A stretch of 37,642 nt of DNA. It comes from a virus. Taxonomy: Duplodnaviria > Caudoviricetes. The notes beneath the pieces were generated by a model, which was given only the letters and a program-made list of their open reading frames with translations, did not search any database and was not told the origin of the DNA. The position numbers and the translations under genes were made by a program. Shown here in pieces: positions 1 to 37,642 of the stretch (within the stretch, counting starts at the first letter, position 1; each line of letters starts with the position of its first letter). The stretch is taken from positions 1 to 37,642 of IMG/VR virus record IMGVR_UViG_3300022930_000009. One strand, given 5' to 3'.

Positions 1-127
1 TTTGATCGAGCACACTCAAAAAATAATGGAAGAGCGGCTTCAAGAAGAGATTGACCGTGAGGAGATGAAAGAGCGCGGTGAGTTTTACGATGAACTGATG
101 GCTTTACCCGTAGAGACAGACGCACTT
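1..127. repeat. Terminal overlap, copy 1
   Basis: tttgatcgag...gacgcactt identical to 37516-37642; 127 is a common assembler k-mer; terminase ORF reads through it. Confidence 0.97.
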
Positions 128-157
128 AGTCTTTATATCAACAAGAGGAAGAGATAA
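1..157 (+). CDS. terL: 3' end of terminase large subunit (continues from 36170)
   Basis: Frame ...LIEHTQKIMEERLQ...ALSLYINKRKR, TAA at 155-157; next ATG at 159. Confidence 0.9.
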   Translation, partial: LIEHTQKIMEERLQEEIDREEMKERGEFYDELMALPVETDALSLYINKRKR

Positions 158-158
158 A

Positions 159-509
159 ATGAAGCTAGAACTGGATAAAGAAACTACAGAAAACTTAATG
201 ACTCTCATGCAGCAGGCAGCGTTTCTAGATGTTCAGACTCTAGTTTTCGGAGGATTTGTAACTAAGTTTTTTCCTAAAGACACTCCTCAATCTAAACCTG
301 AGATCAAAGAGGAGCCAAAAGCTCCTACTCCTCCTATGGAGGATCAAGTCGATACCGAGAAGCTAGAAGAAATCTTTAAGATGAAAAATCCACTCGATGA
401 GATGAGCGCAGAGGAAATTCTCTTCTACGCAACACCTTATTACGACGAGCTTCAGGCCCAAAAAAAGAAGCGCCAAGAAGATATTGCTGAGGGAAAATTA
501 GATGAGTAA
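159..509 (+). CDS. Hypothetical protein between terminase and portal
   Basis: 116 aa ORF tightly packed against both neighbours. Confidence 0.75.
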   Translation: MKLELDKETTENLMTLMQQAAFLDVQTLVFGGFVTKFFPKDTPQSKPEIKEEPKAPTPPMEDQVDTEKLEEIFKMKNPLDEMSAEEILFYATPYYDELQAQKKKRQEDIAEGKLDE

Positions 510-2454
510 CAAAACAGTTCAACACACGAACATGACAAGGACAGATGACAAGGGCAATGTGCTGAAAGCCCCTGCCGATGTGAGCTCCTCTCCAGCAAGC
601 TTAAAGTGGTGGAAACTAGATGAAGACCAGATGGCAGCTGCGATCTCTTCAACGATCCAATTCATGGCAGATCATCAAGGTGGAAGGCTGACACAGCTGA
701 CGACCAATACCAGGCTATATGGGCATTCTGAGATGTACGGAATGGTGGGCGCTTCAAGCGTTCGTGGGGCAACGAGTGGAGTTAACGCGTCGGATCGCAT
801 ATCCTATAACGTTTGCCAATCAAGTATCGATACGGTCGAATCCAAGATGGCCAAGAACAAGGTGATCCCGACTTACATCACCAACGGAGGAGATTGGTCA
901 GCGCAGAAGAAATCAAAGCAGCTCACTAAGTTTGCCCAAGGGGTTTGTTACCAAGAAAAAGTTCATTTTAAGTCGGTTCAAGCGCTGAAAGACTGTTCTG
1001 TTTGGGGTGACGGCTTTGTCTACGTCTATAACAAGGATGGCAAGGTCGCAATTGAGAGAGTCCTTCCCCATGAGCTGTATGTAGACATGATTGAAAGCAT
1101 GTGTGCCGAACCCACTCAGTTGCACCGGGTGAAGTTTGTAGACCGCGATACTGCAAGAGAGATGTTCCCAGAGCTTGAGGAGGCAATCGATAGGGTTTCT
1201 CCCGTGGATTACAAGCTCTTGGGCAGTCAGCAGACTTCAGCAGACTTAATTCAAGTCAATGAATCGTGGCATCTGCGCTCTGGAGAGAAGGCTAAAGACG
1301 GAAAGCACGTGATTAGCGTGGGAGATGGCGCCATTGTTGAGGATTACGAGGAAGATTATTTTCCCTTTCCTCACATGGTCTATTCCCAAAGACAGCTTGG
1401 TTACTACGGACAAGGCATTTGCGAGCGTTTGGAAAACATTCAGACTGAGATCAATCGCTGCATGATTTTAAAGCAGCGCTCTCTTTACATGATGAGCTCT
1501 TTTAAAGTGCTCCTCGAGAAGGGCTCAAAAGTAGTCAGCCAGCACCTAGACAACACAGTGGGCAGTATCATCCACTACGTGGGCACAGAGCCTAAGTACA
1601 TTACTCCTCCAGCAACAAACCCTGAGCTTCAGCTGTGGATTGATACCCTGATCTCTTACGCCTACCGTCAAGAAGGCATTAGCCTCATGAATTCGACAGG
1701 TGAAGTGCCAGCAGGGGTTGAAAGCGGGAAAGCCATGAGGACTTACAGCCAGATCAATGACGATAGGCATATGTACCTCGCTCAGAAGCTAGAGGACTTT
1801 GTACTCGAGATCGTTCGTCAGGCCATCAACGTCGTGAAGAAGATCTACAAGGAAAAGGGTCATTACGAAGTGATCTTCCCCAATACTAATTTCTTAGAAA
1901 CCATTGATTGGAAGGACGTCAACCTGGATGAGGAGCAGTATGTTCTCAAAGCCTATCCAACCTCATCACTTTCTGATGACTTGACTGGACGCTTGGCTGA
2001 GATTCAAGAGCTCATTCAAGGTGGTTTTGTCTCTCAGAGGACGGGTTACCGATTGCTTGGAATGCCAGATATTGAAGCTCAAGACGCATTAGCCAACGGT
2101 CCTGAAAATAGGATCTATCAGATCTTAGAAGAGATGCTGGACGACAAGAAGGTAGTCCGGTTTCAACCCGAGTTTCATAACGAAGAGATTGCAAGGCGGC
2201 TGTCTTTAGAATTCATCAATTACGCTGAGTACATGAATTGTCCTGAAGACCGGATTCAATTAGTCAGGGATTACTTATCTGAGATCAATGCAGTAGCAGC
2301 TGAACGAGAAGCGCTCATGGCACAACAAGTTCCAGGGGGGGGGAATCAATTGAACCCTGGTACTCCCTCTCCTGGTTTAGTGCCTCAGGCTAATCCTGAG
2401 CCAGCTCCTCAAAGCAATATGATCCCGAACAACGTAGGAGGTCCACTTGTCTAG
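502..2454 (+). CDS. Portal protein
   Basis: 650 aa after TerL and before scaffold; portal-like segments (YYGQGICERLENIQTEINR, ESGKA); Pro/Gln-rich tail. Confidence 0.85.
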   Translation: MSNKTVQHTNMTRTDDKGNVLKAPADVSSSPASLKWWKLDEDQMAAAISSTIQFMADHQGGRLTQLTTNTRLYGHSEMYGMVGASSVRGATSGVNASDRISYNVCQSSIDTVESKMAKNKVIPTYITNGGDWSAQKKSKQLTKFAQGVCYQEKVHFKSVQALKDCSVWGDGFVYVYNKDGKVAIERVLPHELYVDMIESMCAEPTQLHRVKFVDRDTAREMFPELEEAIDRVSPVDYKLLGSQQTSADLIQVNESWHLRSGEKAKDGKHVISVGDGAIVEDYEEDYFPFPHMVYSQRQLGYYGQGICERLENIQTEINRCMILKQRSLYMMSSFKVLLEKGSKVVSQHLDNTVGSIIHYVGTEPKYITPPATNPELQLWIDTLISYAYRQEGISLMNSTGEVPAGVESGKAMRTYSQINDDRHMYLAQKLEDFVLEIVRQAINVVKKIYKEKGHYEVIFPNTNFLETIDWKDVNLDEEQYVLKAYPTSSLSDDLTGRLAEIQELIQGGFVSQRTGYRLLGMPDIEAQDALANGPENRIYQILEEMLDDKKVVRFQPEFHNEEIARRLSLEFINYAEYMNCPEDRIQLVRDYLSEINAVAAEREALMAQQVPGGGNQLNPGTPSPGLVPQANPEPAPQSNMIPNNVGGPLV

Positions 2455-3391
2455 AGAATCAGCGATAGCCAGTGTTGCTACTTCTGCTACTCCCGCTACT
2501 CCGAGCCCAGAATCACAAGATCCATCCCTAAGCAATGGGATCACAAATTCAGAACCGACTGAGAATGTGACCCCGTCTGAAGGTCTCCAATCCTCAGCCT
2601 TTAGCCAGATGGCCAAGAAGGAAGCGGAATTCGTCCGGAGGCAAGAGGAGTTTAAGCGGGAACGGGAATCAGTCTTAGCTGAGAAAGAGAAGATTAAGAG
2701 CATTCAGTCTGAGTATGAGGAGTTTGTCTCTCTGAAGAGCAAAGACCCGATTGCTGCGATGAAGAAGCTTGGGTTCTCTGAAGCTGACATTATCAATTAC
2801 CTAGCAGGGGAAGAGCCTGAAGAGCTGTCGCCTGAAGCTAAAATGCAAAAAGCTGCAGAAGAGGCAGCTGAGAAAAGGTTCAAAGAATATGAAGACGCTC
2901 AAACCAAAAAGGCCCTGGAAGTCCAAGCGCAGGCCAATGAGCGAACGATTTCAGAGTTTAAAGGACAGATCAGCCAGTCTCTTGAGCAAAACGCTGAAAA
3001 GTATAAGTTCTGCGCTCATCATGGAGAAGAAGCCCAAGACCTCATCTTTGGAATCATCGAAGAAGCAGCGATCCAGTCGGAATTCAAAGAAGCTTTAACG
3101 ATTGAGGAGGCGTCTGAGCTCCTTGAGGGGTATTACGTTGAGAAGTTTGAGAGTATGGCGGCACTCAGAGCTCCTGCTCCAGTCCCTGACCAGGCTCCTC
3201 CTGTCACTCCTCCTGCTCAGCAAAGACCGCTCAGCGCTCCGGAAGGACCGCCTAGGTCTGCCAACCCGCCGACCAGGACATTGACTAACTCTGCCACTGC
3301 CTCTCTTGCGTCGACCAAACCCAGAGCTCCAGAGACCAGATCTGAGAAAAGAGAAAGACTTATGCAAGCACTACGAAACGGAGGCCTATAG
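2447..3391 (+). CDS. Capsid scaffolding protein
   Basis: Acidic coiled-coil 314 aa with Pro-rich linker and basic C-terminal helix, between portal and capsid. Confidence 0.75.
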   Translation: MSRESAIASVATSATPATPSPESQDPSLSNGITNSEPTENVTPSEGLQSSAFSQMAKKEAEFVRRQEEFKRERESVLAEKEKIKSIQSEYEEFVSLKSKDPIAAMKKLGFSEADIINYLAGEEPEELSPEAKMQKAAEEAAEKRFKEYEDAQTKKALEVQAQANERTISEFKGQISQSLEQNAEKYKFCAHHGEEAQDLIFGIIEEAAIQSEFKEALTIEEASELLEGYYVEKFESMAALRAPAPVPDQAPPVTPPAQQRPLSAPEGPPRSANPPTRTLTNSATASLASTKPRAPETRSEKRERLMQALRNGGL

Positions 3392-3397
3392 AGCGGA

Positions 3398-3571
3398 ATG
3401 CAAAAACTTGAGAAATGGCAGCCTCTAATCATAACAAGCTTACTGATTCTCGCAGGCCTAATGGCCCAACAGATCCATAACGCGCACCAGTCTAAGTTAC
3501 TCAGCCAGGAGTGCGATCAAGTGCTTGAAATCATCGATGAGGCGGAAGAACCCAGTGGAAAAAGAGTCTGA
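3398..3571 (+). CDS. 57 aa protein with N-terminal hydrophobic helix (not in ORF track)
   Basis: MQKLEKWQPLIITSLLILAGLMAQQ...; starts 7 nt after scaffold stop. Confidence 0.55.
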   Translation: MQKLEKWQPLIITSLLILAGLMAQQIHNAHQSKLLSQECDQVLEIIDEAEEPSGKRV

Positions 3572-3995
3572 AGAGAAGTTTAGCACGAACGAGGTCTGTC
3601 AGATCGTGGGGGTTCATCCCTCTACTCTAAATCAACTGAACTACTTAGGAATCATCAAGCCCGAGTTTCCTGGAGCTCATAAGCGCGAAGGCAACTTCTA
3701 TAGTATTTCAGACATGATTAAGATCGCGGGCATTGAAAGGTTCTCAGACCTAGGTCTGCCTAAACGGTTTATTGCCCAGGTCATGTTTGGAAAGGTTGAG
3801 GACGCTTTCTTAACATTTGAGATGACGACGCGCGAGATCAAGATTCATATGGATCTAGAGAGCTTGGAATTCATCATCAGGCAAAGAGCTGATCGGCATA
3901 TCAAAGGTGAAGACGGAAGTCCTCTTTCCATTGAACGAATCACGATGAGAAGTCATGGTTCAGGAGAGTGGGGACAAGGAAGAGAAGATTCCTAA
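3525..3995 (+). CDS. MerR-type HTH DNA-binding protein (start may be 3537 or 3555)
   Basis: FSTNEVCQIVGVHPSTLNQLNYLGIIKP...FYSISDMIKIAGIERFSDLGLP fits the MerR winged-HTH pattern. Confidence 0.75.
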   Translation: MKSSMRRKNPVEKESEEKFSTNEVCQIVGVHPSTLNQLNYLGIIKPEFPGAHKREGNFYSISDMIKIAGIERFSDLGLPKRFIAQVMFGKVEDAFLTFEMTTREIKIHMDLESLEFIIRQRADRHIKGEDGSPLSIERITMRSHGSGEWGQGREDS

Positions 3996-4290
3996 ATTCA
4001 TCCTCTATCCCATGAGGGATCATGTACCCATGGAATTTGTCGATTACCGAGACCTTAGAAAACAATTGAAAGGTTCGGGCCTAAAGGTAGGCCGCCTCTG
4101 GTGTCTTCCCAGACAAAAACGCTTACAAGGCTCAACCTGGTCGGGCAGATGGGCATGGATTGTCTTTGAGGAAGAAAGATGCATCGGCTACATGAATATG
4201 TTTATCGAAGATGAAGAAGAGGACCTGTCTTTGAAACAGACCTATTACGGTCCTGGCCCTATGAAGATCTATAAATTTCAGAATTTTTAA
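3955..4290 (+). CDS. Hypothetical protein
   Basis: 111 aa ORF overlapping the MerR gene end. Confidence 0.6.
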   Translation: MVQESGDKEEKIPKFILYPMRDHVPMEFVDYRDLRKQLKGSGLKVGRLWCLPRQKRLQGSTWSGRWAWIVFEEERCIGYMNMFIEDEEEDLSLKQTYYGPGPMKIYKFQNF

Positions 4291-4529
4291 AACGACTACC
4301 AGGCTGAAGGATAATCAAGTACCTGGCAGTCGCCATCATTAGAACGGAGTTGCTACTCCCCTTTATTCTCACCCCTAAAACTAATTTGCTCAAATGTTTA
4401 TTTTGATTTAACGTGAATATATAAAACCGTCCACTCATTGACAAAAGCCTGAATTGTTGAACCAAGGGCACCTTAAGGAATGGTTTGAGGCAAGCAATTG
4501 CTTAAATATTAAACAATTAAGGTGCATCA

Positions 4530-4793
4530 ATGGCAAATATTTCACAAAGTACCGTTCCTGGTATTTTAAAAGAGTTTTACGACGGGCAAAAAGTTCAGTG
4601 GCTTACATACAAGGACAATCCAACCCTTGCTATGATCAAGAAAGAAGAAAAATTCCCAGGGAAATATTTCCCACAACCCGTTGTATACGGTTTAACCACT
4701 GGTTCTGCTACATTTTCTAGCGCATTTAATAACCAAGCTTCCCCTCTAGTTGCTGAGTTTTTGATCACACGCGTATCTGATTACGCTTTGGCT
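4530..4793 (+). CDS. Major capsid protein, exon 1 (88 codons)
   Basis: AAGGTG then ATG; GILKEFYDG...NPTLAMIKK...GKYFPQPVVYG resembles a capsid N-terminus; joins exon 2 in frame as DYALA|TIDGQ. Confidence 0.88.
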
Positions 4794-4988
4794 AAATAGG
4801 CTGGCCAAATAAAATTCTCTCTGATTGACTTGGAAGCCCGACAGGGTGACAGGGCGGAAGCGAAAGCACCGTGAACGACTAAGTGAGAGAACCCGAAAGG
4901 GATGCGATAGTCTGAACACTGGCAATAAATAAAACCAGTGAGGAAAATCCGAAGAGGTTTTCCCCCTCGAAAGAGGAGTAACAAAATG
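4794..4988 (+). ncRNA. Group I self-splicing intron, 195 nt, no ORF
   Basis: P1 TTGGCT(4788-93)/GGCCAA(4803-08) with U.G at the splice site; P3 TTCTCTC(4815-21)/GAGAGAA(4885-91); P4 CTTG/CAGG; P5 GCCC-gaca-GGGT; P6 CGG..GC-gaaa-GC..CCG; P7 GACTA(4877-81)/TAGTC(4908-12); P8 CCC-gaaa-GGG; three 3' hairpins; terminal G; removal restores the frame. Confidence 0.92.
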
Positions 4989-6008
4989 ACCATTGACGGA
5001 CAGCTTTTAGCAAGTGCACAATCCGATCCCGGTTCTTTCATCGACGGCGCAGAATTGATGATTGACGCCGCGTTTCAAACGGCCGTCAACAGAATTGCAT
5101 CAGCAATGTTTAGAAATGGTGCTGGAACCATCGGACAGATTCTTTCTGTTTCGAATATTTCCGGTAACAACTATTTAGTCACTCTGACTAACCCAGATGA
5201 CGCTGTTCAGTTTGAGCCAGGCTCAGCTCTACAGAGCGTTCAGTTCGTTGACGGTTCAGGAACTATTCCAGCTGACGTTGGAACGATTACTTCCGTGAAT
5301 CGTAACTCAGGCACAATGGTCGTTGTTTCCACAACCAACATTGCGACCAACTGGGTTGCTGGTTACTACCTTGCAGTACAAGGTGACTTACCGACTACTG
5401 CTAACAACAACTTTCAACCCAACGGTTCTACCGGCACAAACGGCATGCTTAAACTTGCAGGTTTTGCTGCTTGGCTTCCTATTGCTGGCCCTCCAGTATC
5501 GGACAGCTTTTTCGGCGTTAATCGTAACTTAGACGTTCAACGTCTTGCTGGTGTGACCTTTGACGGTACTGCTCTTTCCATCGAAGAAGCTCTTCTTCAG
5601 GGAACTGGCCGTATTGCAATGAACGGTGGCCGTGTTGACACAGGGATCTGTTCTTACGCTACCTACACAGCTTTGATCACTTCACTTGGATCTAAAGTTC
5701 AATACATCAATGAAAAGATTGGTGACATTGGGTTCAGAGGCGTTCAGGTCAATGGTGCAAACACCGTTATGAATGTTTTCCCAGATCGTAACTGCCCAGA
5801 TGGTTTGATCTATTGTTTGGAAATGGATAGTTGGACGCTCAGAAGTCAAGGTCCTGCACCCCATATACTTACGTATTTGGACCAGATCGAAATTTTACGC
5901 ACGCCGGGGGAGGACTCGGCACAATTACGCGTCGGTTGGTACGGCAACATGTACACCAACCGTCCGGGTCACAATGGTGTGGTCGCGGTGCAGCTAATGG
6001 AATTCTAA
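4989..6008 (+). CDS. Major capsid protein, exon 2 (spliced product 427 aa)
   Basis: Capsid-like segments (AMFRNGAG, FFGVNR, VFPDRNCPDGLIYCLE); highly expressed codon bias; follows scaffold. Confidence 0.88.
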   Translation, partial: TIDGQLLASAQSDPGSFIDGAELMIDAAFQTAVNRIASAMFRNGAGTIGQILSVSNISGNNYLVTLTNPDDAVQFEPGSALQSVQFVDGSGTIPADVGTITSVNRNSGTMVVVSTTNIATNWVAGYYLAVQGDLPTTANNNFQPNGSTGTNGMLKLAGFAAWLPIAGPPVSDSFFGVNRNLDVQRLAGVTFDGTALSIEEALLQGTGRIAMNGGRVDTGICSYATYTALITSLGSKVQYINEKIGDIGFRGVQVNGANTVMNVFPDRNCPDGLIYCLEMDSWTLRSQGPAPHILTYLDQIEILRTPGEDSAQLRVGWYGNMYTNRPGHNGVVAVQLMEF

Positions 6009-6017
6009 GTATTTGAA

Positions 6018-6090
6018 ATGATTATATAATTTCCCAATACTGAATGAGTTTTAGATTTATTGTTCGGTATTGGGAATTATGATAATTCAT
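6018..6090 (+). promoter_or_regulatory. Long imperfect hairpin upstream of the HNH start
   Basis: atgattatataatttcccaatactgaat pairs with gttcggtattgggaattatgataattcat; ends 5 nt before ATG 6096. Confidence 0.7.
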
Positions 6091-6095
6091 AACGC

Positions 6096-6752
6096 ATGAA
6101 GTTATGCAAAAGATGTAATACTGAAAGAGAATTTAAAGATTTTAGGAAAGCGCCTCAGAATAAGGACGGACTACAGTCCTATTGTAAATTCTGTCAAAAT
6201 AAGCTGAAGACAGAATGGTCAATAAAAAATAGAGAAAAAGTGCGAGAATACGCAGCTAAAGTTTATAGAGAAGATCCACGCAAAGCTAAGGGCAAGGCAA
6301 TTCAAAAGTTTTTCAAAGGGTTATCTTGGCAGCAGGCAATGGAAGTATTTGAAGAGATGCTTAAGGTCCAAGAATACTCTTGTAAGATATGCAAGGTTCA
6401 TCAATCAAAGAAAGTATTGCACGTCGATCATTGTCATTCGAGAGGAGTGGTGAGAGGCCTTTTGTGTGCTGAGTGCAATATTACGTTAGGAAGAATAAAG
6501 GAATCTATTCCCACCCTTGAATCGATGATCAAGTTTATACAAGACTTGAAGAATATAGAAGTGCCTGTTTATACAAGACGATTAATTCTAAATGCGCCAA
6601 AAAAACCGAAAACTCATTGCCCACAAGGACATGAGTTAAGTGGTGACAATCTTATAATGCGTAAAAATATAAGAAGATGTCGTATTTGTAAAAATGAACA
6701 AGAACGAGCAAGAGAAAAAAGAAATAAAGAAAAGCTGTTACAGCTGAGTTAG
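6096..6752 (+). CDS. Free-standing endonuclease VII-like HNH (putative homing endonuclease)
   Basis: CKIC...LHVDHCHSRGVVRGLLCAECNITLG EndoVII motif; N-terminal CxxC pairs; C-terminal KTHCPQGH...RRCRIC module; AT-rich. Confidence 0.88.
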   Translation: MKLCKRCNTEREFKDFRKAPQNKDGLQSYCKFCQNKLKTEWSIKNREKVREYAAKVYREDPRKAKGKAIQKFFKGLSWQQAMEVFEEMLKVQEYSCKICKVHQSKKVLHVDHCHSRGVVRGLLCAECNITLGRIKESIPTLESMIKFIQDLKNIEVPVYTRRLILNAPKKPKTHCPQGHELSGDNLIMRKNIRRCRICKNEQERAREKRNKEKLLQLS

Positions 6753-6762
6753 AATATTCTGA

Positions 6763-6802
6763 GAGGGCACCTGAGGTTTAGAGATTACCCTTGGGTGTCC
6801 TC
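6763..6802 (+). promoter_or_regulatory. Stem-loop after the HNH gene
   Basis: gagggcacctgagg...ccttgggtgtcctc; no strong U tract, so role unclear. Confidence 0.5.
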
Positions 6803-6872
6803 GCCTTATAAACTCGTGGGGACGAAAGAAATAGGGCTGATAGTTTAATACCTAACCTTATGGGGGTTTTTC

Positions 6873-7532
6873 ATGGCTAATCGTAGATATACACAATTTT
6901 TCAATACTCTTTATGGAAAGCCAGTTCTTTTGAACTGCAAATTTGTTGTGACTCCAACTGATCCAACAGGCGTTACCTTGCTTAAGGGTCCTGGGATCTC
7001 AAGAGTGTTCATGCACACTTCAACCACTCCTGCTGCAGGCAATCCTAATCCTGCAAATGGTGTGATCATTGTTAAATTCAATGACAACTTTCCATTGTTC
7101 TTAAACATGTCAGCTTCAGTTTCAGCTGCTGCTGGAACACCGACCGGAACACTGACTGCAAACACGATGTACACCATCACTTCTGTGGGAACGACAACCA
7201 CTGCTCAATGGGTAGCTAAGGGTCTTCCTGTTGGAACAGTGCCAGCAGTAGGCGTTGCGTTCGTAGCAACAGCTTCTGGAGCATTGGGTGGAACTGGAAC
7301 AGCTGCTCCTGCAGTAGCAACGGGTGCAGGCGTGGATCATTTCGAAGTCGTAGGTAATCCAGAAGCGACTATTAATTCTTCTGCCGCTGTACGTTTGGGT
7401 GCTTCACAAGGAAGTGGTTCTTACATTTTGGTTCAGGCTTTCAACGCAGGGGCAATCGTAGCACCTGCTACTGGATCAACGGTGAGAATGCAGTTCTTGT
7501 TCAATAACACCTCGATCTTAAATCCAAGCTAA
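6873..7532 (+). CDS. Virion structural protein, possibly capsid decoration
   Basis: A/G/T-rich beta-type 219 aa; capsid-like codon bias; follows capsid locus. Confidence 0.6.
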   Translation: MANRRYTQFFNTLYGKPVLLNCKFVVTPTDPTGVTLLKGPGISRVFMHTSTTPAAGNPNPANGVIIVKFNDNFPLFLNMSASVSAAAGTPTGTLTANTMYTITSVGTTTTAQWVAKGLPVGTVPAVGVAFVATASGALGGTGTAAPAVATGAGVDHFEVVGNPEATINSSAAVRLGASQGSGSYILVQAFNAGAIVAPATGSTVRMQFLFNNTSILNPS

Positions 7533-7550
7533 TTGGAGCGAGGGGAAATT

Positions 7551-7811
7551 ATGTTCTTTGACGATCATAAGAAGAAAATCACATCCATCCTTTCGCGTCG
7601 AAACGAGAAGGGCGAGCAGATCATGGGTCCTGTCGAAGTAAAGCCAGAGATGAGTCACACGGAAGGTGGCGAAATCGACGGCAGGCATGTCGCTGCTCAG
7701 GATTTGATTGCAGCCTTTGATGAAAGATCGCCCCAAAAGCTCATGGAAGCGCTAGCGAATTTCATGGATATTCACTCTTCACAGCCGCAATCGGTTGCTG
7801 AAGACGAATAA
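7551..7811 (+). CDS. Hypothetical protein (start refined from 7533)
   Basis: GAGGGG SD before ATG 7551. Confidence 0.7.
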   Translation: MFFDDHKKKITSILSRRNEKGEQIMGPVEVKPEMSHTEGGEIDGRHVAAQDLIAAFDERSPQKLMEALANFMDIHSSQPQSVAEDE

Positions 7812-7822
7812 ATCTATAGGAT

Positions 7823-7875
7823 AAGGGAGACTGGGGGGATCGAACTTGCTTGCTCCTTCCCTCCAGTCTTCTTTT
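7823..7875 (+). terminator. Intrinsic terminator ending the capsid unit
   Basis: aagggagactgggggga...tccctccagtcttctttt stem with T tract. Confidence 0.65.
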
Positions 7876-7892
7876 AAACAAAGAGGGCAACC

Positions 7893-8891
7893 ATGGCTAT
7901 TCCTCCAGTAGGAAACATAATCACCCCGGCGTTACCTCAGGCAGTGTCTGCTCAGGGTCAAGTCATCATCAGTTGGAATCTAGTTCCTTTCGCAACTTCC
8001 TACTTCGTGAGTAGGTCAGACGATAATGTCACCTTTGCAGAGCTAGGGAGCGTCAATGCTCCGTTTCTTCAGTACACCGACCTAACAGGGGTCGTCAATC
8101 AAGTTTATTACTATTATATTCAGGCGTCAGATGGCACTAATTCGTCCTTACCGACGCGTTCAGTTGCTGCTCAAAGCTTAAAGCCAGGGCAAGTGACTCT
8201 GGGTAATTTGAGACTGATCTGTCAGCAGAGAACAGATCTCCAGTACAGCGAGAATGTAAAAACTCAGGAATGGAATTCGATGATCAGCCAGAGCTATAAA
8301 GAGCTTTGGGATATCTTGGCTCAGAAGTTTGGAGACGATTACTTTGTAGCCACTCCTTACATCTATTCCACTGTTGCAAACCAGACTCTCTATCCCCTTC
8401 CAGATGACTTTAAAGCATTGCTGGGTGCTGAGTGCTCAAACAATACAGCAAACCCCAACGCTTGGATTACGATGCGCCAAATTGAGTTTATCGACCGCAA
8501 TATGTACGCAACTCCTGGCATGAATAGCTACATGGGCCCTGTTACGATCCCGTACAGACTGAACGGCAATAATCTCTACTTACCCAATCCCATGGGCGGC
8601 AATCAGACCATCCGAATTTGGTACGTTCCTCGTCCCAATCAGCTGATTAACGATCAGGATATTGTGGATGGAGTCGCAGGCTGGGAAGAGTACATTGTTG
8701 CTGACGTTTCGGTGAAGGTTCTGGCTAAGCAAGAGCAGGATCCGACCATCTTTGCCATTCAAAAGCAGCAGCTCATGTCTCGAATCGAAGAAGCAGCAGA
8801 GAACAGAAATATTGGGGAACCGCAGCGCGTGAGTGACTCGGGGCGCGGAGTGATCGGCGGTCCTACTTCTTGGAACGGATGGTATCGCTAA
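7893..8891 (+). CDS. Head-tail adaptor-like protein with N-terminal fibronectin type III domain
   Basis: VIISW...SYFVSRS...YTD...YYYYIQA FN3 pattern, then TLGNLR...YPLPDDF...IRIWYVPRP adaptor pattern. Confidence 0.7.
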   Translation: MAIPPVGNIITPALPQAVSAQGQVIISWNLVPFATSYFVSRSDDNVTFAELGSVNAPFLQYTDLTGVVNQVYYYYIQASDGTNSSLPTRSVAAQSLKPGQVTLGNLRLICQQRTDLQYSENVKTQEWNSMISQSYKELWDILAQKFGDDYFVATPYIYSTVANQTLYPLPDDFKALLGAECSNNTANPNAWITMRQIEFIDRNMYATPGMNSYMGPVTIPYRLNGNNLYLPNPMGGNQTIRIWYVPRPNQLINDQDIVDGVAGWEEYIVADVSVKVLAKQEQDPTIFAIQKQQLMSRIEEAAENRNIGEPQRVSDSGRGVIGGPTSWNGWYR

Positions 8892-9199
8892 TGCCGCTCC
8901 TTCCCCTCTTCAAAGGCGGATCGCCTGATCTAGAGCTTTTGACGAGTAAGTGGAAGTCCATCATTGATCCGTTCTTACAAAAGCCAGCCAATCAATCGTC
9001 TATTCTTAAGAACGTGGTTTTAGTCAACGGGACAACGATTGTGAATCACCTTTTGGGCAGACCGTTATCGGGTTGGAAGGTGGTCAGACAAAGGTCTCAG
9101 GCTCAGATCTATGACCTTCAAGACATTAATCAGCAGCCTAATCTTACGCTGTTACTATCTAGCAACGCGAACGTCGTTGTGGATCTGGAAGTATTTTAA
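8891..9199 (+). CDS. Small tail-associated protein (start refined from 8870)
   Basis: TAATG coupling; VNHLLGRP motif like xHxLGxxP segments in fibre proteins. Confidence 0.6.
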   Translation: MPLLPLFKGGSPDLELLTSKWKSIIDPFLQKPANQSSILKNVVLVNGTTIVNHLLGRPLSGWKVVRQRSQAQIYDLQDINQQPNLTLLLSSNANVVVDLEVF

Positions 9200-9209
9200 G
9201 GGGGAATCT

Positions 9210-10349
9210 ATGGCGTCATTCTTAACACCCAACATGAATTTGGTAATCCCGATTCCCACCGTTGAAATTGGTCCTGACTGGGCAAATGAGATCAACGCTT
9301 CGTTATCGATCATCGATGCTCATGATCATAGTCCTGGATCTGGAGCCCCGATTAATCCAGCAGCGATTAACATTAATACCCCACTTGATTTTAATAACTT
9401 CGATGCGGACGGAGTGAGAAGTGTGAGGTTCTTTCCTCAGGTCGTTGCCCTTCCTGCTTCCTCCCCTGACATTGGGTCCATCTACGTTGCTGGAAATGAG
9501 CTCTATTACAACGACGTAACGGGTGGACACCAGATCCAGATCACAGCCAATGGATCAGTCACAGGTTCTTCAGGAACGATTACAGGGCTCCCGAGTGGAA
9601 CAGCTTCGGCTTCTTATCAGAGCGCTTCTGGCACATTTAGATTTCAGCAAGCGACGAATACCGCAGCCAACATGGACGTGGGAAGTCTGATCCTGAGATA
9701 CCCAGGTTCTTACCCGACTCCGACTGGCAATTACATTTCAATTCAAGCTCCCTCATCGCTTGCAAGTGGGTACTCAATCACGATGCCCGCTCTACCTCCT
9801 CAAACGAGTGTGATGAGCATGAGCTCAATGGGTGTGATATCAACTAGCACCTACGACAACTTTGCCAATGCACTGGGCGCGACTGGATCAAATATCATCG
9901 CCAACAACAGAACCAGGACAGTTGCTCAATCAGTGGGAGCTGGAGGAGTTGCTAAAAGCCCGGGTTGTGGAAGCTTCAATACGACGTCCGGAACTCCAGT
10001 TGCGGTCACTAATCTCAGTGTGACAATCGTTACGACGGGAAGACCTGTCTTTGTGGGACTCGTGTCCGATGGCGCTTTTGCAGGAGGAAGTTTTGTAGGT
10101 ACTTCACCTAATTCAGCAGCTCAGGTTGGAATCACGCGAAACGCTACTGACATCTCTCTTTACGGAGTCTTTGCCGGAACTCCGGGAACCAGCGGTTCTT
10201 TTGTTTCCCTTCCCTCGACTGTCATAAACTACGTCGACGTCGTAGCTGCGGGAACCTATACTTACCAAGTGATGCTTCAGGTGGGTGGAAGCGCTCCAAC
10301 CCCTTCTGCAGGGATTAGTGGCGCAGTTTTGGTTGCGTACGAGCTATGA
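9210..10349 (+). CDS. Tail fibre/needle-like protein (start refined from 9111)
   Basis: GGGGG SD; TPNMNL...DWANEINASLSIIDAHDH anchor-like N-terminus; G/S/T-rich body. Confidence 0.65.
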   Translation: MASFLTPNMNLVIPIPTVEIGPDWANEINASLSIIDAHDHSPGSGAPINPAAININTPLDFNNFDADGVRSVRFFPQVVALPASSPDIGSIYVAGNELYYNDVTGGHQIQITANGSVTGSSGTITGLPSGTASASYQSASGTFRFQQATNTAANMDVGSLILRYPGSYPTPTGNYISIQAPSSLASGYSITMPALPPQTSVMSMSSMGVISTSTYDNFANALGATGSNIIANNRTRTVAQSVGAGGVAKSPGCGSFNTTSGTPVAVTNLSVTIVTTGRPVFVGLVSDGAFAGGSFVGTSPNSAAQVGITRNATDISLYGVFAGTPGTSGSFVSLPSTVINYVDVVAAGTYTYQVMLQVGGSAPTPSAGISGAVLVAYEL

Positions 10350-13300
10350 CCTTAAAAAAAGAAACCATTAGCTTTAATTTCTCTCAGGGCGTTGAGACTA
10401 AGACGGATAACAAGCAGCTTCCGATCGGACAGTTTGAAGTTTTAAATAACTCAGTCTTCACCAAGGGCGGATTGCTCCAGAAGAGAAACGGATATGATAA
10501 GTTAGAAGACCTTCCCGAGTCAGCTTCTTATCTCACCGTCTTTAAAGAAAACCTGACTGCTCTGAAAGACAGTCTTCAGGCTTACGTTGATGCAACAGAC
10601 CGCTGGGTGAATAAAGGGGTTTTAAAGCCTGTAGAGTTAGACACTTCAGCAGTGGTCAGGAGTAACACCAATAAAAGCCAAGCTGATTCGGTCTTGTCTG
10701 ACTCAGGGCTTTTGATGACGGTATATACAGACCAGAGTGCTGCTAACCTTGCTAATCCCGTCTACAAGTATGTAGTGACGGACGCTTTGACGACGCAAAA
10801 CATTGTGGCGCCTCAGGTAATTCCCTCTGATCCTACGTACGGAACACCCAGAGTCTTTCTCCTCAATAACTACTTCATCATTGTCTATTCGACCTTTGTG
10901 AGCGGCAATTACCAGCTGCAATACGTGGCAGTCAGTATTGACAATCCTAGTATTGCAATGGCTCCGGTCATCATTACGACTTCATACACTCCATCTGCAC
11001 AGATCGCATTTGACGGGACAGTACTCAACGACAATCTTTATTTAGCTTGGAATGGGGGCGCAGCTTCAGGGATTAAGATGGCTTACTTAACGCAGGCTCT
11101 TTCTCTCTCTTCCACTGTGATTAGAGACGCTTCTCACTCGGCAACACTTGTTTCTATGGCTGTGAGCGAAGATTCAAGCCAGGTATGGGTGAATTATTAC
11201 GATTCCGTAACAAAGAACGCTTTTGCCTTAGCAACGGATTCTCAGCTCAATTCAATCCTCACTCCAAGTCCAACTTGGACAAACGCAGACATCTTAAATC
11301 TCACCTCGACCGTGAGTACAGGCTTCAATAAGGTGTTTGCTGAGATCAATAACGCATATTCCTTTAATGCAGCGGTTCCTACCCATTACATCGAAGTTGC
11401 GTTCGTCAATTTGCTCGGTCTATTTGCAGGTCCAAACGTCTTAGTCAGATCACTTGGACTGATGAGTGAAGCTTTTCTCTACGACGGAGTGAGTTACTTT
11501 ATCGCAGTCTACGTATCTCCCTACCAATCGACTTACTTCTTAATCAATGAAAACGGGAAGGTCATCGCTGAGCTTGCCTATGGCAACGCAACGGGTTACG
11601 CGCTACACGGACTGTCCACCGTGACCGTAGATGGCAACGAGATCTCGTTCGTTTACCTCAAGCGGGATCTCGTTCAGCCGCCTAATACGAATACCAACCC
11701 TCCTGCTGGCAGTCAGGTCGTGGGCGTTTACTCTCAGAGCGGAATCAACCTCGCTAAAATCCGCTTTACGACTGAGAACATGGATACGCTAGAAGCTGCA
11801 GATAGCTTACTCATCACGGGCGGCATTACCTGGGCTTATGACGGCTATGAACCCAATGAACAAGGGTTCTTTCTCTATCCAGACTCAGTCGAAGCAACGA
11901 CTTCAGCAACGGGTGGGTTAATTACAGCAGGACAATACTTCTACAAAGTGACCTACGAGTGGACAGACAATCAGGGGAACGCATTTAAGTCAGCACCTTC
12001 GTTACCTATTACGGTGACAACTACAGGAGGTGCATCCCTCAATACAATTCACATTCCTACGTTAAGACTCACATACAAAACAGCTAATCCCGTCAAGATC
12101 GTTGTCTATCGCTATTCAGTAGCTCAGCCTATTTACTACCAAGTGTCTTCGGTTTCCATGCCTCTTCTTAATGATACAACCGTGGACTTTTTAGACTTTC
12201 CCGACGACTCCTCAGATGCTGACATCTTGGGCAGAAACATTTTATACACAAATGGGGGAGTGCTTGAAAACATAGGCCCCCCCGCATTGGATGACATCTT
12301 TTTATTCGATGACCGTGTGTTTGGGATCACGTCAGAAGACAAGCGCTTGCTCTGGTATTCCCAAAAGATTCTGCAAGACACTCCAGTTGAGTTTTCAGAC
12401 CAATTAACCCTGTATATTGCTCCAAATAGTGGCGCTCAAGGGTCAACAGGTCCTCTCACTTGCGGATTTCAGATGGATGATAAACTGATATTGTTTAATG
12501 CATCTGGCATGAGCTATATCAACGGGACGGGTCCGGACTCAACCGGCGCAAATTCTCAATATTCCGAACCGATTTTTATTACATCGACTGTAGGATGCAG
12601 CAATTCTAAATCGATTATTCTAACCCCGATGGGTCTCATGTTTGAGTTTGCGTCTCAAAGCGGAAACCAAATCTGGCTTTTGGGCAGGGATTTAACTACG
12701 GTCTTTTTGGGAGCTCCTGTGTCTGGATTGACCCAGGAAGCAACTGTTCAGAGTTCGGATAACATTCCAGGGACTAATTCGGTGAGGTTTACCCTTGATA
12801 GCGGGATTACGCTCAACTATGACACTTTCTACGGTCAATGGGACACTTTCTCAAATACGAACGCAGTCTCAAGTATCCTATACGAAGGTCTTCACACCTA
12901 TATCAACAGCCGTTCTGAGATCTATCAGGAAACTCCTAATAAATACTTAGATGGAGACCGCCCCGTTCTGATCAATTTCAAGACGGGTTGGATTAACTTA
13001 GCAGGCTTGCAGGGGTACCAAAGAGCCTATTACTTCTATCTACTAGGTACCTACTTCTCTCCTCATAAGCTCATTGTGCAGGTCGCCTATGACTACAACT
13101 CAGCGCCTGTTCAGCAGTCTATTATTAGCCCGGATAACTTTGCTGGAACCTACGGACAGGGCAATTACGGTTCTCAGTCTCCTTACGGCGGACCCGGGAA
13201 CTTAGAGCAATGGAAGATCTTCTTTGAGCGTCAGCGCTGCATGGCTTTTCAAGTCACCGTGCAGGAAATTTTTGATCCTGCCTATGGTACAGTTGCAGGT

Positions 13301-13387
13301 AAGGGGTTTACTCTATCTGGAATTAACTGCCAGGTAGCAATCAAGAAGGGGTGGAGGCCAATCTCGGCTTCTCACGCGGTGGGATAA
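10346..13387 (+). CDS. Tail nozzle / packaged-DNA stabilisation protein
   Basis: 1013 aa beta-rich; N-terminal G.LQKRNG, LLWYS, VGC and C-terminal FKTGW motifs typical of podovirus nozzles; position. Confidence 0.75.
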   Translation: MTLKKETISFNFSQGVETKTDNKQLPIGQFEVLNNSVFTKGGLLQKRNGYDKLEDLPESASYLTVFKENLTALKDSLQAYVDATDRWVNKGVLKPVELDTSAVVRSNTNKSQADSVLSDSGLLMTVYTDQSAANLANPVYKYVVTDALTTQNIVAPQVIPSDPTYGTPRVFLLNNYFIIVYSTFVSGNYQLQYVAVSIDNPSIAMAPVIITTSYTPSAQIAFDGTVLNDNLYLAWNGGAASGIKMAYLTQALSLSSTVIRDASHSATLVSMAVSEDSSQVWVNYYDSVTKNAFALATDSQLNSILTPSPTWTNADILNLTSTVSTGFNKVFAEINNAYSFNAAVPTHYIEVAFVNLLGLFAGPNVLVRSLGLMSEAFLYDGVSYFIAVYVSPYQSTYFLINENGKVIAELAYGNATGYALHGLSTVTVDGNEISFVYLKRDLVQPPNTNTNPPAGSQVVGVYSQSGINLAKIRFTTENMDTLEAADSLLITGGITWAYDGYEPNEQGFFLYPDSVEATTSATGGLITAGQYFYKVTYEWTDNQGNAFKSAPSLPITVTTTGGASLNTIHIPTLRLTYKTANPVKIVVYRYSVAQPIYYQVSSVSMPLLNDTTVDFLDFPDDSSDADILGRNILYTNGGVLENIGPPALDDIFLFDDRVFGITSEDKRLLWYSQKILQDTPVEFSDQLTLYIAPNSGAQGSTGPLTCGFQMDDKLILFNASGMSYINGTGPDSTGANSQYSEPIFITSTVGCSNSKSIILTPMGLMFEFASQSGNQIWLLGRDLTTVFLGAPVSGLTQEATVQSSDNIPGTNSVRFTLDSGITLNYDTFYGQWDTFSNTNAVSSILYEGLHTYINSRSEIYQETPNKYLDGDRPVLINFKTGWINLAGLQGYQRAYYFYLLGTYFSPHKLIVQVAYDYNSAPVQQSIISPDNFAGTYGQGNYGSQSPYGGPGNLEQWKIFFERQRCMAFQVTVQEIFDPAYGTVAGKGFTLSGINCQVAIKKGWRPISASHAVG

Positions 13388-13707
13388 TGTACGCTGAGTA
13401 TATTAAAGAGCGAGAAGGTTTTGATATCATAGAAACCTCAGCTGGTTTTGCAGTCTATAAGGTGACCGGGGAAGAAATTTACCTGCGCGATATTTATGTG
13501 CGAGCAGAATGCAGAAAACGCGGAATTGCTTCCGATCTTGCCGATGAAGTAGCAAAGATTGGGCAAAAAGCCGGCTGTCGTTATTTAGTAGGGAGCGTTT
13601 CACCTCAATCAAAGACTGCGACTGAAAACATTGAAGTATTAATTAGATATGGAATGACTCTCCATAAATGCGATTCGTCGCTCATGGTATTTTTCAAGGA
13701 GATCTAA
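13387..13707 (+). CDS. GNAT acetyltransferase (start refined from 13351)
   Basis: IYVRAECRKRGIASDL acetyl-CoA motif A; TAATG coupling to nozzle. Confidence 0.8.
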   Translation: MYAEYIKEREGFDIIETSAGFAVYKVTGEEIYLRDIYVRAECRKRGIASDLADEVAKIGQKAGCRYLVGSVSPQSKTATENIEVLIRYGMTLHKCDSSLMVFFKEI

Positions 13708-14700
13708 ATGGGCGGATTAATGAGAACGATTGGGACATTGCTCGGTGAAGGCGATAATAATTCGGGATTCACAGCCAGAAGTGGTGTGAGTAACGATCAG
13801 CTCAATAAGGGTTATGGAAGCACTCAAACAGGCTTAACTGAATATGAGCAGCTTCTTTCGGCTCTAAAAGGAGTGAACGGCGTCCAAAACCAGCAAAACG
13901 TCTACGACCAATATGGAAACATAGCCCAAGGCCTAGGTCCTAACCCTGCTCAGTCCATGCTGAATGAATCCACTGCTCAGAACGTAGCAAACCAAGGGGC
14001 GCTCATGGCCTCTGCTAGAGGCGCTAGCGTAAATCCAGCGTTGGTAGCAAGGCTTGCTGCTCAGCAGGGCGGCGCCATACAGCAACAGGCAGCTGGACAG
14101 GGAGCTACTCTCCAAGCTCAGCAATCTTTAGCGGCGTTGGGAGCTCAGGGAAATATTGCAGGTCAGCAGGTCGCTAATCAATTGGGTGCAACTTCGGGTT
14201 ATAATGCTGCAGCTCAAGGGAATCAGGGGACACTACTCAACGCTCTTTCCAATGAGAACAATGCAAACGCAGGGATAGCGGGCATTAATGCAAACAACTC
14301 TGCTGGAGCTGTTCAAGGGCTCGTCAAGGGAGCTGCAGGGGCCCTTTCCTTATTTTCAAAAGGCGGCAAAGTTCCTGATCATCTCCTCAGCATGCAAAGC
14401 ATCTATCACCCAATGGCTCAGGGTGGATCTGTTGGCACGCAAGACGGCCTTGTACCGGGCACACCTCAAGTTCAGGGAGATAGTCAGAAAAATGATACGG
14501 TTTCAGCGCTTTTATCGCCTGGTGAGGTTGTTATACCAAGATCGATTATGGAAGGTCCGGACCCTGTTAAGAACGCAGCAAAGTTCATAGCTCAGATTCA
14601 AAAGAAGAAGATGAATCAGGGTGGGGAAGTCAAAGCCTCTGATGAAGGTGATTTTAAAGCGGCGCTCAGAAAAGTGATGAGCGAAAGGAAGAAAAAATGA
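13708..14700 (+). CDS. Putative internal virion/ejection protein 1
   Basis: Q/A/G/N-rich; after nozzle and GNAT; C-terminal DTVSALLSPGEVVIPRS. Confidence 0.65.
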   Translation: MGGLMRTIGTLLGEGDNNSGFTARSGVSNDQLNKGYGSTQTGLTEYEQLLSALKGVNGVQNQQNVYDQYGNIAQGLGPNPAQSMLNESTAQNVANQGALMASARGASVNPALVARLAAQQGGAIQQQAAGQGATLQAQQSLAALGAQGNIAGQQVANQLGATSGYNAAAQGNQGTLLNALSNENNANAGIAGINANNSAGAVQGLVKGAAGALSLFSKGGKVPDHLLSMQSIYHPMAQGGSVGTQDGLVPGTPQVQGDSQKNDTVSALLSPGEVVIPRSIMEGPDPVKNAAKFIAQIQKKKMNQGGEVKASDEGDFKAALRKVMSERKKK

Positions 14701-16349
14701 ACTTTAAAGACTTCTCTTTGATGGATGAGACTGAAGATTCCTATCAAGTGGGGCATCCCAATGGGAAGTCGATGACCATTCCTAAAAAAGGAATGAGTGA
14801 AAAAGCTCATGCGCTCGTCAAGAAGCTAAAGCCTGTGAAGATGGCTCAAGGGGGGTTGGCCGAAGACCCAAACCTCATGAATGATTTAGACGCTCTTGCA
14901 GTCAATTCCCAGGGTATGATTAATCCTCCAGATCCATCCATTGCTCAGCAGGCAGGCTCGGTGGTCAGAAGCGGAGTAGGAGACGCTCTTGGAGCGTTTG
15001 GAAACGTAGCTTCAGCTGTAGCGGGTCCTGTAGTCAAAGGGGTGGGAGACTTTGCAAAAGGCTTATTGACTGGAGAGCAAGCGGCCGAAGCAGCGCAGCC
15101 TCAAGTAGTGGGGGTATCTAATGACACGTCTTTACCTGTTCAAAGCGTTTCTGAAGTCCCTGTGCCAGAAGAGAAAATCCCAGAACTCTCCAAAGAAGAG
15201 CAGCAAATTGCCAAGCAAAATGAGAAGAACAAAAAAGCTCTTGAAACAAGCCTCGACCAAAGTCTTAGACTGGGAAACGAAATAGAGAGAGAATACAAGA
15301 AAGCTTCTGCGCTACAAAGTAAGCTTGAGACTCCTGATCAAATTATGGATCGGTTCAAAGCTCAGGACGAAATGTATAAGAATGAGCTAGCAGCTAAAAA
15401 AGTTGATCCACATCGATTGTTTAATAGCTATACGACAGGTCAGAGAATCCAAAACGGGATTGCTATGATTTTAGGCGGTTTCGGAGGAGGTCGTGGTCCT
15501 AATCCAGTCGCTGAAATGATGGAAAAAGCAATTGACCGCGATATTGATGCTCAGAAAAACGATCAAGCTAACACTATGAATCTCTGGAAGATGAACCGTG
15601 AAAAGCTTCAGACTGATCTTCAGGCAAATCTTGCGACTCAGAATCAAATCCTGATGGGTGTGAAACTCATGGCAGAAAGAGCTGCTGCTTCAGCCCAGAA
15701 TGCAAATGCTGCTGGAAAAATGATAGAACTCGTTCAACAAATTGATCAAAAAGCGGCGTTGAATAACCTCATGAGGTCTCGCGTAAGCGGTGGAGCGCCT
15801 GGCAGTGAAGCTGAATACGTAAAGGAATTGAATATCGCTTCTCAGATCAATAAAGAAGTCAAAAAAGATATGGAAGCTAAGTACATTCCTGGCTTTGGAA
15901 CTACCAGGATTGCTCCTACTGAAAAGCAGCGAGAACAATTGATTGCTATGTCCAACTTTAAGAAACTGGCTCAAAACGCTGAGCATTTTGCAAAGACCGT
16001 GGGGACTACCGGTTACGGGACAGAGGCAAACGCACAAGCTGAAAATATTCGAATGGGTTTGTACGAACTTCTCCCGGCCATCAGAGGAATTAACGCCTCG
16101 ACTGATGCTAAGATTGATCTCTTTTCTAAATCAATTGATAGTCCGGGCTCTTTGAGAACTGGAAAGTTCTTAGCCCAATTAAATGAGCTCAGGAACGATA
16201 CAGCTATTCGAGAACAAACTCTTCACACCAATTTAGGAGCGATGCCTTTTAAACAAGCGCCGCAAGATCAAGCCGCAATTGCCTGGGCAAAATCTAATCC
16301 AGGAACTCCACAAGCGCAGAAAATTCTTCAACTCAACGGGGTGAGGTAA
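14697..16349 (+). CDS. Putative internal virion/ejection protein 2
   Basis: 550 aa helical; ATGA coupling; position. Confidence 0.65.
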   Translation: MNFKDFSLMDETEDSYQVGHPNGKSMTIPKKGMSEKAHALVKKLKPVKMAQGGLAEDPNLMNDLDALAVNSQGMINPPDPSIAQQAGSVVRSGVGDALGAFGNVASAVAGPVVKGVGDFAKGLLTGEQAAEAAQPQVVGVSNDTSLPVQSVSEVPVPEEKIPELSKEEQQIAKQNEKNKKALETSLDQSLRLGNEIEREYKKASALQSKLETPDQIMDRFKAQDEMYKNELAAKKVDPHRLFNSYTTGQRIQNGIAMILGGFGGGRGPNPVAEMMEKAIDRDIDAQKNDQANTMNLWKMNREKLQTDLQANLATQNQILMGVKLMAERAAASAQNANAAGKMIELVQQIDQKAALNNLMRSRVSGGAPGSEAEYVKELNIASQINKEVKKDMEAKYIPGFGTTRIAPTEKQREQLIAMSNFKKLAQNAEHFAKTVGTTGYGTEANAQAENIRMGLYELLPAIRGINASTDAKIDLFSKSIDSPGSLRTGKFLAQLNELRNDTAIREQTLHTNLGAMPFKQAPQDQAAIAWAKSNPGTPQAQKILQLNGVR

Positions 16350-19063
16350 TGGCTTTTGATCCAAACGAGTATTTAGCTCAAAAAGAAGGTATAGCTCCTG
16401 CTCCGGTGGATCAATTAGCGGTTCAACAATTTGATCCAAACTCTTACCTACAGGGTAAGGAGATACAAGCAGCCGACATACTTCAGGCTCAATACGGTAC
16501 AGCGTCAGAGCAGGCGAAAGCCGCTCTTGAAGGGGCTCTGAGAGGGGCATCTCTCGGGGCCTCAGATCAAGCGTTAGTTGCATCGGGTATTTCTGACCCG
16601 AAGTCTTTAAAAGGTCGTAAGGAAGCCAACCCTCTCACTGAATTTGGAGCCAAGCTCTTTGGCGGAGCAGCAGCAATTGGGCTCACGGGTGGATTAGCCG
16701 CGCCGGTTGAGGCAGGTTTAGCAGGCGCTGGATCGACCGCAGCCCGCATTGGCGCATTTGGAGCTGAAGGTGCCGCGTTCGGTTTAGGCGACCTCATTTC
16801 TGAAGAAGCTTTGGGAGACGCTAAATTTAACGCCGATAATGTGATAAGTCATCTGGGCATGGGCTTTGGGGGTGGAGCACTCCTGGGGGGTCTGTCTAAG
16901 GTAATTGGAGTGCTCCCAAGTATGGCTCGGAAACGGGCTCTAAAGAATGTTCCAGAAGGTATGCAGTCGGTAGAAAAAGCGCTCCAAGCCGAAGGACTGG
17001 GCACGAGAAGCTCGCAAGTGGTAGAGGACGCATTAAATCTAGAAAATAAGAACAGAAAGCCTAACTGGAGAGACATTCAAAGAGCGGGCGATGAATTAGG
17101 CATAGATACTCCTATTGGGAGTTTGGCAAACGATCACTATCAGAAGCAGCAATTTACAACTTCGACATCTCCGACGGCTGAAGGCCAGGCAACCCATGCT
17201 ATCTATAAAAATGCTTACGATTCAGCTGCAAAGGTTATTTCAGATACACTTGGAGCAGGAGAGAATTCGCTAGCAGAAGTGGGGCAGAACCTACAGAGCA
17301 GTCTCTCGCAAGCATTTGAAAGAAAGTACGAACCCATTGCTGAGATTTATGGGCAGATCAATAAGCTTGCTCCAGAGATTCCAGTTACTTTAGAGACTAG
17401 AAATGAATTGGGCTCTAGGCTTCAGTCGATTATAAAAAAAGAAGGGTATTATAAAGGCTCTTCTAATCGGGGATTTGTAGAAGGAGCTATGAACGCTCTG
17501 CCTGATTTGGAAAATCTAGACAGCTTAATGAAGTTTAAAAGTGCGATTCAAGAGGCTGGTCGCGACAACTTTGGTCAGAATGGACGCGTTGCAGGCCTGA
17601 TTCGCGATGAAATTGATGAAGTCGAGCAATACGCAATCCAAAGTTTATCAAGACAGTTGAAAGGAACGCCACAAGGAGCAGCAATCGAAGCGTTAACTCC
17701 GCAGCTCGAGCAAGCACGTGCAGCCTATAAAGTATTTAGAGAAGATATAAAAAAGGTTTCTAAACAAGTTTGGGGTGACTCTAAGGTCTACGGCCATGCC
17801 GATTTTTTAAATAAGATTGCCGAAGAGACTCCTGAAAAATTTGCTTCCAAGCTTTTTAATAAGAAAGATTCTAGATCTTTAAAGTGGATGGCTGAAAACT
17901 TTCCAGAAGAAACGAGATTGTTATCCCAGTACCAAAGAGATTTAATCCGTAGAAACGCATCTCGCAGCAAGAATGGATTTAACCCTCTTTTAGCTACGAA
18001 AGAGATCTTGGATGATAAAAATTTCCCAAAAGAGATCAGAAATATTGTCTTTTCTCCAGAAGAAATAAAGACCTTCAAAAATGGAAAACTTTATCTCGAT
18101 AATTTTTTACCTAACTTCAATCCTTCTGGAACTTCGACGATCGAAGGATATAGACGCTTCTATGATTGGGTGAAGCACCCAATAGCGACTCCTATTTCGA
18201 TTGCGTTAGAAAATGCGAGAGACATTGGAGCAAACGCTTATACCAAGTTTAGGACCGGTTTAGGCCACGCTGAACAAGCAGAATTTGCAGGACAAGCGGC
18301 TAAGGCAGGAGCGCTTAATTCTCTTAAGAACACCATTTCTAATTCCGTCAGAAATCTTGACCGTGCAACGGACGCAATCTTTAAGACAACGAGTAGTCCA
18401 GCAGCGCGCGGAGCTGCTCTTTCAGGAATCACAGACTTTGCAGATAAAAATTATCATGAACATGTAGAAAAAATCCAAGAGCTTTCAAGTAATCCAGAAG
18501 CTTTGATGGATTACCTCAGTCAGCAGACTGCAGGAATCAGCCAGGTGGCGCCTCAAATGGGGCAACAGCTCAGCAATACTGCAGTGCAGGCATTGATGTA
18601 CCTCAATGCCCAGATCCCTAAAAAGGGCGGGTCGATGCTTCTCTCTACGAAGTATGAACCCAGTTCCAGTGAAAAGATCAAATTTGAACGTGCCTACCAT
18701 GTGGTAACGCAGCCCATGTCAGTTTTAAAGCAATTGAAAGATGGGACTTTAACCAGAGATTCCATGAAAGCGATGGAAGCAGTCCATCCAGCTCTACTCA
18801 ACCAGATGAGACAGAAGGTCATTGAGAGGTTGAACGCAGAAACAATCAAAAAGTTACCCTATGCAGTACGCTCTTCGCTCACTTTGTTTCTGCGCACCCC
18901 GCTTGATGAAAACCAAACTCCACTTGGCGTTCAACTCAACCAAAACTCTTTTGCCATGCCTCAAGCTGGCAATCAAGGAGCACCGCAACAAGGGAGCCGT
19001 GGAGTCAAGTTCAAGGTCCCTGATACCACGGCAACGAGGACAGCAAGAAAGCCTGGAGAATGA
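16349..19063 (+). CDS. Putative large internal virion/ejection protein 3
   Basis: 904 aa helical; FDPN.YL twice at N-terminus; G/A-rich hydrophobic stretch. Confidence 0.65.
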   Translation: MAFDPNEYLAQKEGIAPAPVDQLAVQQFDPNSYLQGKEIQAADILQAQYGTASEQAKAALEGALRGASLGASDQALVASGISDPKSLKGRKEANPLTEFGAKLFGGAAAIGLTGGLAAPVEAGLAGAGSTAARIGAFGAEGAAFGLGDLISEEALGDAKFNADNVISHLGMGFGGGALLGGLSKVIGVLPSMARKRALKNVPEGMQSVEKALQAEGLGTRSSQVVEDALNLENKNRKPNWRDIQRAGDELGIDTPIGSLANDHYQKQQFTTSTSPTAEGQATHAIYKNAYDSAAKVISDTLGAGENSLAEVGQNLQSSLSQAFERKYEPIAEIYGQINKLAPEIPVTLETRNELGSRLQSIIKKEGYYKGSSNRGFVEGAMNALPDLENLDSLMKFKSAIQEAGRDNFGQNGRVAGLIRDEIDEVEQYAIQSLSRQLKGTPQGAAIEALTPQLEQARAAYKVFREDIKKVSKQVWGDSKVYGHADFLNKIAEETPEKFASKLFNKKDSRSLKWMAENFPEETRLLSQYQRDLIRRNASRSKNGFNPLLATKEILDDKNFPKEIRNIVFSPEEIKTFKNGKLYLDNFLPNFNPSGTSTIEGYRRFYDWVKHPIATPISIALENARDIGANAYTKFRTGLGHAEQAEFAGQAAKAGALNSLKNTISNSVRNLDRATDAIFKTTSSPAARGAALSGITDFADKNYHEHVEKIQELSSNPEALMDYLSQQTAGISQVAPQMGQQLSNTAVQALMYLNAQIPKKGGSMLLSTKYEPSSSEKIKFERAYHVVTQPMSVLKQLKDGTLTRDSMKAMEAVHPALLNQMRQKVIERLNAETIKKLPYAVRSSLTLFLRTPLDENQTPLGVQLNQNSFAMPQAGNQGAPQQGSRGVKFKVPDTTATRTARKPGE

Positions 19064-19434
19064 AAAAGAAGAAAATAGAGCCGCCGCTTACGATTTCAGA
19101 AAAACTGACTCCTAAGCAGATTCAGTACTTCATTGAAAGAGGGTTAAAGCCTACTGGACGGAGAGTGACTTACAAGCACCCAGGTGGAACGGATGAACCC
19201 ATTCATTTGAAAAAGGTCAAGACGATGCATTCCTATAAGCTCGTCTTTAAGCTTCATTCTGTGGGCACTATTGACGTCAGAGCTTCTACGTTTGATAAGG
19301 CCTGTAAAAAGCTCACCCACATGAAATTAAGAGACATTTGGCCTCATGCACGTGTCACTCGCGTCACTTGCATGTCCAATAAGCCCCTCGAAAGAGATGG
19401 GATTGATATTCATGACCTGAAGGATATTGACTGA
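19060..19434 (+). CDS. Basic hypothetical protein
   Basis: 124 aa, K-rich, ATGA coupling. Confidence 0.6.
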   Translation: MKKKKIEPPLTISEKLTPKQIQYFIERGLKPTGRRVTYKHPGGTDEPIHLKKVKTMHSYKLVFKLHSVGTIDVRASTFDKACKKLTHMKLRDIWPHARVTRVTCMSNKPLERDGIDIHDLKDID

Positions 19435-19501
19435 GGAATTATTCCCCGTAGACTAGATGTAACTATCGGCCAATCCAGCCGTTAACCGTCCGGGGGGACA
19501 T

Positions 19502-19870
19502 ATGGGCAATAAGAAGACGAATAAGTACTACCTCATCAAGAACGGGGTCATGACAGGCACAACAACCGTCACCTCTTCCCCTCAAAACGTAGAAAACTTC
19601 GACAATGTGGGCTTGGAAATTGTCTGGACGGGCACTCCGACAGGCACAATCACCATTCAGGGCTCAATTTCTCAATCCATTCCTGGAGCAGTCGCAGTCA
19701 GTTACACAGATTTAACCTTTGCACCCTTGCTTGATCAACCGGCAGGATCTGCTGGTCGGTACTTAGTCAATGTCGCAACTTACGCCATGCCGTTTATTAG
19801 AGTCAATTACGTCAATACTTCAGGCTCAGGCACTCTAAACGTTTATTTATATTCAAAGGATGTGAACTAA
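19502..19870 (+). CDS. Small beta-sandwich virion protein, paralog of 24432-24767
   Basis: GGGGGG SD; TG..TGTI..Q.S and RV.Y/F pattern shared with paralog. Confidence 0.65.
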   Translation: MGNKKTNKYYLIKNGVMTGTTTVTSSPQNVENFDNVGLEIVWTGTPTGTITIQGSISQSIPGAVAVSYTDLTFAPLLDQPAGSAGRYLVNVATYAMPFIRVNYVNTSGSGTLNVYLYSKDVN

Positions 19871-20865
19871 TGTCTAGTTTTGCATGGCCAAGTAATGCGA
19901 CCAACACTCTCGCTCCTGGAGCAGCAACATCCGCTAATCAAGTCATTGGAAATAACTACTTAGCTTCGATCGACGGGAAAACTCCCGCTCTAGGTCAGGC
20001 GTTAGACACAGGCTCAGTTCCTGTCGTTCTGACTGCAGCGCAACTTGCTAGCTTAACTGCGCTTCCAGCAGGTTCAGCGACTTCTGCAAATCAGGTTTTA
20101 GAAATTGCGCAGTTAACGGCAATCAATTCCAATACGACGGGAGTAGCCACAGCCGCCAATCAGACGACGGGTAACACCTCATTAGCGACCATTGCCACAA
20201 ATACGACGGGAGTAGCTACTGCGGCTAATCAAACGACTGCAAATAGTTCTCTAGCAACCATCGCTACGAATACCACAGGAGTGGCAACGGCGGCTAATCA
20301 GGTAACGGGTAACACGTCACTTGGGACCATTGCGACGAATACGACGGGTGTTTCCACAGCAGCTAATCAAGTCCTTCAGACTACTCAACTCACAACCATT
20401 GCAAACAGCTCTGGCAGTCCTACGGGCGGCACTGCAGGCACTGCAAGCAACTTGGTAGGTGCAAAGTACAATACTACTCTGCCAACGCTCACAAACGGCC
20501 AGCAAACCTCTTTGCAGGTGGATGCTTCTGGACGACTTTTGACTCTCGGCTCAGGTTCTGTAGGAACTGTCATTGCTAATGCTCCGATCAGAAATGATTA
20601 CGGAACGACTCCGGTTACAACTGCTGCTTATGTCCAGTTAGTTGCAAGCACCTCAAATACGATTAACAAAATTCACGTCTTTGACTCTTCCGGACAAGCC
20701 ATGATTTTTGCCATTGGGGCGGCAGCTTCAGAGGTTGACTCACTGTATGTCCCTCCGGGCGGAGATACGTACAGCTTACGAATTCCAGCAGGAAGCAGGA
20801 TTTCTTACAAGGCACTTACAGCTAACGCGACGAGCGGTTACGTCGTAATGTCATTCTTACAGTAG
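19870..20865 (+). CDS. Fibre-like protein with 23-aa tandem repeats
   Basis: NTTGVATAANQTTGNTSLATIAT repeats, then a beta-rich C-terminal domain. Confidence 0.7.
   Translation: MSSFAWPSNATNTLAPGAATSANQVIGNNYLASIDGKTPALGQALDTGSVPVVLTAAQLASLTALPAGSATSANQVLEIAQLTAINSNTTGVATAANQTTGNTSLATIATNTTGVATAANQTTANSSLATIATNTTGVATAANQVTGNTSLGTIATNTTGVSTAANQVLQTTQLTTIANSSGSPTGGTAGTASNLVGAKYNTTLPTLTNGQQTSLQVDASGRLLTLGSGSVGTVIANAPIRNDYGTTPVTTAAYVQLVASTSNTINKIHVFDSSGQAMIFAIGAAASEVDSLYVPPGGDTYSLRIPAGSRISYKALTANATSGYVVMSFLQ
20131..20403 (+). repeat. 69-bp period coding tandem repeat, about 4 copies
   Basis: Units start at 20131, 20200, 20269, 20338; mostly synonymous divergence. Confidence 0.9.
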
Positions 20866-20877
20866 GGGAATAGAATA

Positions 20878-23448
20878 ATGAGCTCACCGATTCTTTGGGG
20901 CCCTAATAATACATCGATCAGTCTACAGAACTCTGTAGCGGTCAATAACCTGCTCGATGGATTTTCAACAACTCCAACTGCCGCGGGTACCACCGTTCTC
21001 ACAGCGCTCAGCGCTCAGCTTCAGTATTTCACTGGGACAACGACGCAGACCATTACCCTTCCTGCTCCTGGAACGACGGTTCCGGTAGGAAGAACATTTA
21101 TCATTGTTAATCGATCGACTGGAAATCTGACGGTCAATTCATCGGGTGGAAACTTAGTTCAGACCCTAATTCCCAATACTCAAGCGACGATCACTTGTAT
21201 TTTAGCATCGGGAACTACAGCAGTTTCTTGGAATACAACCTATGCTCTGACTAATTCAACTTCTGCAAGTTCGATTAGTCTTCCTATAGTCGATGCGCCC
21301 GTAGCCTACACTCCAACGTTTACCAGTTTTGGAACGGTCTCCAATGTGAATTTTGTATCCTGGAGAGTAGGAGCTAACCTCTACATTCAAGGTACGTTCA
21401 CGATCGGTGCGTCTCCGACAGCTGTCGAATCTCAAATCACCTTGGGTTACAACGGAGCAAGTGGTGGAGTATCAACTCCTGCTACTCTCCCTACGCTGAG
21501 CATTTGTGGAAAGCATAACGGCAATGTCAACACGACCACGACCTTTGGCGCCGGCACCATTCTTATGGAAGCGTCCAAAAATTACCTAACCTTTGGACTT
21601 GAGGCTTCGACTTCAAACGGAATGGTTAAAGTCCTCGGATCAAATGCATTTAGCCCAAGCGCTACCATTTCTCTTTTTGCCATTGTCCCCATCTCTGGAT
21701 GGCTTGCGACAACGACTGTCACGCTTCCTTCAGGAGTCCAGATCTCAAGTGGCCAAATCAATGTTCCAAATGTTACAGATTGGACAACGTATTCATTGAC
21801 CATTGGAGCAACTACGACTGCTCCTACCCTAGGCACCAACACTTCTTCTGCGCAGTGGCGCCGAGTGGGCGATTCAATGGAAATCGTCTACTCCTATGCT
21901 CAAACTGCAACAGGATCAGCTAATAGCGGAAGTGGAAGTTATTTATTCCCGATTCCAGTTGGATATACAATTGATACGACAAAAATCACAGCATCTACGG
22001 GTGGTTTTCAGGGAACCGTAGGAACAGCGACGGGAGCTTGGGCATCGGGTGGTTCAACTTACACCATTCATGGTGACATGGTGGTTTATAACACGACCAA
22101 TTTAGCCATTCAGTTAGAAGCTCAGTTCAATGGATCTAACGGCACCATTAACAATGCGAATGGATTTTTACAGTCAGGGTCTCTATTTATAGTCACTGCC
22201 GCGAATACGAATGGAAGTTTAACCTTTACTGCCCGTGTACCCATCGTGGGATGGACAGCAAATTCTCAAGTCAATGTCCTAGGAAATCTAGGAGCTGCAC
22301 CTGTAAATCCGAGCGTTCAAAAGTTCCTATCAGGATCGGGCGTCTACACGACACCACAAGGTGCTCAATTTTTAAGGGTCCGCATGTGCGGGGCTGGTGG
22401 AGGCGGAGGAGGTGGAGGTTCAAGTGCTGGTGCAGGCGGTACTGGTGGGAACACGACCTTCGGTTCTTCTTTATTAGTTGCTAACGGAGGGCAGGGTGGT
22501 GTCGCCAATGGTGCTGGAGCAACTACAGGAGGCACTGCTTCTTTGGGATCAGGGCCTATTGGTACGGCTGTGTCTGGAGGCAGTGGCACATTAGGTACAG
22601 GCGGTCCAAACTCTGGAACTGTTTCAGGAGGAGCCGGCGGTAATTCTGCATTAGGAGGCGGTGCAGGCGGTAGCTTATCTGCTGGAGCAGCAGGAGCTGC
22701 AAATACGGGTGGAGGCGGTGCAGGCGGTTATGTAACTACCACATCCGTTACCTCAGGCGGGGGTGGATCGGCCGGCGGTTATATTGATTGTATTATTAAT
22801 TCCCCTGGTTCTACTTACAGCTACTCGGTCGGTACGGCAGGTACCGCGGGCACAGCAGGTACCTCTGGATATGCTGGGGGAGCAGGGGGTAGCGGATATA
22901 TTGAGGTAACCGAATTTTTTGCCAACACTACAATCAATTCAAATACTTCAGTCGCTGCAAATACTATTTTTGGCGGCCCACCCACTGGCGTAGGTGCAAC
23001 TCCGACATTTAGAAGTTTGGTCAACGCAGATCTTCCTTCGGTAGTGTGTGCAAGGTATACAAACACATCGACTGCCACTGTTCCAACGTCAAGCACGACG
23101 TTTAATTTCGCAACAGTTGATTATGACCCGTTTTCCGCAGTTACCACAGGTGCTGGATGGGTGTTTACCGTACCGGCCGGACAAGCTGGTAAATACGAAG
23201 TAAACGCTTACACATCGGTTGGAGCGAGTGTGTTGACGGACTATAGAATCGAAATCTATAAGAACGGTGTTTCTTTTACGAGCAAAAGAGAGAGTCAACA
23301 GATCGCTGCGAGCGTTGCAATGTCTCTTGATATTACAGACACAGTTAACTGCGTAGCTGGGGATACTCTAGCGGTCCGTTTTTGGGTAGGAGGACAGGTA
23401 GCTTCTTTCGTCTCTCCTCAGGCAATCACAATCACCAGGGTAGGGTAA
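20878..23448 (+). CDS. Tail fibre / receptor-binding protein
   Basis: 856 aa T/G/S-rich; duplicated WR(R)VG...VPI.GW module; glycine-rich domain; C1q-like C-terminus. Confidence 0.8.
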   Translation: MSSPILWGPNNTSISLQNSVAVNNLLDGFSTTPTAAGTTVLTALSAQLQYFTGTTTQTITLPAPGTTVPVGRTFIIVNRSTGNLTVNSSGGNLVQTLIPNTQATITCILASGTTAVSWNTTYALTNSTSASSISLPIVDAPVAYTPTFTSFGTVSNVNFVSWRVGANLYIQGTFTIGASPTAVESQITLGYNGASGGVSTPATLPTLSICGKHNGNVNTTTTFGAGTILMEASKNYLTFGLEASTSNGMVKVLGSNAFSPSATISLFAIVPISGWLATTTVTLPSGVQISSGQINVPNVTDWTTYSLTIGATTTAPTLGTNTSSAQWRRVGDSMEIVYSYAQTATGSANSGSGSYLFPIPVGYTIDTTKITASTGGFQGTVGTATGAWASGGSTYTIHGDMVVYNTTNLAIQLEAQFNGSNGTINNANGFLQSGSLFIVTAANTNGSLTFTARVPIVGWTANSQVNVLGNLGAAPVNPSVQKFLSGSGVYTTPQGAQFLRVRMCGAGGGGGGGGSSAGAGGTGGNTTFGSSLLVANGGQGGVANGAGATTGGTASLGSGPIGTAVSGGSGTLGTGGPNSGTVSGGAGGNSALGGGAGGSLSAGAAGAANTGGGGAGGYVTTTSVTSGGGGSAGGYIDCIINSPGSTYSYSVGTAGTAGTAGTSGYAGGAGGSGYIEVTEFFANTTINSNTSVAANTIFGGPPTGVGATPTFRSLVNADLPSVVCARYTNTSTATVPTSSTTFNFATVDYDPFSAVTTGAGWVFTVPAGQAGKYEVNAYTSVGASVLTDYRIEIYKNGVSFTSKRESQQIAASVAMSLDITDTVNCVAGDTLAVRFWVGGQVASFVSPQAITITRVG

Positions 23449-23451
23449 TTC

Positions 23452-24267
23452 ATGTATCAACTGATCATTTACAGAAGCGACGGCAGCCTATACTGGATTC
23501 AAAATTTTGGGACCAATGCTGATGCGCTTGCTTTTGTAACAGCACAAATTGCTCTTCCCTCTTGGGACCCAACGTTTCGTTATACGATCAAGCTCACTCC
23601 TGTGCAGATCAACACTTTATTGTCTTCTAAAGCTCCTTTGTTCGTTACCTACACTTCGGGAACCAATAACTACCTGGTACCCGACAATACACTTTATATT
23701 CGTACGCGATTAATTGCCGGAGGGGGCGGTGGCTCAGGAGGCGGTCTTGCCAGTGGCGCCGGAGGAACGGGCGGCAGTACCAGTTTTGGTAGCATGTTGA
23801 CGGTAACAGGCGGTGTCGGTGGGACAGCAGGGGGCGGAGCAACCGGTGGTCTTGGAGGATTTGGAACCATTGGAGCAGGAGCAAACGGTCTTGTTATTCG
23901 AGGAACCTCGGGACAAGCAGGACAAACTGTCATTGCTGGAGTTGGCGTTGGAGGGAGCATGGGCGGCAATTCTCCTTACGGGAGTGCTGGCGCTCGGAGC
24001 GCCTCAGGCGTCGCAGGAGAATCTGCGGGAACAAATAGCGGCAGTGGCGGCCAAGGTGGCACAGGGACGGTGATTGGCGTTAATCCAGGAGCTGGTGGAG
24101 GCTCAGGGGGCTTCATGAATGCAACCATTTCAGGGCCGTTTCCTTCAGGAACCACTTTTTCAGTCGTGATTGGTGCTGGAGGAATAGCCGGAACTGCAGG
24201 GACGCTAGGGACTGCAGGCGGAGCGGGCGGTAGTGGTGCCGCATATCTAGAGGCCTATTTTCAGTGA
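23452..24267 (+). CDS. Glycine-rich fibre-associated protein
   Basis: AGGGGGSGG...GGTGGSTSFGS...GAGGSG domain paralogous to the one in 20878-23448. Confidence 0.75.
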   Translation: MYQLIIYRSDGSLYWIQNFGTNADALAFVTAQIALPSWDPTFRYTIKLTPVQINTLLSSKAPLFVTYTSGTNNYLVPDNTLYIRTRLIAGGGGGSGGGLASGAGGTGGSTSFGSMLTVTGGVGGTAGGGATGGLGGFGTIGAGANGLVIRGTSGQAGQTVIAGVGVGGSMGGNSPYGSAGARSASGVAGESAGTNSGSGGQGGTGTVIGVNPGAGGGSGGFMNATISGPFPSGTTFSVVIGAGGIAGTAGTLGTAGGAGGSGAAYLEAYFQ

Positions 24268-24280
24268 AAAAGGACATATT

Positions 24281-24421
24281 ATGAAATTTGGAATAGCGCT
24301 GTTACTCTTATCCATGTCAGCTTGTGCTCATAAACAAACGAAAGCCATTTGCTACCCAAGTCTTGAAGACAAGAACGCGGTTCACTGCTTTTGTGAAGAC
24401 ACCTTTTGTGTAGAAGAATAG
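24281..24421 (+). CDS. 46 aa lipoprotein (not in ORF track)
   Basis: AAGGA SD; MKFGIALLLLSMSA-C lipobox-type signal; four further Cys. Confidence 0.7.
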   Translation: MKFGIALLLLSMSACAHKQTKAICYPSLEDKNAVHCFCEDTFCVEE

Positions 24422-24431
24422 GGGAAAACCA

Positions 24432-24767
24432 ATGCTTGTAGGTACTTCAGTCATCATCAATGGGGCAAGTGCGGCAGTCAATCAGAACTCAGTCGTTTTG
24501 GACACATCCCACGTCCTTTCACTCTCAATCCACACGACGACGACTGGAACGAGTACCGGGACGATTAGTGTCCAAGCAAGCAATGACGTGGATAAACCGG
24601 TCGTGAATTGGTCTCCTGTTCCAACCTTCACCTCAAGTGTCACTGCCGCCGGAAGTTACCTCATTCCCAAGTTTGACGTATGCTACGCTTGGATGAGAAT
24701 CGTGTTCACTGCAACGAACGCTGCAGCAGGCACTGTAACGGTTAAGATTAAAACCATTGGTCAATAG
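24432..24767 (+). CDS. Small beta-sandwich virion protein, paralog of 19502-19870
   Basis: GGGG SD; shared pattern. Confidence 0.65.
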   Translation: MLVGTSVIINGASAAVNQNSVVLDTSHVLSLSIHTTTTGTSTGTISVQASNDVDKPVVNWSPVPTFTSSVTAAGSYLIPKFDVCYAWMRIVFTATNAAAGTVTVKIKTIGQ

Positions 24768-24779
24768 AAAGGGCTAAGT

Positions 24780-25325
24780 ATGAGTAAAGTATCCGCTGCA
24801 GTGTCAGCACACATGAAGGGTCTCATGAGTAACCACGGCTACAATCCAAAAAGGGCTGTTGCTTCAGCCTTGGCAAGTGTCGCTCGTGATAAGAAAAAAG
24901 CTGGCATCCCAAAAGAAGAGCCCTTTCACGGTGAGCAGTTTGGTCAGGAAAAGTATGAGGGTGAAGACGCAGTCACCAAATACCATAATCGTGTCCCTTC
25001 CTACACACAGGGAACACGTCATGAGCCTTTAGCTAAGATGGACACAGATCCTCAGGACTACGTCCGTGGACCTGCTGAGCAGCAAGAGATGGCAGCTTCC
25101 TACCCAAATGAAGTGGCTAACCCTATGCAGCAAGCAAAGCATCAGGCTTTTGCAGATCTTTTACGCATGAAGGCCATGAAAACGATGAACCCTGAATCTT
25201 ACGCAGTAGGACACACCACTGACGTGCTTCCCAAGGCTCCAGAAGAGATGCTTGAGCTTGATGACCATGCAATGAAAGTCATTGCTGAGAAAAAACGTAA
25301 AAGAGTTTTCAAAGAATCGCTTTAG
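24780..25325 (+). CDS. Hypothetical protein
   Basis: 181 aa; N-terminal GYNPKRAVASALA motif; basic C-terminus. Confidence 0.65.
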   Translation: MSKVSAAVSAHMKGLMSNHGYNPKRAVASALASVARDKKKAGIPKEEPFHGEQFGQEKYEGEDAVTKYHNRVPSYTQGTRHEPLAKMDTDPQDYVRGPAEQQEMAASYPNEVANPMQQAKHQAFADLLRMKAMKTMNPESYAVGHTTDVLPKAPEEMLELDDHAMKVIAEKKRKRVFKESL

Positions 25326-25355
25326 GAATAAACTGAAATAAAAGGAAATATTAAA

Positions 25356-25622
25356 ATGGCAACTTTAGGATCAATCATTTCGTTCTTAGCTAACAACCTT
25401 CCTGCAATCTTGAAAGGCTTAATCGCAATCGTAGGCGGCTTGCTTGCTGTAGCAGTGCTTGTTCCTGGTGATCAACCAGACTCTGCATTGAAAGCCATTC
25501 TTGCTTTCATTCAGAAGTTCTCAGGTGACGCTCCAGACGTTGCTCAGAAAGCTGCTGACGTATCTGCTCAGTCTGCTCCAGATGTGCAGGGACAAGCTTT
25601 CCCGTCCCCTGCAGCTAGCTAA
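25356..25622 (+). CDS. Small membrane protein, holin candidate
   Basis: AAGGA SD; hydrophobic AILKGLIAIVGGLLAVAVLVPG; last gene of the late block. Confidence 0.55.
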   Translation: MATLGSIISFLANNLPAILKGLIAIVGGLLAVAVLVPGDQPDSALKAILAFIQKFSGDAPDVAQKAADVSAQSAPDVQGQAFPSPAAS

Positions 25623-25993
25623 TCATTAGCTTCAGCGATACGTTCTATTTTTTTTGAATAGACTTCGTGAGTGAGCATAGCCTCTTCATAGGTGAAGGAA
25701 TCTTTCATCTGAAAAGTGTAAGGCTCTTCTACGTGCATGACCGTCACGAATTTCCCCTTTTTCAGAAGACCCGTTATTTCAAAAATAGATCCTCCCCCAA
25801 AATAGGTAATGACCGTTCCATTCTCATTTGATGTTTTAGCAATCACTGGATCGTGAGTCGTAATCCAGGACATAAACTCCTCACCTGAGCATTCTACAGG
25901 AACCATCTTGTCACTCAGAATGTAAAAAGTGAGGGGACGTTCAGTTTCAAGCTTTTGCATATTTCCATCTTGATCTTTTACTTCAATTTCCAT
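25619..25993 (-). CDS. Hypothetical protein
   Basis: 124 aa, end of the minus-strand block. Confidence 0.65.
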   Translation of the reverse strand: MEIEVKDQDGNMQKLETERPLTFYILSDKMVPVECSGEEFMSWITTHDPVIAKTSNENGTVITYFGGGSIFEITGLLKKGKFVTVMHVEEPYTFQMKDSFTYEEAMLTHEVYSKKIERIAEAND

Positions 25994-25995
25994 GC

Positions 25996-26181
25996 TCAGT
26001 CCGTATCACAGTACTTCTTATAATACTCATAACAATGTGAGCAAATGAGCACTGCCTCATCAATGGTGTTCTCATGATAATTAGTCGCAAACTCTTCTTC
26101 TGCGTCCTTAATATTGTGATCAGAATAGAAATAAACTTCGTTACAGCCTGAACAGGTGTAGGACTTAATTTCGTGTGGCAT
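25996..26181 (-). CDS. Small zinc-finger protein
   Basis: CSGC...CSHC. Confidence 0.65.
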   Translation of the reverse strand: MPHEIKSYTCSGCNEVYFYSDHNIKDAEEEFATNYHENTIDEAVLICSHCYEYYKKYCDTD

Positions 26182-26371
26182 CTTTATATTTCTTCCAGAT
26201 GGCTACCATTCGTTCACGACCGTAGATTTCTTTTAAGGCTTTGAACTCAGCAGAATCAGTCTCTCCTTTTTTGATCAGAGAAATGACGTAATCTTCTAAA
26301 GTCCAAGCACTCTTCCAGTCGTCTTCTTTAGTGGAGGGCACCGAGGTGCAAGCCCCTGAGCATGAACCCAA
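26165..26371 (-). CDS. Hypothetical protein, start uncertain
   Basis: Fills the gap in the minus operon; 5' part overlaps the upstream membrane ORF. Confidence 0.5.
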   Translation of the reverse strand: MGSCSGACTSVPSTKEDDWKSAWTLEDYVISLIKKGETDSAEFKALKEIYGRERMVAIWKKYKDATRN

Positions 26372-26498
26372 TCATGGCAATGGCAACGATGGCAATAATC
26401 ACTTTTTGCAGCACATCAGGCATAGGAACGTAGGTGATGAGAAGCCATACGCAGAAACCCAAAATCGCAAGTGTAAGAACCAAGCTTATAATATCCAT
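26328..26498 (-). CDS. 56 aa two-helix membrane protein, Thivi_2564-like (not in ORF track)
   Basis: GGGGG SD; MDIISLVLTLAILGFCVWLLITYVPMPDVLQKVIIAIVAIAMIGFMLRGL; family recalled from the WL..Y.PM pattern. Confidence 0.7.
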   Translation of the reverse strand: MDIISLVLTLAILGFCVWLLITYVPMPDVLQKVIIAIVAIAMIGFMLRGLHLGALH

Positions 26499-26522
26499 GA
26501 GATCCCCCTGTCCCTGATAGTA

Positions 26523-26786
26523 CTATCCTCTCGATATAATTTCGATCTGTCTTTTACTTTTCCTTCTCACGTCTAAAACGACTCTGGTGAGTCGGTCCGT
26601 TGCTGTTTGAGATACAACCCTTTCGATAAGAGGAACGGTAATGCTTTTGGTTTCTGTGTAATAGGACTGTTTAAAGACACTTGTCTCCGGAATATGCACA
26701 TACCTACCGAACAGTGTGAAGGTAGAGTAAAAATACCCAACTACTTCTTTCCCGTTCCATAGTTCATATTTGTATTCAGTAGGCAT
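26523..26786 (-). CDS. Hypothetical protein
   Basis: 87 aa overlapping upstream gene. Confidence 0.6.
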   Translation of the reverse strand: MPTEYKYELWNGKEVVGYFYSTFTLFGRYVHIPETSVFKQSYYTETKSITVPLIERVVSQTATDRLTRVVLDVRRKSKRQIEIISRG

Positions 26787-27219
26787 AGCCGACCGCTTTC
26801 AAAGCAGCTAAACAAATGGCGTGTGGGGCTGTTTCGCCGATAGCAAATTTACAATCTTCTAAGTAGCATGAGCGCTCGTAATACCCTTCATCAAGACTGC
26901 ATGTAGAATCAAACCTAGCCATCCATTTTCCATCATTCATTAGAATTAAGGCAGAAATAGCTGCTTCTGGAACATCACCGTCTTCATCGTCATAGCGCTG
27001 ATTCTTGATTATTTTTAACTTCTCGACAACTTCCCAAGCGCAGCCGATGTCGGTGGAGAATCTAGGAAGTGAACATTCACAACCAGCCATCTCAAAAGCT
27101 CCAGAGTCTCTGGGACTTAACCAAGCATTATTACAGTCATCCCGACAACTCGTAGGTTCTAACTTCCACCTCATCACCTTCTCAGCAATGAGCGCATCAA
27201 GCTCTCTTCCAGCATTCAT
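26776..27219 (-). CDS. Phage ABA-sandwich / BC1872-like protein (start refined from 27249)
   Basis: AGRELDALIAEKVM...FSTDIGCAWEVVEKL...TAPHAICLAALKA. Confidence 0.75.
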   Translation of the reverse strand: MNAGRELDALIAEKVMRWKLEPTSCRDDCNNAWLSPRDSGAFEMAGCECSLPRFSTDIGCAWEVVEKLKIIKNQRYDDEDGDVPEAAISALILMNDGKWMARFDSTCSLDEGYYERSCYLEDCKFAIGETAPHAICLAALKAVGYAY

Positions 27220-27296
27220 ATAAAGTGAAACCCCTTGAGAAGAATCCAAGATCCGTAAATGACCATTGTGGTGAGGAGTAAGATTTCGTATCTCAT
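27216..27296 (-). CDS. 26 aa hydrophobic peptide (not in ORF track)
   Basis: MRYEILLLTTMVIYGSWILLKGFHFI; ATGA overlaps with both neighbours. Confidence 0.5.
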   Translation of the reverse strand: MRYEILLLTTMVIYGSWILLKGFHFI

Positions 27297-27514
27297 ACTT
27301 CTTCCTCTCCCATTTCTAGAATCACATACATCTCGCTACGTTTTGCTATTTTAATATGTCTTTCAGGAAAATCATACAGATTCTTAGCTACCATTTTCCT
27401 AGCCGCTTCAAAACCCGCTATAAATGCAGGTAATGTAGGATCCATTTGACCTACTGTTAAATCAGGTTCGTTAGATTCCGCATAATCCAGTGCTAACTTT
27501 TCTTTTAGTTTCAT
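27293..27514 (-). CDS. Hypothetical protein
   Basis: AFIAGFEAA motif common in small phage ORFs; ATGA coupling. Confidence 0.65.
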   Translation of the reverse strand: MKLKEKLALDYAESNEPDLTVGQMDPTLPAFIAGFEAARKMVAKNLYDFPERHIKIAKRSEMYVILEMGEEEV

Positions 27515-27900
27515 TTCCCCTCCAGCGGAGCTTCGAGTTCTGCAACCACGTTGTTTGCATATTGCTCTACGGATCCGTCCTGATGGCTACACGGATTTGA
27601 GACATTATTATCCGCACCGATAACCTTTAGTGCATAAATAGCTTTATTTAACCTCTTCGCTAACTCCTCAACGTCGGTCCGGGCGTGGGCGATGAATTCG
27701 GCATCATCCGTGGGATCGACAGGATTAGTTCTATCGTATATCCCATCTCTTATAGATGCGACGTAGCAAACAGCGTCTCTATACGCATCACTTTCCAAAT
27801 TATCGCATTCAACTTCCCAGTTACCATAGTCATATTTCCAAGGTCCCGGTGTCGTTTTACTTGCCCGCTCTAAGCATTGATCAGAATAAGTCATTTCCAC
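27511..27900 (-). CDS. Ead/Ea22-like protein
   Basis: ASKTTPGPW...DAEFIAHARTDV signature. Confidence 0.7.
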   Translation of the reverse strand: MEMTYSDQCLERASKTTPGPWKYDYGNWEVECDNLESDAYRDAVCYVASIRDGIYDRTNPVDPTDDAEFIAHARTDVEELAKRLNKAIYALKVIGADNNVSNPCSHQDGSVEQYANNVVAELEAPLEGK

Positions 27901-28186
27901 TCCACATCCGTCTATTGTCTTTGTTCAATACGGGATCTACTCGAATTCTTCGTTGGGTCTCCTCTGAGAAAATACTTCCACATAAAAGACATTTTCTTAC
28001 GAATTCATTTGGGAGACGAACCAGGACTACTTTACGCAATCCACGCGTGAAACTTTCCTGATATGAGCAATAAGGACAAAACCTTTTTCCAAATTCAATT
28101 TTATTTATCATCTTAAAAATTAGAAAACTGATCGCAACAGAGATCGTAATCCAAACTGCATAAATCATAGCTCCTGTGGGTCCCAT
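27881..28186 (-). CDS. Membrane-anchored zinc-ribbon protein
   Basis: N-terminal TM helix; CPYC...CLLC. Confidence 0.6.
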   Translation of the reverse strand: MGPTGAMIYAVWITISVAISFLIFKMINKIEFGKRFCPYCSYQESFTRGLRKVVLVRLPNEFVRKCLLCGSIFSEETQRRIRVDPVLNKDNRRMWSGNDLF

Positions 28187-28974
28187 GGCGATAATTCGTC
28201 TTGAACCGGAAACGCTGGCTTTAGGTCTCCTTTAGCCATCGCTACCTTTTGTGCTAATAAGAACTTCTTAAAGTGCTCCAATTGTTTGTCATCTGCAGTA
28301 GTTAAACTATCTGTTCCACATTCTCGGTAAAACTCTTCTCTCGCTGCTTCGGTCTCTATATTGAGCTCTTTTAGTAATACCATGACCTCTTTTAAGATAG
28401 GGTTAAACATGGGTTTATTAACAGTCCCTTTTGCGATAATAACGGGCTTAATTAGAGACGGCGCTGCTGTCACCTTAGAAGTAGCTACAGAGGTAATTAC
28501 TGGAGAAGGAGCGTACGGAATAGGAGGTTGAGTGAAAGATTCTTTTGGTGTGAATTTAGGAGCAATTGATTTTTCTCCACCTCGCCCGGTAGCCGTTTCA
28601 CCATCATCATCCATCTCAGCTGCTGCCACACCTGCAATAGCAGAAAGTGCTGCACGTTTCATATAGGTCATTGCGCTTACCATGGACTGAGGGTCTGGCT
28701 TTACGGGTTGAATTGGCACAATGCTTTGAATAAATTCACCGCTCGAGTGCATAAGTTCAGTAGTAAGAAAAACTCTACCCTCAATCACGTCATAAAGTTG
28801 AGAAACCGCAATTCCTTGGTCAGACAGAGGCTTTCGACATGCATCCCAAACACCTGCTAGGTCTGCGTACTTAGATTTGAAGAAAGGATTATCTCTATCC
28901 TTGTCCGCATTTTTCATCATCCCTTGGGCTTTTGATAACGCTTCAGCAAGTTTTCCGATGGTTTCAGATCTCAT
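28165..28974 (-). CDS. erf: ERF-family ssDNA annealing protein
   Basis: LAEALSKAQ...NPFFKSKYADL...LMHSSGEF...SAMTYMKRAALSAIAGV...DDDG. Confidence 0.92.
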   Translation of the reverse strand: MRSETIGKLAEALSKAQGMMKNADKDRDNPFFKSKYADLAGVWDACRKPLSDQGIAVSQLYDVIEGRVFLTTELMHSSGEFIQSIVPIQPVKPDPQSMVSAMTYMKRAALSAIAGVAAAEMDDDGETATGRGGEKSIAPKFTPKESFTQPPIPYAPSPVITSVATSKVTAAPSLIKPVIIAKGTVNKPMFNPILKEVMVLLKELNIETEAAREEFYRECGTDSLTTADDKQLEHFKKFLLAQKVAMAKGDLKPAFPVQDELSPWDPQEL

Positions 28975-29189
28975 TTAATTCTTCTTTCTACACTTTCAAT
29001 AGCCCGCTCCATGGCGCGTTCACGGCGTTCTTTTAGGAGCTCTTCATCTTCAGGCTTTGTTGGTCGTATTGATCTCATTCTTAATCCAGGGTTGAGATAA
29101 TCATAGATATCTCCACTCTCTCCACTAAATCCACAGGCCAGACATCCGCTCCCACTGCATGATCTACATGATCCCCATCGTTCTGACAT
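28971..29189 (-). CDS. Small protein with CxxCxGxG zinc finger
   Basis: CRSCSGSGCLACGFSG; first gene of leftward operon. Confidence 0.65.
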   Translation of the reverse strand: MSERWGSCRSCSGSGCLACGFSGESGDIYDYLNPGLRMRSIRPTKPEDEELLKERRERAMERAIESVERRIK

Positions 29190-29235
29190 AACATTTTGTA
29201 TACACTAGTTAACGCACTTGTGTTATCACTTTTTC

Positions 29236-29406
29236 ATGAAAAAAAACGAAAGTGTTAACGCAGTAAAGACTAAAAAAACAATGGCATTTGCAGTCGCAAG
29301 AATCCCAATGTCTCTGAAGAACAAGTTCAAAAGACATGCAAAAAAAATTGGAAGATCTGAATCAGCTGAGATGAGACTTCTTATTGAAAAAGCGATCTCT
29401 CAATGA
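29236..29406 (+). CDS. Ribbon-helix-helix (Arc/CopG-like) regulator (start refined from 29218)
   Basis: AFAVARIPMSLKNKFKRHAKKIGRSESAEMRLLIEKAI; sits at the divergence point. Confidence 0.75.
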   Translation: MKKNESVNAVKTKKTMAFAVARIPMSLKNKFKRHAKKIGRSESAEMRLLIEKAISQ

Positions 29407-29615
29407 GTGAATTCGAAGGATACGAGTTACTCAAAGACCCTTCTTTACGAGCTTGGGATATTCAGCAAATGAGGAGAGATATCCATTTTCTACAAGCACG
29501 TTCTATGTTGCTTGAAAAACAGTACGGAGAAAGATTTACGACACATGCAAAGATTATGTGCCTGAATGGGTTTGCTCTTTGTTTGCATATCGTCATTAGT
29601 GCGTGGCTTAAATGA
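29403..29615 (+). CDS. Hypothetical protein with C-terminal hydrophobic helix
   Basis: ATGA coupling. Confidence 0.6.
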   Translation: MSEFEGYELLKDPSLRAWDIQQMRRDIHFLQARSMLLEKQYGERFTTHAKIMCLNGFALCLHIVISAWLK

Positions 29616-29788
29616 GCTTCACAGAAGACGAACAGGCATACCTCAAGGGTGTTCACCATGAGCTTATGGAGACGCTCTTTAGTTTAAAGCTCATGGAAGC
29701 TAAGGTTCGCTGGCTTACTCTCATGGTCTATGCGATGGCTGGGTATCATATGCTAGGTGTTGCGATTGAATTTCTAAAGAGGACGTAA
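29612..29788 (+). CDS. 58 aa protein with C-terminal hydrophobic helix (not in ORF track)
   Basis: MSFTEDEQAYLKG...; ATGA and TAATG coupling on both sides. Confidence 0.6.
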   Translation: MSFTEDEQAYLKGVHHELMETLFSLKLMEAKVRWLTLMVYAMAGYHMLGVAIEFLKRT

Positions 29789-29982
29789 TGGAATCACCCG
29801 GCCATAAGCACCTCAGGCTTCTTCAATCCTACGTGCTCCTAGGTCAATTAAAGAAGCTGATTAAGAAAACTCCGACAGGGTTGGAAGATTATTTAAATAG
29901 TATTGGTTTAACGAGCAAGCAGATGATCGATTATCTTGAGAAGCTGCAGAAAAAAGTAAAGAAGGATGTAAAGAAGATATGA
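29788..29982 (+). CDS. Basic hypothetical protein
   Basis: GAGG SD; coupled. Confidence 0.6.
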   Translation: MESPGHKHLRLLQSYVLLGQLKKLIKKTPTGLEDYLNSIGLTSKQMIDYLEKLQKKVKKDVKKI

Positions 29983-30266
29983 AAACAAAAAAACAGAAAA
30001 CTAAAGCAGTTAAAACAGATGAAGAATTAACAGTACGGCTGTACGACAGTCTGATGGACCACGTTACGAGCTTCGGAAAAAAAGAGAAAGATGTTGGTTA
30101 TGCGGTATATGCGTCTTTTGTCACTCTTGGACATTTGATCATAAAAAATGAAGGTGATCAGCGGTTTAACGATTATATTGCTCAAATTTTAACAGTTACT
30201 CGTCATGATCATAAGTGTCCTGATTGTGTAGCTGAACAGGAAGATGGGATTCCTCATCCTGTATGA
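29979..30266 (+). CDS. Hypothetical protein
   Basis: ATGA coupling; C-terminal HDHKCPDC. Confidence 0.6.
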   Translation: MKTKKQKTKAVKTDEELTVRLYDSLMDHVTSFGKKEKDVGYAVYASFVTLGHLIIKNEGDQRFNDYIAQILTVTRHDHKCPDCVAEQEDGIPHPV

Positions 30267-30592
30267 ACGAGAAGCAGTTTTTTGAATTAATGGATCAGAT
30301 CTCTGAAATTATAAGAGCTTACGAAAAGAAAATGAAAGAGCTTCATTTAATAGTTCCGGTTCTATTACACAACGTATTGAGGTGGGAGCAGATAGGTGAT
30401 GGATTTAGGATCACACTCGACCATAAACCACTCATTGATTGCGTGTTTAAATATAGAGCAATGTGGTTTCAGATGCTCCCTGAACTTTTTGATTCAGCTA
30501 AAGAGGGAATGTTTGAGGAATTTAAAAACGTCAATCAAGAAAACATAGACAAGGTGAAAGATCATCTTTTGTGTGGGAACAGATCAGACTAA
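30263..30592 (+). CDS. Hypothetical protein
   Basis: ATGA coupling; 109 aa. Confidence 0.6.
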   Translation: MNEKQFFELMDQISEIIRAYEKKMKELHLIVPVLLHNVLRWEQIGDGFRITLDHKPLIDCVFKYRAMWFQMLPELFDSAKEGMFEEFKNVNQENIDKVKDHLLCGNRSD

Positions 30593-30599
30593 AGCAAGC

Positions 30600-30628
30600 T
30601 TGACATTATTACACAGTTAATATATAAC
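30600..30628 (+). promoter_or_regulatory. Near-consensus sigma70 promoter
   Basis: TTGACA(30600-05), 17 bp, TATAAC(30623-28). Confidence 0.75.
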
Positions 30629-30652
30629 CCTCTCACGAAAGAGAAGTGAGTT

Positions 30653-30781
30653 ATGAATTACGAAATGAAGTCGGGCCTGTTTTTCGGTGGTTTAGTGCTC
30701 TTATTTAAGCTTGGAATATGCGCAATCGTATGGCCTTTCACTAAGGTCGGCGCGATTATTCTCTTTTGTTTTATGGGATAA
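30653..30781 (+). CDS. 42 aa hydrophobic peptide (not in ORF track)
   Basis: MNYEMKSGLFFGGLVLLFKLGICAIVWPFTKVGAIILFCFMG between promoter and hairpin. Confidence 0.55.
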   Translation: MNYEMKSGLFFGGLVLLFKLGICAIVWPFTKVGAIILFCFMG

Positions 30782-30814
30782 ATTTAGATTTTAAAGTTGA
30801 AGTTTTTTTAGTTT

Positions 30815-30860
30815 AAGCCCCCGAGTTAAAACTTGCGTTTATGACTCGGGGGCTTTATTC
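30815..30860 (+). terminator. Strong stem-loop, probable terminator
   Basis: aagcccccgagtta...tgactcgggggctt followed by weak T tract. Confidence 0.65.
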
Positions 30861-30863
30861 ATT

Positions 30864-30999
30864 CAGTTGATAGTGAGTACCCTTACAACAGTTAGCCACT
30901 AGCGAAAGAATGAGTAACTTCTTGACTCCATCTTTTTCATACGCCGCGCGGCAAATCAAGTAAAAAAAACTGTTGTAAGGGATACTTCGCTATCAACTG
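30864..30999. repeat. ~30-bp imperfect inverted repeat around a 74-nt spacer
   Basis: cagttgatagtgagtacccttacaacagtt (30864-93) vs aactgttgtaagggatacttcgctatcaactg (30968-99). Confidence 0.9.
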
Positions 31000-31538
31000 T
31001 TCTCCTTGAGGACTGTTAAAAAGCGGGTGAGAACTATTTGCGCCAAAGGGTAACAACCGGAGGCAAGACCCGACATAACGGCAGCCCCCTCAACGTCTTG
31101 ATTCCCGAGGGCTAGCAAAGGATTGCTAGTGTGGAATTGAGCAGAACGCCTCAGGGAGATTGATGCTTAAGTCTTAATTAGGGGACTTAAACAAAATCAG
31201 TTGAAATGGCAGTAGCCAACCTTTTCCGGGGAAAGTCAAAATAGCCGGGAAGCTTCAGCTCAAAAATGGAGGGTCAGCCCCCTACATATAGGGCGAAGCT
31301 TTGCCCGAAATACGGAGACGGGCCGAGGGCCTACAGCCCTTCTCATCCCTGTAGCCGGTTCGGACTTCGTCCTTCCACCGGCTCATCTAGAAATCCGTAC
31401 TTTTACAATACCAAAACTGCGGGTAACCTCTAAACTCCTTCTGCGGCGAAGGTCGGTCTATCTCAGGGGAGCGAAGCATAGCTTCCTCTTCTGGGAGACT
31501 TCCCTTGAATCCCTCGCTCAAAGCGTCATACTCAGTCA
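31000..31538. other. GC-rich structured non-coding region (candidate ncRNA or origin)
   Basis: No ORF of 60 aa or more; many nested stems, e.g. 31102-57, 31167-90, 31291-306, 31311-99, 31456-99. Confidence 0.55.
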
Positions 31539-31853
31539 ATGATCACTGAAGGCATCATCGGAGGTATTGGAGCTATCCTGGGAGGGATAGTGACCAAGCT
31601 CATCTCAAACAATCAGAAGAACATTGAAGCTAACCAAGCTGAAATCGCAATCATTCGGAAAGAGTTAAGGGACCGCTGCGATAAGCTGCAGGCAGAGAAT
31701 GATGTCTGGAAGTCTAAGTACTACGTAGACATTCGGGCTCTCCAAGAGGAGATCTTTACGCTGAAAGCAGATAACGCGGCACTGCGTGTTCAACTCTCTG
31801 ATATCAACTCCAGGGGATGGGTTCCGGAAGAGGAACACAAAAGGTACCAATGA
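31539..31853 (+). CDS. Membrane-anchored coiled-coil protein
   Basis: GIIGGIGAILGGIVTKLI then heptad coiled coil. Confidence 0.7.
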   Translation: MITEGIIGGIGAILGGIVTKLISNNQKNIEANQAEIAIIRKELRDRCDKLQAENDVWKSKYYVDIRALQEEIFTLKADNAALRVQLSDINSRGWVPEEEHKRYQ

Positions 31854-32245
31854 ATCGAATCAAAGCATTAGTCATCGAAGATGAAGAAGTCTCAGGCGCT
31901 GTTTTAACGAAGTCCTTAGAGCAATTAGGAGTGACGGTTCACCAGGTCTCAAACTTAAACCAGGCCTTTGAAACGATCTCAGCTAATCTTCCGAGCGTCA
32001 TCTTCTTGGACCTGCACCTAGAGGACGCCAAAGGGGGCCTTGAGTTCTTAAAACTGAGAAAGAAGATTACAGCTCTACAAAACGTCCCAGTCTTCATCGT
32101 GAGTGTGTCTGCTGACTTTGACACGATCTCAAACGCCATGAGGCAAGGAGCAGATGATTACTTGATTAAACCGATCATCCCTGAGTTACTCAAAAGAATG
32201 TTAGCCAAACACTTCGTCATCGCTCAGGATCTGAATCGTGCGTAA
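31850..32245 (+). CDS. Stand-alone CheY-like response regulator receiver (start refined from 31817)
   Basis: ALVIEDE, VIFLDLHL (phospho-Asp), GLEFL, VFIVS, GADDYLIKP. Confidence 0.92.
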   Translation: MNRIKALVIEDEEVSGAVLTKSLEQLGVTVHQVSNLNQAFETISANLPSVIFLDLHLEDAKGGLEFLKLRKKITALQNVPVFIVSVSADFDTISNAMRQGADDYLIKPIIPELLKRMLAKHFVIAQDLNRA

Positions 32246-32687
32246 GTATAAGAACGTAGGCGTCACCTGCGCCGCTAATCACTGGCATCCTTCAAAGCTA
32301 GAATCAACGGTCTGCGCAGTCTTAAGAAAAGACCAAGACGTGGAGAAGGTGGATGTTCAGACTCCAGTTGAACTCACAGAGGCTAAGATCAAATACATCG
32401 TAGATTTCCGTGTGACCCTCAAATCGGGCAAGATGTTCTATGCCGAAGCCAAAGGGATGGAAACGGACGCTTGGCGCATTAAAAAGAAGCTCTGGGCGTT
32501 TTACGGGCCAGGGGAACTGCATGTCTACAAGGGAAACTTCAACAAGGTGACTCGGACTGAGATCGTTAATTGTGAGTTGCCCAATAAATTGCCAGGTAGC
32601 CTAGGATCAGAACGACAATCACCACATGCGAACGACGTAGATTCAATGAAGGCCCCTCCCGGAATCAAGACTGTTAAAAACGACTAG
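32238..32687 (+). CDS. DUF1064-like PD-(D/E)XK nuclease
   Basis: KYKN...SKLE...YIVDF...EAKGMETDAWRIKKKL. Confidence 0.8.
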   Translation: MRKYKNVGVTCAANHWHPSKLESTVCAVLRKDQDVEKVDVQTPVELTEAKIKYIVDFRVTLKSGKMFYAEAKGMETDAWRIKKKLWAFYGPGELHVYKGNFNKVTRTEIVNCELPNKLPGSLGSERQSPHANDVDSMKAPPGIKTVKND

Positions 32688-33131
32688 CACTTTATCTACA
32701 TACTGCTGATTCTTATAGCGACCGTTAATTTGAATGGCAGTGCCTGCGTTATAAGCAGCAATCAGATCCTTTCTCGTCTTCCAGGTCTTTCCCAACCTCT
32801 TTAACTGCAAACACCCGTAGAAGATGCCCTTCTCGGGATCAGTCAACGTATTTAAGTGATCTGTGAAGTTAAGCTCTCTTGCCACTGATCCCATGACCTG
32901 CATACAGCCCCAGGAAATTTGCTGAAGCACGTACTCAGTCTTGACCGTGATACCCAGTTGCTTAGCAAAGAGATCAGGCTTGTAGAAGTACTTCCAGTTG
33001 ACCTCAAAGCGGCAGGCCCCCGTATTGTAATTGCTCTCCACTGCAGCAATGGCTAGCGCTAAGACTGGGTCCACCCCAACCTCTAACGCAATTGAACTAA
33101 TTGTCTGAATGACGAGTGGATTAATTGCCAT
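32643..33131 (-). CDS. SLT-family lytic transglycosylase, endolysin candidate (start refined from 33179)
   Basis: AIAAVES, GCMQVM and IAAYNAG motifs. Confidence 0.9.
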   Translation of the reverse strand: MAINPLVIQTISSIALEVGVDPVLALAIAAVESNYNTGACRFEVNWKYFYKPDLFAKQLGITVKTEYVLQQISWGCMQVMGSVARELNFTDHLNTLTDPEKGIFYGCLQLKRLGKTWKTRKDLIAAYNAGTAIQINGRYKNQQYVDKVLVVFNSLDSGRGLH

Positions 33132-33181
33132 AGTTAAATATTCTATGAGAAATTTAGCGTTAAGAAAAGAGAACGACACTC

Positions 33182-33421
33182 ATGGAAATAGCAGGAATCA
33201 TTGCGATCTTAAAAGCTTTGCCTGAATTCTTAAAGATTTTAGGCCAGGTAGGCAACCTCATCACCAAATTAGTTGAGGTATCTAAAAAAAATGACATCAA
33301 CAAATGGCTAAACGATCTTGAAGCGTCGATTGACCAATTGGACAAGGCTAAGACTGCAGAAGACAAGCTAAAATCGGCACGAGATCTTGCTAAACTCATC
33401 CAAGGAATGGACCCCAAATGA
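33182..33421 (+). CDS. Small membrane/coiled-coil protein, i-spanin or holin candidate
   Basis: Hydrophobic N-terminus, helical C-terminus, ATGA-coupled to a lipoprotein. Confidence 0.55.
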   Translation: MEIAGIIAILKALPEFLKILGQVGNLITKLVEVSKKNDINKWLNDLEASIDQLDKAKTAEDKLKSARDLAKLIQGMDPK

Positions 33422-33813
33422 TTGCTAAATTTTTACACATGATGGCTTTGTTCTTATGCATAGGTGGATGCGGACACAGTGGAGCAAAGGTGAATGTCTG
33501 CGTTGTAGATGCTCCTGCTGAAGGGTTCCAATGCTCAGAGGCGAAGAAGAAGACTGAGACCTTTATTCCCTTTTCTAAAGGATCCAATCTCAACTGCATT
33601 TCACCCTCTGATTTAGAGCAGGGCTTAAAGCTCTGCCAGAAGGGCATTTTGCCGACACTCACGCTCTGTAAGATCTCTGAGTATTCTCCCTATTCCTTCA
33701 CCTGCATCACGCCTGTAAACGAATCCTATAACATTACCCCAGAGCAAGCAGACAACTACGCATGCTTAAGTGATCGCGATAAAAAGCGTATTTTGGAACG
33801 ATGCCATAAGTAA
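33418..33813 (+). CDS. Cys-rich lipoprotein, o-spanin candidate
   Basis: ALFLCIGG-C lipobox-like signal; eight further Cys; duplicated F.C...C.S..D module. Confidence 0.6.
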   Translation: MIAKFLHMMALFLCIGGCGHSGAKVNVCVVDAPAEGFQCSEAKKKTETFIPFSKGSNLNCISPSDLEQGLKLCQKGILPTLTLCKISEYSPYSFTCITPVNESYNITPEQADNYACLSDRDKKRILERCHK

Positions 33814-33890
33814 TAAAATGGGCTAGACTTGGGCTCATTGTGTTGTAACCTAATATTAAACCAATAGTCGACTAAAAGGGGATAGTAATT

Positions 33891-34397
33891 ATGTTCGGTA
33901 AAAAAGATGCAAAAGAAAAAGACGTGCACGCAGATAAAGAAGTAGCGCCTAAGAAAGAGGACGCAAAGGCAGACAAGAAAGAAGAAGCAAAAAAGGCTGA
34001 CGCTTTCTCCGTAAAAGATGATTCCAAAGAAGAAGTAAAAGAAGGCGAATCACTGGAATCAGGTTCTGAGCTTCATGACAAAAACCACATGAACAAAGAA
34101 CAAGAGCAGGGTGAAATTCGTCCTGACCAAAGTCAACCTGGCGATAACGCAAAGCCTCTGACTCATGAAGAAGAGTTAGAAAAACAGAAGAAAGCTTCAG
34201 CATCTGTTGCAGAAGGAAATCATGGAGAAGCACCTAGTCAAGCAATTATGGACGAAGCTAAAAAAGTATCTGATGCAGCTGCTGCTAAAGTGGAAGCTGA
34301 TCAGGCCAAAGGTGAATGCACCGAAAAGCACGCCCATAAAGACTTCCAAAAAGGCGATGAAAAAGACGAGTCCAAAAAAGAAGACGAAAAAGTCTAA
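33891..34397 (+). CDS. Highly charged, probably disordered protein
   Basis: GGGGG SD; K/E/D-rich with few hydrophobics. Confidence 0.75.
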   Translation: MFGKKDAKEKDVHADKEVAPKKEDAKADKKEEAKKADAFSVKDDSKEEVKEGESLESGSELHDKNHMNKEQEQGEIRPDQSQPGDNAKPLTHEEELEKQKKASASVAEGNHGEAPSQAIMDEAKKVSDAAAAKVEADQAKGECTEKHAHKDFQKGDEKDESKKEDEKV

Positions 34398-34410
34398 CAA
34401 GGAGAATCAA

Positions 34411-34581
34411 ATGAAAGAACCAAAAATCGATCACGGTCAAAAAGCAAGTACACCTAAAGAAGCTGCAAAAGATGCAGGAAAATCCAGTGCAGAATCAGGG
34501 AAACTAGGAGAAGGTGTTTCTCATGGGGACGCAAATAAGGGCGAAAAGGGCGATGCCGGAAAGCCTGCTCAAGCTAAATAG
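34411..34581 (+). CDS. 56 aa hydrophilic protein (start refined from 34207)
   Basis: AAGGAG SD before ATG 34411. Confidence 0.7.
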   Translation: MKEPKIDHGQKASTPKEAAKDAGKSSAESGKLGEGVSHGDANKGEKGDAGKPAQAK

Positions 34582-34591
34582 GGGAAATTGA

Positions 34592-34822
34592 ATGGGAGCG
34601 GAGAAGGATACAAGTTCTGAACGAACTGCAGAGACGATCAACAACGAGTACACGCAAATTTGTATCCAGGTTGGGGACAAAATCCTTAAATCTGTACCTG
34701 ATTTTATAGGTGCTTACAAAGCTGTGGGTGACTTGATTAGAGAGAAGTCAAAGCTTGATCAACAGGTTGAGAAACAGGTTGAAACTTTAATCGGAAAGAA
34801 GAGCAATCTCAATGAAGTTTGA
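34592..34822 (+). CDS. Hypothetical protein
   Basis: GGGG SD; helical. Confidence 0.65.
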   Translation: MGAEKDTSSERTAETINNEYTQICIQVGDKILKSVPDFIGAYKAVGDLIREKSKLDQQVEKQVETLIGKKSNLNEV

Positions 34823-35096
34823 CGTCTTTCTAGACAACCGGTATCAAGAACTTCTATTCGCAAAGAACGAAGCCAAAGGTGAATTTGACCCTTTGAGAGA
34901 AGCTGAGATTAAAGCAACCCAAGAGATTCGGTCTGCTTACTTAACGGCTCTCAAGTGGGTGACTAAGCCAAAGGTGCTTGTCTCCTTCGTCCGCACCCGT
35001 CTTCAACTAGAGAAAGAACCTGAGCCCGTGCTTCTCAACGAGATGAAGCGGCTTCAGAAGGAAAAAGAGAAGAAAGATAAAGCAGAAAAGAAGTGA
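34812..35096 (+). CDS. Hypothetical protein
   Basis: Overlaps both neighbours. Confidence 0.65.
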   Translation: MKFDVFLDNRYQELLFAKNEAKGEFDPLREAEIKATQEIRSAYLTALKWVTKPKVLVSFVRTRLQLEKEPEPVLLNEMKRLQKEKEKKDKAEKK

Positions 35097-35569
35097 GCAA
35101 TGAATGGATCATACGTCCTGCAACGGGCCATGATCTTGCTTTCATCTACGACAGTTGGAAAACTTCGTACCGATTAGGCTCTTACTTCGGAAAGTCCTTT
35201 CGAAGGTTTAATAAGAACTACCAGGGCTACGACCGGGTCATTGATTGGATATTGACTAGGCCGTTGACTAAGATTCTAGTTGCTTGCTCAAGGGAAGAGC
35301 AATTTGTGGTCTTTGGCTACATCGTCTATCAGGAAGATTACCTACATTACGCGTTTGTGAAGAAGTCGTTTAGAAATTTAGGGATTTTTAATTCACTCTT
35401 TAAAGAGGCAGAGCGCCCTTACAACTTCTCACACCGAACGCAGCACTTCGAACCCGTTAGCAAAAAAAAAGAACTCAATTACGATCCGTTTATTCTCATG
35501 AGGGGGCAACATGGCCAAGACACCGACACCAGCGACGACAACGAACCCGTCTACTTTGGAAACGCCTAA
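35093..35569 (+). CDS. GNAT-fold acetyltransferase
   Basis: IRPATGHDLAFI start; VFGYIV; LHYAFVKKSFRNLGI motif A. Confidence 0.8.
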   Translation: MSNEWIIRPATGHDLAFIYDSWKTSYRLGSYFGKSFRRFNKNYQGYDRVIDWILTRPLTKILVACSREEQFVVFGYIVYQEDYLHYAFVKKSFRNLGIFNSLFKEAERPYNFSHRTQHFEPVSKKKELNYDPFILMRGQHGQDTDTSDDNEPVYFGNA

Positions 35570-35789
35570 GTTTGAAGCACTTAAGGTTTACCGTCATGCC
35601 AAGGTAGTGCATCTCTACGCAGGGGTTGATCTCATGGGATCAAAGACCTCTTCTCATTTTAAAGATTCGCTTCTCGAGGTCACTGATATTGGAGTGATTA
35701 TTCATTCTAAAAAAACGAGAAGAATTGTGCTCATTCCCTATTCGAACGTAAAAGGTTTGGAGCTGTTTGGTGAAAACGAAACAAAATAA
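35511..35789 (+). CDS. Hypothetical beta-rich protein
   Basis: GAGGGGG SD; C-terminal IVLIPYSNVKGL. Confidence 0.65.
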   Translation: MAKTPTPATTTNPSTLETPKFEALKVYRHAKVVHLYAGVDLMGSKTSSHFKDSLLEVTDIGVIIHSKKTRRIVLIPYSNVKGLELFGENETK

Positions 35790-36180
35790 GACAAAGAATA
35801 ACCCCCCCGTGCCAAGGCCCGTGGGAAGGCCTTATAGCGTCGATAAGATCACTTGCCATGAGAAGGCTAAAGCCATGGGAGTCGATCCGTTTGAGATCTT
35901 GCTCCTATTTGCTAAGGGCGATTGGAAGACGCTTGGATACGAATCAGAGAGAGTACTTAAAAGCTCCAATGGGGGCGAGACCTATGAGTGGACGATTGAG
36001 CCTAACGTCCGCATGAAAGCTTGTTCTGAAGTCTGCCACTACCTCTATTCCAAGAGAAGAAGCGTTGAAGTCAGAAAGAGTGAGTATGAAGCCCTTTCTG
36101 AATCAGAAAAGCTCTTTAAGATGAAAGAAGCAGTTGCCCTTCAGGAAGAGAAGGTAGCAAGCCTAACGAATGTTGAGTGA
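35767..36180 (+). CDS. Probable terminase small subunit
   Basis: GRP motif, DPFEIL, RMKA..E...YLYSKRRSVEV; directly upstream of TerL. Confidence 0.6.
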   Translation: MVKTKQNKTKNNPPVPRPVGRPYSVDKITCHEKAKAMGVDPFEILLLFAKGDWKTLGYESERVLKSSNGGETYEWTIEPNVRMKACSEVCHYLYSKRRSVEVRKSEYEALSESEKLFKMKEAVALQEEKVASLTNVE

Positions 36181-37642
36181 GCTCGTTGATTTCACGATTG
36201 AAGTAGGTGAAAAGCTCAGGCCAACGGAAGCGAAATTTGATTTAGAGAAGATTGCTTTTCCAAAACAGCTCGAATTCATCAGGAATAAGTCTAGGCTGAA
36301 AGCTTTGTTCTGCACGAGAAGAGCGTCAAAGTCCTATACGGGCGGCCTTTACATGGTGAAGGAAGCCATGGAGAACCCTGGAGTCAATTGCCTGTACATC
36401 GGGCTGACCAGGCTTTCTGCAAAAGGCATCTTGTGGAAGGACGTCTTAAAAGACATAGACCGGCGTTACAACTTAGGGATGACCTTTAACGGGACCGAGT
36501 TAAGAGCAACTTTACCCAACGGTTCAGTCCTTTGGCTGACTGGCGCAGATGCAGACCCTCAGGAAATGGAGAAACTCCTTGGACAAAAATATAAGCTGGT
36601 TGTCATCGACGAAGCGGCGAGCTTTACTCAAGATCTTAGACGCATGGTTTATGGAATACTCAAACCTGCCACTGTGGACCAGCAGGGAACAATCTGCTTA
36701 CTGGGAACATCTGGCAATCTTGTTTCAGGACTATTCTTTGATATTACAACAGGAGTTGAAAAAGGATGGGGACTCTTCACCTGGACAGCCTACGACAACC
36801 CGCACGTAGCAAAGCAGTGGCATGAAGAGATTGAAGAGATTAAGCGGGAACGTCCGGACTTCATGGAAACGCCACTTTTCAAGCAATGGTACTTAAACCA
36901 GTGGGTCATTGATGAAGAGAAGTTAGTCTACCGCTTCTCATTTGGTAGAAATGAATTCCAGTCTCTTCCTCGAGTCCACGGAGGGGAATGGACTTACGTG
37001 CTAGGCGTTGACTTAGGATACGACCCTGATCCATCAGCATTCGTGGTTGTGTGCTTTCATAGCTTTCTTCAAAAGCTCTTTGTCCTTCAGACCTTTAAGC
37101 AAACGAAGATGGACATCACAGACGTTGCCAACAAGATTAAGTATTACCAGTCCATGTTTAACTGCGAGCGAGTCGTCATCGACGGCGCTAATAAGCAAGC
37201 AGTCGAAGAGATTCAAAAGAGGCATGGGATCGCTTTAACTACCGCTGACAAGACGGGCAAGGTCGATTTCATCCAGATCATGAACGCTGAATTCATCCAA
37301 CGGCACATTGTTTTGTCTGAAGAGACGGATGACCTAAAAGAGGAATATCAAAAACTCATCTGGGACGAAGTGAAGTTAGCACGGAGCGGCAAGTACGAAG
37401 AGCATCCGAATTGCGCTAACCATTTAACTGACGCAGCGTTATATGCCTGGAGATTTTGTTATCAATTCCTATCCGAAATGCCAAAGAAGACACCAAATCT
37501 ACGCGACAAACAGGCTTTGATCGAGCACACTCAAAAAATAATGGAAGAGCGGCTTCAAGAAGAGATTGACCGTGAGGAGATGAAAGAGCGCGGTGAGTTT
37601 TACGATGAACTGATGGCTTTACCCGTAGAGACAGACGCACTT
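36170..37642 (+). CDS. terL: Terminase large subunit, 500 aa across the junction (not in ORF track)
   Basis: ATG 36170; FPKQ, Walker A-like TRRASKS, Walker B LVVIDEA, GTSG, DNPH, nuclease GVDLG and NHLTDAALYA. Confidence 0.95.
   Translation, partial: MLSELVDFTIEVGEKLRPTEAKFDLEKIAFPKQLEFIRNKSRLKALFCTRRASKSYTGGLYMVKEAMENPGVNCLYIGLTRLSAKGILWKDVLKDIDRRYNLGMTFNGTELRATLPNGSVLWLTGADADPQEMEKLLGQKYKLVVIDEAASFTQDLRRMVYGILKPATVDQQGTICLLGTSGNLVSGLFFDITTGVEKGWGLFTWTAYDNPHVAKQWHEEIEEIKRERPDFMETPLFKQWYLNQWVIDEEKLVYRFSFGRNEFQSLPRVHGGEWTYVLGVDLGYDPDPSAFVVVCFHSFLQKLFVLQTFKQTKMDITDVANKIKYYQSMFNCERVVIDGANKQAVEEIQKRHGIALTTADKTGKVDFIQIMNAEFIQRHIVLSEETDDLKEEYQKLIWDEVKLARSGKYEEHPNCANHLTDAALYAWRFCYQFLSEMPKKTPNLRDKQALIEHTQKIMEERLQEEIDREEMKERGEFYDELMALPVETDAL
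37516..37642. repeat. Terminal overlap, copy 2
   Basis: Identical to 1-127. Confidence 0.97.

Follow-up and report, generated by a model that had tools for sequence, protein, structure and literature searches.

The capsid locus

The window, i.e., the whole stretch of 37,642 nt that was analysed, is a contig of a tailed phage containing portal, adaptor, ERF and terminase genes, and its major capsid gene is divided into two exons on the plus strand, at 4530–4793 (88 codons) and 4989–6008 (339 codons and a stop). The intervening 195 nt (4794–4988, same strand) have stop codons in all three frames, and the two exons, when joined, read as 427 amino acids with a single terminal stop across the junction DYALA|TIDGQ. 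This in-frame joining confirms the proposal of the initial annotation that excision fuses two open reading frames into one capsid protein. The fold, the reading frame, the homologs and a model of the intron family together identify the insert as a phase-0 group I intron that lacks both an ORF and the P2 helix. Beyond the capsid stop lie a 29-bp hairpin (6018–6090) and a free-standing gene with an Endo VII motif (6096–6752), both on the plus strand. Two ORFs of 156 and 111 aa at 3525–4290, between the gene in the scaffold position and the capsid gene, have no match in Pfam or PHROG, and the first resembles, by eye, a helix-turn-helix regulator. Breaks seen among relatives in the gene that follows (6873–7532) were considered as introns and rejected, being in-frame protein insertions.

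Exon 2 matches the profile phrog_9953 (major head; E = 2.8e-6) and, just below the cut-off, SU10_MCP (E = 5e-5), a profile that 37 of 64 intronless homologs also match. A sequence search of the PDB gave nothing useful, and a first fold model, built on exon 2 only from 12 sequences (pLDDT 55), had no structural match at E ≤ 0.001. The model of an intronless homolog (L283; 79% identical, pLDDT 85) matched the SU10 capsid at E = 4e-10 and 220 chains at E ≤ 0.001, and through this match to solved phage capsids the protein is assigned to the HK97-fold major capsid proteins. Judged by the same model, exon 1 would encode the N-terminal arm and the E-loop region, and the exon junction falls in a strand (residues 80–89 of the model) just ahead of two helices. 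Because the junction breaks a strand of the capsid fold, each exon is probably incomplete, and neither is likely to form a whole subunit by itself.

Intronless homologs are colinear across the junction that the initial annotation had placed at DYALA|TIDGQ. All 26 loci of a first scan (some of them redundant) were contiguous there, and four further scans gave 101 distinct loci after the window's own contig was left out. Among these, 41 of the 43 close loci (at least 60% identity) and 57 of the 58 distant ones cross the junction in one alignment, making 98 in all, and the remaining three do not cover the site. No second carrier of an insert at codon 88 was found among the 101 loci (98 spanning the site, three lacking coverage). 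Exact removal of the 195 nt restores a gene that is colinear with intronless alleles.

Fold and covariation of the intron

The minimum free energy fold of 4780–5000 has a z-score of −3.2, with none of 200 shuffled sequences equally stable, and it contains P1 and the 3′ hairpins P9, P9.1 and P9.2, which are also evident from the sequence. P1 (4787–4794 with 4802–4809, within 4787–4809) has 8 bp, among them the U4793·G4803 wobble that marks the 5′ splice site. At the other end, a conserved tail (4977–4988) terminates in the ωG at 4988, and its last three bases, ATG, are in frame with exon 2. P3 (4815–4821/4885–4891) encloses, within 4815–4891, the helices P4 (4829–4832/4850–4853), P5 (4836–4839/4844–4847), P6 (4854–4857/4869–4872) and P6a (4860–4861/4866–4867). 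P7 pairs 4875 and 4877–4881 with 4908–4913 (within 4875–4913), leaving a bulged C4876 and a predicted guanosine-binding pair, G4877–C4912, and P8 follows P3 at 4892–4894/4899–4901. The hairpins P9 (4917–4922/4935–4940), P9.1 (4942–4949/4956–4963) and P9.2 (4965–4968/4973–4976) occupy 4917–4976. All of these elements lie on the plus strand; P3 to P8 are supported by pairing, and P3, P6 and P6a by compensatory changes as well. The core pairings claimed in the initial annotation (P1 with its U·G, P3 to P8, the 3′ hairpins and the terminal G) were thus all found, as was the claimed absence of P2 and of an ORF: Only 5 nt (4810–4814) separate P1 from P3, which leaves the intron without P2. The weak points of the fold are P4, with just four standard pairs, a weak P10, and a P9 loop of 12 nt that is not a GNRA tetraloop.

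Covariance-model support of the kind that the initial annotation had suggested seeking did not come from Rfam. A scan of the whole window gave no match at E ≤ 1, so that the intron falls short of RF00028 (Intron_gpI; gathering threshold 50 bits), a model described as incomplete (PMC11878797). Relatives of the intron were instead collected with a search pattern derived from both strands of P7, which matched 129 loci in 8 of the 64 parts of IMG/VR (an estimated 1,000 or so stretches for IMG/VR) and, in the genome collection, 82 loci, of which 52 passed a loose filter, a few of the 52 being clearly chance matches. From these, 104 compact cores were reduced to 55 non-redundant ones and aligned with the core of the window. 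Across the 56 cores, a mutual-information scan that was supplied with no structure ranked pairs of P8, P6a, P5, P3 and P6 at the top. When the named structure is imposed, 97% of cells are paired and 18 of 29 pairs are compensatory, a level reached by none of 500 shuffles, and slid controls are only 39–49% paired. Compensatory pairs make up 7/7 of P3, 5/5 of P6/P6a, 3/3 of P8, 2/4 of P5 and 1/4 of P4; the invariance of P7 carries no weight, because the search pattern had itself imposed it. A P3–P7 pseudoknot core, a P4–P6 domain and P8 are therefore present with covariation, the strands of P7 being complementary but pattern-fixed. The capsid intron scores 114.5 bits against the family model R1, for whose construction this sequence was also used.

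Just inside P3, columns 13 and 93 of the alignment A1 (window positions 4823 and 4883) hold GG in 37 cores, AA in 16 and AG in 3 of the 56, and it is likely from this covariation that they form a non-canonical G·G/A·A pair.

A P7.1/P7.2 extension is tied to subgroups IA2 and IA3, those of the classic phage introns. In all 56 aligned cores the 5′ strand of P7 is separated from the 3′ strand of P3 by 3 nt (4882–4884 in the window), leaving no such extension, and the lineage therefore does not fit IA2/IA3; its lack of P2 is compatible with subgroup IB4. The extension between P7 and P3 is described as a group I feature in PMC1995217.

Splicing, family and mobility

According to established group I chemistry, a free guanosine bound in P7 would attack after U4793, at the U·G pair of P1, and the freed exon would then attack after ωG4988. 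Such two-step splicing would generate the sole full-length capsid mRNA, and capsid production should, judging from the sequence, depend on it. To this extent we uphold the view that an abundant virion protein relies on a near-minimal self-splicing ribozyme, although 'near-minimal' holds for the length of the intron and not for its structure, which retains three 3′ hairpins. Since both Azoarcus-type tetraloop struts (the P2 and P9 loops) are missing or altered, efficient protein-free splicing is something that we infer.

By automatic calling, P1 adjoins P3 with no P2 between them in 46 of the 109 family members, and lengths range from 193 to 251 nt (109 members) apart from two outliers, one of which is a known mis-call. 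The length lists are approximate because the boundary caller misplaces some ends (e.g., L211 was called at 356 nt and measures 204 nt by hand). The window's intron is third shortest on the called list; L138 was provisionally called at 193 nt and L037 at 194–195 nt (195 nt when measured by hand, its spliced frame being open), and the description 'shortest known group I intron' was rejected on account of these two. Members of 193–196 nt occur in other genes as well. A prophage tape-measure lineage (L167, L168, L179, L199, L204 and others in the genome collection, together with L100, L117 and L122) is built the opposite way to the window's intron: P2 is kept and P9.1/P9.2 are absent, with lengths of 196–206 nt where the spliced frame reads through and 216 nt in one case.

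Because P2 and a GNRA loop on P9 are missing, the insert might be a true group I intron whose splicing requires a helper protein from host or phage. Its 12-nt P9 loop and four-pair P4 would fit such a requirement, in that the Azoarcus intron is described as using its P2 and P9 tetraloops as struts (PMC2813881), and some Bastillevirinae introns may need cellular factors, according to PMC11878797. However, the family is spread over many unrelated phages and host genes, which argues against a dedicated helper, and P9.1/P9.2 are kept in the window. Moreover, P2 is present in all 14 members whose 3′ part is short, which hints at compensation at the level of the RNA (only a hint, because 11 of the 14 belong to the one tape-measure lineage). 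We regard an obligatory helper as unlikely.

Among 20 other family loci, RF00028 matched only L220, at 40.3 and 20.7 bits and hence under threshold, and none of the 20 lies in an rRNA gene. Only 2 of 50,697 annotated phage records match the intron. A literature search (most subscription journals lay outside its scope, and the supplements of PMC12880540 and PMC11835236 may list members) found no paper describing a capsid-favouring compact lineage. The family is a large, capsid-favouring and uncatalogued lineage that RF00028 barely detects.

The preference for capsid genes emerges from 130 distinct IMG/VR matches, 114 of which have a flanking exon of at least 30 aa. PHROGs, counted by hand, named 69 of these 114 exons: 58 as major head proteins (six PHROG families), 6 as tape measure, 4 as ribonucleotide reductase and 1 as portal, with 45 left without a name, in a sample that is motif-biased, contains redundant contigs and covers one eighth of IMG/VR. 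Many matches in the genome collection show a tape-measure junction (these were not tallied). Phage group I introns are usually stated to prefer genes of nucleotide and DNA metabolism, as in PMC12350094, and the capsid bias of this family runs counter to that statement. The suggestion of the initial annotation that a capsid gene is an unusual host is not supported, since capsid genes account for 58 of the 69 named exons and published capsid introns exist.

Three individual loci of the family merit description. In GenBank record MW202674.1 (L249, 16569–18084), a P22-type coat gene is given as two CDS and the family intron is annotated as a 'hypothetical protein'. The cultured Roseobacter phage CRP-118 (OR420741.1; L250, ~35056–35455) has a ribonucleotide reductase gene split by a 400-nt gap that contains an unannotated family core. 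In L203 (~1201–1678, minus strand), a family core adjoins or sits within a match to a tmRNA gene (RF00023, 128.7 bits).

Within the capsid family of the window, sister introns that are 79–90% identical over the aligned part occupy other sites, and the P1 guide of each matches its own exon. One (L005, 79% identical) is inserted after about codon 402, and two (L211 and L035) near codon 382, where both are out of phase; the L211 intron, at 90% identity over the core and 204 nt, also lacks P2. The capsid gene of another relative (L057, 2330–4150) contains three ORF-less introns of the family. That sisters occur at different positions, each with its own guide, is evidence that the lineage moves among sites. 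An RNA contig of run X6 matches the intron body (4805–4964) but carries a different 5′ flank, and so represents a sister intron elsewhere. Four runs, all of them contigs, were compared with the window and yielded no spliced joint, and the junction was covered by none of the RNA records. On the evidence of sequence, then, we have a precise intervening sequence, an intact and covarying core, and a lineage that is mobile among sites.

Two of the three L057 introns are almost identical to each other and share one P1 guide, and both of their sites end in codons D-A. A second and different kind of intron-like insert, bearing an Endo VII ORF, is also present in the window's capsid family, near capsid codons 45–48 in L254 (1573–2223), L256, L275 (332–808, with the ORF shortened), L350 and L353, and near codon 305 in L064 (1295–2018). 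The P7-like strands of the codon-45 inserts deviate from the usual consensus, and R1 misses these inserts, giving a weak match in L064 only.

The intron is likely to have arrived by homing or co-conversion, with an endonuclease supplied in trans, and a candidate supplier lies next to the capsid gene. The product of 6096–6752, a putative homing endonuclease of the F-CphI/DHHRN-like type (PF02945, E = 7e-19), shares 31% identity with F-CphI across 137 aa (E = 9e-17); a search for close relatives of this gene gave only two weak loci. The hairpin that precedes the gene (z = −5.0; 0 of 200 shuffles as stable) may limit its expression, and L211 has a terminator-like hairpin at the equivalent place. 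The gene is optional, being absent from 28 of the 29 close relatives that have at least 400 nt of downstream sequence. Of these 29, L211 combines intron and nuclease, L005 carries just the intron, the nuclease never occurs by itself, and both are missing from the other 27 (Fisher p = 0.07). An ORF-less intron beside an adjacent, optional, free-standing homing endonuclease gene is the arrangement expected of collaborative homing.

It is conceivable that intron and nuclease form a true collaborative-homing pair, as do the S-PM2 psbA intron and F-CphI, in which the nuclease would cut intronless alleles at codon 88 and the intron would confer immunity. The nuclease is F-CphI-like and optional, and the nearest sister intron, that of L211, likewise has such a gene 82 nt past the capsid stop. 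With the window itself included, the nuclease accompanies two of three intron carriers and none of 27 others (p = 0.007, a post hoc addition). In addition, codons 85–86, beside the intron site, read YA: Residue 85 is F in all 41 close relatives, none of which has Y, and every one of the 57 distant relatives with coverage there has Y. This pattern would fit a short co-conversion tract and speaks for homing at codon 88 by some agent. Against such a pairing, the L211 intron is at a different site (near codon 382) and its nuclease is just 35% identical to that of the window, the intron of L005 is not accompanied by a nuclease, the nuclease of the distant L339 is not accompanied by a family intron, and 1,020 nt separate the intron site from the stop codon, against 78 nt in S-PM2. 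Furthermore, of the 31 conserved positions within residues 370–405 (~5830–5940) of the window's capsid, 6 deviate from the consensus, a larger number than in any of 43 close relatives, as would be expected if the nuclease target adjoined the nuclease gene; this segment is a possible immunity or co-conversion tract. Because the nuclease thus more likely targets the 3′ end of the capsid gene than the codon-88 site, as far as the sequence indicates, the intron would be a hitchhiker at best, and we doubt that the two constitute a dedicated pair.

Two further explanations dispense with splicing or with the intron altogether. The capsid might be made as two chains, an 89-aa N-terminal one and a 340-aa one starting at the ATG at 4986–4988, with the RNA an inactive relic; this start is in frame with exon 2 and has a Shine-Dalgarno-like GAGGAG 7 nt upstream (4973–4978). 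But four bases of that motif are paired in P9.2, the core shows no decay, and the break would fall inside a strand of the capsid fold in the L283 model. Because the ATG ending is a common tail of the family (38 of 77 automatically called members) and the sisters in L035 and L211 are out of phase, with no such start, we consider two chains very improbable. An assembly artefact or chance structure is scarcely credible, for although no near-identical second carrier at the site appears among the 101 distinct loci, P1 fits the exon beside it, removal of the insert is precise to the nucleotide, covariation is strong, and a contig of run X1 spans 4400–6900 unchanged at depth 27 (it may be the source of the record and so is not independent).

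We are confident that a group I intron sits in the major capsid gene and belongs to a large, mobile lineage of compact phage introns (about 190–250 nt) with many insertion sites, most of them in major capsid genes; it likely arrived by homing or co-conversion and likely splices by the standard two steps. The adjacent F-CphI-like gene would be the candidate source of the endonuclease, more likely cutting near the capsid 3′ end. A bolder generalization, which we put forward tentatively and with rather less than even confidence, is that the family forms a group I subgroup outside the present classification, numbering hundreds to thousands in phages and specialized on major capsid genes, which reaches a size floor of about 190–195 nt by dropping either P2 or P9.1/P9.2 but not both, and which changes sites by swapping P1 guides and borrowing an Endo VII nuclease in trans. 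If true, some of the smallest self-splicing introns in nature would belong to this subgroup, and a class of capsid genes annotated in two pieces would find its explanation. In any case the family interrupts the gene that serves most often as a marker in phage classification, as in MW202674.1. Its members of 193–196 nt, with and without P2, offer natural material for learning which of the peripheral helices are indispensable to a minimal ribozyme; if active, they are candidate compact splicing scaffolds.

Relation to known introns

The Azoarcus intron belongs to subgroup IC3. At 195 nt, the window's intron is indeed shorter than this pre-tRNA-Ile intron, which measures 205 nt (PMC13168695), as the initial annotation had noted; the size is not exceptional, however, given family members of 193–196 nt and the short, ORF-less introns of the Jug jumbo phages, of which 2,513 averaging about 206 nt are reported in PMC12880540. 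The two introns are alike in size and in having no large peripheral domains (PMC13168695, PMC2813881), but the Azoarcus intron, as described in PMC2813881, keeps P2 and its P2 and P9 tetraloop struts, whereas that of the window has no P2 and an enlarged P9 loop, and adds P9.1/P9.2. The Jug phages resemble the present case further in that their genomes have stand-alone nucleases, and 37 of 76 predicted introns there are backed by metatranscriptome reads; the hosts named in that account are terL and nrdD rather than capsid genes (PMC12880540), and the likeness drawn here is one of description.

Introns without P2 are described as common in organelles, in subgroups IC2, IA1 and IB4 (PMC1995217). 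With these the window's intron shares the absence of P2 and of a P7.1 extension and a short P5 (PMC1995217, PMC6125680); the archaeal IB4 introns listed in Table 1 of PMC6125680 differ in being all in rRNA genes and at least 248 nt long, against 0 of 20 family loci in rRNA.

In S-PM2, the psbA intron and the free-standing nuclease F-CphI are described as a case of collaborative homing, with splicing and cleavage shown (PMC6083498, PMC5931967, PMC3984707), whereas the window's intron is known from its sequence. The S-PM2 intron is likewise ORF-less and small (212 nt), runs from P1 straight into P3 by our reading of the sequence, and has an Endo VII-motif nuclease gene directly downstream, whose product is the one 31% identical to ours. 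It differs in its host gene, in its core sequence and in the distance of its site from the stop codon (78 nt as against 1,020 nt). The family model R1 gave no significant score with the S-PM2, BAKA or LittleE introns (best E of about 1 for LittleE and BAKA).

Group I-type introns in virion structural genes are themselves familiar. For mycobacteriophage LittleE, splicing of a capsid intron was shown; a capsid intron of the lactococcal phage Tuc2009 is cited in the same paper, and BAKA has a tail intron (PMC3706429). The LittleE intron differs in its 819 bp and its nuclease ORF, and the BAKA intron measures 265 bp (PMC3706429), but the remark of the LittleE authors that a capsid subunit needed in abundance presupposes efficient splicing (PMC3706429) would apply equally here. 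In crAss-like Delta and Zeta phages, group I introns in major capsid genes reach up to four inserts per gene, though these, according to PMC7886860, were found through their endonuclease domains. Taken alone, the window's intron adds a further example to the group I introns already known from phage capsid genes; it is outweighed by the family to which it belongs, one that is large and nearly invisible to RF00028.
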